Below, piece by piece: positions 1 to 64,000 of a stretch of DNA of 64,000 nt. Each line of letters starts with the position of its first letter. The first letter of the stretch is position 1. A program made the translations under genes and the position numbers. A model generated the notes under the pieces. It was given only the letters and a program-made list of their open reading frames with translations, ran no database searches and was not told the DNA's origin. Source of the stretch: Syntrophales bacterium (lineage in GTDB: Bacteria > Desulfobacterota > Syntrophia > Syntrophales > PHBD01); NCBI GenBank assembly GCA_963668175.1, contig OY764159.1, forward strand, positions 1,984,001-2,048,000, in the 5' to 3' direction.

Positions 1-483
1 CGGGACCATTCCGACACATACAGGCTGCAGTCGGACGAGGAATACTGCAACCGCGTCGCGGAGCGGTCCGTCCGCAAGAAAAGGACCGAATACGAAGAGA
101 GACGCAAGACCGACGGCTGCAAGGACTGTTCGTTCGGCCAGAGCCTGGCGTACTCGCTGGTTTCCGACTTCGTCGACGCGGCCTCCCTGGACCTGCACGC
201 GGACATAACGTTCAATACCTGTATGAGGGACCTGGGCTACCGGGCGGTCGAGGCGCGTCCGGCCTCGTACGGCGCGGCGGCGGAGAGAGATGAAGCCGGT
301 GCGCCGGAGCGGTACGAAACGCCGGATGCGGCTGCGGAACGCAAGGAAACCGGCCCGCCGCGGCGGTCGAGCACCTACGACCGGCGGAAATGCGAGAGTG
401 ACTGCCGGTCCATGTATGAAAAGAGGCAGCTGAAGGTCGGCATCTCCATCGACAGCTGCATCTCCATCGTTTGTACGGACTAG
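1..483 (+). CDS. Partial (5' end outside window) Cys-rich hypothetical protein, possibly an exported lipoprotein
   Basis: Frame 1 is open from base 1 (RDHSDTYRLQSDEEYCNRVAE...FNTCMRDLGYR) to TAG at 481-483. The C-terminus has four Cys (KCESDC...SCISIVC). Confidence 0.6.
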   Translation, partial: RDHSDTYRLQSDEEYCNRVAERSVRKKRTEYEERRKTDGCKDCSFGQSLAYSLVSDFVDAASLDLHADITFNTCMRDLGYRAVEARPASYGAAAERDEAGAPERYETPDAAAERKETGPPRRSSTYDRRKCESDCRSMYEKRQLKVGISIDSCISIVCTD

Positions 484-528
484 CCGACCCCCGGCGGCAT
501 ATCCTCGGATTCCCGCGCCGCATTCCTT

Positions 529-1272
529 TCACCCCGCGATGTCCTTCCGCAGCCTGACCGGCTCCGTCTGTTTCTTCCGCATGCGCAGGTTGAGCATCTC
601 CACCGTGACGGAAAACGCCATGGAGAAGTAGATGTATCCCTTCGGGACATGGACGTCGAAACCCTCCATGATCAGCGTGACACCGACGAGGATGAGGAAG
701 GAAAGGGCCAGGATCTTGATGGTCGGATGCTGGTCCACGAAGTCCGAGATCGGCTTGGCGGCGAACAGCATGACCCCGACGGATGCGACGATCGCAATCG
801 CCATGATCGAGATCTGCCGGGCGAGCCCGACCGCCGTGATGACGGAGTCGAGGGAGAAGACGATGTCGAGGATGGCGATCTGGAAAAGTACCGCCGCCAG
901 CGTGACCTTCTTGATGACGGGCATGTGCTCCTCCACCCCTTCCAGGCTGCCGTGGATTTCGTGGGTCGCCTTGGCGAGGAGGAACATGCCGCCCCCGATC
1001 AGGATGATGTCGCGCCCGGAGATGTCCTGGCCGAGGACGGAGAAGAGGGGCTGCGTCAGGCCGGCCACCCAGACGAGGGAGAAGAGCAGCGCCAGGCGGG
1101 TGAGCATGGCGAGCATCAGGCCCACGTTGCGGCCCAGGTTTCTCTTTTCGGCGGGCAAGCGGCCCACCAGGATGGAGATGAAGATAATATTGTCGATACC
1201 GAGGACGATCTCCAGGGCCGTCAGGGTCCCCAGTGCCGCCCATCCTTCCGGGGTCGTGATCCATGCGAACAT
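529..1272 (-). CDS. TerC family integral membrane protein
   Basis: Motifs LEIVLGIDNIIFI and DIVFSLDSVITAVG, with multiple hydrophobic helices. Start set at ATG 1272 (MFAWITTPEGW). Confidence 0.9.
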   Translation of the reverse strand: MFAWITTPEGWAALGTLTALEIVLGIDNIIFISILVGRLPAEKRNLGRNVGLMLAMLTRLALLFSLVWVAGLTQPLFSVLGQDISGRDIILIGGGMFLLAKATHEIHGSLEGVEEHMPVIKKVTLAAVLFQIAILDIVFSLDSVITAVGLARQISIMAIAIVASVGVMLFAAKPISDFVDQHPTIKILALSFLILVGVTLIMEGFDVHVPKGYIYFSMAFSVTVEMLNLRMRKKQTEPVRLRKDIAG

Positions 1273-1539
1273 AGTATGCTCCGTTGCGAATGGTTGAAGG
1301 TCTGCCGGTCCGTTTGCCGGAAACGCGGACAATCGGACGGGATTATTCCATATTTCGAGGCGAACTTCAACGGCATCCGTTCCGTCGGCAGGCGGTTTCC
1401 GTGCGGCTGCGGCGGCGAAAACCGCGCGATACGGACAAAAACGGCTGCGGAGAAATGGGCCGGGACGGCGGGCAAGCGCTTGCGCAGGGAAACGGACGCA
1501 CGGCGGGACGCACGATTACAGGATTGTAAGGAGGAGAAG

Positions 1540-1980
1540 ATGAGCGGATCGGGAATCCGAATGACGGAGGGCGGCAGCCGCCCCGGCGACGCCGACGTTG
1601 CGGCATGGATCGGCGCCGGGGCTTATGAACGCTGGCGGCAGGTCTAAGGGCTGATCGCGGAGGCGTATCCCGGCGTCTTCGTCCCCGAATGGCTCTTCGG
1701 GGGGAAGAAGCACGGCTGGACCCTCCGGTACAAGAAAGGCAAGTCCTTCTGCACGTTCGTTCCGGAGAAGGGGCGCTTTTTGCTCCTGATCGTTTTCGGA
1801 GCCGCGGAGCGGGCCGGGGCGGATGCCCTCAGGGAATCGCTGTCGTCTCCGATCCGGGAGGCGTACGACCGGGCGGCGACCTATCACGACGGCAAATGGG
1901 TCCTTTTCGATATCGACGGCGAAAGGGCCGCGGCGGATGCCATGAAGCTCCTGGCGCTGAAGCGCAAACGGAAGAAGTAA
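1540..1980 (+). pseudogene. DUF3788-like protein interrupted by an in-frame TAA at 1645-1647
   Basis: RBS AAGGAGGAG precedes ATG 1540. The same frame continues after the stop (GLIAEAYPGVFVPEWLFGGKKHGWTLRYKKGKSFCTF...YHDGKWVLF...KLLALKRK). Confidence 0.7.
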
Positions 1981-2062
1981 GAAGGACGTGCGGCGACGCC
2001 GGGGGCGACGCCCGCGGGAAAGAGGTCGGGGCGAAAAAGGGATGAAACAGGCGCGGCAGCCG

Positions 2063-2677
2063 TCAGGCGCGCTGCACTTCGCTAAGGGCGTCTTCCAGAT
2101 CGACGGCCATGGCGGCCCTGATCTTCTTTTCCACTGCGCCGGCCGTCTGCCGGTTCCGCCGGATGGAGGCAACGGCGGCCTCCGTGACGCCGTAGCGCAG
2201 GATGAGGTCCTCCACGCGCTCGTCGAGGCTGACGACCCTGTCGTGCATCACCCTCTTGTCGGCGTAGTTGACGATTTCCCGTTCCGAAAGGGTGGCCTCC
2301 GGATCGAAACCGGTCAGGATCACATGCTGCTCGACGATCTCGCCGACCCGCGGAAATCCGAGTTCGCGCAGTAGTGTGCCCCCGGTCCGGTCGTGCGATT
2401 CCTTCGTTTCCAGCGCCCGCGTCTTCGTGATGTCGTGAAGGAGCGCCGCGGCCATGACGAGGTCCCGGTCGACGGCCGCGCCGTTGCCCATGTTGTCCGC
2501 GATGGCGAGCGCCACCCGCATGACCTGCCGCGAGTGGGCGACGATGTTCGGCAGCATGCCGTACCGGGCCATGAGGTCGTCGCATTCGCGCAGGTTTGGT
2601 ATTCCGTCTCCGGGAAACATGGATGTGTTCGTTAATGCCTTCTTTGGGACCCGCCTTCCGGGGGGAGCTTCATTCAT
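2063..2677 (-). CDS. HD-domain (HDIG-type) metal-dependent phosphohydrolase
   Basis: Motifs AHSRQV, ALLHDITK, EQHV and NYADKR. The start could instead be 2620. Confidence 0.8.
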   Translation of the reverse strand: MNEAPPGRRVPKKALTNTSMFPGDGIPNLRECDDLMARYGMLPNIVAHSRQVMRVALAIADNMGNGAAVDRDLVMAAALLHDITKTRALETKESHDRTGGTLLRELGFPRVGEIVEQHVILTGFDPEATLSEREIVNYADKRVMHDRVVSLDERVEDLILRYGVTEAAVASIRRNRQTAGAVEKKIRAAMAVDLEDALSEVQRA

Positions 2678-3137
2678 CGGACAGGGGAAAGATCATCACC
2701 CTCGCCGCCCGCCTGCCCAGGAAGCCTAATCTGGCCGCGGCGGCCCTTGTCAGGTCGATAAGTTCGTAGCCGTGGTCCCGGCAGCGGTCGTTGACGGTAA
2801 CGACGACGGACCGGTCGTTGGCGAGGTTGACCACCTTCACGCGGGTGCCGTGCGGGATCGTCGGGTGGGCCGCCGTGAGCTTCCTGTGGTCGAAGACCGC
2901 GCCGGAGGCCGTCCTTCTTCCCTGATAGCGCTTCCCGTAATAAACGGCCAAGGCCTTTACGCCTTCCGGTTCCTGCTGCTTTGGAGCCGCCTTCTCCTCC
3001 GCCTCGCCCGCTTCGACCTTTGCCGGTTCCTCCGCCCGTACGGGGCTGCCGGCGACCGCGAAGGCCAGATGGCCGATCAGCAGCAGCCCCAGCACATGTC
3101 TCGTCGTCTTTTTCAATGCCATCGTCCTCTCAAGCAC
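2670..3137 (-). CDS. rlpA: RlpA-family septal ring lytic transglycosylase (DPBB domain)
   Basis: Signal-peptide-like N-terminus, then YYGKRYQGRRTASG, LTAAHPT, VVTVNDR and IDLTRAAA. The start may be ATG 3122. Confidence 0.8.
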   Translation of the reverse strand: MLERTMALKKTTRHVLGLLLIGHLAFAVAGSPVRAEEPAKVEAGEAEEKAAPKQQEPEGVKALAVYYGKRYQGRRTASGAVFDHRKLTAAHPTIPHGTRVKVVNLANDRSVVVTVNDRCRDHGYELIDLTRAAAARLGFLGRRAARVMIFPLSDE

Positions 3138-3333
3138 TAACAGCTTGTTGAAGAACTCGATTATGAACCCCCTATGCAGGGGGCATACAGGCTGCTTGCC
3201 CCTTTCAGGGGGTTCAAAAACGTCCAGATGTAAGGTTTATCCCCTTTAGGGGACGCGCAAGACCCCCTGCGGGGACGCAACCCCCTATGCAGGGGGCACG
3301 CGCGACAGATGGACTTTTTTCAACAGACTGTTA
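3138..3333. mobile_element. MITE-like non-autonomous element with imperfect terminal inverted repeats and internal CCCC-n-GGGG palindromes
   Basis: Left end TAACAGCTTGTTGAAGAA versus right end reverse complement TAACAGTCTGTTGAAAAA. Exact 20-bp repeat AACCCCCTATGCAGGGGGCA at 3166-3185 and 3279-3298. No ORF. Confidence 0.7.
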
Positions 3334-3480
3334 TCCTCCTTCAAAACGGTCCCGCCTGTCAAGCCTTTCCTGCCCTCGGCGCCGCGCAGTCCTCTGTAAA
3401 TGCGGCATATAACGGGTAATTATGCGTTCATCCTCGGCGCCCGAAGTCCCCGCCGTGAATGTGTCCCCATGATATACCGA

Positions 3481-3535
3481 AATATTGCTTGACAATACAA
3501 TCTTCAGATAGTACATACAATACTGTCGACAATAA
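3481..3535. promoter_or_regulatory. AT-rich promoter region with TTGACA and a near-palindromic operator-like site
   Basis: TTGACA at 3489-3494, repeated ACAATA, and ACTGTCGACAAT at 3522-3533. Lies between divergent rlpA and the small ORF at 3667. Confidence 0.45.
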
Positions 3536-3666
3536 TCAGGACATCAAGGCGGTCTCCCCGGACCGATACAGGGGCCGATGGGAGGAAAGCGCCATAGATA
3601 CAGGTACTTTGGTGGATATCCATATTCAACCGGGTCGGTTCCGTTGGGGCCCCAGGGAGGAAAACG

Positions 3667-3813
3667 ATGTCACCCAGAGCATACAGAAGGTACTACAAGG
3701 CATTGGACCGCATCAGGTATCTCGGCGGGAATGCTGCGGGGCGTTGCCGCCTCCGGTGGTCCATTCGCGAATTCGGCTATGAAGCAGCAATCCTCCTTCT
3801 CATGACCGAATAA
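3667..3813 (+). CDS. 48-aa small basic protein, unknown function
   Basis: GGGAGG RBS 6 nt before ATG. Translation MSPRAYRRYYKALDRIRYLGGNAAGRCRLRWSIREFGYEAAILLLMTE. Followed by hairpins at 3850-3900. Confidence 0.5.
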   Translation: MSPRAYRRYYKALDRIRYLGGNAAGRCRLRWSIREFGYEAAILLLMTE

Positions 3814-4234
3814 CCTTCTCCGTACATGGCGTTCCTCCTTCCGTCGGCCCCCCTGAATTGAAACAGGGGTGCGGCGGGCCGGGAGACGGGCTTTTCCCGG
3901 GCGGTTGCCGGATGAATCATTTCCATCGGATGTGTAGGAAATGCATCACGGCCTTCATCGCTTCGTCCGCAATCGAAAGAGGAAGCAATAAAGCCGCAGC
4001 GACGGCGGCGGATATTTAGAATAGTTCGATAATATTGATCTTTTATATAAACGGTGTGCGGACCGGGTGTTTACGTGTGTCTCGTTCGTGTCCGTCGTCC
4101 GGCATAGAGCGCATGCAGACTGTCCCTGGGTATGAATCAAATAAGGCAGGCGGGAGAAGGCAGGAGAGACCCATATTGAATATTAATCAGCAATATCCAT
4201 GTGATATGCTTGCAAAGGGGCGCAGGGTCCAATC

Positions 4235-4250
4235 TGGCACGCCGCTTGCA
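4235..4250 (+). promoter_or_regulatory. sigma54 (-24/-12) promoter
   Basis: TGGCACG-CCGC-TTGCA is an exact match to TGGCACG-N4-TTGCW and follows an AT-rich tract. Confidence 0.8.
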
Positions 4251-4260
4251 AATTTTTCAT

Positions 4261-4770
4261 TATAAGAGATGGACGTATCGTTGTCCCCTTAACCCGGCAC
4301 CTTCTTTACAGGATGACAAGCCGGAGGCATCGGATTCGGCAAGCGGCCGGATGGACCGGATAAGGATGAAGCCTTCCGGATTTGTCGGGAAGGGGAGATG
4401 CTCGATAGCCGGATTTACAGATTTCTCCACTCTGCGGCCAGCCGCAGATCAAACCATGGGACCAGGTTTGTTCCACCTGGTCCTCCTCATGGTTTCCCGG
4501 CCGGACAGGGACCGCATCGGACCTGGATCTGCCGCACACGTTGACGATGTTGTAAAGGGGTGCCGGAAGGAGTCGCACCCGATGATCCGAGTGGGATACA
4601 GGGGAACACGGGGTAAGCGTACAGGCAGCCTTTACGTAGAAATTTTCGGAAGAATTGTGCTTTATCACAACTGGACCGAGTAGAAGAGACTCTCATAAAC
4701 GGTGGCAAAGTTTTCTTCTGCTCTAACATAGGGACCGGTCGCCATAAGCCGGTCCCTCCTCTTCTCTTCT
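4261..4770 (+). ncRNA. Candidate sigma54-dependent structured ncRNA, GGA-rich (possible CsrA/RsmA-binding)
   Basis: Bounded by the sigma54 promoter and a 9-bp terminal hairpin (4730-4757) with a pyrimidine tail. Has a long-range helix 4294-4310/4551-4566, several local hairpins, 24 GGA by hand count, and no recognisable protein. Confidence 0.5.
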
Positions 4771-5212
4771 GAGCATAACTGCCTTATACGCCCATCCACG
4801 TTCCTTCATCGCGGAAAGAGATTGCATGTCCGTTTCTCCGCCGGGCGCTTCCGCAGACTGCGCGGGTTCCCACGGGAGAAACCGGCCTTTATAACCCTGC
4901 GCCTGCGGGAGGAGAGCGGCTTTCGGCCTGCTTCCGGGAGGCTTATGCGGTGAAAAAAAGAGACACAGGATCTGCGTGCGGACTTCGGGCCGCCGACGAA
5001 GCCGGAGCGGTTTTCCTGCCGCCCCGGATGGAAGGCAATACCGGGACGGGCGGCCTGCCTCAAGCCCGTTCCGGACGCCGCCCGAAAGATTGAATCGGTA
5101 AAACGGCCCGCCGGCGGGAATCAACAGCCCGCGGGCCTGAGCAAGGAGGGGAGTTCGTGCAAGGGGCACGGACCCACAAGAAAAGAAGAACATAAACCCT
5201 TGGAGGAAAGAG

Positions 5213-6469
5213 ATGAGTAAGAGAGAAGCTGTTATTGTTTCAGCATGCCGGACGCCCGTAGGGTCGTTCGGCGGAACATTGAAGGGAGTGCACGCTTACA
5301 AGATTGCCGCGACGACGATGAAAGAGGCGATCGGAAGGGCCGGAATCCCGGCGGATATCATTGACGACGTCCGTTACGGCTGCTGTCTTGAGCCGTACGA
5401 TGCCCTGAACATCGCCCGCGTGGCGGCGCTGGAGGCCGGTATTTCCGACCAGAGCACGGCAGTGACGATCAACCGGGTCTGCATATCGGGAATGGAAGCG
5501 GTCGTATCGGGGATGGCGATGATCGAGGCCGGCCTGGCCGACGTCATCCTGGCAGGCGGCGTGGAACATATGTCGGGCGTCGCCTACGCGGTGCCCGGTG
5601 CGCGCTGGGGATGCCGCCTCCAGAGCCAGAGCTTCGACGACATGATGATCGAGGCCCTGCACTGCGGCTCCAAGCTGCTGCCCGGGCCGGAGAAGGGCCC
5701 CTTGAAGGAGGGCCTGCCGATCGATCTGTATAAGGGAAAACCATACATCATGGGCCATACGGCGGAGTTCGTCGCCCAGATGTACAACATCAGCCGGGAG
5801 GAGATGGACGAAGTCGCGCTTCGGAGCCATAACAACGCCGAATGGGCCACGAAGGAAGGGGCGTTCCGCGACGAGATCGTTCCGGTGGAGGTCCCCCAGA
5901 AGAAGGGGAAACCGCCGGTTATGTTCGACAAGGACGAACACTTCATGCCGGGTCTCACGATCGACAAGCTGGCGGCGCTGCCCCCGGCCTTTATTCCGAA
6001 AGTCGGCAAGGTGACGGCCGGCAATTCTTCCGGGCTCAACGACGGCTCGAGCGGCATGGTGATCATGTCGGCCGACAAGGCGAAGGAGCTGGGCGTTGCG
6101 CCCATCGCGCGGATCAAGGCCGTGGGATACGGCGGCTGCCATCCCTCCGTCATGGGGATCAGCCCCGCCCCGGCGGTCAGGTCCCTGATGGGCCGTTCGG
6201 GACTCCGGATCGCCGATTTCGAGCTCATCGAATTGAACGAGGCCTTTGCGGCCCAGTACCTGGGGGTGGAGAAGGAGCTGGGCCTCAACAGGGAAATAAC
6301 GAATATCAACGGTTCGGGAATCGGCCTGGGCCATCCGATAGGATCGACGGGATGCCGGATCATGGTAACGCTGCTTCATGCCATGAAGAAACGCGGCAAG
6401 TCCCTCGGGCTCGCGGCGCTTTGCGGCGGCGGCGGCGTGTCCATGGCCTGCGCTCTGGAGATGATGTGA
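5213..6469 (+). CDS. Acetyl-CoA C-acetyltransferase / thiolase
   Basis: Catalytic motifs NRVCISG, NEAFA, GHPIGSTG and LCGGGG. GGAGG RBS. Confidence 0.95.
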   Translation: MSKREAVIVSACRTPVGSFGGTLKGVHAYKIAATTMKEAIGRAGIPADIIDDVRYGCCLEPYDALNIARVAALEAGISDQSTAVTINRVCISGMEAVVSGMAMIEAGLADVILAGGVEHMSGVAYAVPGARWGCRLQSQSFDDMMIEALHCGSKLLPGPEKGPLKEGLPIDLYKGKPYIMGHTAEFVAQMYNISREEMDEVALRSHNNAEWATKEGAFRDEIVPVEVPQKKGKPPVMFDKDEHFMPGLTIDKLAALPPAFIPKVGKVTAGNSSGLNDGSSGMVIMSADKAKELGVAPIARIKAVGYGGCHPSVMGISPAPAVRSLMGRSGLRIADFELIELNEAFAAQYLGVEKELGLNREITNINGSGIGLGHPIGSTGCRIMVTLLHAMKKRGKSLGLAALCGGGGVSMACALEMM

Positions 6470-6592
6470 CATGGATCCGATGCGGGAAAACCCGTCGGTG
6501 TGAAAGAAGGATTGAAGACGAATCCGTTTCCGGACGGACGGCGGGTCCTTCCGGGACGCAAGGTAATTCCCGGCTGAACGATCAGGTGACAG

Positions 6593-6625
6593 GGGCGGTT
6601 GTTGCACAACAACCGCCCTTTTTTT
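6593..6625 (+). terminator. Intrinsic terminator after thiolase
   Basis: GGGCGGTTGT-TGCACA-ACAACCGCCC followed by T7. Confidence 0.85.
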
Positions 6626-6750
6626 ATCCGCCGCTTTCGGCTGTCCCTGCGGCGGCGCCGAAGTCCGCCCGCGGCTCCGGGACGCCGCCCGGTCCGGTGA
6701 AAGGACCCGCGGGAGAGAGGGCGACGCGACGTTTCGCGGCCGTGATAACA

Positions 6751-7230
6751 CTGCCGCATTTATTTCGAACGTCGGCAAAACGGCGTCCGGTAATTCTTCT
6801 GGACTTCATGACGGCTCCAGCTGTATAATAGCCGCACTTTCAGACATGGTAAAGGCGCTCGGCCTTGCGCCGTTATAGGAATCAAGGCCGGGTACTGCGG
6901 CGGCCGCCACCCGTCGGCGACGGGGAACGTCCCGGTTCTGGCGGTCAGGCCCCTCAAGGACCACCCGGGATATTGGACCGCCGATGTCGATCTGATCGAA
7001 TGTAACGAGGTCTTTGCTGCCCGGTCCCCGGAGATTGTGAAGGAACCGGGCTTCGGCAGGGAAATAGCGGGATGTGAAGTCCGGGCAGCGGCCCGGACCG
7101 TCCTTTCGGATCAACGGGATGCTGGATCATGGCAACACTGCTTCATACGATGAAGAAACGTGGGAAAAACCCTGGGACTCGCGGCAATTTACGATGGCGG
7201 CGTGTCCATGGCATGCGCCCTGAAGATGAT
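6751..7230 (+). pseudogene. Decayed duplicate of the thiolase 3' end (corresponds to ~5978-6469)
   Basis: Collinear nucleotide similarity, e.g. ggatcaacgggatgctggatcatggcaacactgcttcatacgatgaagaaacg versus ggatcgacgggatgccggatcatggtaacgctgcttcatgccatgaagaaacg. Contains indels and stops. Confidence 0.85.
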
Positions 7231-7261
7231 ATTAAATTCATTGATGGGGGGTTTTACAAGC

Positions 7262-9163
7262 ATGATGGGAGGTTTTTCTTTTAGAACAGGCGGATTGAAG
7301 GCGAAATTGGTGCTGGGCGGCTGTCTCATGGCCATGATTCCGGTGATTGTCCTCGGGGCCGTTGCCGTCTTCAACGCCAAGACTTCCATGGAGAAGGCAA
7401 CAGACGAACAGATTGTAATGATTTCCAAGAGTATTGCGGACATGGTCGACGGCGTGCTGACTTCCGAGTCCAGCGCCATTGCCATGCAATCCCGGCGCGC
7501 GGCGGTGATCCAGGCCGTCCGGGACAAGAACGCAGGCGACACCGCGAAGGCGGATTTGTTGCAGCAGGATTTGAGCGGACTCCAGGCCATTACCGAAGGC
7601 CGGTACGAGGGGATCGTCGTCACGGGCCGGGACGGCGTCGTCATCGCCGACAACCTCAAGGGGGCGTCGAAGGGCCTCAACCTGGCGGACAGGGAATACA
7701 CCAAGAAGGTCCTCCAGGGACAGAGCAGCCTGAATCAGGTCGACATATCGAAGCGGTCGAACGCACCGATCCTGACCCTGGCCCATCCGGTGAAGGACGA
7801 AAACGGCCAGGTCATAGGCATGGTCGCCGGCATCCTCAACGTTCCTTACCTCGCGGCGAAAATCAACGAGATCAAGCTGGGCAAGTCGGGTTACGCCTTC
7901 GTCGCCAACAAGGAAGGGACGATCATCGTCTATCCGGACGCCAAGCAGGTCCTGAAAATGAGCATCATCCAGCCAGGCGCGGAAGAGATGGCCAAGAAAG
8001 CGATGGCCGGAGAGACGGGCGTCCAGAGATTGACGCTGAGGGGCGTCGAGAAGTACTCGGGCTTCGCCCCGGTCAAGCTGAACGGCTGGAGCGTCATGAC
8101 GACCGTGCCGGTGGACGAAATGCTGGCGTCGGTCAATTCGACGCGGACGATCATCATCGGCGGCGTCCTCTTCTTCGCTCTTATTGCGGCCGTGGTGGCC
8201 TATCTCTTTGCCCGGGCCATCGCCGTTCCCATCCAGAACGCCGCGGACAGGCTTTCCACCGGCGCAAACGAAATCACGTCCGCTTCCGGCGAAGTGGCGA
8301 CGGCAAGCCAGAGCCTCGCCGAAGGGACTTCCGAACAGGCGGCGGCCATCGAGGAGACGTCGTCGTCCCTGGAGGAGATGTCGTCCATGACGCAGCAGAA
8401 TGCCGACAACGCCAACGCGGCCAACAAGCTGACGGAAGAGGCCAAGAACGTCATGGACCGGGCCAACGGCACCATGAAGAACCTCACCCTGTCGATGGAC
8501 GAGATCTCGAAGGCCAGCGACGAAACCTCGAAGATCGTCAAGACCATCGACGAGATCGCCTTCCAGACGAACCTCCTCGCCCTTAACGCCGCCGTGGAAG
8601 CGGCGCGGGCCGGCGAGGCGGGGGCGGGATTCGCCGTCGTCGCGGAAGAGGTCCGTAACCTGGCGATCAGGGCGGCCGAGGCTGCAAAGAACACCTCCGG
8701 CCTGATCGAAGACACGATCAAGAAGATCAAAGGCGGCTCGGATCTGGTCGCCCAGACGAACGCGGATTTTTCGCTGGTTGCCGAGTCTGCGCGCAAGAGC
8801 GCGGAGCTCATGAGTGAAATCGCCGCGGCTTCGGCCGAGCAGGCCCAGGGCATCGGCCAGGTCACCAAGGCCGTCCACGAGATGGACAAGGTCGTTCAGC
8901 GGAACGCCGCCAACGCGGAAGAATCGGCCTCGGCCTCCGAAGAGATGAACGCCCAGGCAGCCACGATGCAGGAGGTGGTCCGGGAGCTCGTCGCCGTCGT
9001 CGGCGGCAGCGGGAGCGGCAGAGCTGTGGTCGCTGCGGCCGGACCGGCCGCCGGAACGGGCATGAAAATGACCGCCGCGGCGCCTTCCCACGCCGTGGTA
9101 TCGAAGAAAGCCGTTTCCGAACGGCTGATCCCCTTCGAGGGGAGGGACGGCGAAACGTTTTAA
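7262..9163 (+). CDS. Methyl-accepting chemotaxis protein with dCache sensor domain
   Basis: Two TM segments flank a Cache region ([15 protein letters not shown]). Signalling hairpin [23 protein letters not shown]. Start moved from 7160 because that segment is thiolase remnant. Confidence 0.9.
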
Positions 9164-9269
9164 CCGACGTTTTTCGGGCCGACCGGACGGCCGTTCGTGA
9201 AAGGCGGACGGATGGTCGGCGATTCCGTCCGGGATGAATAATCATTCCTCTTTGAATGATCCATAGACG

Positions 9270-9303
9270 GGGCGGCCGTTGCAGGACGGCCGTCCTTTTT
9301 TTT
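9270..9303 (+). terminator. Intrinsic terminator after the MCP gene, paralogous to the thiolase terminator
   Basis: GGGCGGCCGT-TGCAGG-ACGGCCGTCC followed by T8. Confidence 0.85.
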
Positions 9304-9573
9304 GTATCCGGCGGCTTCCGCCGTTCCTCGCCCATGCCGATCCCCCTCCCGAAATCCGGGAAACACCCTCCTCGCCGCGATTGCCGGCGAACAACCCTGT
9401 TCCCCGTCATCCGTTGCGTCACAGGAATAATTCCGTTCCTCTTATTCCGGACAATGAAGATGCCGTCTTTCAGGGGAGGTGAAGGGTTTCCGGACGGGGC
9501 CGTTCCCCGAAAAGCCATATACGACGTATATTTCCGCCGTACCCTGCTGCCGGCCGACGGTGCGGTTTCATTC

Positions 9574-9589
9574 TGGCATGTATCTTGAA
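9574..9589 (+). promoter_or_regulatory. Putative sigma54 promoter
   Basis: TGGCATG-TATC-TTGAA with correct spacing and a variant -12, about 65 bp before ATG 9654. Confidence 0.55.
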
Positions 9590-9653
9590 AATATCCATGG
9601 ATGGAGCAGCAAAACGGTCTTAGTTCAATCAATGAGGAAAGGAGAGAGAGTAT

Positions 9654-9941
9654 ATGATGATGGACCCGATGCAGATGAGCAAGCAGGTTGTCGATTTCAA
9701 CAAGAGGGCTTTCGGGAGTTCGTTCACCGCAGTGAGCATGATGCAGGACAACATGATGAAGGCCATGGACGCTTTCATGAACCAGTCCCCGCTCTGCCCG
9801 GCGGAAGCCAAGAACCATATGGCTTACTGGATGAAGGCCTGCACCGATTGCCGCGACAAATTCAAGACGGCCATGGACGACAACTTTACGAAGTTTGAAA
9901 GCTGGTGCAACGGCCATATGGGAGAAAAAACGGCCAAGTAG
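9654..9941 (+). CDS. Small helical phasin-like protein
   Basis: AAAGGAG RBS. Amphipathic 95-aa sequence (KQVVDFNKRAF...FKTAMDDNFTKFE). The family assignment is by resemblance only. Confidence 0.6.
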   Translation: MMMDPMQMSKQVVDFNKRAFGSSFTAVSMMQDNMMKAMDAFMNQSPLCPAEAKNHMAYWMKACTDCRDKFKTAMDDNFTKFESWCNGHMGEKTAK

Positions 9942-10447
9942 GAATCTCGCGGACCGCGCCTCCATGGTTACAGAAGATGAGCCCCCTCTTCGCCGGAAAC
10001 GTCCGTTCATCTTCCTGATTATTGCAAAACCCGTCTGGTGGCGCGTCGCCGCTGCAAGGGAAACATGCGGGTTGAAGCCGGAGCTGCCCCTGTCATAGGG
10101 AGCGGCTCCGGCGGCGGGCCGGACGCGATCTTATGCGCCGGCCTGATCGATATCGTCATCTTCGCGTTCTCAATCCGTTTCCAGCCCCACCGGAACTGTG
10201 ATTTGCCGCACATCGGCATCTCCGGCATCAGCAAATCAACGATCTTCCAACGGTTCCTGCCCTGCAAGCCTCTGCGTTCCCGCAGGACGAGCGGTCCGCG
10301 TCCACAGCGGATGGACAAAGTCCGACTTCCCCGGACGACATGTCCGGCGCACGCGTTCCTGTCCTCGCTTTCCTCCCGCATGCGACGCCGTCTAAAGTCC
10401 TGATTTTTAACGACCGGCCGCCTATTGTTTCGGGCTCGTACGGCGCA

Positions 10448-10462
10448 TGGCATGGTTCTTGT
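10448..10462 (+). promoter_or_regulatory. Putative sigma54 promoter heading the first chemosensory region
   Basis: TGGCATG-GTTC-TTGT with correct spacing and a variant -12, about 90 bp before ATG 10550. Confidence 0.5.
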
Positions 10463-10549
10463 GTAATGATGGTTATGCCTCTTCCGGGTATCCGTTCCAA
10501 AGCATGCCGGGATGGCGGAAGAGGTGGAAAAGAAGAGGTAAAACGGATA

Positions 10550-10936
10550 ATGCAGATTCTTTTTTATACGTCCGACGAAGACGGAAGCGCGAGACTTTCC
10601 CGCTTCATCGAAGTGATCGTTTCCAGAAAAAACATCACCTATATTCACACGCCTGAAGACCTTTTTCTCCGCCTGCACCATCCTCTAGGCGATCAGGCCA
10701 TCATCGTCGTCTACGTCTCGGCGCAGGAAGAGCTGGCGCACATTGCGGAGATGCAGGACCTTCTCAGCGATTTTCGCAGCATCATCATCCTGCCGGACAG
10801 GGACAAGGCGTCGATGGCCATGGCCTATACGCTGCGGCCGAGATTTATAGGTTACGCCGACGACGACTATCTGGACATCGTCACGGTAGTCAGCCGTCTG
10901 GTCGGCCGCGGAAGCGGCATGGTATGCCAGGGTTAG
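10550..10936 (+). CDS. Degenerate receiver-like (pseudo-REC) protein
   Basis: 128 aa with alternating beta/alpha pattern (MQILFYTSD...AIIVVYV...SIIILPD...LRPRFI). No canonical phospho-Asp/Lys set. Confidence 0.55.
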   Translation: MQILFYTSDEDGSARLSRFIEVIVSRKNITYIHTPEDLFLRLHHPLGDQAIIVVYVSAQEELAHIAEMQDLLSDFRSIIILPDRDKASMAMAYTLRPRFIGYADDDYLDIVTVVSRLVGRGSGMVCQG

Positions 10937-11046
10937 GGAACCCGCACCGCCTCGCATCGGAGGGGCGGACGGGCAGGAAGGGAGTGAACAGCCGCGGAAC
11001 GGCGTGAACGGTCGGCGGTATCGAGACGGATGAAAAACGGAAAACC

Positions 11047-11478
11047 ATGAAGACGGAAATGATAGTGCCGGCGGTCTACGGGCTTGTCCCCCGGGCGCTT
11101 CCCGACGAGGATGAGCATGGCAGGGAGAGAAGAAAGGCCGTGCGGTTTGCCCTCGCGGTCCCCGTGAGGATCAGGATATTGGAAAGCGATGATGCGATCG
11201 AAGCAAGGGCCATCGGCGGGCATACGATGAATATTTCGACAGGGGGCGCCTTGTTGAAAACGGATTGCGCCATACCGGCGGGAACGCGGATCAGGATGGA
11301 ACTGATGTTCTCCTCCCTGTGCTATCTCGGAGGGGCGGACAACAGTGCGATGTCGGTCGTCGCCATAGGAGGCCGCGTTATCAGATGCTGGTCCCGGGGG
11401 ATCGCCGTGGCCTTCGACGGCCGCTTCTCCGTCACGGCCGGCTGCGGCCCCGGATGGACGGGGGGACGGCAGGTTTAG
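11047..11478 (+). CDS. PilZ-domain c-di-GMP receptor
   Basis: ERRKAVRF (RxxxR) and NISTGG (D/NxSxxG). Confidence 0.85.
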   Translation: MKTEMIVPAVYGLVPRALPDEDEHGRERRKAVRFALAVPVRIRILESDDAIEARAIGGHTMNISTGGALLKTDCAIPAGTRIRMELMFSSLCYLGGADNSAMSVVAIGGRVIRCWSRGIAVAFDGRFSVTAGCGPGWTGGRQV

Positions 11479-11496
11479 GGCCGGCCGGCTGGCAGC

Positions 11497-13362
11497 ATGA
11501 TCCGAAGCGTGAAGAAATACCTTTCCTTCCGCCGCAACCCGTCCGCCGGCTGGATAGGCAGGATCCATTCCGCCACGGGGCACCTGTCGAGGCTGAATGC
11601 CTCCACGGAACAGGAGTTCCTGGCCGTCGGCGAGCGCCTTCAGGATTTTTACGCCCGCGCCCGCCGGATCGCGTCCCTGACGTCCGACGTCGCAGCGCGT
11701 ATGTCCGGCAGGGAGCTCGACGCCCTCGTGGAGGAACTTACCGCCGTGGCCGCCGACCTCAAGGCCATGGGCGACGACTCGCGTCAGGGGGTCGATATCC
11801 TGAACGTGATCGTCAGGGGCTTCGAGAATATCCAAGGCCCCTTGAGCAATTTCGAAAAGATTGTCAAAAACCTGCAGGTTTTAGGCAACTTCGTCCGGAT
11901 CGAAAGCGCCAGGATGCGCGACCGGGACAGCGGTTTCGTCACGCTTGTCGAGGATATCAAGAAGCTGGCGGTCAACGTCGAACTGCAGTCGAAGGAACTG
12001 ATCGACCAGGCGGGGTCGCTCCGCATCCGCATCCAGGAAGACCTCAACGGCATCACCAGGATGAAGGCGGATCTGGATGCGCAGACGCGCGATATCATGG
12101 CGGACACGGAGGCCAAGATCGAATCCCTGACCAGGAGGCACGCCTGGTCGCTCAAGACGGTCCGGGATTTTGCCGGGCGGTGGGAAACCATTACGGGAAG
12201 CATCGGGGAAATCGTCATGTCCATCCAGTTCCACGATATCACGCGGCAGCAGATCGAGCACGTGAGCGAGGCCCTGGGGGATGTCGCGGGCGCCATGCAG
12301 CGGCCGTCTTCCGGCGAGAACGGCCGACGCCGGCCGCTCGGAAAGGGCGGTGCGCCGTCCTCCCGTTACGATTCCATGGGAACCGTGGCAGCCGTCTGTG
12401 AACTGCAGTCGGCGCAGCTTGAGCACGCGGGCGAAGAGATGGAGGCGGCGGTGGGGCGCATCCTCTCGAACCTCGAAGGGGTGGCCGGACAGATCAAGTC
12501 CATGTCGGAAGATATCAGGAGGCTGGCGGGATCGGGCGAAGACGAGGGCCGATCCTATCTTGCCGGGCTGGAGGAAGGGCTGGTGAGGATGACCGGAGCC
12601 CTCGGGCGGTATGCCGGGGTCAGCCGGGAACTCAGGAAGGCCACCGGACGTATTCCGGAGACGGTGGCCAGGATGTCGGCGCTTGTCGCCGTCATCGACA
12701 AGATCGGCATCGACATGCAGATCGTGGCGCTCAACGCCTATATCCGCGCGGAGCATATCGGCGCGGGCGGCATCGCCCTGGGCGTTCTCGCCGATTCCCT
12801 CCACGGGATGTCGAAAAGCACGATCGCGGAGATCTACGCCGTATCCGGCGAGCTTAAGGGCCTCTTCCAGGCGACGGCGTCGCTTTCCCCGGGCGACGCC
12901 GGGAAAGCCGACGAAGAGCGCGCCGTCGCGCGTCACCTGGCCGATATCCTGAAGCCGCTTCATCGCCTCGACGACGAAACGGCCGGGCTCATCGCCGATA
13001 TCGATGCATCGGGGAAGGCGTTCGCCGACGATATCGAATCGGCCGTCGCCGGTTTTACGGTTCATGAAAAGGTGCGCCGCGTCATCGACGGCGTAAGGAG
13101 CGAACTCGCTTCCGTCGCGGCCGGTATTCGCGGCCTGCTTCCCGCGGAGGTCCTGGCCCGGCAGGACGCGGAACTGGACCGGCTGGCGGGGCGCTATACC
13201 ATGGCCAGGGAGAGGGACATCCATCAAACGCTCCTTGCCGCGGACGGTGCTGCGGCGGAATCGGTTCCCGGCGAAACCGTCCTTTTCGGAGACGGGGAGG
13301 ATACGCCGCAAACGAAGGAGAAGGATGCCGAAGAACTGGGGGACAATGTCGAATTGTTTTAA
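11497..13362 (+). CDS. Soluble degenerate MCP-like coiled-coil protein
   Basis: No TM segment. Two degenerate hairpin tips (LQVLGNFVRIESAR, IVALNAYIRAEH), IQFHDITRQQIEHV, and C-terminal DNVELF. Confidence 0.7.
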   Translation: MIRSVKKYLSFRRNPSAGWIGRIHSATGHLSRLNASTEQEFLAVGERLQDFYARARRIASLTSDVAARMSGRELDALVEELTAVAADLKAMGDDSRQGVDILNVIVRGFENIQGPLSNFEKIVKNLQVLGNFVRIESARMRDRDSGFVTLVEDIKKLAVNVELQSKELIDQAGSLRIRIQEDLNGITRMKADLDAQTRDIMADTEAKIESLTRRHAWSLKTVRDFAGRWETITGSIGEIVMSIQFHDITRQQIEHVSEALGDVAGAMQRPSSGENGRRRPLGKGGAPSSRYDSMGTVAAVCELQSAQLEHAGEEMEAAVGRILSNLEGVAGQIKSMSEDIRRLAGSGEDEGRSYLAGLEEGLVRMTGALGRYAGVSRELRKATGRIPETVARMSALVAVIDKIGIDMQIVALNAYIRAEHIGAGGIALGVLADSLHGMSKSTIAEIYAVSGELKGLFQATASLSPGDAGKADEERAVARHLADILKPLHRLDDETAGLIADIDASGKAFADDIESAVAGFTVHEKVRRVIDGVRSELASVAAGIRGLLPAEVLARQDAELDRLAGRYTMARERDIHQTLLAADGAAAESVPGETVLFGDGEDTPQTKEKDAEELGDNVELF

Positions 13363-13371
13363 AGGAGGCCT

Positions 13372-13722
13372 ATGAAATACAGACTGGAAGACGCGGGCGA
13401 TCCGGTTGTCCTGACGCTGGAAGGACCCCTCGACATTCAGAACGCGAAGGAACTCAGGGACGCCTTCGTTGCGGCCGCGCAGGGGAAGAATCTCGTCCTC
13501 GACCTCGGCGGGGCCGGAGCGGCGGATGTGTCGGCCCTGCAGCTCTTTTGCTCCCTGCACCGGACGATGACGCGCGCCGGGCGGGGCTTTGCGATCCAGG
13601 GCCCGGTAAGCGACGCTTTCCGGCAGTCGGTCGCCGATGCGGGGTTTCAGAGAGAACACGGCTGCGCCCTGGACGATCAGGGAACATGCCTCTGGTCCAA
13701 AGGGGGTGAATGCTATGAGTAA
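13372..13722 (+). CDS. STAS-domain protein
   Basis: VLTLEGPLDI...LVLDLGG...DVSALQL. AAAGGAGG RBS. Confidence 0.85.
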   Translation: MKYRLEDAGDPVVLTLEGPLDIQNAKELRDAFVAAAQGKNLVLDLGGAGAADVSALQLFCSLHRTMTRAGRGFAIQGPVSDAFRQSVADAGFQREHGCALDDQGTCLWSKGGECYE

Positions 13723-14077
13723 GACGATCATGGCGGTCGACGACTCGGCCAGTGTGCGGCAGATGGTGAGCTTCACCCTGAAGAACGCCGGCTACGAGGT
13801 CATCGAGGCCGCTGACGGCCGTGAGGCCCTCGCCAAGGCGAAAGGCCCCGTGAGCATGGTCATTACGGATCTCAACATGCCCAATCTGGACGGCATCGGC
13901 CTGATCCGGTCGCTGCGCGCGATGCCCGATTTCAAATACGTGCCGATCGTCATGCTCACGACCGAGTCGCAGGCGGATAAGAAAATGGAAGGCAAACAGG
14001 CCGGGGCGACGGGATGGATCGTGAAGCCCTTCAAGCCCGAACAGCTGCTGGCCGTCGTGAAGAAGGTGATCGGATGA
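13715..14077 (+). CDS. cheY: Chemotaxis response regulator CheY
   Basis: Stand-alone REC (VDDSAS, ITDLNMP, MLTTES, WIVKPF), overlapping the cheA start. Confidence 0.9.
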   Translation: MSKTIMAVDDSASVRQMVSFTLKNAGYEVIEAADGREALAKAKGPVSMVITDLNMPNLDGIGLIRSLRAMPDFKYVPIVMLTTESQADKKMEGKQAGATGWIVKPFKPEQLLAVVKKVIG

Positions 14078-16200
14078 CGGACCAGTACCGCGATGCATTC
14101 AGGGAAGAGGCCCAGGAACTCCTCGTCGAGCTGGAGGAATCGCTCCTGGAACTGGAGAGGACGCCCGACGACCTGGACCAGGTGGGGCGCGTCTTCCGGG
14201 CCATGCACACGATCAAGGGATCGGGAGCCATGTTCGGCTTCGACGAAGTGGCGGCCTTCACCCACGACGTCGAAACGGTCTACGATCTCGTCCGGAACAG
14301 GAAGCTCGCGGTGACGAAGCATCTCGTGAACCTGACGCTGTCGGCCTGCGACCAGATCCGCCGGATGGTCTTCTCGGCGGAAGAGGCAAGCGGCGAGGAC
14401 CGGCGGATCGCCGGGGAGCTTACGGCTTCCTTCCGGGAGTTTCTCGCCGGCGGCGAGGCGGATACGGTAACGTCGAAGGCTTCCGTATCTTCGGCGCCGG
14501 CGGAATCGTCGGCCGCGGGAGTCGTCACGTACCGCATCCGGTTCCAGCCCGACGGCGGCATCTTCGCCTCCGGCACGAATCCGGTGCTGCTTTTGAACGA
14601 ACTGCGCGGCCTGGGCCGCTGCGACGCCTTCGTCTGCACCGATGCCGTCCCGTATCTGGACGAGATCGACCCGGAGCAGTGCTACACTTTCTGGGACATC
14701 ATCCTGACGACGGGAAGCGGCATCGACGCCGTCAAGGACGTTTTCATCTTCGTCGAGGACAGCTGCCGCCTCGCCATCGACGTCATCGACGACGAACAGA
14801 GGCTGACCGAGGAGGCGGATTATAAGAGAATAGGGGAGATCCTGGTGGAGCGGGGCGACGTCACGAAAAACGACGTGATGAAGGGCCTCGATTCCCACAA
14901 GAAACTCGGACGGCTGCTGATCGAAAGCGGCGTTGTCGGCCCGGACAAGGTGGGCTCGGCGCTGGCGGAGCAGGAGCACATCCGGGAACAGAGGAAAACG
15001 AAGCAGGCGGCGGAAGCGCAGACATCCATCCGCGTGCCGACGGGTAAGCTCGACAGCCTCGTGAACATGGTCGGGGAACTCGTCACGGTCCAGTCGCGGC
15101 TGAGCCGGGTGGCGCTCTCGTCGGGAAACGTGGAGATCGTACAGATCGCCGAGATCGTGGAACGCCTGACGGCGGAACTGCGCGACAACACGATGAGCAT
15201 CCGCATGCTTCCCATCGGCACGACCTTCAGCAAGTTCCAGCGCCTCGTGCGGGACCTGTCGTCCGAACTGGGCAAGGAGATCGTCCTCGCCGCCGAAGGG
15301 GCGGAAACCGAGCTGGACAAGACGGTCATCGACCGCCTGAACGATCCCCTCGTCCACCTGATCCGCAACAGCATCGACCACGGCATCGAGATGCCCGACG
15401 CGAGACGCGACGCGGGAAAGCCGCCGTGCGGCACCGTGCGCCTGTCGGCGGTACATTCGGGGGCCAACGTGCTGATCCGGGTGGAGGACGACGGCGCGGG
15501 CCTCGACCGGGACGTGCTTTACAGGAAGGCGGTGGAGAAGGGACTGATCCCGTCCGACGCGAACCTGACGGAGAAGGAAATCTTCTTCCTGATCTTCGCC
15601 CCGGGCTTTTCCACGGCGGCCAAGGTGACCGGCGTGTCGGGACGGGGCGTCGGCATGGATGTGGTCAAGAAAAGCATCGACGCCCTCCAGGGGACGATCG
15701 ACATCGCAAGCGAAAAGGGCCGGGGGACGACCGTCACCCTGAAGCTGCCCCTGACGCTCGCCATCATCGACGGCCTGCTCGTCCGGATCGAAGGGGCCTT
15801 CTTCGTCATGCCGCTTTCGGCCGTGGAGGAATGCGTCGAGCTTTCTCGCGAGGAGGCGGAGAAGTCCCACGGACACAACCTGGCGTCGATCCGCGGGGAG
15901 ATCGTGCCCTACGTCCGTCTCCGGGAACGTTTCCGCATAGAAGGGGCGGCGCCTCCCATCGAGCAGATCGTGACGACGGGGATCGACGGCTACCGCGTCG
16001 GCCTGGTCGTGGACGAAGTGGTCGGGGAGCACCAGACCGTCATCAAGTCGCTGGGGCGCATCTACCGGTCCGTCCAGGAGGTGTCGGGCGCGACGATCCT
16101 GGGCGACGGCAAGGTGGCCCTGATTCTCGACCTGCCGAAACTGGTCCGGAACGCCGAGATGGACGAAAAGGCGAGGCACAGGGAAAGGAGGGTCAACTGA
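14074..16200 (+). CDS. cheA: Chemotaxis histidine kinase CheA
   Basis: Hpt FRAMHTIKGSG, HLIRNSIDHGIE, GFSTA...[10 protein letters not shown], and a CheW-like P5 domain. Confidence 0.97.
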   Translation: MTDQYRDAFREEAQELLVELEESLLELERTPDDLDQVGRVFRAMHTIKGSGAMFGFDEVAAFTHDVETVYDLVRNRKLAVTKHLVNLTLSACDQIRRMVFSAEEASGEDRRIAGELTASFREFLAGGEADTVTSKASVSSAPAESSAAGVVTYRIRFQPDGGIFASGTNPVLLLNELRGLGRCDAFVCTDAVPYLDEIDPEQCYTFWDIILTTGSGIDAVKDVFIFVEDSCRLAIDVIDDEQRLTEEADYKRIGEILVERGDVTKNDVMKGLDSHKKLGRLLIESGVVGPDKVGSALAEQEHIREQRKTKQAAEAQTSIRVPTGKLDSLVNMVGELVTVQSRLSRVALSSGNVEIVQIAEIVERLTAELRDNTMSIRMLPIGTTFSKFQRLVRDLSSELGKEIVLAAEGAETELDKTVIDRLNDPLVHLIRNSIDHGIEMPDARRDAGKPPCGTVRLSAVHSGANVLIRVEDDGAGLDRDVLYRKAVEKGLIPSDANLTEKEIFFLIFAPGFSTAAKVTGVSGRGVGMDVVKKSIDALQGTIDIASEKGRGTTVTLKLPLTLAIIDGLLVRIEGAFFVMPLSAVEECVELSREEAEKSHGHNLASIRGEIVPYVRLRERFRIEGAAPPIEQIVTTGIDGYRVGLVVDEVVGEHQTVIKSLGRIYRSVQEVSGATILGDGKVALILDLPKLVRNAEMDEKARHRERRVN

Positions 16201-16206
16201 AGCGTT

Positions 16207-16809
16207 ATGGCTTTCACCTTCTTTTTCCGGGATATCGATACGCTGGCGCGGGCCGTCGAGTACATGATTCCCGGCACCAGCGGCCGCAGCCGGGTCAAGG
16301 TATGGGACGCGGGATGCGCCATGGGGCAGGAGCCCTACTCGCTGGCGATCCTCCTTGCGGAAAACATGGGCCATTTCGCCTTCCGGAACGTTCAGATACT
16401 GGCCACGGACTACGACGAGCCCCTGCTCAGCGTCGTCCGGCAGGCCACCTATCCGGGGGACGAATTGCAGCGGATTCCCCGCGACCTGTTCGAGAGGTAT
16501 TTCGAGCCGGCGGGGGACGACGGCCGTTACCGCGTGGTCGAGAAAATCAGGAACTGCGTCCTGCCGCAGTTCCACGATCTCCTTTCGTTTACGCCCGTGC
16601 GGGACGGCTTCAGCCTGATCGTCTGCAAGAACGTGCTCCTGCATTTCCAGTACGGGGAACGCGTCGAGGTTTTCAGGATGTTTCATCAGGCGATGGAGCC
16701 GGGCGGGCTCCTGGCGACGGAGCACACGCAGAAGCTGCCCGACGAGGTCGCCCACCTCTTCCGTCAGGTGGTGAACAACGGCCAGCTCTTCCAGAAGCTG
16801 GAGGCGTAG
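16207..16809 (+). CDS. Short CheR-like SAM-dependent methyltransferase lacking the N-terminal helical domain
   Basis: Begins at TFFFRD. Motifs VWDAGCAMGQEPYSLA, ILATD and LIVCKNVLLHF. 200 aa. Confidence 0.85.
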   Translation: MAFTFFFRDIDTLARAVEYMIPGTSGRSRVKVWDAGCAMGQEPYSLAILLAENMGHFAFRNVQILATDYDEPLLSVVRQATYPGDELQRIPRDLFERYFEPAGDDGRYRVVEKIRNCVLPQFHDLLSFTPVRDGFSLIVCKNVLLHFQYGERVEVFRMFHQAMEPGGLLATEHTQKLPDEVAHLFRQVVNNGQLFQKLEA

Positions 16810-16810
16810 C

Positions 16811-17473
16811 ATGAAAGTGATCGATATCAAGGGGCGCAACAACGTATACAGTTCCAACGTCTACCTGGTGACGGGAGACTGGAAGAAGCTCGAAGACCTC
16901 AACACGCTGATCGACGTCGGCGGCGATCCCTCGATCCTGGATACGATCGACAGGACCAGCACCGGCGTCGGGAAGAACAAGATCGACCAGGTCATCCTGA
17001 CGCACAGCCATTCGGACCATACGTCGAACCTGTCCCTGATCCGGGAACGTTACCGGCCGAAGGTCTTCGCTTATTCGCCGTTTATCGAAGGGGTGGACCA
17101 GCTTTTGAGCCACGGGGAACGGATCAGGATCGGGGACCGGATGTTCGAGGTCATCCACACGCCCGGCCATTCGAGCGATTCCGTTTCCCTCTTCAACGAC
17201 GACGAAGGGGTCCTGTTCGTGGGCGATACGCCGGTTGTGATCAGGACGGCGGGCGGCAGCTACGAGGCCAATTTCATCACGGCCCTGAAGATGCTCTGCC
17301 GGCGGCGCGTTCACACCATCTATTTCGGCCACGGCGAGCCGATCACGAAGAATGCCCATGCGGTGCTCCTCGCCAGCCTGAAGAACGTCCACCGGAGCAT
17401 GATGGCGAAGGCCATGGCCCTGGCGCATCCGGAAGGAAATGTGGAAGAATCGCGGCCGGCGGGACAATCCTGA
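16811..17473 (+). CDS. Metallo-beta-lactamase-fold protein
   Basis: THSHSDH, HTPGHS, LFVGD and YFGHG. Confidence 0.9.
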
Positions 17474-17540
17474 ATTCGGGACGCCGCGCTGCAGGGATAA
17501 ACGGAATCGATCGGGTATTTGCTCAAGGAGGTCCGTTCTC

Positions 17541-20402
17541 ATGACAGATAAAACGAGAAAAAGCATCATCGAAAAGGCTACGGCGTCTTTGCTCGCCGAC
17601 AGCAGCGTGCTTTCGGAATTGACGGCCGATAACGGCAGAGGAAAGGGAAAACCCATGAAGAATATGGAAGACACAAGGAAAAGCGCAGGCTCGAACGGAT
17701 CGGAGGCAGGCGAAAGGATCGGGGACCTGCTGGCCGCTTTCAGGGAAGGCCGCCTCGACCGTCGCGCCGACGTAAGCGGGATGAAAGGCACGGACAGGGA
17801 TATCCTGGCGAACGTCAACGAGCTCATCGATACGGTCGTCATGCCCCTGAACGTGGCCGCCGCGCATGTCGAAGACATCAGCAAGGGCGTCATCCCCGCC
17901 AGGATCACCGACCCCTGGCACGGCGAGTTCGATACGATCAAGAACAACATCAACAAGCTCATCGACGTTCTGGAGAGCCGCGGCCGGGACGTGCACGGCC
18001 TCATCGAGGCGGCGATCGAGGGAAAGCTTGCAACGCGGGCCGACACGAGCGCTTACCAGGGCATCCACAAGCAGGCCATCGACGGCGTCAACCGGCTCCT
18101 CGACGCCATCATCGGGCCCCTGAACGTATCGGCCGAGTACGTGGACCGGATCGCCAACGGGGAGATTCCCCCGAGGATCACGGACACCTATAAGGGCGAC
18201 TTCAACGAGATCAAGAACAACGTCAACAAGCTCCTCGACGTGCTGACAAGCCGGGGCAGGGACGTGGACGGCCTCATCAGCGCGGCGATCGAGGGGAAAC
18301 TCGCGACAAGGGCCGATTCCGGCTCCTACCAGGGCGTCCACAAGCAGGCCATCGACGGCGTCAACCGTCTTCTCGACGCCATCATCGGGCCCCTGAACGT
18401 GTCGGCCGAATACGTGGACCGGATCGCCAACGGCGAAATCCCGCCGCATATCACGGACACGTATAAGGGCGACTTCAACGAGATCAAGAACAACGTCAAC
18501 AAGCTCCTCGACGTGCTGACGAGCCGCGGGCAGGACGTGGACGGCCTCATCAGCGCGGCGATCGAGGGGCGGCTCGCGACAAGGGCCGATTCCGGCTCCT
18601 ACCAGGGCATCCACAAGAAGGCCATCGACGGCGTCAACCATCTTCTCGACGCCGTCATCGGGCCTCTGAATGTGTCGGCCGAATACGTGGACCGGATCGC
18701 GAACGGCGAAATCCCGCCGCATATCACGGACACGTATAAGGGCGATTTCAACGAGATCAAGAACAACGTCAACAAGCTCCTCGACGTGCTGACGAGCCGG
18801 GGCCGGGACGTGAACAACCTCATCAGCGCGGCGATCGAGGGGAGGCTGGCGACGCGGGCCGATACCGGCGCCTACCAGGGCATCCACAAGAAGGCCATCG
18901 ACGGCGTCAACCAGCTTCTCGACGCGGTGATCGGGCCTCTGAACGTCGCGGCCGAGTATGTGGACCGGATCGCCAACGGCGAAATTCCCCCGAAGATCAC
19001 TGACGCTTACAACGGCGACTTCAATATGATCAAGGACAACATCAACAAGCTCCTCGACGTGCTGACGAGCCGGGGCCGGGACGTGAACAACCTCATCAAC
19101 GCGGCGATCGAGGGGAGGCTGGCGACGCGGGCCGATACCGGCGCCTACCAGGGCATCCACAAGAAGGCCATCGACGGCGTCAACCAGCTTCTCGACGCGG
19201 TGATCGGGCCGCTGAACGTCGCGGCCGAGTATGTGGACCGCATCTCGAAGGGCGACATCCCCCCTCCGATCATGGACAACTACAAGGGCGACTTCAATGA
19301 GATCAAAAACAATATGAACATGCTGATCGAATCGATGAACGAAATAACCCATGTGGCCAGGGAAATCGCCGGCGGCAACCTCACGATCGAGATCAGGGAG
19401 CGTTCGGCCCAGGACCACCTGATGCAGGCCCTGGTCCTCATGGTGAAAAATCTGACGGAGGTGGTCGGCAACGTCCAGGCGGCGGCCGCCACCTTCGCGG
19501 AAGAAAGCGAGGAGATGAATTCCCGTTCCCTTACCCTATCCCAGGGGGCGACAGAGCAGGCGGCTTCGGCCGAAGAGGTGTCCGCGTCGATGGAAGAGAT
19601 GGCCTCCAACATCATGCAGAACGCCGACAACGCCCAGCAGACGGAAAAGATCGCCGTCAAGTCGGCGGAGGATGCGAAGGACGGCGGAGGAGCCGTCGCC
19701 GAGACGGTGAAGGCGATGAAGGAGATCGCGAGCAAAATATCCATCATCGAGGAGATCGCCCGCCAGACGAACATGCTGGCCCTCAACGCGGCGATCGAGG
19801 CGGCGCGGGCCGGGGAACACGGGAAGGGATTCGCCGTGGTGGCCGCGGAAGTCCGCCGCCTGGCCGAGCGCAGCCAGACGGCGGCGGGCGAGATCAACCG
19901 CCTGTCGGCGTCGAGCGTGCAGGTCGCCGAGAAGGCCGGGGATATGCTGACGAGGATCGTTCCGGCCATCCAGAGAACGGCCGACCTCGTCCAGGAGATC
20001 AACGCCTCGAGCAACGAGCAGAAGAACGGCGCCGACCAGATCAACCGGGCCATACAGCAGCTGGACCAGGTCATCCAGCAGAACGCGGCGGCGGCGGAAG
20101 AGATGTCGTCCGCATCCCAGGAACTATCCAGCCAGAGCGAAGTCCTCCTCGATGCGGTGGGGTTCTTCAGGACGAAGAACGGTTACGGCCGGGAAGAACG
20201 CGAAGGCGTACGCCTCCACGGAGGCGGACCGGCCCGCAAGGGCGCCGCCCCGGTGCGCAGGATCGCCGACAAACCGGCCCCCTCGGCGGGCCGCCCGCCC
20301 CGCCGCGGCGCAAGAACGGGAAAACCCCCGGGGTTCTCGCTCGACATGTCCGAAGCCTTATCGATGCGGGACGATGAGGACAGCGAGTTCGAGAAATACT
20401 GA
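17541..20402 (+). CDS. Cytoplasmic poly-HAMP methyl-accepting chemotaxis protein
   Basis: AAGGAGG RBS, no TM segment, 91-aa tandem repeats, [23 protein letters not shown], and C-terminal pentapeptide EFEKY. Confidence 0.93.
17844..19320 (+). repeat. Intragenic 273-bp tandem repeat, about 5.5 copies (di-HAMP units)
   Basis: The PLNV(S/A)AEYVDRI motif (more divergent in the first copy) recurs at ~17844, 18117, 18390, 18663, 18936 and 19209. Confidence 0.9.
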
Positions 20403-20419
20403 AGGGAGGTGAAGGGAAG

Positions 20420-20956
20420 ATGAGTGTGGCAGGGATTGCGGAGTCGGCCCAATATCTCACCTTCAAGCTCCTCGACGAGAATTTCGCCGTGGACGTGGCC
20501 AAGGTGCGGGAGATTCTGGACTATACGCCGGCGACAAAGGTTCCGGGGACCCCCGATTACATGCGGGGCGTGATCAACGTCCGGGGGAACGTCGTGCCCG
20601 TCCTCGACATGCGTCTGAAATTCGGCCTCGATAAAACGGACCGGACCGTCGATACGTGTATCGTGGTGATGGAAATCGCGGTGGACGGGGATACGGCTGT
20701 CCTGGGCGCCCTGGTCGACTCGGTCCAGGAGGTGTTCGAGATTGACCCGGGCCAGATCGAGCCTCCGCCCCGGATCGGGACGCGCTGGCGCACGGAGTTT
20801 ATCAAAGGGATCGGGAAGCGCAACGGCGAGTTGATCATTATCCTGGATATCGACCGCATCTTTGCAAGCGACGAAGTCACCCGGATCCACGATGCGTCCG
20901 GGAACGGGAGCATGGCTCCCGGTGCGGCAAACGCACCGGCCGAGAATCCGGCGTGA
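20420..20956 (+). CDS. cheW: CheW coupling protein
   Basis: QYLTFKL, GVINVRGNVVPVLD and LVDSVQEV. Confidence 0.95.
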   Translation: MSVAGIAESAQYLTFKLLDENFAVDVAKVREILDYTPATKVPGTPDYMRGVINVRGNVVPVLDMRLKFGLDKTDRTVDTCIVVMEIAVDGDTAVLGALVDSVQEVFEIDPGQIEPPPRIGTRWRTEFIKGIGKRNGELIIILDIDRIFASDEVTRIHDASGNGSMAPGAANAPAENPA

Positions 20957-21017
20957 CCGCGTATACGTTCCCGCGCGGCCGAACGGCGCCTCCGGGAAAT
21001 GCAGGAAAATTTACGAT

Positions 21018-22995
<1,978 letters not shown>

Positions 22996-23038
22996 CGGGC
23001 CCCGAAAACGGGGAAGATGAAGAGACAAAGATGAACGG

Positions 23039-23599
23039 GTGAGCAGCATGAATCGGATCAACGAGGAAAAGCCCGCAAACGGCGGAACGGAGCAGGACGG
23101 AAAACATAGCGGCGGCGAAAACGCGCATGTCGTCAAGACGAGAATTCTGGTCATCGACGACAACGAGCAGGTGCGGAGCATGCTCGAGCAGATGCTGACC
23201 AAGCGGGGCTTCGAGATCGAAGTCGCGCCGAACGGGGAGAATGCGGCCGAAATGCACAGGCGCAAGGCCTTCGATGTCGTCATCACCGACATCATCATGC
23301 CGGGCAAGGAAGGCCTGGAAACGATCGGCGAGTTCCGCCGTCTCTTTCCGGACGTCAAGATTATCGCCATCTCCGGAGGCGGCCGGATAGGCCTCGCCCA
23401 TTACCTGGAGACGGCCAAGAGGATAGGCGCCCATAAGACGATGGCGAAGCCTTTCCGGTCGGCCGAACTGGTCAAGGCGATCGAAGATCTGCTGGAAGGC
23501 CGGGGCAATACGGGCGTCGACGCCCACCCGGGCGTAAATCAAGGAGAAAGAAGGGGAAAGAAAAATGATAGCGTGTCAGGTCCCGGTCCAGGGGAATGA
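23039..23599 (+). CDS. Single-domain response regulator
   Basis: ILVIDD, ITDIIMP, AISGG and AKPF. Start uncertain. Confidence 0.85.
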   Translation: MSSMNRINEEKPANGGTEQDGKHSGGENAHVVKTRILVIDDNEQVRSMLEQMLTKRGFEIEVAPNGENAAEMHRRKAFDVVITDIIMPGKEGLETIGEFRRLFPDVKIIAISGGGRIGLAHYLETAKRIGAHKTMAKPFRSAELVKAIEDLLEGRGNTGVDAHPGVNQGERRGKKNDSVSGPGPGE

Positions 23600-24692
23600 A
23601 GAAGACAAATACGGCGTACTCCGCGCCAGGATCCACGAACTCGAACTATCGGAAATGGAGCTGAAGAGCGCATCGGTGGTGCTCGACGAGAACCGCCGGA
23701 CGATTTCCGCCCTGATGAACAACCTGCCCGGCATGGCCTACCGGTGCCGGCACGACCGGAGCCGGACCATGGCCTTCGTCAGCCAGGGGTGCCTGAACCT
23801 CACGGGCTGCAGCGACGCCGAACTGACGGGAGGCCGGGGCAACCGGTATTCGAGCCTCATCCACCGGGAGGACCGCCGGCATGTCTTCGGGGAGATCGAG
23901 CGGGCCGTGGCCGCCGGGACCCCTTTCAACATTGTCTACCGGATCATGAGCGTGGGCTGCGGCGAAAAATGGGTGTGGGAAAACGGCCATGCCGTCTACG
24001 AGCCGACCGGCGAACCCTACATGCTGGAAGGCTTCGTTATGGATATTACCGAGCACAAGATGACGGAGCTTACCCTTAAGCAGAAATCCCTGGCGCATGA
24101 AAAGGCCATGATGGGCACCATAGAGGCCGTCTCGAGGATGGTCGCCATGCGCGACGCTTACACGGCCGGCCACGAGGAAAGGGTGGCCGAACTGGCGGCG
24201 GCGACGGCGGCGGAGATCGGCATGGACGGAGGGCAGATCGAAGGCATCCGGGCCGCCGGCCTGATCCACGACATCGGAAAGATCAACGTCCCCGTGGACA
24301 TCCTGAACAAGCCGGGCAAGCTGAACCGCATCGAGTATCATTTTGTCAGGGAGCATGTCCGGACGGGCTATGAAATCCTGAAGGGGATCGACTTCCCCTG
24401 GCCGGTTGCGGACATCGTCTGGCAGCATCACGAGAGGATGGACGGTTCCGGTTATCCCCGCGGGCTCCGGGGCGACGACATCCTCACCGAGGCCCGCATC
24501 ATTGCCGTTGCGGACGTCGTCGAGGCCATGGCTTACGACCGGCCTTACCGTCCGGCGCTGGGGCTCCCCGCCGCCATTGAAGAAATATCGAAAAACTGCG
24601 GACGGCTCTACGACGCCGACGCCGTGGCCGCCTGTCTCCGGGTCATCGGGGACCGCCGTATCGACTTTCTGAAAGGCGGCGACCGGAAATGA
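23565..24692 (+). CDS. PAS + HD-GYP cyclic dinucleotide phosphodiesterase
   Basis: PAS/PAC, then YTAGH, IHDIGK, HHERMDGSGYP and ADVVEAM. Confidence 0.92.
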   Translation: MIACQVPVQGNEEDKYGVLRARIHELELSEMELKSASVVLDENRRTISALMNNLPGMAYRCRHDRSRTMAFVSQGCLNLTGCSDAELTGGRGNRYSSLIHREDRRHVFGEIERAVAAGTPFNIVYRIMSVGCGEKWVWENGHAVYEPTGEPYMLEGFVMDITEHKMTELTLKQKSLAHEKAMMGTIEAVSRMVAMRDAYTAGHEERVAELAAATAAEIGMDGGQIEGIRAAGLIHDIGKINVPVDILNKPGKLNRIEYHFVREHVRTGYEILKGIDFPWPVADIVWQHHERMDGSGYPRGLRGDDILTEARIIAVADVVEAMAYDRPYRPALGLPAAIEEISKNCGRLYDADAVAACLRVIGDRRIDFLKGGDRK

Positions 24693-27600
24693 CCGCCGAA
24701 CCTTACGGCAGGGAACGGAAGACTCAAGACGGGGTCAGGTTGCGTTCGTGGTCCCTGCGGCGGCACCTCATCGCCGTGGTCGTCGTTTCCCTCCTGCCCG
24801 TGCTGGGTATTCTCCTCTATACGAATGCGGAGTTGAAACAACGCGCCGTCGAGGATGCCGACGCTTCCGCCCGCGGCCTGGCCCGCAACGTCGCCCGGCA
24901 GCACCAGCAGAACACCGAAAGCACGAGACAGCTCCTCATGACCCTGAGCCGGATTCCCGCCGTGCAGCAGGGAGATATAAAGGCCTGTAACCGGGTCTTC
25001 AGGGATATCAGGAACGCCAATCCCCTCTATCTGGATATCCTCCTGGTTACGCGCGGAGGCATCGTCGTCGCTTCAGCACTCTCTCCCGCGAGGCGCGACG
25101 TCAGTCGCAGAAAATACTTTCTCGATGCCGTCAGAACCGGAGGCTTTTCCTCCGGGGAGTATGTCGTAGGTCTTGTCTCCAGGATTCCCGCTTTCCATTA
25201 CGCTTATCCGGTCCGCGACGCTCACGGAAACCTGAAAGGGGTCGTGGCCGCTTCCATGGATCTCACGTCCTATGGAGGCAATTTTTCTGCGGCGAATCTG
25301 CCGGAGGGATCGGTGATCGTGATGAGCGATTACCGCCACCGCAATGTGCTGAGGCTTCCCGACGGCGCCGGCTACGTGGGGTCGACCGACCGGGACGAGA
25401 TGATCACGCTCATGGCGGGCGGAGATGACGAGGGCACCTTTGTGTTGCCCGGACGCGACAGTATGATCCGCCTTTATGCCTTTCAACGCCTCCGCCTGAG
25501 TCCCGGTCAACCTCCTTATCTCTACATCCGCGTGGGCATCCCCCGGGAGACGGCGCTCGTGCCGGTGGCCCGCATCGAACGCAGGAACATTCTGCTTCTG
25601 GCGGCCGTTTTCGTTCTCTCCCTCTCTCTGGCCTGGCTGATGGCCGATTACATGATCATGCGGCGGTTCAACCGCCTCGTCGAACTTGCCCGGAAGCTCG
25701 GCCGGGGGGAACTGGCGTCCCGTTCCGGCCTGGATTATGCGGGCGGAGAAATCGGCCTCCTCGCCGAGTCCCTGGACGGGATGGCGGCGGACATCCAGGA
25801 GAGGCGGCAGAAGCAGCTTCGGTCGGAAGAGGCTCTGCGGTTGAGCGAGGAGACGTTCCGCAGCCTCGTCGAGGCCACGCGGGACCTGGTCTTCACGATA
25901 GACCGCGAAGGTCGGTGCACGTATCTCAATCCGCGTTTCGAGGCCGTCACAGGTTTTGCCGCCGGCGAGATGATGGGGCAGCCCTTTTCGGCCATCGTCG
26001 CCCCGGAATACGTTCCCGAAGTGCGGGCGCACTTCCGCAGGGAGTTGGAAGGCGAGCACATGCCGCCGTACCGGGTCGATCTCATCGGCAGGCATGCCGG
26101 CCGGGTTCCCGTGGAGTTCCTGACGGCGGCCCTGTTCGACCGCGAGGGGAACGTCATCGGCCGCTGCGGCGTGGGGCGCGACGTTTCGGAGCGGATCGAG
26201 GCGGACAAGAACCTCCGGGAATCGGAGGAGAAATACCGGACCCTCTTCGAGCGGATGGCCCAAGGGGTCGTCTACATGAACGCCGACGGGGAGGTGTTCT
26301 CCGCCAATCCGGCGGCGGAGGCCATCCTCGGAAGGACGGCGGATGAACTCCGGGGAAAGACCCCCCGGGAACTGGGCTGGCAGGCTTTCCGCGAGGACGG
26401 TATGTCCTGTCCCGGCGACGAGCATCCGGCCCTGACGGCCCTCAGGACAGGCATGGCCGTTCGGCAGAATCTGACGGGGATAGCGAATCCGCGGGACGGC
26501 AGGGTGCACTGGATTCTCGTCGACGCCGTGCCCCGTATCGATGCTGTCGGGAAGCGGCCCCGGGAAGTTTTCGCCACCTTTACCGACATTACGGCCCTCA
26601 GAGAGGCCGAGGAGGCGGCAAGGATGAGCGAACAGCGTTTCGGCCTTCTCGTGAACAATATGGCGGAAGGGGTGGCCGTGCACCGGTTGATCTGCGACGA
26701 CTCCGGGCGGCCGGCAGATTACGAAATCCTGGACGTGAACCCCCGGTACGAGCAGATTCTTTCCATGGAGAAGGCATCCGTCGTCGGCCGGAGAGCGTCC
26801 GCCGTCTACGGGACGGGCGAGGCCCCCTATCTTGCCGAGTACGCCGCGGCGGCGCGATCCCGGAAACCCCTGCGGTTCGAGGTCTACTACACGCCCCTCG
26901 ACAAGCATTTCAATATCTCGGTCATTGCCCTGAAAGAGAACGAATTCGCCACGATATTTCTCGATATCAGCGACCGGAAGCGGTTCGAAGCGGAGAAGGC
27001 GGAGATCGAAAAGCGCCTCCTCCAGTCGCAGAAGATGGAGGCCATCGGGACCCTGGCGGGAGGCATCGCCCACGACTTCAACAATATCCTGTCCGCCATG
27101 ATAGGCTATGCGGAGATGGCCCAGGAAGAGACGGAGAGGGAGGCGCAGGAGAACTATATAGGGCAGGTCCTTTACGCCTGCGACCGTGCCCGGACGCTGG
27201 TGGCGCAGATACTCGATTTCAGCCGCCAGGCCGAGCAGAAGCACGGACCGGCGGATATCGTCGCCGCCGTCCGGGAAGGCATGGGGCTCCTGCGCGCTTC
27301 CCTGCCGACCACGATCAGGATCGAAGAGGCCCTGCCGGATGAGCCCCTTTTCGCGTCGTGCGATGCGACCCAGGTCCACCAGGTGCTCCTCAATCTCTGC
27401 ACGAATGCCGCCCACGCCATGCGCGACCGGGGAGGTTTGCTCAAAGTGGAGCTTACCGATGCCGACTTCGCCGAAGACGACCCGCAAAAACCGCCGGAGA
27501 TCGCCCCCGGCGGCTATGCGGTCCTGACCGTTACCGACAACGGGCCGGGGATACCCCAGGACATCATGGGCAGGATATTCGATCCCTTCTTCACGACAAA

Positions 27601-28225
27601 GGGGCCCGGCGAGGGAACAGGGCTCGGCCTCTCGATGGTGTACGGCATCGTGAAGGGATACGGCGGGGCGGTCGCCGTCCGGAGCGACCCCGGCCGGGAA
27701 ACGGCGGTCACGGTATGGCTGCCGCGCCTTTCCGCCCCCGTCTCCGACTCCGACTGGACCGAGCCGCAGCCGGCGGCTCCGACGGGCCAGGGGCGGATCC
27801 TCTTCGTGGACGACGAGGAGGCCCTGGTCGATATCGGCGAGAAAATGTTCACATCCCTGGGGTATGAAGTGACGGCGACGGCAAACAGCATCGAGGCGCT
27901 GGAGCTTTTCCGGTCGGACCCGGACGGGTTCGATCTCCTCATCACGGACCTGACCATGCCCGGCCTGACGGGAATCGACCTCGCCCTGAAAGCCCGGGCC
28001 GTCCGTCCTTCCCTGCCCGTGATCCTCTGCACGGGATTCAGCGAGAGGATCAGCGGCGACGTGCTCCACAAAGCCGGTATCAGGGAGGTCCTGTCCAAGC
28101 CCGTGCCGAAAGCCGAGTTCGCCAGGGCGGTCAAAAAGGTCATGGATAGCCCTGAAGGCCGGGATTCCGGGAGCGATGTCCATGCTGCGGGAAACGGCCT
28201 GAACGGGGCGGCGGCCGGACTCTGA
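24689..28225 (+). CDS. Membrane hybrid histidine kinase (Cache-HAMP-3xPAS-HisKA-HATPase-REC)
   Basis: Two TM segments, GGIAHDFNNIL, FFTTKGPGEGTGLGL and a C-terminal REC (LITDLTMP). Confidence 0.93.
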   Translation: MTAEPYGRERKTQDGVRLRSWSLRRHLIAVVVVSLLPVLGILLYTNAELKQRAVEDADASARGLARNVARQHQQNTESTRQLLMTLSRIPAVQQGDIKACNRVFRDIRNANPLYLDILLVTRGGIVVASALSPARRDVSRRKYFLDAVRTGGFSSGEYVVGLVSRIPAFHYAYPVRDAHGNLKGVVAASMDLTSYGGNFSAANLPEGSVIVMSDYRHRNVLRLPDGAGYVGSTDRDEMITLMAGGDDEGTFVLPGRDSMIRLYAFQRLRLSPGQPPYLYIRVGIPRETALVPVARIERRNILLLAAVFVLSLSLAWLMADYMIMRRFNRLVELARKLGRGELASRSGLDYAGGEIGLLAESLDGMAADIQERRQKQLRSEEALRLSEETFRSLVEATRDLVFTIDREGRCTYLNPRFEAVTGFAAGEMMGQPFSAIVAPEYVPEVRAHFRRELEGEHMPPYRVDLIGRHAGRVPVEFLTAALFDREGNVIGRCGVGRDVSERIEADKNLRESEEKYRTLFERMAQGVVYMNADGEVFSANPAAEAILGRTADELRGKTPRELGWQAFREDGMSCPGDEHPALTALRTGMAVRQNLTGIANPRDGRVHWILVDAVPRIDAVGKRPREVFATFTDITALREAEEAARMSEQRFGLLVNNMAEGVAVHRLICDDSGRPADYEILDVNPRYEQILSMEKASVVGRRASAVYGTGEAPYLAEYAAAARSRKPLRFEVYYTPLDKHFNISVIALKENEFATIFLDISDRKRFEAEKAEIEKRLLQSQKMEAIGTLAGGIAHDFNNILSAMIGYAEMAQEETEREAQENYIGQVLYACDRARTLVAQILDFSRQAEQKHGPADIVAAVREGMGLLRASLPTTIRIEEALPDEPLFASCDATQVHQVLLNLCTNAAHAMRDRGGLLKVELTDADFAEDDPQKPPEIAPGGYAVLTVTDNGPGIPQDIMGRIFDPFFTTKGPGEGTGLGLSMVYGIVKGYGGAVAVRSDPGRETAVTVWLPRLSAPVSDSDWTEPQPAAPTGQGRILFVDDEEALVDIGEKMFTSLGYEVTATANSIEALELFRSDPDGFDLLITDLTMPGLTGIDLALKARAVRPSLPVILCTGFSERISGDVLHKAGIREVLSKPVPKAEFARAVKKVMDSPEGRDSGSDVHAAGNGLNGAAAGL

Positions 28226-28446
28226 ACCGGGCCGGCGCCGATACGGGGCGGGGCGACCGCAGCGAAGTCATTGCGGAAATTAATAAATAACTTGAATTGC
28301 CGCCATCCTTCCATTAATAATGGATGCGGAGGGGGGGCGGCGAGAAGGCGGAATTCATAGTCCTGCCTTGAATCGAGATTCCGGGGAGAAGGCGGCTCTG
28401 AATGCCGCAGCCCTTTTTTGTCCGGGGGGATCGGACGAGTGAGGCC

Positions 28447-31400
28447 ATGTACCGAATCCTGATTGCAGACAACGACGATGCGTCCCGGGAGGCCCTGACA
28501 GGGATCGTAAGCGGCCTGGGGTACGAACTCGCCGGATCGGCCTGGGATGGAAGCACCGCCGTTCGTCTCGCAGGCGAACTGAGGCCCGACCTGGTGCTCA
28601 TGGATATCGTCATGTCCGGAGATTCGGACGGCATTGCCGCGGCGGGGACCATCCATAAGGAGTTCGACATTCCCGTGGTCTTCATGACGGGTTCGGCGAA
28701 CGCCGACTCCGCCGTCAGGGCCGCCGTCGCCGACGCTTACGGATACCTGGTCAAGCCCTTTCCGGGGGAGGCGCTGGGGGGCGCCGTCGAGATCGCCGTC
28801 AGAAGACACGGCGAAATGCGGCGGCTTGCCGACGGGAACAAGTTCTTCCGGATTTTCAACAACGCCCCTCTGTCCATGACCATGAGCACCGTCGACGACG
28901 GCACCTTCATCGACGTGAACGAGAAGTTCGGCCAGGTGACGGGATACAGCCGCGAGGAAGTCGTCGGCAAGAGCATGGCGGCCCTGGGGTGGATGTCCGA
29001 GAAGGTCCGGGGCCGCATCGCCGCCGGCATCAAGTCCAGGGGAAGGGTCGAAAGCCTGGAGTTTTACGTCAAGGCCAAAAACGGCAAGCAGCTCTGTTTC
29101 CTATACAGCGGCGAGGTGATCGAGATCGAGGACAGGCCGCTGATCCTCTCCATCGCCCAGGATATTACGGACCGCAAGAAGATGGAGACGGCGCTGCGCG
29201 ACGCCGAGACCAAGTTCCGGACGGTGGCGGACAACACCTACGGCTGGGAATTCTGGCTCGACGAACACGGCCGGTTCCTGTACAATTCCCCGTCCTGCCT
29301 GAACGTTACCGGATACGGCGCCGCCGAATTCAGGAGGGACCCGCAACTCTTTTTCCGCATCATCCATTCGGACGACAGGGAACTGTTCCGCATCCATATC
29401 CTGGAGGCGGAATCGCGGGCCGCAACGGAAGGCATCGATTTCCGCATCATCCACAAGGACGGTTCGGTCCGGTGGATCGCCCATGTCTGCCAGCCGGTCC
29501 ACGACCGGGACGGTGCGTATCTCGGCATCAGGGGAAGCAACCGCGACATCACCGACCGGAAAAGGCTGGAAGAGGAGTGGCGGAAGAGCGATTTTATCAT
29601 CAACGCGGCGGGCGAATTCATCACGATGATCAACCGCCGCTACGTGTATGAACTGGTCAGCGATTCGTACTGCCGGGCCATGGCCCGAAGCCGGCAGGAG
29701 ATCGTCGGCCGGACGGTCGGCAAAATCTGGGGCGAGGAGCGATTCCGGAACGTCATCAAGGAGAAGCTCGACCGCTGCTTCGCCGGCGGCGCCGTCAGCG
29801 ACCAGGACTGGCTGGACCTGCCCAACGGGGGGCGCCGTTATTTTCATATTCATTACTATCCCTATGCGGAGCCGGGCGGCCGAACCACCCACGCTATCGT
29901 CATTTCCCACGACGTGACCGAATTGAAGCAGGCCGAACTGGGCCTGAGCGAAGCGGAAAAGAACTACCGGGACATCGTGGAGCATGCGGAAGAGGGGATA
30001 TTCCGGACGGCGCCGGACGGCCGTTTCCTGATGGCGAACAAGGCCATCGCCGCCATGCTCGGCTACGACTCCCCCGAGGAGCTGCTGAACGCGGAGGCGG
30101 ACATAAGCGAACGGATGTACGTCCGTCCCGAAGACCGCGACGAGGCGCTCCGGACCATCAACGAGAAGGGCGCGGTCCGCGGTTACGAGACGGAGCTCTA
30201 CCGGAAGGACGGAAGCCGGATCTGGATTTCCATGAACATGCGCGCCGTCCACGATGCCGGCGGGAACCTGCTCTGCTATGAAGGTATCAACCAGGACGTC
30301 ACCGCGCGCAAGCAGGCGGACGAGGACCGCCTGAGGATCGAGGCGCAGCTCCTCCAGTCGCAGAAGCTGGAGACCATCGGCCGGCTTGCGGCGGGCATGG
30401 CGCACGACTTCAACAACCTGATCGCCCCGATCAGGGGTTTCGCCGAGATCATGATGGACGAATGCACCCCCGGGGACCCGCACCAGGACGACCTGAAACA
30501 GATCAAGCTTGCCGCCGAGATGGCCGGGAACCTGACGCGGCAGCTCCTTGCCTTCGGGAGCAAGCAGATCCTGTCGCTGAAGCCCTTGGACATGCGGCAG
30601 GTCGTCCGCGGCGTCGAAAAGCTCCTGCGCCGCACCGTCCGGGAGGACATCGACATCAGGATCAAGGTGCCCAAGTCGCTCAAAAAGATCAACGCCGACA
30701 TCAGCCAGATCGAGCAGATCATCGTCAACCTGGCGGTCAACGCCCAGGACGCCATGCCGGGCAAAGGGCTTTTCGCCATCGAGCTGAAAGGCATCCGCAT
30801 CGACGCGGACGTGCCCGACAAGGACCCCCGGGCGGCGCAGGGCGACTATGTCCTCCTGTCCATCAGCGACACGGGGTGCGGCATGGACCAGGAGACCATG
30901 GAGCACATCTTCGAACCTTTCTTCACGACGAAGGAGAAGGGCCGGGGGACGGGACTCGGGCTGTCCACCGTCTACGGCATCATCAAGCAGCACGGCGGTT
31001 TCATCAACGTTTATTCGGAAGTGGGCCGCGGCAGCACGCTGAACATATACCTGCCCTGCATGAGGGGGGGCAGGGACGCGGAGCTGATCGTTCCCGGCGA
31101 GGAAGAGGTGGTCAAGGGCGGCTCCGAAACCCTCCTCATCGCCGAAGACAACGACATGGTGCTCAGGATGACCCGCCGGGCCCTCGAGCGGATCGGCTAC
31201 CGGGTCGTGGCGGCCAACGATCCCGAGCAGTGCCTGAGGATGGTGGCGGCGTATCCGGACACGATCCATCTCATGCTCATCGACGTCATCATGCCGGGCA
31301 TGAACGGGAAGGAATTGTACGAGCGCCTGTCGGTCCTGCGGCCGGGCGTGGACGTCATCTACATGTCGGGTTACAGCGAAGACGTCATCAGTCATCACGG

Positions 31401-31494
31401 CGTCCTCGACGCCGAGGTCAACTTTATTCAAAAACCGTTCTCCACGCGTGATCTGGCCCGTCTGATCCGGATTGTGCTGGACGGCAAACGCTGA
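28447..31494 (+). CDS. Cytoplasmic hybrid histidine kinase (REC-4xPAS-HisKA-HATPase-REC)
   Basis: N-terminal REC (LMDIVM), AHDFNNL, GRGTGLGL and a C-terminal REC (LIDVIMP). Confidence 0.93.
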   Translation: MYRILIADNDDASREALTGIVSGLGYELAGSAWDGSTAVRLAGELRPDLVLMDIVMSGDSDGIAAAGTIHKEFDIPVVFMTGSANADSAVRAAVADAYGYLVKPFPGEALGGAVEIAVRRHGEMRRLADGNKFFRIFNNAPLSMTMSTVDDGTFIDVNEKFGQVTGYSREEVVGKSMAALGWMSEKVRGRIAAGIKSRGRVESLEFYVKAKNGKQLCFLYSGEVIEIEDRPLILSIAQDITDRKKMETALRDAETKFRTVADNTYGWEFWLDEHGRFLYNSPSCLNVTGYGAAEFRRDPQLFFRIIHSDDRELFRIHILEAESRAATEGIDFRIIHKDGSVRWIAHVCQPVHDRDGAYLGIRGSNRDITDRKRLEEEWRKSDFIINAAGEFITMINRRYVYELVSDSYCRAMARSRQEIVGRTVGKIWGEERFRNVIKEKLDRCFAGGAVSDQDWLDLPNGGRRYFHIHYYPYAEPGGRTTHAIVISHDVTELKQAELGLSEAEKNYRDIVEHAEEGIFRTAPDGRFLMANKAIAAMLGYDSPEELLNAEADISERMYVRPEDRDEALRTINEKGAVRGYETELYRKDGSRIWISMNMRAVHDAGGNLLCYEGINQDVTARKQADEDRLRIEAQLLQSQKLETIGRLAAGMAHDFNNLIAPIRGFAEIMMDECTPGDPHQDDLKQIKLAAEMAGNLTRQLLAFGSKQILSLKPLDMRQVVRGVEKLLRRTVREDIDIRIKVPKSLKKINADISQIEQIIVNLAVNAQDAMPGKGLFAIELKGIRIDADVPDKDPRAAQGDYVLLSISDTGCGMDQETMEHIFEPFFTTKEKGRGTGLGLSTVYGIIKQHGGFINVYSEVGRGSTLNIYLPCMRGGRDAELIVPGEEEVVKGGSETLLIAEDNDMVLRMTRRALERIGYRVVAANDPEQCLRMVAAYPDTIHLMLIDVIMPGMNGKELYERLSVLRPGVDVIYMSGYSEDVISHHGVLDAEVNFIQKPFSTRDLARLIRIVLDGKR

Positions 31495-31518
31495 TATACT
31501 GAAAAGGGAGAAGGTTCT

Positions 31519-33024
31519 ATGTCTAAGATCCTGATCGTCGACGACGAAGAGCTCATGTGCCGCGCCCTGACCCGCAAGGTGGTCAGCATGGGCCACGAAG
31601 TCGCCTGCGCCTACACCCTGAAAGACGGGGCCAAGAAGGCCAACTCGGGCTATTACGACGTCATTTTTCTCGACGTCCGGATGCCCGACGGCAACGGGCT
31701 CGACGCCATCACGCCGATGCGGTCGACGAGCTCGCAGCCCGAGGTCATCATCATCACCGGCGCCGGGGACCCGGACGGCGCCGAACTGGCGATCCGCAAC
31801 GGCGCCTGGGACTATATCGAGAAGAACGCGTCCATCAACATGATGGTTCTCCCGATGGTGCGGGCCCTCCAGTACCGGGAGGCGGCCAAGATCAAGAACC
31901 CGCTGCCGGCCATGAAGACCCACAACATCGTGGGATCGAGCGCAGCCATCCGGAACGTCCTGGACCTGGCCGCCCAGGCGTCCCAGACGGACGCGAACGT
32001 CCTTGTCACCGGCAACACGGGGACGGGCAAGGAGCTGCTCGCGCTCGCCATCCACAAGAACAGCGCCCGGGCGAACGGCAATTTCGTCGTCGTGGACTGC
32101 GCGGCCCTCTCCGAGACGCTCGTCGAGAGCATGCTCTTCGGATACGAGAAAGGGGCCTATACGAGCGCCGACAAGGCCAGGGAAGGGCTGATCAAACAGG
32201 CCGACGGCGGCACGCTCTTCCTCGACGAGATAGGCGAGCTGCCCTTTTCCATCCAGAAGGCCTTCCTCCGGGTCCTCCAGGAGCGGCGGTTCCGGCCCCT
32301 GGGGAGCAAGCAGGAGATCGAGAGCAACTTCCGCCTCATCTCCGCGACGAACCGCCGCCTCGACGAGATGGCCGCCAAGGGGGTCTTCCGCAACGACCTG
32401 CTTTTCCGCCTGAAGGCCTTCACGATCGAAATTCCCGTCCTGTCGGAGCGTCTGGACGATATCCCCGCCCTCGTGCAGCACCATCTGGCGAAGATATGCC
32501 AGCGCTACGGCATGCCCATGAAGGAACCCTCCCAGGATTTCCTGGACGCCCTCAAGCAGTACGACTGGCCGGGGAACGTGCGGGAGCTGATGAACACGCT
32601 GGAATGGGCGCTCACGGTGGCCCACGACGACCTGACCCTGTTTCCGAAGCACCTGCCCAGCCATGTCCGCATCAAGGCCGCCCGGGCGAAGATCAAGAAA
32701 GGGGGCGCCGGCAGAGCCAAACCGGCTGCGCCGGAGTTGGAGGAAGCGCAGGCCCCTCCGTTCGTGCACGAGGAGGCCCTGCCGGCGGCCGGAACGACCC
32801 TGGTGACGATAACGCCGGCCGGGGGCGAGATGGCTTCCCTTCAGGAAATACGCGATGCGGCCATCGAAAGCGTGGAAAAGCAATATCTGGTAGATCTTCT
32901 GGCGGTGACGGGGGCGGATATCCGTGAAGCCTGCCGGATCTCCGGGCTCTCCCGGTCCCGCCTCTACGAGTTGATGAAAAAGTACGGGATTTCCAAGACC
33001 GCCAACTATACCGTGACGTCCTGA
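31519..33024 (+). CDS. NtrC-family sigma54-dependent response regulator
   Basis: REC, Walker A GNTGTGKE, GAYTSA loop, LFLDEIGE, WPGNVREL and a C-terminal HTH. Confidence 0.93.
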   Translation: MSKILIVDDEELMCRALTRKVVSMGHEVACAYTLKDGAKKANSGYYDVIFLDVRMPDGNGLDAITPMRSTSSQPEVIIITGAGDPDGAELAIRNGAWDYIEKNASINMMVLPMVRALQYREAAKIKNPLPAMKTHNIVGSSAAIRNVLDLAAQASQTDANVLVTGNTGTGKELLALAIHKNSARANGNFVVVDCAALSETLVESMLFGYEKGAYTSADKAREGLIKQADGGTLFLDEIGELPFSIQKAFLRVLQERRFRPLGSKQEIESNFRLISATNRRLDEMAAKGVFRNDLLFRLKAFTIEIPVLSERLDDIPALVQHHLAKICQRYGMPMKEPSQDFLDALKQYDWPGNVRELMNTLEWALTVAHDDLTLFPKHLPSHVRIKAARAKIKKGGAGRAKPAAPELEEAQAPPFVHEEALPAAGTTLVTITPAGGEMASLQEIRDAAIESVEKQYLVDLLAVTGADIREACRISGLSRSRLYELMKKYGISKTANYTVTS

Positions 33025-33199
33025 TCCGTCCGGCAGGGCGGGTTGCCGGGGGCGAAAAAAGGATATCCGGTCTTCCTTCCGGTCCCGCCGCGACGGCGCC
33101 GGTGGACTTCGCCGCTTTCGCTAGGGATGAAAGGGTTGAAAATATCGCGGAAGTAATGTAAAAAGCCTCCCGTATGCATACCCACTGAGGAGAAAATGT

Positions 33200-33661
33200 A
33201 TGGATGTCCGGTTTATCAATCCCTTCCTGGAGGGAACCATCAGCGTTCTTTCGACCATGGCCTTCGTCAATCCCAGACCCGGCAAGCCCCGTCTGAAAGC
33301 GGACAACAAGGCCGTCGGCGACGTTTCGGGCATCATCGGCCTCACGGGCGACGCCAAGGGTTCGCTGGCCTTGAGCTTCAGCGCGGGATGCATTATCAAG
33401 ATCGTCAACAACATGCTGGGGGAATCTTTCACGGAAATCAACAGCGATATCCAGGATGCCGTCGGCGAGATTACCAACATGATCTCGGGCGACGCCCGGA
33501 AGCGTCTGGAAGCGGACGGTTTTAAGATCACCGCCGCGATCCCCACCGTGGTTTCGGGCAAAAACCACGAGATCAAACACGTCCTCCAGGGGCCGAGCAT
33601 CGTCATTCCCTTCGACATCGACGAGGGCCCCTTCGTCGTCGACGTCTGTCTGGGCAAGTAG
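33200..33661 (+). CDS. cheX: CheX phosphatase
   Basis: FINPF, SGIIGLTG, GEITNMISG (ExxN) and IPTVV. Confidence 0.92.
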   Translation: MDVRFINPFLEGTISVLSTMAFVNPRPGKPRLKADNKAVGDVSGIIGLTGDAKGSLALSFSAGCIIKIVNNMLGESFTEINSDIQDAVGEITNMISGDARKRLEADGFKITAAIPTVVSGKNHEIKHVLQGPSIVIPFDIDEGPFVVDVCLGK

Positions 33662-33818
33662 CCGAACCTTCCTTTGTAGCGGCCTTTTCGCCGCTTCTGC
33701 GCCTTTTTCTCAGGAAAATCGATCGATGTCGGCGGCATACCGCCTGCTGCCGGTGGCACAAATATTGCCTCCTGAAAAGGTGATATGAGGGGGATTGTTC
33801 CGGGCAGAGGTGGCGGGG

Positions 33819-37772
<3,954 letters not shown>

Positions 37773-37795
37773 AGGACAGGGGAGAAGGTGTTTTC

Positions 37796-38914
37796 GTGAA
37801 CGAAGTTCCGACCGTTCTCATCGTCGACGATGCGCCGGTCAACGTCAAGATGCTCGATGCCATCTTCAGGAAGGAGGGTTTCCGGACCCTGCTTGCGGCG
37901 AGCGGTCCCGAGGGCCGCACCCTGGCCCGTTCGGCCAGACCGGACCTGATCCTCCTCGACATCATGATGCCCGAGGAAAGCGGCTTCGATACGTGCCTGA
38001 AACTGAAGCGCGACTCGGAGACGACGGATATCCCCGTGATTTTCCTCTCGGCCATGGACGACATGAAGAGCAAGGTCCACGGGCTTTCCATCGGAGCCGT
38101 GGATTACGTGACGAAGCCGTTCGAGAAGGCGGAAGTCCTGGCCCGCGCCAGGATCCATATCAAACTGAACATGGCGTACCGCGCCCTCGTCGCCGATCAG
38201 GGCGGGAAACTGAAGGAGATTCACGATGCCCAGCAGGCGATCCTCACGCGCCCGGAGGACGTCCCGGACGCCCGGTGCGCGGTCTATTACAGGTCGTTTC
38301 AGGAGGCGGGGGGGGATTTTTACGATATTTGCCCCATCGCCGAAGGCATTTACGGCTATTTCGTCGCCGATGTCAGCGGCCACGACATCCAGGCCTCGTT
38401 CTTCACCTCGGCCCTGAAGGCGATGATCCGGCAGAACGCAACGCCGATCTACACACCGAAGGATACGATCAAGATGATGAACGCCGTCCTCCCGTCGCTC
38501 CTTCGCGACGGCCAACACGTCACCGCCTGTTACGCCCATCTGAACAGGCTCCGCAAGAGGCTGACGCTCATCAGCGCCGGGCATCCGGCGGTCGTGTTCG
38601 TTTCCCGGGACGGCCGGACGGAGCTCCTGAAACCGGCGGGAGACGTCCTGGGAGTCTTCGATGCCGTCTCGCTGGAGGCGGAGGAGAGGGACGTCGCGTC
38701 GGGGGACCGGTTCTTTCTTTACACGGACGGCCTGATCGAAGGCTTCGGCGATAGCCGGAAAATGAGGAACGCCGGCATCGACATCCTTGTTTCCGCCTGC
38801 AGCCGCGCCGCAGTACTTCCTCTCGAAGAAGCCCTGCCGGCCGTTGTCGGGACCGTCTTTCCTGACGGCGTCCCGCAACAGGACGACCTGGTGCTGCTCG
38901 GCGTGGAGGTCTGA
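37796..38914 (+). CDS. REC-SpoIIE (PP2C) phosphatase, RsbU/RsbP-like
   Basis: REC (LLDIMMP), then GGDFYD, ADVSGH, SAGHP, YTDGL and DDLVLL. Confidence 0.92.
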   Translation: MNEVPTVLIVDDAPVNVKMLDAIFRKEGFRTLLAASGPEGRTLARSARPDLILLDIMMPEESGFDTCLKLKRDSETTDIPVIFLSAMDDMKSKVHGLSIGAVDYVTKPFEKAEVLARARIHIKLNMAYRALVADQGGKLKEIHDAQQAILTRPEDVPDARCAVYYRSFQEAGGDFYDICPIAEGIYGYFVADVSGHDIQASFFTSALKAMIRQNATPIYTPKDTIKMMNAVLPSLLRDGQHVTACYAHLNRLRKRLTLISAGHPAVVFVSRDGRTELLKPAGDVLGVFDAVSLEAEERDVASGDRFFLYTDGLIEGFGDSRKMRNAGIDILVSACSRAAVLPLEEALPAVVGTVFPDGVPQQDDLVLLGVEV

Positions 38915-38915
38915 C

Positions 38916-39344
38916 ATGATCCAGGAAGGCAGGGAGCCGGTGACATACAGCCAGGTCTTCGCGGCCACGGCGGAAGACGTCGAGACCCAGTGCCGCGTGG
39001 CCACGGATCTACTGACGGAACAGGGACTGGATATGTACCGCTTCTCCGTGCAGCTTCTCCTCCGGGAGGCGCTCAACAACGCTGTTCTGCACGGCAGCAG
39101 AGGAAATCCGGAGCGGGCGATCTCCTTCGTGTTCAGGATAACCCCCGATGCGATCGAGATAACCGTGGGCGACGAAGGGCCGGGTTTCGACTGGCGGGGC
39201 GTCCTGGCCAGGCGGATGGACGACACCGCCGTGTCGGGCCGGGGATTGGCCATTATGACGATCTATGCCGACGATGTCAGGTTCAACGAGCGGGGCAACG
39301 CCCTGACGCTAAGGATGAACATCGCCGAAGGGAGGCAGACATGA
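38916..39344 (+). CDS. RsbW/SpoIIAB-like anti-sigma Ser/Thr kinase (HATPase)
   Basis: EALNNAVLHG, DEGPGFD, SGRGL and FNERGN. Confidence 0.9.
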   Translation: MIQEGREPVTYSQVFAATAEDVETQCRVATDLLTEQGLDMYRFSVQLLLREALNNAVLHGSRGNPERAISFVFRITPDAIEITVGDEGPGFDWRGVLARRMDDTAVSGRGLAIMTIYADDVRFNERGNALTLRMNIAEGRQT

Positions 39345-39643
39345 CGCAGATTGTGCAGGAGAACGGCCGTACGGTCGTCAAACCCCAGAGGGACATCGTG
39401 GTCCCGGCGACCGACGAACTGAGGCAGGAACTGAAGAACGTCATCGCCGCGGGAAGCGACCTGACCATCGATCTTACCGGGGTGGAGATCATCGACTCGA
39501 CGGGCCTGGGGCTTCTGATTTCCGCCCACAACACGCTGAAGAAGATCGGTAAGGCGCTGATCGTCACGAACGCCTCGGCCGATCTCCGCGAGCTTTTCAA
39601 AAGCATGCGGCTGGACAAGCATTTCACGGTCGCCGACGCTTAA
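39341..39643 (+). CDS. STAS anti-anti-sigma factor (RsbV/SpoIIAA-like)
   Basis: IDLTGVEIIDSTGLGLL retains the phospho-acceptor Ser. GGAGG RBS. Confidence 0.9.
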   Translation: MTQIVQENGRTVVKPQRDIVVPATDELRQELKNVIAAGSDLTIDLTGVEIIDSTGLGLLISAHNTLKKIGKALIVTNASADLRELFKSMRLDKHFTVADA

Positions 39644-39655
39644 CGGGAGGACGGC

Positions 39656-42600
39656 ATGAGCTTGATGAATGACGAAACGGTGAGGATGTTCGTCGAGGAA
39701 TCGCGGGAGCACCTGTCGAGCATCGAAAACGACCTGCTCCTCATCGAGGAGGGCGGGGCGGACATCGACCTGGACCTGGTCAACAAGGTCTTCCGGGCCG
39801 CGCACTCCCTGAAGGGCGGCGCCGGTTTCCTCAATCTCGGCAAGATCAAGGAACTGGCCCACAAGACGGAGAACGTCCTCGATATGGTCCGCTCCCACGC
39901 CCTCGTTCCGAACCCGGAAGTCATCAATATCCTGCTCAACGCTTTCGACCGCCTGAAAGACCTGATCAACAACGTCGACGAGAGCGACCAGGCCGACATC
40001 TCCGATTTTATCGTTTCCCTTACAGGCCTTACGAAGGCGAACCTGCCCAAGGAGGAGAAGGAAAGCGTCAGCACGATGGTGGACATCAAACTGCCCGACG
40101 GACGCACGATCCTTTCGATCGCCGCCTTCGACCTGATGCAGGCCCGCAAGGGCGGGAACTTCATCTATCTCGTCGAATACGACCTGATCCACGACGTCCA
40201 GCGCCTGGGCAAGACCCCCTTTTCCGTCATCAAGAACATGATGGGCACGGGTATCCTCCTCGACTGCATCGTGGACGTCATGGCCGTGGGCACCCTCGAC
40301 GACGAGCCGTCCAACACGTTTCCCATGTATGTGCTCTTTGCGACGATCGTCGATCCGGACATCGTCGGAGGGCTGCTGGAACTGGACGGCGGCAAGATTC
40401 ATCCCATTTCCGAAGAACAGGGGCAACAGGGCCTGCAGACACCGGCGCCTCCCCGGGTCGTACCGCCGCCGGCGGCGGGTTACGATCCTCCCCCGGCGGA
40501 ACGCCGACCTGCAGAACCTGCCCCGGTTCCGGAACCGGGGCGTCGCGCACCCGAACCCGCGCCTGCACCCCAGCCCCCGGCAGCCCCGAGGGAACCTTCC
40601 GCTCCGGCGGCGAAGGAGCCCGCGGCCCGGGAACGGGAAGGGGGCGGGCAGGCCGATACGAGCCTCCGCGTAAACGTCCAGCTCCTCGAAACCCTCATGA
40701 ACCTGGCGGGCGAACTGGTTCTCTCCAGGAACCAGCTCCTCCAGGCCATCGCCCAGAATGAGACGCGGTCCATCAAGACCACGGGCCAGCGGATCAACAT
40801 GGTGACCTCGGAGCTCCAGGAAGCCATCATGCTGACGAGGATGCAGCCCATCGGCAACATCTTCAACAAGTTCCCCCGGGTCGTCCGCGACCTCGCCAAA
40901 ACCATGGGCAAGGAGGTGAATCTGAACCTCCTGGGGAAGGAAGTCGAGATGGACAAGACCATCATCGAGGGCCTGAGCGATCCCCTCACCCACCTGGTGA
41001 GAAACGCCGTGGACCACGGCGTCGAAATCCCCGACGAGCGGCGGCGGGCGGGTAAGACAGCCGCCGGGACGGTGACGCTTCGGGCATACCACGAGGCGGG
41101 CCAGGTGATCGTCGAGATCGGCGACGACGGGAAGGGCATCGATCCCCAGAAGATCGCGTCCGTCGGCATTTCCAAGGGCGTCGTCACGGCCGAGCAGGTG
41201 AAGACGATGTCGGATAGGGAAAAGATGGCCATGATTCTCCTGCCCGGCTTTTCCACCGCCGAGAAGGTGACGGAGATTTCCGGCCGCGGCGTCGGCATGG
41301 ACGTGGTCAAGACAAACCTCGACAAGCTGGGCGGCCAGGTGGAGATCGAATCGGAGATCAACCGCGGTTCGGTTTTCCGCATCAAGCTGCCGCTCACCCT
41401 CGCCATTATCCCCTGCCTCTTCGTGTCCGCCGGCGGCATCCGCTTTGCGGTGCCCCAGGCCAACGTGGAGGAACTGATCCGGATAACGGCGGCCCAGGTG
41501 AAGGAGAGGATCGAGAGGGTCGGCGACGCCGAGGTCCTGATCCTCCGGGGGAAGATGATCCCCATCGTGCGCCTCGACGACATCCTCGGCATCCCCCGGA
41601 CCTACGAAGATCCCTGCACCGGCGAGCGCCTGCAGGACCGCAGGCTTGCGATCGCCGAGCGCCGGTCGAAGAAACGCCCCCTCTTCGCCGACAAGCCGGA
41701 AGGCGAACCGGCGGAGCCCTGCGAAGAAGGCGAGGCGCTCCGGTCCGACGTCGAGCGGCGTTTCCGCGCCGTGAGCGATCTCAACATCGTCGTCGTCACC
41801 ATCGGGACCTTCTCTTACGGCCTCGTGGTCGAAGAACTCCACGACTCCATCGAAATCGTCATCAAGCCCCTGGGGAGGCATCTGAAGCAGCTCCGGGAGT
41901 ATGCCGGCGCCACGATCATGGGCGACGGGCGCGTGGCCCTGATCCTCGACATCAACGGGATCGCCCACCTGGCGTCGCTTACGTCCATGGCCGGAACGTC
42001 GAGGGCCAAGGAACTGGCCGACGAGGCCGACAGGGACCGCTTCGCCGACATCCAGTCGTTCCTCCTGTTCCAGAACAGCCCGGCGGAGCACTGCGCCGTC
42101 CCGCTGGACCTCGTGGAGCGGATCGAACAGATCGGGACCGCCGCCATTGAGATCGTCGGCGGCAAGAGGATACTGCAATACCGCGGGGAGAGCATGCCGC
42201 TCTTCACGCTCAACGAGCTGGCCGCCAACGTGAATCCGCTTCCCGAGCGGCACGAATACATCGTCATCGTTTTCGCCATGGCGGGACAGAGCATCGGGCT
42301 CCTGGGGGTTCCCCCCGTGGACGTCGTCGAATCCCGGATCAGCCTGAACCGTTCGACGCTGCGCCAGCCGGGCGTCATGGGATCGGCCATCATCAACGGC
42401 CATACGACGCTCATCATCGACATCCACGAATTCGTCGAAACGCTGAAGCCCGAGTGGTTCGTGGAGAGGAAGAAGACGATGACCGTCGATACCGAAGGGA
42501 CGTCGATCCTCCTCGCGGAGGATTCGGACTTCTTCCGCAACCAGGTGAAGAAATTCATGGAGGACGAGGGATTCGGTGTCCTCGCGGCGGAAGACGGCCT

Positions 42601-42892
42601 CAAGGCCTGGGAACTGCTCCAGGAGGAAGGGGAGGACGTCAAGCTCGTCGTGACGGACATCGAAATGCCCCGCATGGACGGCTACGGCCTGACGAGGCAG
42701 ATCAAGGGGGACAGCCGCTTCTCCCACCTGCCGATCATCGCCGTGACCTCCCTGGCCAGCGAGGAAGACATCGCCAGGGGCAAGGAAGCCGGCGTCGACG
42801 AATATCAGATCAAACTGGACAAAGAAAAGCTGTTGGCGGCCATACACGGCTACCTGCGCCGCAAACCGCCGAGGCAGGGAATACAACCTTAG
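39656..42892 (+). CDS. cheA: Hybrid CheA (Hpt, Pro-rich linker, HATPase, two CheW-like domains, REC)
   Basis: [30 protein letters not shown] and a C-terminal REC (VTDIEMP). Confidence 0.95.
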
Positions 42893-42911
42893 AATCATCA
42901 AGGAGGAAGTC

Positions 42912-44582
42912 ATGACGTTCTTGACGAACATGAAAATCGGAAAGCGGCTGGGTGTCGCGTTCGGGACCATTCTGCTGCTCATGGTCCTGCTGATCGCCGT
43001 GGGGTTGTATAACCTCTGGCTGCTGTCCAGCAATCTCGATTACATCACTAAAGTGAACACCCAGAAGATGATACGCGCCAACAGCGCCGCCGACGCCGTC
43101 AACGGGATCTACCTTGCGATGACAAACGCGATCATCGCGAAGGATCCTTCGGTCCAGAAGCAGGAAGTGGCCAATGTCGAGAAGGCGCGCGAGCGCTACA
43201 AGAAGGATTACGAAGAGCTGGAAAAACTGGAGACGAATGAGGAGGGCAGGAAGCTGATCGCCAAGTCCCGGGAAGTCACCGCCGCCAACCGGGACATCAA
43301 CAACAAGGTGATTGAACTCGTGCTTGCCGGGCAGCAGGCGGACACCAATGCGTTCTACACGAGCAAGGTGAAGCCCGTATCCCACAACATCCAGGATTCC
43401 GTGAACGAGATCGTGAAGTACAACGAAGAACAGATCAAGACCCGCTCCGCGGAGGCGATGAAAAGCGCGGGCACGGCCCGGATCGTCTTCATCGTCCTGG
43501 GTATCGTCCAGATCGTCCTGGCGGTCTTCCTGGGGCTGATCATCACCAAGAGCATCAAGGGGCCCGTGACCCAAGGCGTCGGCTTCGCGGAGAAGATGGC
43601 CGACGGCGACCTGACCCAGCGCCTGGACATCGTCCAGAAGGACGAGGTCGGCGACCTGGCGGCCGCCCTCAATGCGATGTCCAACCATCTCAACACGATG
43701 TTCAAGGAGATCGCCCAGGGCGTGCACACCCTCACGGCGTCGTCGACGGAACTGTCGGCCATCTCCAAGCAGATGTCTGAAGGGGCCGAGCAGACCTCGA
43801 ACAAGGCCAACCTGGTCTCCGTCGCTTCCGAGGAGATGAACTCCAACATGACGTCCGTCGCCGCCGCCATGGAGGAGGCCTCCACGAACATCAACGTCGT
43901 CGCTTCCGCGACGGAGGAGATGACGGCCACCATCAGCGAGATCGCGAAGAACACGGAAAAGGCGCGGAACATCACGACGACGGCGGTGGGCCAGTCGTCG
44001 GAGATCAACCGCAAGATCAACGACCTGGGGTCGGCCGCGAGCGAGATCGGGAAGATCACCGAGACGATCACGACCATCTCGGCCCAGACGAACCTCCTGG
44101 CCCTCAACGCGACGATCGAAGCGGCGCGCGCCGGGGCGGCCGGAAAAGGTTTCGCCGTCGTGGCCAACGAGATCAAGGAGCTGGCCCAGCAGACCGCCAC
44201 GGCCACGGACGACATCAAGAACAAGATCGAGGGCATCCAGACCTCCACGTCGGGAACCATCGGGGACATCGGCTCCATCTCGAAAACGATCCAGGAGGTG
44301 AACGAGATCGTCACGGCCATCGCGGCGGCCATCGAGGAGCAGACCGTCGTGACGAAAGACATCGCCGGGAACGTGGCCCAGGCGGCCCAGGGCATCGAGG
44401 AGGTCAACCGCAACGTCGCCCAGAGCTCGAACGTGTCCGCGAACATCGCCCAGGATATCTCCGAAGTGAACCAGGCGGCGGGCGAAATGTCGTCGTCGAG
44501 CGCCCAGGTCCAGATCAGCGCCGAGGAACTGTCCAAGGTATCGGAGCAGATCCAGGCCCTGGTGGCGAAATTCAGGGTCTGA
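42912..44582 (+). CDS. Methyl-accepting chemotaxis protein, four-helix-bundle sensor, long signalling domain
   Basis: Two TM segments, HAMP (DEVGDLA) and [20 protein letters not shown]. Confidence 0.93.
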
Positions 44583-44604
44583 CCGGCGGACGAAAGGGAA
44601 AGCC

Positions 44605-45063
44605 ATGATTGCAGCACAGAAGAAGGACGCACAGCAGACGTTCCTCGTTGCGACGTTCTACCTCGGCAGCACGTTCATGGGCATCGAGACGCTGCGGGTG
44701 CAGGAGATCATTCGAATTGTCGACGTCACCCGCGTTCATCACGCCCAGGACCATATCCTCGGCATCGTCAACCTCCGGGGCAAGATCGTCACCATCGTGG
44801 ACCTGTCGAAGAAGCTGGACCTTCCCGAGTCGGACCTCACGGACGACAGCCGGATCGTAATCGTCGACTGGAAGGACGAATACATCGGCCTTCTGGTGGA
44901 CCGTATCCTCGATGTCCGGTCCGTCGACCGGAGGGACTTCGAGCCCCCGCCGACCAACATCCAGGACCTTCAGGGGAAATACCTCCAAGGGGTCTTCCGC
45001 GGCGCAGACCACCTGATCGCCATCGTGGACGTGGACAAAGTCCTGGAAGAGGCGGAGAAATGA
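44605..45063 (+). CDS. cheW: CheW coupling protein
   Basis: GIVNLRGKIVTIVDL and IGLLVD. Confidence 0.93.
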   Translation: MIAAQKKDAQQTFLVATFYLGSTFMGIETLRVQEIIRIVDVTRVHHAQDHILGIVNLRGKIVTIVDLSKKLDLPESDLTDDSRIVIVDWKDEYIGLLVDRILDVRSVDRRDFEPPPTNIQDLQGKYLQGVFRGADHLIAIVDVDKVLEEAEK

Positions 45064-45088
45064 CCGGGGAAGGGACGGAAAACAACGC

Positions 45089-46213
45089 ATGGCCCTGAAA
45101 GTGCTCGTGGTCGACGATACGATCGTCTACCGGAAAATTGTGACGGACATCCTGACCGAGATTCCCGAGGTGGCGGTCGTCGGCGCCGCCGGCAACGGCA
45201 AGGTCGCCCTGTCGCGCATCAAGTCGCTGAAGCCGGACCTCCTCACCCTCGACATCGAAATGCCGGAGATGAACGGCCTGGAGGTCCTTCAGGCCATCCG
45301 GAACGAACGCCTGGGAGTGGGCGCCATCGTCCTGTCGAGCCTGACGGTGAAGGGCGGCGAAATGACGATCAAGGCCCTGGAACTGGGGGCCTTCGATTTC
45401 ATCACGAAACCGGAGGGAACTACCCAGGACGCGAACCGGGCCGAGATCCGCCGGGCCCTGGAACCCCTGATCCGGGCCTACGCCCATCGCCGGGAGATAT
45501 CGACGATCCTGCAGGGAAAGGGAGCGGGACCAGCGCCGGTGACGGCGGGCTTCAAGGCGATCCCGGCCGCAACGAAACCGCCCGCCGGGGCGGAGTCGGT
45601 GGCCGCACGGATGGGCAAGATCGCGGCGCAGGCAAAGGCGGAGGTCGTGGGCATCGGAATCTCCACGGGCGGGCCGAACGCCCTGGCGGAAGTCCTGCCG
45701 AAACTGCCGGCGAATATCGACGTGCCGGTCTTTCTCGTCCAGCACATGCCGCCGAATTTCACCCACTCCCTCGCGCAAAGCCTGAACGCCAAGTGCGCCC
45801 TGACGGTCAAGGAGGCCGTGGACGGGGAATTCGTCCAGAACAACGTCGTCTACATCGCGCCGGGGGGTAAGCAGATGAAAGTGACCCTCGGCGTCGACGC
45901 CACGAAGAAAATCGTCCGCATCACCGACGATCCGCCGGAGAACAACTGCAAACCGTCGGTGGATTACCTCTTCCGGTCGATTGCCCACCACTACCTGGGG
46001 CGTGCCACGGGGGTCATCATGACGGGGATGGGGAACGACGGGACCCTGGGGCTCAAGCTGATGAAGCGCAACGGCGCCCTGGTCATCGCCCAGGACGAGG
46101 CCACGAGCGTCGTCTTCGGCATGCCGAAGGAGGCCATCGAAGCCGGCGTCGTCGACGTCGTCGTCCCCCTCGGCGGCATTCCGGACGCAATCGTCAGGAC
46201 CATAAAGAGATAG
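45089..46213 (+). CDS. cheB: Chemoreceptor methylesterase CheB
   Basis: REC plus GISTGG, QHMP, KPSVDYLF and MTGMGNDG. Confidence 0.95.
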   Translation: MALKVLVVDDTIVYRKIVTDILTEIPEVAVVGAAGNGKVALSRIKSLKPDLLTLDIEMPEMNGLEVLQAIRNERLGVGAIVLSSLTVKGGEMTIKALELGAFDFITKPEGTTQDANRAEIRRALEPLIRAYAHRREISTILQGKGAGPAPVTAGFKAIPAATKPPAGAESVAARMGKIAAQAKAEVVGIGISTGGPNALAEVLPKLPANIDVPVFLVQHMPPNFTHSLAQSLNAKCALTVKEAVDGEFVQNNVVYIAPGGKQMKVTLGVDATKKIVRITDDPPENNCKPSVDYLFRSIAHHYLGRATGVIMTGMGNDGTLGLKLMKRNGALVIAQDEATSVVFGMPKEAIEAGVVDVVVPLGGIPDAIVRTIKR

Positions 46214-46223
46214 ACGGGAATCC

Positions 46224-47069
46224 ATGATCAAGATTCAGCCGGAAGAATTCAAGGTCTTCTCGCGGTACGTATACAACGTCACGGGAATCCACCTGGACGA
46301 ATCGAAGACCTACCTCGTCGAGACGCGCCTGGTCAACCTGTTCAAGGACCTGGGCGCGACGTCGTTCAGCGAGCTTTACTACAAGGCCACGTCCGACGCC
46401 ACCAAGGTTATCCAGCGCAAGATCGTCGACGCCATCACCACGCAGGAGACCCTTTTCTTCCGGGACGCCTCGCCCTTCGAACTGCTCCAGTTCAAGATCC
46501 TGCCCGACCTGATCGACAGCCGGACCCGCGGCAAGACCGGCATCATGCCGACGTCGATCCGGATATGGAGCGCCGCCTGCTCGACGGGCCAGGAAATTTA
46601 CAGCATCGCCATCACCCTCAAGGAACTCCTGGGCGACATCGGCAAGTACCGGATCAGCCTGCTGGGGACCGATATCTCCGATTCGGCGGTCGCCAGGGCC
46701 AGCAAGGGCGCCTACAACAAGTTCGAGATCGAGCGCGGCCTGGCGCGGGAGAAGCTCGTCAAGTACTTCACGCCGGACAAGGACGAATGGAAGATCCGCG
46801 ACGAGGTCCGGGCGATGGCGACCTTCCGGAAGGTGAACCTCATGGAGAATTTCGTTACGCTGGGCCGCTTCGACATAATCTTCTGCCGGAATGTGGCGAT
46901 CTACTTCACCGAGCCGGACAAGGTGAAGCTCTTTACACGCTTCAAGGATGTCCTGGAGCCCGACGGCTATCTCGTCATCGGCTCCACCGAATCCCTGACG
47001 GGCCTGAACGTCCCCTTCGAGCCGAAACGCTATCTGCGGTCGGTCTTCTATCAGATCAAGGCGACCTGA
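46224..47069 (+). CDS. cheR: Chemoreceptor methyltransferase CheR
   Basis: TTQETLFFRD, WSAACSTGQE and IFCRNVAIYF. Confidence 0.95.
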   Translation: MIKIQPEEFKVFSRYVYNVTGIHLDESKTYLVETRLVNLFKDLGATSFSELYYKATSDATKVIQRKIVDAITTQETLFFRDASPFELLQFKILPDLIDSRTRGKTGIMPTSIRIWSAACSTGQEIYSIAITLKELLGDIGKYRISLLGTDISDSAVARASKGAYNKFEIERGLAREKLVKYFTPDKDEWKIRDEVRAMATFRKVNLMENFVTLGRFDIIFCRNVAIYFTEPDKVKLFTRFKDVLEPDGYLVIGSTESLTGLNVPFEPKRYLRSVFYQIKAT

Positions 47070-47528
47070 GCATCCCGGGCGTCTGCCTAACCGCGCGGCG
47101 CCGTCCGCTCGCACCGGACAATTTCGTAGAAATTCGCCTGGCCCCTTTATGGGTGAAACCTCCCGCCCCCGGCGACTTTATTGTCCGGTATTTCCGGACA
47201 AATCCGGAAGATCGCACGCACGGCGCTCCGGAGGCATTTCCGGTCGGTCTTTAACGTGCCCGTCGGTCATCGGGCCGGACTTCTCGGGCATTATCCTCCT
47301 ATTCCCACTTCAAATCCGCCACGTATGCCCGGAATAATAAAATTGTCGATGTAGATTTTGCTTTCTCTGTGGTATATATTAACAAAGTAGGCTTCGCCTC
47401 GTCAGAAAAAGCAAAACGTCATTCTTTACCTGATTTTAGAACTTCTTTTCAAAACACAACGCCACAGCAATAATAGATTCACCTGCGTCGCTTGGATTCC
47501 GGCATTAAGTATCGTTTTATTTGTCGAT

Positions 47529-50500
47529 TTGGAGCATAAGGTGACGGACAAGCAGCTTTCCACAGACGATAAGTCCAATCGGCGGAAGAACTTGCTTGTT
47601 TCCGTCGTCTTGAGCTTTATCGTCTTCTCGTTGTCGGCATCCTATCTCTCCTACGAACATTTTCAGACGTCCGTAAAAAGGGCCGTGACGGACGACCGGG
47701 AAAAAGTCCAGTTGTTCTCCCTGATCCTGAAGGAATACATCCAGAGAATCGTGAATACCATGGAGTCCTACGGCAGGCGTCAGTCCTTGATCAAGGCGGT
47801 CGGGGAGAAAAACGCCGCGGCCGCCCGGGGGCACATGATAGACCTGTCCGAAAGCGACCCCGATATCAATCTCCTGTTCATCGCCGACAAGAAGGGGACG
47901 TTGTGGTTTTCGTATCCGTACTATCCGGAGCTGGTGGGAAAAAATTTCGACCAAAAAGAAGAGTATAAAATAGTGAGCAAAGACTGGAAGGTATATGTAT
48001 CCGACCTGTCGGCGAGATTAGTCGGAGAAAAGGACCCCGCCATCCGGATTTTCGTTCCGGTTTTCGATTCGTCCGGCGAAGTGTTGGGCATTATCATCAA
48101 CACGCAACAGACGACGCAGTTATCGAAGATATTCCAGCAGGTAACGCTGGGCCGCGGCGTGCATGTCAGCGTCACAGACAGAAAAGGCAGGCTGATCTAC
48201 AGCAGCAGATCCTCATACATGGAGGGAGGAAGGGCCTATCCGTTCTTCCATGTAACCGGCGACTCGAAGGACAGGACGGCGACCGTGGCCGATCCTTCTG
48301 AAGGAGGCGCCGGCCGATACATTGCGTTCGCGACCTTGAAGGATATCGGCTGGAGCGTTTTCGTAGGAAGGAGCGGGTATTCCATCTTCGCGGCGGAGCT
48401 TTCGTTTTACATCCAGGTCACCGTCATAGCCGCCCTGCTGTTTGCCGTTTTCAACATCGCCGTTGTCCTGCTGCAAAAAAATGCGGAAACACAGCAGCTG
48501 CGGTCGAGGCTGGAGGCGGAGGAAAAACTGCGGGAGAGCGAGGACCGGTTCCGAGCCATGTTCATGACGGGGGCTGTCGCCTGTTTCATCGGCAGGGAGG
48601 ACGACGGGACGATCGTGGAAGTCAACGACCGCTTCCTCGAGATGTACGGCTTAGCGCGGGACGAGGTGACCGGCAGGACGTCCCTCGAACTGGGAATGTG
48701 GGCGATTCCCGAAGCCAGGGCGGAACTGATGGCGGAGGTCAGGGCGCGCGACCGCGTGGACAACTTCGAGGTCCTGGCGCGCCGCAGGGACGGGGAAACC
48801 TTCAACGCGCTTTACTCCATCGGCCGGCTGACCCACGCAGGCTCGGCGCTAATCGTAGGAAATATCAGCGACATCAGCGAACTGAAGCGGGGGGAAGACG
48901 CGCTGCGGAAAACCGCCGAACAATTGACGATGGCACAAACGGCCGCCAATATGGGCGTGTGGGACTGGAACGTTGCATCGGGCCGTATCGAATGGTCGCC
49001 GCAGATGTTTACCCTGTTCGGCATCGACCCGCTAAAGGCGGAAGCTTCGTTCGAGGCATGGAGAAAGGTTCTTCACCCCGAGGATGCCGAAATCGCGGGG
49101 CGGAGAATTGAAAAGGCCTTACAGGAAAAAACGACGCTGAACAGCGATTACAGGATCGTCATTCCGGACGGCCGGATTCGCTGGATCAACGCCGTCGGCG
49201 AAGGCCGATACGACGAACGGGGGCAGCCGGTCAGAATGATCGGCATCTGCAGCGATATTACGGAAAGGAAGAGGACGGACAGGGCCTTGCGGGAAAGCGA
49301 GGCGCGCTTCAGGGGCTATTTTGAGCTGCCGACGCACGGCCTGGCCATTACCTCTCCGGAAAAGGGATGGATTGAAGTCAATACCAGGATCTGTACACTT
49401 TTGGGCTACAGCAAGGACGAGATCAGGAAGTTGACATGGTCGGACATGACGCACCCCGACGATCTCGACGCGGACGTTGCGCAATTCAACCGCGTTCTTT
49501 CCGGAGAGATCGATCAATACAACATGGACAAGCGATTTATTCGCAAGGACGGATCGATAATCTGGACGAACCTGTCCGTCGGATGCGTTCGGAACCCCGA
49601 TCGTACCGTGGATTATTTCATCGCCCTCCTCGAAGACGTCACCGGGCGCAAGCAAGAGGAGCAGACGCGCCGGGAACTGGAGGAGAGGCTGCTGCGCTCC
49701 GAAAAGATGGAGGCCCTGGGGCTCCTGGCGGGAGGCGTCGCCCACGATTTGAACAACACGCTGGGCATCCTCGTCGGCTATTCGGAGCTGCTTCACGACG
49801 ACCTGGATGAAGACGACCCGCGCCGGCAGGACGCCCTGAATATCGTCAAAGGGGGCGAGCAGGCGGCGGCGATCGTCCAGGACCTTCTCGCGCTGGCCCG
49901 CCGCGGCATTCAAACCAGGACGGCCGTCGATCTCAACAGGATCGTGAGGGAATATCTCGAATCCCCGGAGCATCTGAAGATAGCCGCCCTGTATCCGAAT
50001 GTCCGTGTCGAAGCGGAACTGGAGGACGGCCTGCTGAAGATAACGGGCTCGAAGGTTCACCTGTCGAAAACCCTGACGAACCTCGTTTACAATGCGGCCG
50101 AAGCAATGGCTTCGGGAGGCGAAATCGTCATACGGACGGAAAACCGCTATCTGGACAAGCCCGTATCCGGTTACGAAGAACTCAGGGAAGGGGATTACGT
50201 CGTCCTGACCGTGTCGGACGAAGGGGGAGGCATGACCGACGAGGAAAGGAAGCACGTATTCGAACCTTTCTATACGAAGAAGATCATGGGACGAAGCGGG
50301 ACCGGCCTCGGTCTTTCCGTCGTCTGGGGAACCGTGAAGGACCACGACGGCTATATCGACGTCGAAAGCGAAGCGGGCAGGGGAACGTCGTTTCATCTCT
50401 ACTTCCCGATGACGCAGGACCGGGAAACGGAAGAAGATGCCGCTCCAACGGCCGAGGCATACGCGGGCCGCGGGGAAAAGATCCTCGTGGTGGACGATAT

Positions 50501-50837
50501 CGCGGAGCAAAGGAACATGGCGCGCCGTATTCTGGAAAAGCTCGGCTATGAAGTCCATACAGAGGCAAGCGGCGAGGACGCCGTCGACTATCTTAAGACT
50601 CATGAGGCCGACCTGGCGGTCCTGGACATGATCATGGACCCGGGGATCGACGGTCTCGATACCTTCCGGCGAATGCGGGAAATCAATCCCTGCCAGAAGG
50701 CCGTCATCGTCAGCGGATTTGCCGAAACGGATCGCGTAAGGGCTGCCCATTCCCTGGGGGCGGGCGCCTTTGTCAGGAAGCCTTACATCAAGGCGCGGAT
50801 CGGTCTGGCCATCCGGAAGGAGTTGGACGGAAAGTAG
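47529..50837 (+). CDS. Membrane hybrid histidine kinase (Cache-3xPAS-HisKA-HATPase-REC)
   Basis: Two TM segments, GGVAHDLNN, GRSGTGLGL and REC (VLDMIM). Start uncertain (GTG 47541 possible). Confidence 0.92.
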   Translation: MEHKVTDKQLSTDDKSNRRKNLLVSVVLSFIVFSLSASYLSYEHFQTSVKRAVTDDREKVQLFSLILKEYIQRIVNTMESYGRRQSLIKAVGEKNAAAARGHMIDLSESDPDINLLFIADKKGTLWFSYPYYPELVGKNFDQKEEYKIVSKDWKVYVSDLSARLVGEKDPAIRIFVPVFDSSGEVLGIIINTQQTTQLSKIFQQVTLGRGVHVSVTDRKGRLIYSSRSSYMEGGRAYPFFHVTGDSKDRTATVADPSEGGAGRYIAFATLKDIGWSVFVGRSGYSIFAAELSFYIQVTVIAALLFAVFNIAVVLLQKNAETQQLRSRLEAEEKLRESEDRFRAMFMTGAVACFIGREDDGTIVEVNDRFLEMYGLARDEVTGRTSLELGMWAIPEARAELMAEVRARDRVDNFEVLARRRDGETFNALYSIGRLTHAGSALIVGNISDISELKRGEDALRKTAEQLTMAQTAANMGVWDWNVASGRIEWSPQMFTLFGIDPLKAEASFEAWRKVLHPEDAEIAGRRIEKALQEKTTLNSDYRIVIPDGRIRWINAVGEGRYDERGQPVRMIGICSDITERKRTDRALRESEARFRGYFELPTHGLAITSPEKGWIEVNTRICTLLGYSKDEIRKLTWSDMTHPDDLDADVAQFNRVLSGEIDQYNMDKRFIRKDGSIIWTNLSVGCVRNPDRTVDYFIALLEDVTGRKQEEQTRRELEERLLRSEKMEALGLLAGGVAHDLNNTLGILVGYSELLHDDLDEDDPRRQDALNIVKGGEQAAAIVQDLLALARRGIQTRTAVDLNRIVREYLESPEHLKIAALYPNVRVEAELEDGLLKITGSKVHLSKTLTNLVYNAAEAMASGGEIVIRTENRYLDKPVSGYEELREGDYVVLTVSDEGGGMTDEERKHVFEPFYTKKIMGRSGTGLGLSVVWGTVKDHDGYIDVESEAGRGTSFHLYFPMTQDRETEEDAAPTAEAYAGRGEKILVVDDIAEQRNMARRILEKLGYEVHTEASGEDAVDYLKTHEADLAVLDMIMDPGIDGLDTFRRMREINPCQKAVIVSGFAETDRVRAAHSLGAGAFVRKPYIKARIGLAIRKELDGK

Positions 50838-51048
50838 ATCGATCGGCCCGCGGGCGATGACGCAGCCGCTGTTTTTCGGGACGCGTGTTTTCATCGATGC
50901 GCCGGGGAAGCCTTCGCAGCGGACAGTTGTTTGGGCGGCAGGTCATGCGCCGGGCGGCATCCGGCATATCGAAATCGAAGATCGCGGCATGCGGACGAGC
51001 CGTAAACCGACGGAGACGCCGGACGATTTTCGGAAAGGGAGACGCGTA

Positions 51049-51963
51049 ATGAAAATCTTCATCACGGGCGGAACCGGGTTCGTCGGCGGCAGCCTGACGA
51101 GGGCATTCGCCGGCCGGGGCCATCGGGTCACGGTTCTCGACAGGACGGTCAAGGGCGGCCGGGATTTTCCCGCCGATGTATCCTTCATCGAAACGGACAG
51201 CACGGTCCCGGGGCCGTGGCAGGATGAAGCCGCGCGGCACGACGTCCTGATCAATCTCGCCGGGGCCTCGATCTTCAGCCGCTGGAACCAAAAGACGAAA
51301 GAGGCCATCTACCGGAGCCGCATCCTGACGACGGAAAACCTAGCGGAGGCCGTTTCCCGCAGTCCATCAGCCGCGGCTATGCGCCTCTTCAGCACGTCGG
51401 CGGTGGGTTATTACGGATTCCGAGAAGACGAGGACATCACGGAGGAAGCGCCGCCGGGCGTCGACTTTCTCGCCTCCGTGGCGAAAGACTGGGAGGCCGC
51501 CGCCAACGGTGCCGCACGGTACGGCGCCAGGGTTGCCGTCTGCCGATTCGGCATCGTCCTCGGCCGGCGGGGGGGCGCCCTGCAGCAGATGCTGCCTATC
51601 TACCGGGCCTGGCTCGGCGCTCCGCTGGGAAGCGGCGGGCAATGGTTTTCCTGGGTGCACGAGCAGGACCTCGTCGACATCTTCCTTTTCCTGATCGACC
51701 GGCAGGACGCCGCGGGGCCGTTCAACTGCTCCGCCCCGCTTCCCGTGCGCAACAGCGAGATGACCAAGGCCATAGGCCGGGCGCTCGGCGTGCCCACGCT
51801 GCCCATCGGCGTTCCGGGTTTCGTGTTGAGAATCGTCCTCGGCGAATTCGGCAACGTCCTCCTGAAAGGGCAGAAGGTCCTGCCCAAAAGGCTCGGCGAA
51901 CTCGGCTACCGTTTCCGTTTTCCGGCGATCGACGAAGCCCTGGCGGACCTCTTGAAAAAATAG
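51049..51963 (+). CDS. TIGR01777-family NAD-dependent epimerase/oxidoreductase
   Basis: ITGGTGFVG, INLAGAS, SAVGYYG, GSGGQWFSWVH and GQKVLP. Confidence 0.9.
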   Translation: MKIFITGGTGFVGGSLTRAFAGRGHRVTVLDRTVKGGRDFPADVSFIETDSTVPGPWQDEAARHDVLINLAGASIFSRWNQKTKEAIYRSRILTTENLAEAVSRSPSAAAMRLFSTSAVGYYGFREDEDITEEAPPGVDFLASVAKDWEAAANGAARYGARVAVCRFGIVLGRRGGALQQMLPIYRAWLGAPLGSGGQWFSWVHEQDLVDIFLFLIDRQDAAGPFNCSAPLPVRNSEMTKAIGRALGVPTLPIGVPGFVLRIVLGEFGNVLLKGQKVLPKRLGELGYRFRFPAIDEALADLLKK

Positions 51964-52044
51964 CCGCGGCGCAGCCGGGATTTTCCGCGGGCGAAAGAAG
52001 CCGCGTCCGATAGCGCGCCGGAAGAAAGACAGGGAGAAGGACCC

Positions 52045-52992
52045 ATGGAAAAGATCCGCATAGGCATCAGCACTTGCCTTCTCGGCGAGAACGTCCGCTA
52101 CAACGGCGGGCATGCGCTGGACCGGTTTCTGCGCGACACCCTGGGCCGGTACATCGACTACGTGCCCGTGTGCCCGGAGGTGGAATGCGGCTTCGGCGTC
52201 CCGCGGGAGACCTTCCGGCTGACGGGCGATCCGAAGCGCCCCCGCCTGGTCACGACCAAAACGGGCGTCGATCACACGGAGAGGATGGAGGCCTGGGCGC
52301 GGAAGCGGGCGGACGAACTCGCGGCCGAGAACCTCTCCGGGTTCATTTTCAAGAGCGACTCCCCGTCGAGCGGCATGGAGCGGGTGAAGGTATACGACGC
52401 CAGGGGCGTGCCGCGCAGGGCGGGCGTCGGCGTCTTCGCGCGCATCTTCATGGAGCGCTTTCCCCTCACGCCGGCCGAGGACGACGGCAGGCTCCACGAT
52501 CCCGTCCTGCGGGAGAACTTCATCGACCGCATCCTCATCTACGGGGACTACCGCAGGATCATGGGGGAGAGAAAACCCGTCCGCGCCCTCGTCGAATTTC
52601 ACACGAGAAACAAGCTGATGCTCATGGCGCACGGCCCCAAGAACCTCGAAGGCATGGGCCGCCTCGTGGCGCAGTCGGGCGTGCTGCCCCGGGAGGAGAT
52701 CGTCCGCCGGTACGAGGGGCTCCTGATGGAGGCGATGGCCCTCAAACCCACGGCGGCGAAACACACGAACGTCCTCATGCACGCCATGGGCTACTTCAAG
52801 AAGGTCCTCTCCGCCGACGAAAAGCAGGAACTGCTTTCCGTCATCGAACAGTACCGCCGGGAAACCATACCCCTCGTCGTTCCCGTGACGCTCTTGAATC
52901 ATTACGTCAGGAAATACGATCAGCCGTACTTGAAGGAACAGACCTACCTCAATCCGCACCCCCCGGAGCTTCAGCTTCGCAACCACGTGTAG
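52045..52992 (+). CDS. DUF523 (2-thiouracil desulfurase-like) + DUF1722 (YbgA-like) protein
   Basis: GISTCLLGENVRYNGGH, VCPEVECG, KSDSPSSG, EDDGRL and YLNPHP. Confidence 0.9.
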   Translation: MEKIRIGISTCLLGENVRYNGGHALDRFLRDTLGRYIDYVPVCPEVECGFGVPRETFRLTGDPKRPRLVTTKTGVDHTERMEAWARKRADELAAENLSGFIFKSDSPSSGMERVKVYDARGVPRRAGVGVFARIFMERFPLTPAEDDGRLHDPVLRENFIDRILIYGDYRRIMGERKPVRALVEFHTRNKLMLMAHGPKNLEGMGRLVAQSGVLPREEIVRRYEGLLMEAMALKPTAAKHTNVLMHAMGYFKKVLSADEKQELLSVIEQYRRETIPLVVPVTLLNHYVRKYDQPYLKEQTYLNPHPPELQLRNHV

Positions 52993-53203
52993 CGGGGAAA
53001 CGGGGCGGAGTCTGCCGTATCTGCATCCGGAGCTTTTAGCGCAGGCGGGCAGGCGATATTCGCGTCCGGACGGATATACCCGGAAAATGCGGAATGAAGC
53101 GCCCGTGCGGCCGAACGGTCACGCGATATCCCCTTGGAACGATTAACTTCCGAGCCTTTCGCAAAATACCCGTTTCGGATTGAAGAAAAAATGGGGGCAC
53201 GAC

Positions 53204-53279
53204 TTGACAAAACGTCCGCCGTGCATTATATTCTGATTAAACTGATTATTCAGAAAAAACATAAATACCTGATAATTCA
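53204..53279 (+). promoter_or_regulatory. sigma70 promoter plus operator-like repeats of the hgc/ars operon
   Basis: TTGACA (53204-53209), 17-nt spacer, TATATT (53227-53232). Inverted repeat TTCTGA...TCAGAA (53231-53255). CTGATW at 53233, 53242 and 53269. Confidence 0.65.
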
Positions 53280-53294
53280 ACAGGAGGCGGGAAG

Positions 53295-53594
53295 ATGGCG
53301 AAAACGAGCACGAAGAAAGCCGCATGCTGCGGAAGCGGCCCCGGGACGGCAAGCTGCTGCCGCGTCGAGTCCCTTGTCAGCATCGACGAACGGGGACAGA
53401 TGGTCCTGCCCAAGGAGCTGCGGGACAGGGCGAACATCAAGCCCGGCGACAAGATGGCGCTCATCAGCTGGGAAAAGGACGGGGACGTCTGCTGCCTGTC
53501 CCTCATCAAGGCGGATTACCTGGCCGAGCGCGTCGGCGAATTTCTCGGTCCCATCATGGGGGGCTTAAGCAACCTGGGAGACAGGAAAAAATAA
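53295..53594 (+). CDS. hgcC: HgcAB-associated AbrB/SpoVT-fold protein with vicinal Cys pairs
   Basis: SIDERGQMVLPKELR...IKPGDK (AbrB fold), three CC pairs, CAGGAGG RBS, and position upstream of hgcAB. Confidence 0.8.
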   Translation: MAKTSTKKAACCGSGPGTASCCRVESLVSIDERGQMVLPKELRDRANIKPGDKMALISWEKDGDVCCLSLIKADYLAERVGEFLGPIMGGLSNLGDRKK

Positions 53595-53607
53595 GGAGGT
53601 GTCGGCA

Positions 53608-54441
53608 ATGCTTCAGGAGAACATCAAGAAGGCGGTCCGGGACCGCTACGGCGATATTGCGGCGAATGCGGGATCGTGCTGCGGTCCCAAGGCAGGTTGC
53701 TGCGGGGGCGGCAATACGGTTGAATCCATCAGCAGGGCGGTCGGCTACCGGGACGAAGACATCCGGGCTGTGCCCGAAGGGGCGAACCTGGGGCTGGGCT
53801 GCGGCAACCCCGTCGCCCTGGCGTCCCTGAAAGAAGGCGAGACGGTCGTCGACCTCGGCTCCGGCGCGGGGTTCGACTGTTTCCTCGCGGCGAGGGAAGT
53901 CGGGGAGAAGGGCCGCGTCATCGGAGTGGACATGACCCACGAGATGCTCGACAAGGCACGGGAAAACGCCCGGAAGGGAGACTTCCCGAACGTGGAGTTC
54001 CGCCTCGGGGAGATCGAGAACCTGCCCGTTGCCGACAACACGGCCGACATCGTCATCTCGAACTGCGTCGTCAACCTCTCGCCGGACAAGGGGCGCGTGT
54101 TCCGGGAGGCCTTCCGCGTCCTCAAGCCGGGCGGCCGCCTGATGGTGTCCGATATCGTCCTGCTCAGGGAACTGCCGAAGGAAATCGGCGAATCGGTTGC
54201 CGCCTATACGGGCTGCGTCGCCGGGGCGCTGATGAAAAACGACTATCTCGCGAAGATAAGCGAGGCAGGTTTTCAGGCGGTCAAGATCGATTCCGAAGCC
54301 CTCTTCCCGATGAAAGCGGTGATCGAGCATACCGCCGCCAAAGATGTTGCCTTGGGCGAAGGCACCCTGGAAGACGCGGCCGAAGCGCTTTCAACGTCCA
54401 TCGCGAGCATCAAGGTGTCGGCTGTCAGGCCGATGCCGTGA
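53608..54441 (+). CDS. arsM: Arsenite S-adenosylmethionine methyltransferase
   Basis: SCCG, LGLGCGNP, DLGSGAGFD, ISNCVVNLSPDK and YTGCVAGA. Confidence 0.92.
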   Translation: MLQENIKKAVRDRYGDIAANAGSCCGPKAGCCGGGNTVESISRAVGYRDEDIRAVPEGANLGLGCGNPVALASLKEGETVVDLGSGAGFDCFLAAREVGEKGRVIGVDMTHEMLDKARENARKGDFPNVEFRLGEIENLPVADNTADIVISNCVVNLSPDKGRVFREAFRVLKPGGRLMVSDIVLLRELPKEIGESVAAYTGCVAGALMKNDYLAKISEAGFQAVKIDSEALFPMKAVIEHTAAKDVALGEGTLEDAAEALSTSIASIKVSAVRPMP

Positions 54442-54474
54442 AACCCGATCGTAATAACAGGAAAGGCTGTTCAT

Positions 54475-55635
54475 ATGGATACCGACAAAGTTCCCTCGTG
54501 CGGTGGGAACAAAAACCGAATACTGCCTTCGCTGGCCGGCGCTCCCTGCGGCTGTTCGCTGCAAGAGTATTTCCATGCGAAAGGACCTGCTTTAAATCAG
54601 CGCTTTGTCGCCGGTTCCGTTTCCACGCCGGCGGGCCCGGTTCCGCGGGTGTCGTCGCAGCTGCACCGGGACGATTACATAGGGTCTTTCAAGGCCCGCT
54701 GGGGCGTGGGCAGGATGAACTATGCCGTCGATCCGGGGCTGTATGCCCTTGGCAATCCCGGCAGCGGTTCGCCCGTCCTGGCTTCGGCGAACTACAAGAT
54801 GAGCTTCGACCGGCTGCGGGAGTCTCTGCCGGGGACGGACGCCTGGATTCTGGTTCTGGACACTAAGGGCATCAACGTCTGGTGCGCTGCGGGCAAGGGC
54901 ACGTTCGGCACGGACGAACTGGTGGAAAGGATCGAATCGAGCGGCCTGAAAGAGATCGTCGGCCACCGGTTCCTGATCCTGCCGCAGCTCGCGGGGCCGG
55001 GTGTGGCTGCGCACGAGGTGAAGAAGCGCACGGGGTTCACCGTCCGTTACGGGCCCGTCAGGGCGCGGGACATCAAGGCCTATATGGATGCCGGTTTCAA
55101 GGCCGGCAGGGAAATGCGGCGGAAAGACTTCCCGCTCCGTGAGCGCATCGTCCTCATCCCCATCGAGCTTGTGGCCGCGCTGAAGCCCGCCATGTTCATC
55201 GTTCCCGTTTTATTGATCGTCGGCGGTTTCGGCGGCGGGAGCGGATTCGTCGGCAACATGCTTCATGACGGCATTTTTGCAGTGACCGCCTTTCTCCTGG
55301 CTATTCTGTCCGGCGCCGTCCTCACGCCCGTATTGCTGCCGTACCTGCCCGGCCGGGCCTTTGCATTGAAGGGGCTCGTCACGGGGCTTGCCGTCTACGC
55401 CGCGCTCCTCTATGCTTGGGGCGGCGATTTAAGGGGCTTGAGGGACGTCCTCTTCGGAGGGGCCTGGTTCCTTTTGCTGCCGGCCTTTTCCGCGTTTCTC
55501 GCGATGAACTTCACCGGAGCCTCAACGTACACGTCCCTCTCCGGCGTGAAGAAGGAGATGCGGTGGGCGCTTCCCCTGGAAATCGGTGCGGGCGTTTCGG
55601 GAGTTGCCTTGCTGATCGTATCCCGCGTTCTCTAA
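54475..55635 (+). CDS. hgcA: Mercury methylation corrinoid protein HgcA
   Basis: Cap-helix NVWCAAGKG, NYKMSFD, LILPQL, YGPVRA, and a C-terminal multi-TM domain with MNFTGASTYTSLSGV. Confidence 0.97.
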   Translation: MDTDKVPSCGGNKNRILPSLAGAPCGCSLQEYFHAKGPALNQRFVAGSVSTPAGPVPRVSSQLHRDDYIGSFKARWGVGRMNYAVDPGLYALGNPGSGSPVLASANYKMSFDRLRESLPGTDAWILVLDTKGINVWCAAGKGTFGTDELVERIESSGLKEIVGHRFLILPQLAGPGVAAHEVKKRTGFTVRYGPVRARDIKAYMDAGFKAGREMRRKDFPLRERIVLIPIELVAALKPAMFIVPVLLIVGGFGGGSGFVGNMLHDGIFAVTAFLLAILSGAVLTPVLLPYLPGRAFALKGLVTGLAVYAALLYAWGGDLRGLRDVLFGGAWFLLLPAFSAFLAMNFTGASTYTSLSGVKKEMRWALPLEIGAGVSGVALLIVSRVL

Positions 55636-55644
55636 GGAGACGAA

Positions 55645-55968
55645 ATGAAAGACTTCGAATATCTGAAGAATGTGGCGAGCCTCCGTCTCGATTCCGATAA
55701 ATGCACAGGCTGCGGCCAGTGCCTGGATGTCTGCCCGCATGACGTATTGGCGATGAACGAAAGGCACGTGCAAATCCGGAACCGCGACGCCTGCATGGAA
55801 TGCGGGGCGTGCAGCCGCAATTGCCCCGTGGGCGCAGTATCCGTCGAGGCGGGCGTCGGCTGTGCCGCGGCGGTCCTCAACGGCATGCTGGGCAGGCAGG
55901 GCGGCGCATGCTGCTGCAGCGTCGATCCCAAAAATCCTTCCGGGCCGGTCGGCGGCTGCTGTTCGTGA
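55645..55968 (+). CDS. hgcB: Mercury methylation ferredoxin HgcB
   Basis: Two CxxCxxCxxxCP motifs (CTGCGQCLDVCP, CMECGACSRNCP), GVGCA and a Cys-rich tail. Starts 9 nt after hgcA. Confidence 0.97.
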   Translation: MKDFEYLKNVASLRLDSDKCTGCGQCLDVCPHDVLAMNERHVQIRNRDACMECGACSRNCPVGAVSVEAGVGCAAAVLNGMLGRQGGACCCSVDPKNPSGPVGGCCS

Positions 55969-56011
55969 TAATGGGTATAGGCCACATGTCTTAATACGAA
56001 AGGAGGCGTCC

Positions 56012-56461
56012 ATGCCGGAGGAGATGAAAAAGAGGACGATGGAGCTGATGGCGGAGCAGCATTTCCATTGCAGCCAGGCCGTTCTTGCGGCCGGGCAGGA
56101 AAAGCTGGGGAAGGGCGGCGAAGACCTGGTCCGGGCCATGGGGGCCTTCGGCGGGGGCCTGGCGGCGAGCGGCGACGTCTGCGGGGCCGTGGCCGGGGCG
56201 CTTGCGGCCATCGGCCTGAAGTACGGGCGCGGCACGTCGGAAGAACGGGAAGACCCGCGCATGTGGACGGAAGGCAGGGCGTTCCTGCGGCGCTTCCGTG
56301 AGGAATGCGGCAAAGGCTCCATCTATTGCCGGGACATCGCCGGCGTGGACTGGACGGATGCGGAGGCCGCGAAGGCATTCTACAAAAGCGACAGGCTCAA
56401 GGACTGCATCGGCATGTGCGGCGACGCGGCGCGCCTTCTCGGGGAGTTTCTCGAAAAATGA
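56012..56461 (+). CDS. C_GCAxxG_C_C family putative redox-active protein
   Basis: HCSQAV, FGGG, VCGAVAG, YCRDI and DCIGMC. AAAGGAGG RBS. Confidence 0.88.
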   Translation: MPEEMKKRTMELMAEQHFHCSQAVLAAGQEKLGKGGEDLVRAMGAFGGGLAASGDVCGAVAGALAAIGLKYGRGTSEEREDPRMWTEGRAFLRRFREECGKGSIYCRDIAGVDWTDAEAAKAFYKSDRLKDCIGMCGDAARLLGEFLEK

Positions 56462-56501
56462 TTGTCCCGCGTCCGTGCGGCGGAAGGATAGAGGAACGAA
56501 A

Positions 56502-56951
56502 ATGACGGATATCGAATACGGCTTTACGGAAGAGGGCGACCTCGACGCGATCCGGACGTTATTGGCCGATTGCGGCCTTCCTATGGACGGCGTCGATGCG
56601 CTCGCCGGCAACGGCCTGGCGGCCCGGTCCGGCGGAGGGATCGCCGGGACGGTTGCCCTGGAGCCTTGCGGGCGGGCGGCCCTGTTGCGGTCGCTTGCCG
56701 TGGCGAAGGATTATCGGGGCCGGTCGCTCGGGGAAGGCCTGATCGGCAGGATAACCGACCATGCGCGCCGGCTCGGCATCGAGAAGTTTTATCTCCTGAC
56801 GACCGGTGCGGAGCGCTATTTCGCCGCCCTGGGCTTCCGGCGCATCGACCGGAACGACGCCCCGCCGGAAATCCGGGCAACGTCCCAGTTCCTTTCCGTC
56901 TGCCCCGTAAGCGCCGTCTGCATGGCGAAAGACATCGAGGCGGAACCGTGA
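56502..56951 (+). CDS. arsN2: Arsenic-resistance GNAT N-acetyltransferase, ArsN2-like
   Basis: LLRSLAV, RGRSLG, YLLTT and C-terminal QFLSVCPVSAVCM. Confidence 0.85.
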   Translation: MTDIEYGFTEEGDLDAIRTLLADCGLPMDGVDALAGNGLAARSGGGIAGTVALEPCGRAALLRSLAVAKDYRGRSLGEGLIGRITDHARRLGIEKFYLLTTGAERYFAALGFRRIDRNDAPPEIRATSQFLSVCPVSAVCMAKDIEAEP

Positions 56952-57153
56952 AGCGCCGCTCCGCGCGACCAGGGAGGATATCCCCATAGCGGCCCGAAAT
57001 AGTCAAAAATAACCCCCCTTTTTTTCATTGTTTTTCCCGGAGCCCGTTCAAGCAACCTCTCAACAGGTCCCACTGTTTTCGTCAAAATATTATATTGAAA
57101 ATATGCCTATGTGATGGCATAGTGTACCTACATTATCTACAAGTATACATCGC

Positions 57154-58191
57154 ATGGCTCTTCGGTGCATTGCCTGTGTTTCCAAACCTCACGGACTGCT
57201 GCGCGGGATATTCGCGTCATATGGAGGACAAGACTTTATGGATGGAGAGACGAAGTCGCCTTTTTTTGAACGAGCCCAATCCGGAGGCGCAATCCTCGTG
57301 CACGCGTTCAAAGTTCTCGACACATATCCCGTTCTGTTCATGCCGATTTTCATATGCTGGATATTTGTGGCGGCAGGAATCCTTTATTTCAACTATGTCT
57401 TCGATTGGGACGCCTGCTCCGCATCCGAGACATTTCTTACGGCGTTTCTCATCATCATGGGGTTTACACTCATTTACTCCATGGCCGCGCTTATGCTGCT
57501 CGAACTTCTGGAGCAGTTGGAAAGGGGCCGTAAATTCAGCATTATCGCCGCCGTCCGTGAAACATTTATGAAAGACCTGCCGAAAGCCCTGCCCGTCATC
57601 GTAACTTGGGCTTTCATCGATTTCTGCCTGACGGTCCTGGATGTCTTTTCAAGGGACTCAAAGAAAGGCGGCAATCTCGGTGACGAGTTTACTGCGGAAA
57701 ACGCGGCAAAAACACTGGCCGGTTACGAAAACACATCCATATTCGACCTGGGCATCGAGGCGCTGGAAAAAGGCATCAGAATGATATCCTTTCTCATATT
57801 CCCGGCGATCGCCTGGGAGGACCTGTCGACGGTCGCCGCCGTCAAAAAAGCCTTTGTGATTCTCCGGGTCCATACGACCGAGTTCGTCTCCGGATATCTG
57901 ACGACCTGGGCGGCGTCGGCCATCATTTTTCTTCCGCCCGGATTGCTGTTTTACATCACCGATAAAATGGGCGCGACATTGCCCGATAGGGTATGGGTTG
58001 CCACGATCATTTATTGCGGCGTCGGATGGAGTTTCTACCTATACCTGGAGCAGATGTTCGCCGGGCTTCTCTACCTCTGGAATAAGAAATGGGAGCAGGA
58101 GCTCGGTTACGCGGAAGAAAGCGGGGCGTCTTTGAGCCTGCGCGATGTCAGGCAGCCTTCGTTCCTCGATGGCATCGCCGACTTGAATTAA
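57154..58191 (+). CDS. Hypothetical multi-pass membrane protein
   Basis: 345-aa ORF with about six hydrophobic segments and lower GC than its flanks. The start may be ATG 57238. Confidence 0.7.
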   Translation: MALRCIACVSKPHGLLRGIFASYGGQDFMDGETKSPFFERAQSGGAILVHAFKVLDTYPVLFMPIFICWIFVAAGILYFNYVFDWDACSASETFLTAFLIIMGFTLIYSMAALMLLELLEQLERGRKFSIIAAVRETFMKDLPKALPVIVTWAFIDFCLTVLDVFSRDSKKGGNLGDEFTAENAAKTLAGYENTSIFDLGIEALEKGIRMISFLIFPAIAWEDLSTVAAVKKAFVILRVHTTEFVSGYLTTWAASAIIFLPPGLLFYITDKMGATLPDRVWVATIIYCGVGWSFYLYLEQMFAGLLYLWNKKWEQELGYAEESGASLSLRDVRQPSFLDGIADLN

Positions 58192-58449
58192 GGAATTCGG
58201 TCAAGGCGGGCCTGGCGCTCGCCGGTGACGGCAGAGGATTTCCGGGGCCGGTCGTAAGGGGGGATAAATTGATTCCGCATCCCCGGCCGGGGCGTTATCG
58301 GCCGCAAAACCGGCGCCGCAAATAAACAATTGACTCCGGGACGGGAATCGTGATTAATCGCCCCTGTATTCGCAATGGAATATCCCGGCGAGAACACGAT
58401 TCCATCTATCTATGGTTTGCGTTGCTTCGCATCCCGGGAAGCAGGTGAA

Positions 58450-59133
58450 ATGAAACGCCTTGTCCTGGTCGCCCTCATCCCTGTCGCCGCCCTGTGGGTT
58501 GGAGCTACGATGGCTTTCGCGCAGGCTGTGCAGCCTATCGACGTCAAGTTCAAGATGCTGGATATGTCGGACCCCTATGCCTTTTCCGAAACGCCCCTGC
58601 CCGGCGCGAAGGTGCGGCTGGTGCTGGGGAAAAGTCCGAACTGGCAGGATGCCGGCGCCGGATGCACGTTCGGCACCGATGCCAGGGGCGAGGCCCGTTT
58701 TGTCATGGAGGGCCTCATCGACAAACAATGGCAGTCCCGGAATATCGGATTCACGCCGTTCAGCTGGCCGTCCCGCGCGGAACACGTGTTCGTCGCCGTG
58801 GAGCTGGACCATGAATTTTCCTTCGTCAAAGGGCGCAAGCCCGAGGTCCTGCGCTGGCTCCTCACCATGGATGTCTATTGCTTCGCCGACGGGCAGTGCA
58901 GCACGGTCGGATTCATGACCATATTCGCGCGCGATGCCGCCGGCCGCTTCACCAGGGCCCTGGAACGGCAGGGCGGCGAGGATGCCTGGAAGGTCCCCGA
59001 GCTGAACAACCGGGTGATCTGGGGGATGAGCTACAAAGTCGCAAATTTCGGGTTCGAGGCGGCAGAGGGCAATCCCCGGAAACGCACCTTCGTCCTGACG
59101 CTGAAACGGTTTCTGCGGCGGCCTCTGGAGTAG
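58450..59133 (+). CDS. Hypothetical exported protein
   Basis: Signal peptide MKRLVLVALIPVAALWVGATMAFA followed by a beta-rich mature region. Confidence 0.7.
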   Translation: MKRLVLVALIPVAALWVGATMAFAQAVQPIDVKFKMLDMSDPYAFSETPLPGAKVRLVLGKSPNWQDAGAGCTFGTDARGEARFVMEGLIDKQWQSRNIGFTPFSWPSRAEHVFVAVELDHEFSFVKGRKPEVLRWLLTMDVYCFADGQCSTVGFMTIFARDAAGRFTRALERQGGEDAWKVPELNNRVIWGMSYKVANFGFEAAEGNPRKRTFVLTLKRFLRRPLE

Positions 59134-59194
59134 CGTTCCCCGCTGCATCGGGGCTCCGCCTTCCGGGATCGCCGGGCCTGCTGCGCGCGCCATC

Positions 59195-59620
59195 TCACTT
59201 CCGGCTTTTCACTTCCACGTTTTCCGCCGATTCGACGCACACGAACCTCATGACCCCGGGCCTGTCGTCCGTGAACGGGCAGACGGTGAAGTCGGCGAAG
59301 ACCGCGTTTTCCCAGGTGAGCAGTCCGGCCAGATCGTCCGGGATATTCCGGTAGTCTTTCAGAAAGAACCGGCCTTCCGATACGCCGAGGATGCGCCTGG
59401 TTCCGACGGGCCATATCCTGATGCTGGGGGTGCCGTTTGCGAGGGTCATCCTGCCCCTTACGGCGTAGCACGATCCGGAAAGCATCGGGTGATCCTTGCA
59501 GGGCTTCCTTGTTTCCCGCGTTTCGCCGCCCGCGCCGTGCGCGCCGAAGACGAGGACGACGGCCGCCGCCGCAAAGACTGCGAGCTTCCCCAGGCTTTTA
59601 TGTTTATCGTCCTTTTCCAT
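59195..59620 (-). CDS. Hypothetical exported protein with four Cys
   Basis: Signal-like KLAVFAAAAVVLVFGAHGA, then CY.VRGR...NGTPSIRIWPVGTRRILG...FTVCP...VCVESA. Confidence 0.65.
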   Translation of the reverse strand: MEKDDKHKSLGKLAVFAAAAVVLVFGAHGAGGETRETRKPCKDHPMLSGSCYAVRGRMTLANGTPSIRIWPVGTRRILGVSEGRFFLKDYRNIPDDLAGLLTWENAVFADFTVCPFTDDRPGVMRFVCVESAENVEVKSRK

Positions 59621-59827
59621 TGCGGTCATTCCTGACGCCCGTTGCGTTCGATACATGTTACCAGGCAACAGGGGGCCGTTCAAGGGCATAATGACAAGGC
59701 CGGATGATTCACGACGCCCGCCTTTTTCTTTCGAGCATCGCCGCCGATCGTCGCGCTGCTTCCCAGCGGGCATGGCGCGGATTGGGGTTGCCCGGTGTTC
59801 CTGCACGCTCCCGCGCCTTCCCGGCGG

Positions 59828-60565
59828 TCAGTTCCGGCCGCCGTTCACCTTGATGACCTGCCCGTTGATCCAGCCGCTATCAGGGCCGGCCAGGAAGGAG
59901 ACGACGCGGGCGATGTCGTCGGGCTCGCCGAGACGGCCGAGGGGAATGTCGTCCGTCAGGCGCCGGATGAGTTCTTCGGACCTTCCGGCCAAAAACAGTT
60001 CCGTCGCGACCGGCCCCGGCGCAACGGCATTGACGGTGACGCCGCGCGCGCCCAGTTCCTTGGCGAGGACGTGCGTCATCGCTTCCACCGCCGCCTTGGC
60101 CGCCGCGTAGACGCCGTGGGCGGGAAGGTAGTGGCCGATGATGCTCGTCGAGAGGTTGACGATGCGGCCGCCGTTGCGCACCCGCCGCGCGCCTTCGCGC
60201 ATGCCGTTGAAAGCGCCCGTGAGGTTGACCGCGATCAGGCTCCGGTAGTCCTCGTCGGAGACGTCCTTCAGAGGCGATACCTTGATGATCCCGGCATTGT
60301 TCACCAGGGCGTCGACGGGTCCGAATTCGGCTTCGGCGCGGTCGAAGAGCGTTCGCACGGCTGCGGCGTCGGCGACGTCGGCGCATACCGCCATCGCGCA
60401 TCCGCCTGCTTTTTCAATCGCCGCGACGACCTCCCGCGCTTCCGCCTCGCTCGTATTGTAGTTGACGACCGTCCGGAATCCGTCCGCCGCGAGCCGCCTG
60501 GTCAGCGCCGCGCCGATGCCTTTCGAGGCCCCCGTTACGATGGCCGTTCGTGTTTCTTTGGACAT
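59828..60565 (-). CDS. SDR-family oxidoreductase
   Basis: TGASKGIG, NNAG, YAAAK and APGP. Confidence 0.95.
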   Translation of the reverse strand: MSKETRTAIVTGASKGIGAALTRRLAADGFRTVVNYNTSEAEAREVVAAIEKAGGCAMAVCADVADAAAVRTLFDRAEAEFGPVDALVNNAGIIKVSPLKDVSDEDYRSLIAVNLTGAFNGMREGARRVRNGGRIVNLSTSIIGHYLPAHGVYAAAKAAVEAMTHVLAKELGARGVTVNAVAPGPVATELFLAGRSEELIRRLTDDIPLGRLGEPDDIARVVSFLAGPDSGWINGQVIKVNGGRN

Positions 60566-60708
60566 GGTTTGCCCTCCTTGTTGTTCCGCCTCGCCGCGCC
60601 GCGGCGGCTTCCCGCCCGCGACGGCGGCCTGCGTATGGTCGGTGAATATATCCGGCCCCGCCGGTCTTATGCGCGAAGACGGGGCCGCCTTTGTCCGGGC
60701 CGCCTCGG

Positions 60709-61368
60709 TCAGAGCCGCATGGACAGTTCGACGTCCGCCGTGAACGGCACGGACATGTAGCCGTTTGCGGGCGAGCGCACGCGCGCCAGGTAGTCCGGGT
60801 TTTGATCGGCGTCGTCGGCGACGATGAACGCGCTCGGCCGGAGACGGCCCTCCGCGAGGTCCAGGATGTCGGAGTAGAGCGCCTTGGCGCCGTCGAGGAG
60901 GAGCAGGTCGATACTCTCCGGAAGATCGGAGCCGAGGGTCGCCAGCGCGTCCCCCTCCCGGATCTCCACCAGGTCGATGAGGCCGCCGTCCGTCAGGTTC
61001 TTTCTCGCCCGCGCCGCCTTCGAGGCCTCGAACTCCGTTGTGATAAGCCTGCCGCCGCCGTTGTCCCGCAGGGCCGCGGCGAGGTGCAGGGTCGAGACGC
61101 CGAACGAGGTCCCGAACTCGACGATGGTCCGCGCGCGGCAGTTCCGCGCGAGCATGTAGAGGAGCGCGCCCGTCTCCCGCGAGACGGCGAGGGGAAAGTC
61201 TTTCAATCGCCCGTAGAAGTCGAGGTAGCCTGTCTTGCTCCGCATGAGCGTATCCTGCGCCTCAAAAAGATCGGCCACGGCGCGGCTCGTCGCCGGCGAC
61301 GCGGCGGCATCCTCTTCGAACAGGCGATCCAGCAGGGGCGCGAGGGGTGTGTCGGTCAAGGTTGTCAT
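60709..61368 (-). CDS. Class I SAM-dependent O-methyltransferase
   Basis: VEFGTSFGVST, EGDA and LLLDGAK. Confidence 0.9.
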   Translation of the reverse strand: MTTLTDTPLAPLLDRLFEEDAAASPATSRAVADLFEAQDTLMRSKTGYLDFYGRLKDFPLAVSRETGALLYMLARNCRARTIVEFGTSFGVSTLHLAAALRDNGGGRLITTEFEASKAARARKNLTDGGLIDLVEIREGDALATLGSDLPESIDLLLLDGAKALYSDILDLAEGRLRPSAFIVADDADQNPDYLARVRSPANGYMSVPFTADVELSMRL

Positions 61369-61387
61369 CTAAGCCTCCAATTTCGGG

Positions 61388-61444
61388 TTGACGTTATCTT
61401 CATGCGGGGTTAAAATACGACGAATTATTCATGTTTGCAATTCG
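61388..61444 (+). promoter_or_regulatory. sigma70 promoter and probable TetR operator
   Basis: TTGACG-17-TAAAAT (61388-61416) and inverted repeat CGAATT-N12-AATTCG (61421-61444), between divergent genes. Confidence 0.55.
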
Positions 61445-61461
61445 CATTGGGGGAGATGCCT

Positions 61462-62094
61462 ATGACCAATCGCCGAAGTATCGATATATCCTTAAGAAAG
61501 CAGCCGAAGCAGGCCCGCTCGACGGACCTCGTCGCCGTCATTCTGGAGGCGGCTGTTCAGGTTTTGACTAGGGAGGGGGCGCAGCGTTTCACCACGGCGC
61601 GGGTGGCGGAGAAGGCCGGGGTCAGCGTCGGGTCGCTCTATCAGTATTTTCCGAACAAAGCGGCGATCCTGTTCCGGCTTCAGAGCGACGAATGGCGGCG
61701 GACGACGGAGTTGCTGCGCGGCATCCTGGAAGACGCCCGGAGGCCGCCGCTGGCGCGGCTGCGCACCCTGGTCCGCGCCTTCGTCCGCTCGGAATGCGAG
61801 GAGGCCGGGATGCGCGTGGCCCTCAACGACGCTGCGCCGCTCTATCGCGACGCGCCCGAGGCGCAGGAGGCGAGGGCGGCGGGGGACCGCACGGTCCGGC
61901 TGTTCATGCGGGAGGTGCTGCCCCATGCCCCGGAGGCGACGCGGGTGCTGGCGGCCGACCTGATCACGACGACCCTCGGCACGGTGGGGAAGCAATTCTC
62001 GGCCAGCCCCCGGACCAGCGCGGAGATCGACACGTATGCCGACGCCATGGCCGACATGTTCTCTGCCTATCTGGAAAGCCTCGAACGCGGCTGA
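61462..62094 (+). CDS. TetR-family transcriptional regulator
   Basis: RKQPKQARS...FTTARVAEKAGVSVGSLYQYFPNK. Divergent from the O-methyltransferase. Confidence 0.93.
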   Translation: MTNRRSIDISLRKQPKQARSTDLVAVILEAAVQVLTREGAQRFTTARVAEKAGVSVGSLYQYFPNKAAILFRLQSDEWRRTTELLRGILEDARRPPLARLRTLVRAFVRSECEEAGMRVALNDAAPLYRDAPEAQEARAAGDRTVRLFMREVLPHAPEATRVLAADLITTTLGTVGKQFSASPRTSAEIDTYADAMADMFSAYLESLERG

Positions 62095-62294
62095 GACGGC
62101 CGCCGGGGCGGGTTGGGAATATCGTGTTTCGGGGAGTGATGTGCGGCGAGGCCGTGCGGATTCCGGGGGAGCTTCTGGAAAGATGACGGCCTCCCTAAAA
62201 AAGGGGAATGAATAGGTTCCTGTTCCGCGCATTCACCACTGGTATTTTACGGCATGTCAAACGGCAACATTCGCCAATCAATTATTAAAAACAC

Positions 62295-62323
62295 TTGACT
62301 GAACTAATCCATTGGATTACAGT
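62295..62323 (+). promoter_or_regulatory. TA operon promoter with palindromic operator
   Basis: TTGACT-17-TACAGT, with a perfect 7-1-7 inverted repeat TAATCCA-T-TGGATTA at 62305-62319. Confidence 0.7.
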
Positions 62324-62329
62324 ATCTCC

Positions 62330-62671
62330 GTGATAACCGTTGCGGAAACGACCGAATTTGCGAGGCGGGCCGGAAAACTCTTATCCGAGGATGAGCGAAA
62401 CGAACTGATTTATTTCCTTGCCTTGCACCCCAAATCCGGCACCGTCATGGAAGGCACGGGCGGCATCCGCAAGCTGCGCTGGGCCAGGGAAGGCAAGGGA
62501 AAGAGCGGCGGCGTCCGTGTCATTTACTTTTTTTACAGCGAGAAAATGCCGCTTTACCTTCTCACCGTCTATGGGAAAAACGAGAAGGACGACCTTTCCG
62601 CGAGCGAGCGCAGGGAATTGGCGAGACTGGCCCGAATGCTCGTCCGGTCCGCGACGAAAGATAGAACATGA
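62330..62671 (+). CDS. higB: RelE/HigB-family toxin
   Basis: GTGGIRKLRW, GKSGGVRVIYF and YGKNEKDDL. The toxin gene precedes the antitoxin. Confidence 0.88.
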   Translation: MITVAETTEFARRAGKLLSEDERNELIYFLALHPKSGTVMEGTGGIRKLRWAREGKGKSGGVRVIYFFYSEKMPLYLLTVYGKNEKDDLSASERRELARLARMLVRSATKDRT

Positions 62672-62681
62672 GGAAAACGAC

Positions 62682-62984
62682 ATGAGCGATATCTTCGAGA
62701 GTATTAAAAAAGGGATGGCCGAAGCCATCGACCACCGGAAAGGAAAAAAGACGGGGATCAAGGTTTACCGGCCTGCCCCGGTCGATGTCAAGAAGGTGCG
62801 GGAAAAAACGGGGTTGACGCAGGAGAAATTCGCCGCGACATTCGGCATCAGCGTTGCCACCTTGCGCCACTGGGAACGGGGCGACCGCGTACCGCAAGGC
62901 CCGGCGCTCGTCCTGCTGAACGCCATCGGGAAAGAACCGGCCACCGTCCTGCGGATATTGGGAAGCAGGAAAAAAGCGGCGTGA
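62682..62984 (+). CDS. higA: HigA-type XRE HTH antitoxin
   Basis: DIFESIKKGMAEA, REKTGLTQEKFA and TLRHWERG. Confidence 0.88.
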   Translation: MSDIFESIKKGMAEAIDHRKGKKTGIKVYRPAPVDVKKVREKTGLTQEKFAATFGISVATLRHWERGDRVPQGPALVLLNAIGKEPATVLRILGSRKKAA

Positions 62985-63091
62985 AAATTTAAAAGCAGGA
63001 AAACAGGCAATCTGAATCTGGTCTGTCAGGATTGCCTCAAATGAATGCCGTTGCTGTACACTCTAATTAAGTATGCTGTCCCCCGAACTCT

Positions 63092-63509
63092 ATCAAGGTC
63101 GAAAACATCCTCACGGACAACGGCCGGGAGTATTGCGGCCGGGCCATGATCCATCCTTATGAGATATTCCTGGAATTGAATGACGTCGAGCACCGCCGGA
63201 CGAAAGTGGCAAGACCAAGGACCAACGGATTCGTGGAGAGATTCAACAAGACCGTTCTCGATGAGTTCTTTTGCGAGACCTTCCGGGAAAGGCTGTATAC
63301 CTCCGTTGATGAGCTCCAAGAGGATCTCGATCAGTGGCTCCATCATTACAATTATGAAAGACCCCATCGGGGTTACCGCAACATGGGCAGGCGCCCCATT
63401 GAAACATTAGAAGCAGGGAAAACTGTCAAAAAGCAGATGTTGAAAACAGCAGCTTAAATATCGTTACCGGAGAGAAGAAAACTGTCCGGGAAGTGCTTGC
63501 GCTTTGCAG
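63092..63509 (+). mobile_element. IS481-family transposase 3' remnant with probable right end
   Basis: In frame IKVENILTDNGREYCG...RPRTNGFVERFNKT...HYNYERPHRG, stop at 63457. The N-terminal part is missing. Putative end ACTGTCC...TGCA at ~63482-63509. Confidence 0.8.
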
Positions 63510-63522
63510 ATCAATTAATAAA

Positions 63523-63999
63523 TCATTCATCATCAATGTAATGGCAAAAGTTATCAATATCTTCAATGATTGATAGAGTGACTGTCTCAATACCCCTGAT
63601 AGTATTGTTTATAGCGATATCACTACTCGGCTTTCCATAAAGCCCACCCAACAAACGTAATGATGCAAGTATGAACGTCAATGGACTTTTGTTTTTTCTT
63701 GAATGAGCAATAAAATAACTCCGATTGTCGCAAATGAATTTCTTGTAACTATCGGGGAAATACTTTCTATATAGGTTTGGATCTTTCTGCAATTCTTTCG
63801 AAATTCTTATGTCATTCCAAATAATAACGTTTATATCTTGGCAGCTATCCTTGATAGAATTAAGAGTCTTTTCTAGATTAACGCTCAAACGAGCGTTCGT
63901 AAATAAGAAGTATCCATTTGCTTTTTGAGATCTAACCCGGTCAGTAACATTGAAAATATCCTTTTCAGTTATTGTCCTGCCGGATTTAGTAAATTTTAC
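63523..63999 (-). CDS. Partial AT-rich protein, Mrr-like restriction endonuclease domain suspected (5' end outside window)
   Basis: Frame open to the window edge: VKFTKSGRTITEKDI...DRVRSQKANGYFLFTN...IIWND...LQKDPNLYRKYF. Strongly AT-rich. Confidence 0.5.
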   Translation of the reverse strand, partial: VKFTKSGRTITEKDIFNVTDRVRSQKANGYFLFTNARLSVNLEKTLNSIKDSCQDINVIIWNDIRISKELQKDPNLYRKYFPDSYKKFICDNRSYFIAHSRKNKSPLTFILASLRLLGGLYGKPSSDIAINNTIRGIETVTLSIIEDIDNFCHYIDDE

Positions 64000-64000
64000 T

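Follow-up and report, generated by a model that had tools for sequence, protein, structure and literature searches.

A candidate sigma-54-controlled noncoding transcript of about 500 nt in a Syntrophus-like bacterium

The best reading we can give of positions 4235 to 4770 of the window, that is, the whole 64-kb stretch of DNA analyzed here, is a lineage-restricted and enhancer-controlled candidate noncoding transcript of ~500 nt, a tentative reading to which we assign a probability of roughly 0.45. The host is a Syntrophus-like bacterium, whose genome of 4.57 Mb is complete (100%) and held in a single contig. According to the proposed scheme, a bacterial enhancer-binding protein would activate sigma-54 RNA polymerase at the promoter, and transcription would start near 4261 and run through ~420 nt without coding capacity, which may form a 5′ domain held together by the helix 4284-4310/4551-4605. 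The transcript would then end at a conserved double hairpin, consisting of SL1 (4678-4723) and the terminator-type SL2 (4730-4757) followed by a pyrimidine tail, giving an RNA of ~500 nt. The original prediction had proposed a sigma-54-driven, non-coding and terminated ~500-nt transcript acting as a Csr/Rsm sponge; from sequence, the transcript is still the best reading and the sponge role was lost. The features are collected in Table 1.

Table 1. Features of the candidate locus (window coordinates)
Feature	Position	Strand	Basis or remark
DPBB/RlpA-like gene, one border of gap	2670-3137	-	
Gap without credible gene, 2,075 nt	3138..5212	.	ORF list
Sigma-54 (-24/-12) promoter TGGCACGCCGCTTGCA	4235..4250	+	Direct reading; predicted start near 4261
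5′ domain closed by long-range helix 4284-4310/4551-4605, with clustered CCGGA(U) and GGACC words	4284..4606	+	MFE and centroid
Two internal hairpins	4431-4448 and 4451-4495	+	Both in MFE
SL1, conserved hairpin (4678-4723) with loop motif GGUGGC	4671..4727	+	Folds in all 4 copies, z -1.7 to -3.5
SL2, terminator-type hairpin GGGACCGG-loop-CCGGUCCC (4730-4757), then pyrimidine tail UCCUCUUCUCUUCU	4730..4770	+	Terminator scan
Thiolase gene, other border of gap	5213-6469	+	

Promoter, Gap and Double Hairpin

The promoter was read directly as an exact sigma-54 site, as had been claimed, and it is rare: it is one of three perfect matches to the 16-mer consensus in the 4.57-Mb genome and one of 11 exact TGGCAC-N5-TTGCW sites. 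Among the 15 best-scoring sigma-54 sites of the genome 13 are non-coding, and at 11 of these 13 the next called gene on the same strand begins 24-191 nt downstream (at 544 nt for one other), thus such sites are mostly real promoters. The genome carries rpoN, and a search for Sigma54_activat gave 30 matches above threshold, of which 26 scored at least 143 bits. No gene for an enhancer-binding protein adjoins the promoter, the nearest in the window being ~28 kb away, and no 9-mer pattern that could be an upstream activator motif was coherently common to this promoter and 83 other sigma-54-like sites. Among 35 GGA-rich non-coding windows of the genome, four have an upstream sigma-54 site scoring at least 14.0, which by our estimate lies weakly above expectation once intergenic bias is allowed for.

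The next co-oriented gene after the promoter is the thiolase gene, 963 nt downstream. A multi-copy repeat (3138-3340) lies inside the same gap, and a six-frame tblastn comparison of the gap with its own genome, run with a decayed gene in mind, returned nothing except this repeat. Our gene caller was crude, leaving 20% of the genome “non-coding” and missing atypical genes, and for this reason gap sizes were not used for conclusions.

At the 3′ end the closing hairpin seen originally at 4730-4757 is present with 10 pairs, seven of them G-C. All 14 residues of the tail UCCUCUUCUCUUCU are pyrimidines, on the + strand only; with eight U in 14 it is a C/U-mixed tail rather than a clean U-tract. Hairpins of the SL2 form occur elsewhere in the genome behind genes, with a T-rich or pyrimidine-rich tail on one strand only, and some of them have cleaner T-tracts; SL2 may act as the terminator of the candidate RNA. 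Covariance model R1 found three full copies of the 3′ module in the own genome, and the relatives of the module there are two full paralogues, both behind protein genes, and one SL2-only copy. Because it also stands behind protein genes, the module may be a generic cassette for 3′ ends rather than the functional portion of the RNA.

A metagenome scan added one true homologue, contig L004, in which the double hairpin (4671-4762) is 90% identical, the next 187 nt 47% and the sequence beyond 21%. The SL1 stem differs from L004 at three positions, of which two keep the pair (A-U to G.U, and G.U to G-C) and one breaks a terminal pair, and over both stems three of the four differences keep or improve pairing, the wobble changes being valid on the + strand only. 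Changes of SL2 pairs include U.G to C-G, A-U to G.U and one G-C to A-U, and one compensatory pair was found in the module among the four copies. The gene downstream of the module in L004 is a different one, encoding a 94-aa protein, which indicates that the 3′ module is independent of the thiolase.

Word Content, Fold and the Two Leading Alternatives

The 24 GGA originally reported were counted again in 4261-4770 (510 nt), against 15.8 ± 2.6 in dinucleotide shuffles, none of 500 of which reached 24, and in GGA density the region falls into the top 0.33% of 510-nt windows of the genome. The enrichment therefore holds for GGA as such, but not for the contexts recognized in Csr-type RNAs: A.GGA occurs six times vs 3.6 expected, with 67 of 500 shuffles having at least as many, and AGGA three times vs 3.5. 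It is CCGGA (7 vs 1.1), CGGAT (5 vs 1.0) and GGACC (6 vs 0.41) that make up the excess, GGACC being the only k-mer to survive Bonferroni correction. These words are strand-asymmetric (seven CCGGA vs one TCCGG), and four CCGGAT within 100 nt occur nowhere else in the genome. Nor are the GGA displayed in loops as first described, since only two of 12 apical loops of the MFE structure hold one and about five of the 24 are mostly unpaired.

The long-range helix of 16 bp was recovered where it had been predicted. CCGGCACCTTCTTTACA (4294-4310) faces TGTAAAGGGGTGCCGG (4551-4566) with 8 + 6 perfect pairs, a small internal loop and two possible U.G pairs, and the helix appears in both MFE and centroid structures with a pair probability of ~1.0; its extension TCCCCT/AGGGGA (4284-4289/4600-4605) was read directly. 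The idea that this inverted repeat is a MITE was dropped, as the genome holds no other copy. The whole region folds better on the + strand (z -3.8) than on the - strand (z -3.05), and the helix-closed 5′ domain has z -3.6. The domain interior (4311-4550) taken alone is ordinary (z -1.45, equalled in 14 of 200 shuffles), and sub-windows of 300 nt reach z -0.5 to -1.0, placing them between the 24th and 36th percentile of 113 background windows of non-coding DNA. Three of the local hairpins noted earlier (4431-4448, 4451-4495 and 4678-4723) are present, but that at 4372-4393 is displaced in the MFE structure by pairing of 4321-4328 with 4371-4379. The hairpin at 4451-4495 (GGGACCAGG...CCUGGUCCUCCUC) resembles the terminator-type hairpin SL2. 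Further downstream, the conserved block 4950-4992 gave no fold signal on either strand.

BLAST found no homologue of the region in 40 relatives or in 338 other genomes of the order. A 26-nt match in genome G015 proved to be an unrelated terminator hairpin, and the one match of a pattern scan of genome contigs, within protein-coding sequence of a Longimicrobiales MAG, was attributed to chance. Homologous material is limited to strain-level or metagenomic fragments, and its conservation is patchy. L004 begins at the equivalent of 4647, and the 5′ domain is thus missing from it. A second fragment, P0003, is a 63-aa ORF call on a metagenome contig of 1,821 nt and matches two different frames of the window, with 24 of 27 residues identical over 4423-4503, a different frame for 4398-4424 and no similarity after 4503. 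A search of the order with P0003 gave no second genome, a weak tail match in G316 (E 0.003) being taken as chance. Among the 13 strain-level or metagenomic substitutions listed (six further differences lie outside them), nine fall at predicted paired positions, where three keep the pair and six break it; for two of these six the partner base is outside the coverage.

The rival that survives best, which we nevertheless hold to be unlikely, is that a once gene-linked sigma-54 promoter has been orphaned and, together with a generic terminator cassette, now encloses drifting DNA, so that any transcript would be functionless. The confinement of the element to one species-level lineage agrees with this, as do the six broken pairs among the nine substitutions at predicted pairs, the ordinary local fold and the repeat in the same gap. 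GGACC-type clusters (at least five per 510 nt) are otherwise found almost only in coding DNA, and G002, the sole relative of the family with the flanking HD gene, has different neighbors and no sigma-54 site. Against it, the promoter is still perfect, and the six-frame comparison revealed no protein remnant of the own genome apart from the repeat, nor was a protein homologue found. The conservation is also uneven in a manner that drift would not readily give (90% then 47% to L004, and the abrupt end of the P0003 match at 4503), and neither a 16-bp long-range helix nor strand-asymmetric words are expected under drift.

Somewhat less probable still is a long 5′ leader or attenuator, in which the sigma-54 site would be the thiolase promoter and SL2 a conditional terminator within a 963-nt leader. 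The orientation is the same, and between SL2 and the thiolase start no sigma-70-like site occurs, nor any sigma-54-like site with a score exceeding 11 of 15.5. Moreover, GGAUGGACCGG (4349-4359) is 91% complementary to the SL2 3′ arm, so that an alternative pairing exists, and GGACC words mimicking the SL2 5′ arm recur six times. That said, no other site among the 13 best in non-coding DNA has so long a leader, 389 nt separate the candidate anti-terminator from the terminator, and no riboswitch or leader family was matched. The L004 module, which precedes another gene after an intervening sequence of rapidly falling identity, also argues against a thiolase leader.

Coding Capacity and RNA-Binding Proteins

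A more speculative extension of the preferred reading, which we consider a long shot, is that the ~500-nt enhancer-controlled RNA with its strand-specific GGACC and (G)CCGGA(U) repeats titrates or scaffolds an RNA-binding protein of a new kind. In function it would parallel CsrB or CrcZ, with another motif and another partner, and SL1-SL2, common to two mRNA 3′ ends, would serve as a stability or targeting signal.

The statement that no recognizable gene follows the promoter withstood codon usage, Pfam and two protein searches. Codon scores were below zero for all nine gap ORFs scored, one of them at three start codons (-0.04 to -0.56 per codon), whereas the four flanking genes scored reached +0.40 to +0.54. 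Of 13 gap ORFs, 12 were without a Pfam match up to E 0.1, the remaining one having a sub-cutoff match. We therefore regard a small protein gene, whether at 4351-4683 (110-aa ORF) or at 4582-4683 (33-aa ORF), as very improbable. An open frame of 160 codons (4201-4683) does end inside SL1, just before the terminator, and a good ribosome-binding site, AAGGAG, lies 9 nt upstream of the 33-codon ORF. However, the two ORFs score -0.10 and -0.11, below the first percentile (-0.03) of 110-codon segments of training genes, and 4351 is without a preceding ribosome-binding site. The 110-aa ORF had no homologue in an index of 5.8 billion proteins, and an HMMER search of 1.84 billion representatives gave three matches, two of which were tandem-repeat artefacts and the third P0003, whose source carries a frame shift. 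By our reading the differences are mostly non-synonymous, namely five of the seven listed between a wetland-metagenome contig and the long frame, and all four in its last 11 codons in L004.

The sponge role was followed through the proteins it would need. CsrA (PF02599) had no match in the complete own genome in a search with positive controls in three genomes; in the same search 10 of 40 relatives from the order were positive and the family's eight other genomes all negative. FliW and ProQ gave no match in the complete genome, nor did Hfq (PF17209). Against Rfam 15, the check by Infernal that had been proposed, the 64-kb window had no match at gathering score, and relaxing the threshold to E 10 within 3100-5300 gave 10 matches, among them no Csr/Rsm, CrcZ, riboswitch or leader family. 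A Csr/Rsm-type sponge titrating CsrA via repeated loop-exposed GGA is thus hardly credible, for all its GGA enrichment and a length and terminator that recall CsrB/RsmZ-like RNAs, as the genome lacks a match to CsrA, on whose gene the original prediction had made the role depend, and to FliW, and the GGA are neither of the ANGGA type nor exposed in loops; without CsrA the region cannot be a CsrA-titrating sponge.

If the candidate transcript acts as a regulator, base-pairing or protein binding would be its most likely mode, acting through the conserved elements: the GGUGGC loop of SL1, both internal hairpins and the 3′ tail rich in C and U. Such action would be free of CsrA, Hfq and ProQ, because none of them was found in the genome.

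Relation to Known Noncoding RNAs

CsrB, CsrC and RsmX-Y-Z are GGA-rich RNAs of several hundred nucleotides with a terminator hairpin at the end. The candidate resembles them in length, GGA richness and its closing terminator-type hairpin, but differs in its sigma-54-type promoter, in the missing genomic CsrA, in GGA that lie outside ANGGA contexts and loops, and in the absence of an Rfam match. CrcZ is an RNA of roughly 400 nt. For CrcZ and CrcY of Pseudomonas and Azotobacter, RpoN-dependent promoters with CbrB as the enhancer-binding protein are described, and A-rich motifs in these RNAs serve to sequester Hfq-Crc (PMC6292655). The site at 4235-4250 matches this RpoN-dependent type of promoter in its sequence, and the candidate would share with CrcZ and CrcY the stand-alone noncoding form and the repeated short words. 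In contrast, its genome has no Hfq match, 4261-4770 contains 0 AANAANAA motifs, no enhancer-binding protein gene adjoins it and Rfam gave no CrcZ match.

Closer in lineage is Desulfovibrio vulgaris, for which Dv_sRNA2 is described as a target of the response regulator DVU0679, lying directly downstream of the regulator gene and seen on tiling arrays, and other unannotated sRNAs were inferred from predicted sigma-54 promoters (PMC3333781). As far as that description allows comparison, Dv_sRNA2 comes from the same sulfate-reducer and syntroph part of the former Deltaproteobacteria and is likewise noncoding and placed from promoter predictions, whereas our candidate has no adjoining regulator and is a prediction from sequence. 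NrsZ of P. aeruginosa is described as a processed sRNA dependent on NtrC and RpoN (PMC4253122). If controlled by sigma-54 and an enhancer as predicted, the candidate would be a noncoding RNA under the same type of regulation, but no homology to NrsZ was detected and Rfam returned nothing.

The case illustrates how poorly GGA richness by itself predicts a Csr-type sponge; in this region other words carry it and the partner protein is missing. To our knowledge, post-transcriptional control has hardly been explored in syntrophic Desulfobacterota-type bacteria, and no match to the three classical RNA chaperones or global RNA-binding regulators searched was obtained in this organism. As a species-restricted candidate the locus would be of value mainly as a target for transcript mapping and, if transcribed, it would be among the very few sigma-54-dependent noncoding RNAs proposed for these bacteria.

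Sigma-54 promoter and surroundings of the candidate

The original prediction placed a GGA-rich RNA of about 500 nt behind a sigma-54 promoter, and direct reading of the window found all the sequence elements listed for it in place. The genome of the source Syntrophales bacterium (G000) is complete in a single contig (C1) of 4.57 Mb with 55.8% G+C, on which the window occupies 1984001-2048000, and encodes sigma-54. The promoter, TGGCACGCCGCTTGCA, is among 11 exact TGGCAC-N5-TTGCW sites genome-wide and one of only three that reach the perfect 16-mer consensus score. Thirteen of the 15 best-scoring sites fall in DNA left non-coding by our gene caller, which is a crude one; the distance to the called same-strand gene downstream is 24-191 nt in 11 of these 13, 544 nt in one and 963 nt at the candidate promoter. 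A search with Sigma54_activat returned 30 matches above its threshold, of which 26 scored at least 143 bits, and the match closest to the candidate is located ~28 kb away, within the window.

Features of the candidate locus and R1 matches in G000 (positions count within the window unless preceded by C1)
Feature	Position	Strand	Remarks
Gap around candidate	3138-5212		2,075 nt
DPBB/RlpA-like gene	2670-3137	minus	flanks gap
Thiolase gene	5213-6469	plus	flanks gap on other side
Sigma-54 promoter	4235-4250	plus	direct reading
SL1+SL2 at candidate locus	4671-4772		R1, 118.9 bits
SL1+SL2 copy	C1:3527828-3527930	minus	R1, 87.6 bits; behind MCP gene
SL1+SL2 copy	C1:1526536-1526635	plus	R1, 39.3 bits; ~190 nt behind pyridine-nucleotide-disulphide oxidoreductase/rhodanese gene
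SL2-only copy	C1:3500648-3500747		R1, 32 bits; behind HpaB-family gene

Our main reading, to which we give a probability of roughly 0.45, is a sigma-54-dependent noncoding transcription unit of ~500 nt, which would be restricted to one narrow lineage and under selection in parts. Transcription is predicted to start at 4261 and to end at ~4765.

Several other features were observed around the promoter. Upstream of the sigma-54 site, at a distance of 40-120 nt, the sequence holds a direct repeat (AAGGCAGGCGGGA / AAGGCAGGAGAGA) and a palindrome rich in A and T (4143-4169, 4173-4196). Both are candidate activator or IHF sites; other sigma-54-like sites showed no motif that matches them. On the minus strand, a sigma-70-like promoter (GGGACA-17-TATAAT, 10/12 matches, 4287-4259) stands back-to-back with the sigma-54 site and is followed ~250 nt further on by a terminator-like hairpin (4009-3993). 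The two point to a possible short transcript in the divergent direction. Window positions 3138-3340 hold a ~200-nt repeat of which G000 contains over 20 other, partial copies (62-94% identity). It resembles an intergenic repeat family of the REP/MITE-like kind, and its contig depth in the source runs is many-fold higher than that of the flanks. Outside the window, at G000:C1:1481742-1482220, a second sigma-54-like site, TGGCACGGAGCATGCA, stands ahead of a purine-rich leader of 448 nt that contains 19 GGA and 8 CGGA, and the product of the gene that follows resembles a membrane chemoreceptor at its N-terminus.

Fold, sequence variation and the 3' module

The plus strand of 4261-4770 folds with z -3.8 (0/100 shuffles equal) and the minus strand with z -3.05. 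This signal is centred on two places: the domain 4284-4606 (z -3.6, versus -1.45 for its interior 4311-4550), closed by a long-range helix that is present in the MFE and centroid alike, and the 3' part 4607-4772 (z -3.07), where the closing hairpin 4730-4757 consists of 10 pairs, seven of them G-C. Three 300-nt sub-windows gave z of -0.5 to -1.0, which is ordinary against 113 non-coding background windows of G000.

Searched by BLAST, 40 relatives yielded no homologue, and neither did 338 other genomes of the order; synteny is missing in G002, the one family member with the neighbouring HD gene. Variation could be followed in a wetland metagenome contig of 354 nt (spanning 4510-4845, 13 differences) and a contig of a minor variant from the source sample (4286-4434, 12 differences, six of them listed); further public fragments are the metagenome contig L004 and the contig behind the metagenomic ORF call P0003. 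Nine of the 13 listed substitutions (six more differences exist) fall at predicted paired positions, where six break the pair, the partner base being uncovered for two, and three keep it. Such variation lends the 5' domain no support, in what is a weak test.

The 3' module consists of the hairpin SL1 and the terminator-type hairpin SL2. L004, which begins at the position matching 4647, shares 88% identity with the window over 4649-4762 (100/114 columns) and 90% over 4671-4762; past the module identity is 47% over 4763-4949, 84% at 4950-4992 and 21% beyond. The 4950-4992 block, preceded by an A-tract in both window and L004, showed no sign of folding on the plus or the minus strand and may represent an operator or promoter. 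Within SL1, 4687 A>G changes A-U to G.U, 4712 U>C changes G.U to G-C and 4691 U>C breaks a terminal pair, and within SL2, 4739 U>C changes U.G to C-G; these wobble exchanges are workable on the plus strand only.

R1, a covariance model of the two hairpins, found four places in G000, and the full module occurs at three of them; two of these three follow protein genes at a distance of ~190-240 nt. SL1 folds in each of its four versions (z -1.7 to -3.5), with GGUGGC retained in the loop or beside it. Hairpins of the form GGGNCCGG...CCGGNCCC were found at 12 distinct places in G000, and since several of these stand behind genes and carry, on one strand, a tail rich in T or in pyrimidines, SL2 is read as the local form of a terminator. 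Judged from its copies, SL1+SL2 forms a small 3'-end module family that is not unique to the candidate RNA; it may be a shared element of 3' UTRs or a 3'-UTR-derived sRNA family.

Selection seems visible on the internal hairpins at 4423-4503 and on the 3' module, and such patchy conservation does not fit an orphaned promoter over drifting DNA. The same holds for the long-range helix, the strand-specific words and a promoter that is still intact and perfect. What does fit is the narrow distribution, together with the substitutions that break pairs, and we regard this explanation as rather unlikely. Unlikely, too, is that the candidate is the leader of the thiolase gene. No other recognisable promoter lies ahead of 5213, and alternative pairings with the terminator arm are possible, but the length of such a leader speaks against it, as does L004, in which the next gene encodes a 94-aa protein without Pfam match and not a thiolase.

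Coding capacity, GGA content and RNA-binding proteins

An open frame of 160 codons (4201-4683) runs across the candidate and ends inside SL1. It scores -0.17 per codon, -0.10 from the ATG at 4351 (110 aa), and the value for a 33-codon ORF, which has a good AAGGAG site, is -0.11; four flanking genes score +0.40 to +0.54, and the 1st percentile of 110-codon segments of training genes is -0.03. A Pfam scan of 13 gap ORFs left 12 without match and one with a match below cut-off, and an index of 5.8 billion proteins contained no homologue of the 110-aa ORF. HMMER against 1.84 billion representatives gave three matches, two of which are tandem-repeat proteins matched in 13 and 15 stretches and were regarded as artefacts. 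The third match, P0003, a 63-aa singleton ORF call on a 1,821-nt contig, corresponds to 4398-4424 in one frame (5/9 residues) and to 4423-4503 in another (24/27), with no similarity to the window past 4503, which points to homologous DNA with a frame shift and not to a conserved protein. In the long frame, by our reading, 5/7 listed differences of the wetland contig (4541-4606) and 4/4 differences of L004 (last 11 codons) are non-synonymous. A small protein gene is thus very unlikely.

The count of 24 GGA in 510 nt is correct and stands well above shuffled sequence (15.8 +/- 2.6; 0/500 shuffles as high), in the top 0.33% of genome windows and with a strand asymmetry of 24 GGA vs 10 TCC. This excess does not follow the CsrA pattern: neither A.GGA (6 observed, 3.6 expected, reached by 67/500 shuffles) nor AGGA (3 observed, 3.5 expected in shuffles) is enriched, GGA occupies only 2/12 apical loops in the MFE, and ~5/24 are mainly unpaired. 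Words in excess are CCGGA (7 observed, 1.1 expected), CGGAT (5, 1.0), GGAT (9, 3.8) and GGACC (6, with 0.41 expected from non-coding k-mer frequencies), the last being the sole word to survive correction (Bonferroni 0.005). GGACC is the core of the 5' arm in both the terminator hairpin and the internal hairpin 4459-4484, so part of the word excess may reflect repeated hairpin arms. Four CCGGAT in 100 nt occur in the candidate region only, genome-wide, where we estimate ~0.3 such clusters by chance.

CsrA (PF02599) has no match in the complete G000 genome, with three control genomes positive. It was found in 10/40 relatives of the order, which indicates that the method sees CsrA in this lineage, and in 0/8 other genomes of the family, which appears to be without it. 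FliW, Hfq and ProQ likewise gave no Pfam match, and G000 seems to be devoid of any of these classical global RNA-binding regulators. Over the whole window Rfam 15 has no match at gathering score; within 3100-5300, a limit relaxed to E of 10 gave 10 sub-threshold matches, all of them to unrelated families. Overall, the observation behind the original prediction holds in part, and its interpretation is supported in part: by the prediction's own refuting condition, the absence of csrA, the CsrA-sponge role is refuted and its probability is close to nil, and what stands is the sigma-54-driven noncoding unit, a plausible reading with an inferred mechanism. A CrcZ-like Hfq sponge was excluded as well, G000 having no Hfq and the region no AANAANAA motif.

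Relation to known sigma-54-driven RNAs

Sigma-54-driven noncoding RNAs are already established as a kind. CrcZ and CrcY have RpoN-dependent promoters with CbrB as the enhancer-binding protein, and their A-rich motifs sequester Hfq-Crc (PMC6292655); NrsZ is induced by NtrBC (PMC4253122); and in Desulfovibrio vulgaris the response regulator DVU0679 targets an sRNA without known function, other unannotated sRNAs having been deduced from predicted sigma-54 promoters (PMC3333781). The candidate resembles these RNAs in its promoter logic, as far as this can be read from the DNA, and lies outside the CsrB/Rsm and CrcZ families because their defining features were tested and not found. A narrow literature search found no such RNA in Syntrophus-like bacteria. 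If real, the candidate would add to the known class of sigma-54-driven noncoding RNAs a member of very narrow distribution.
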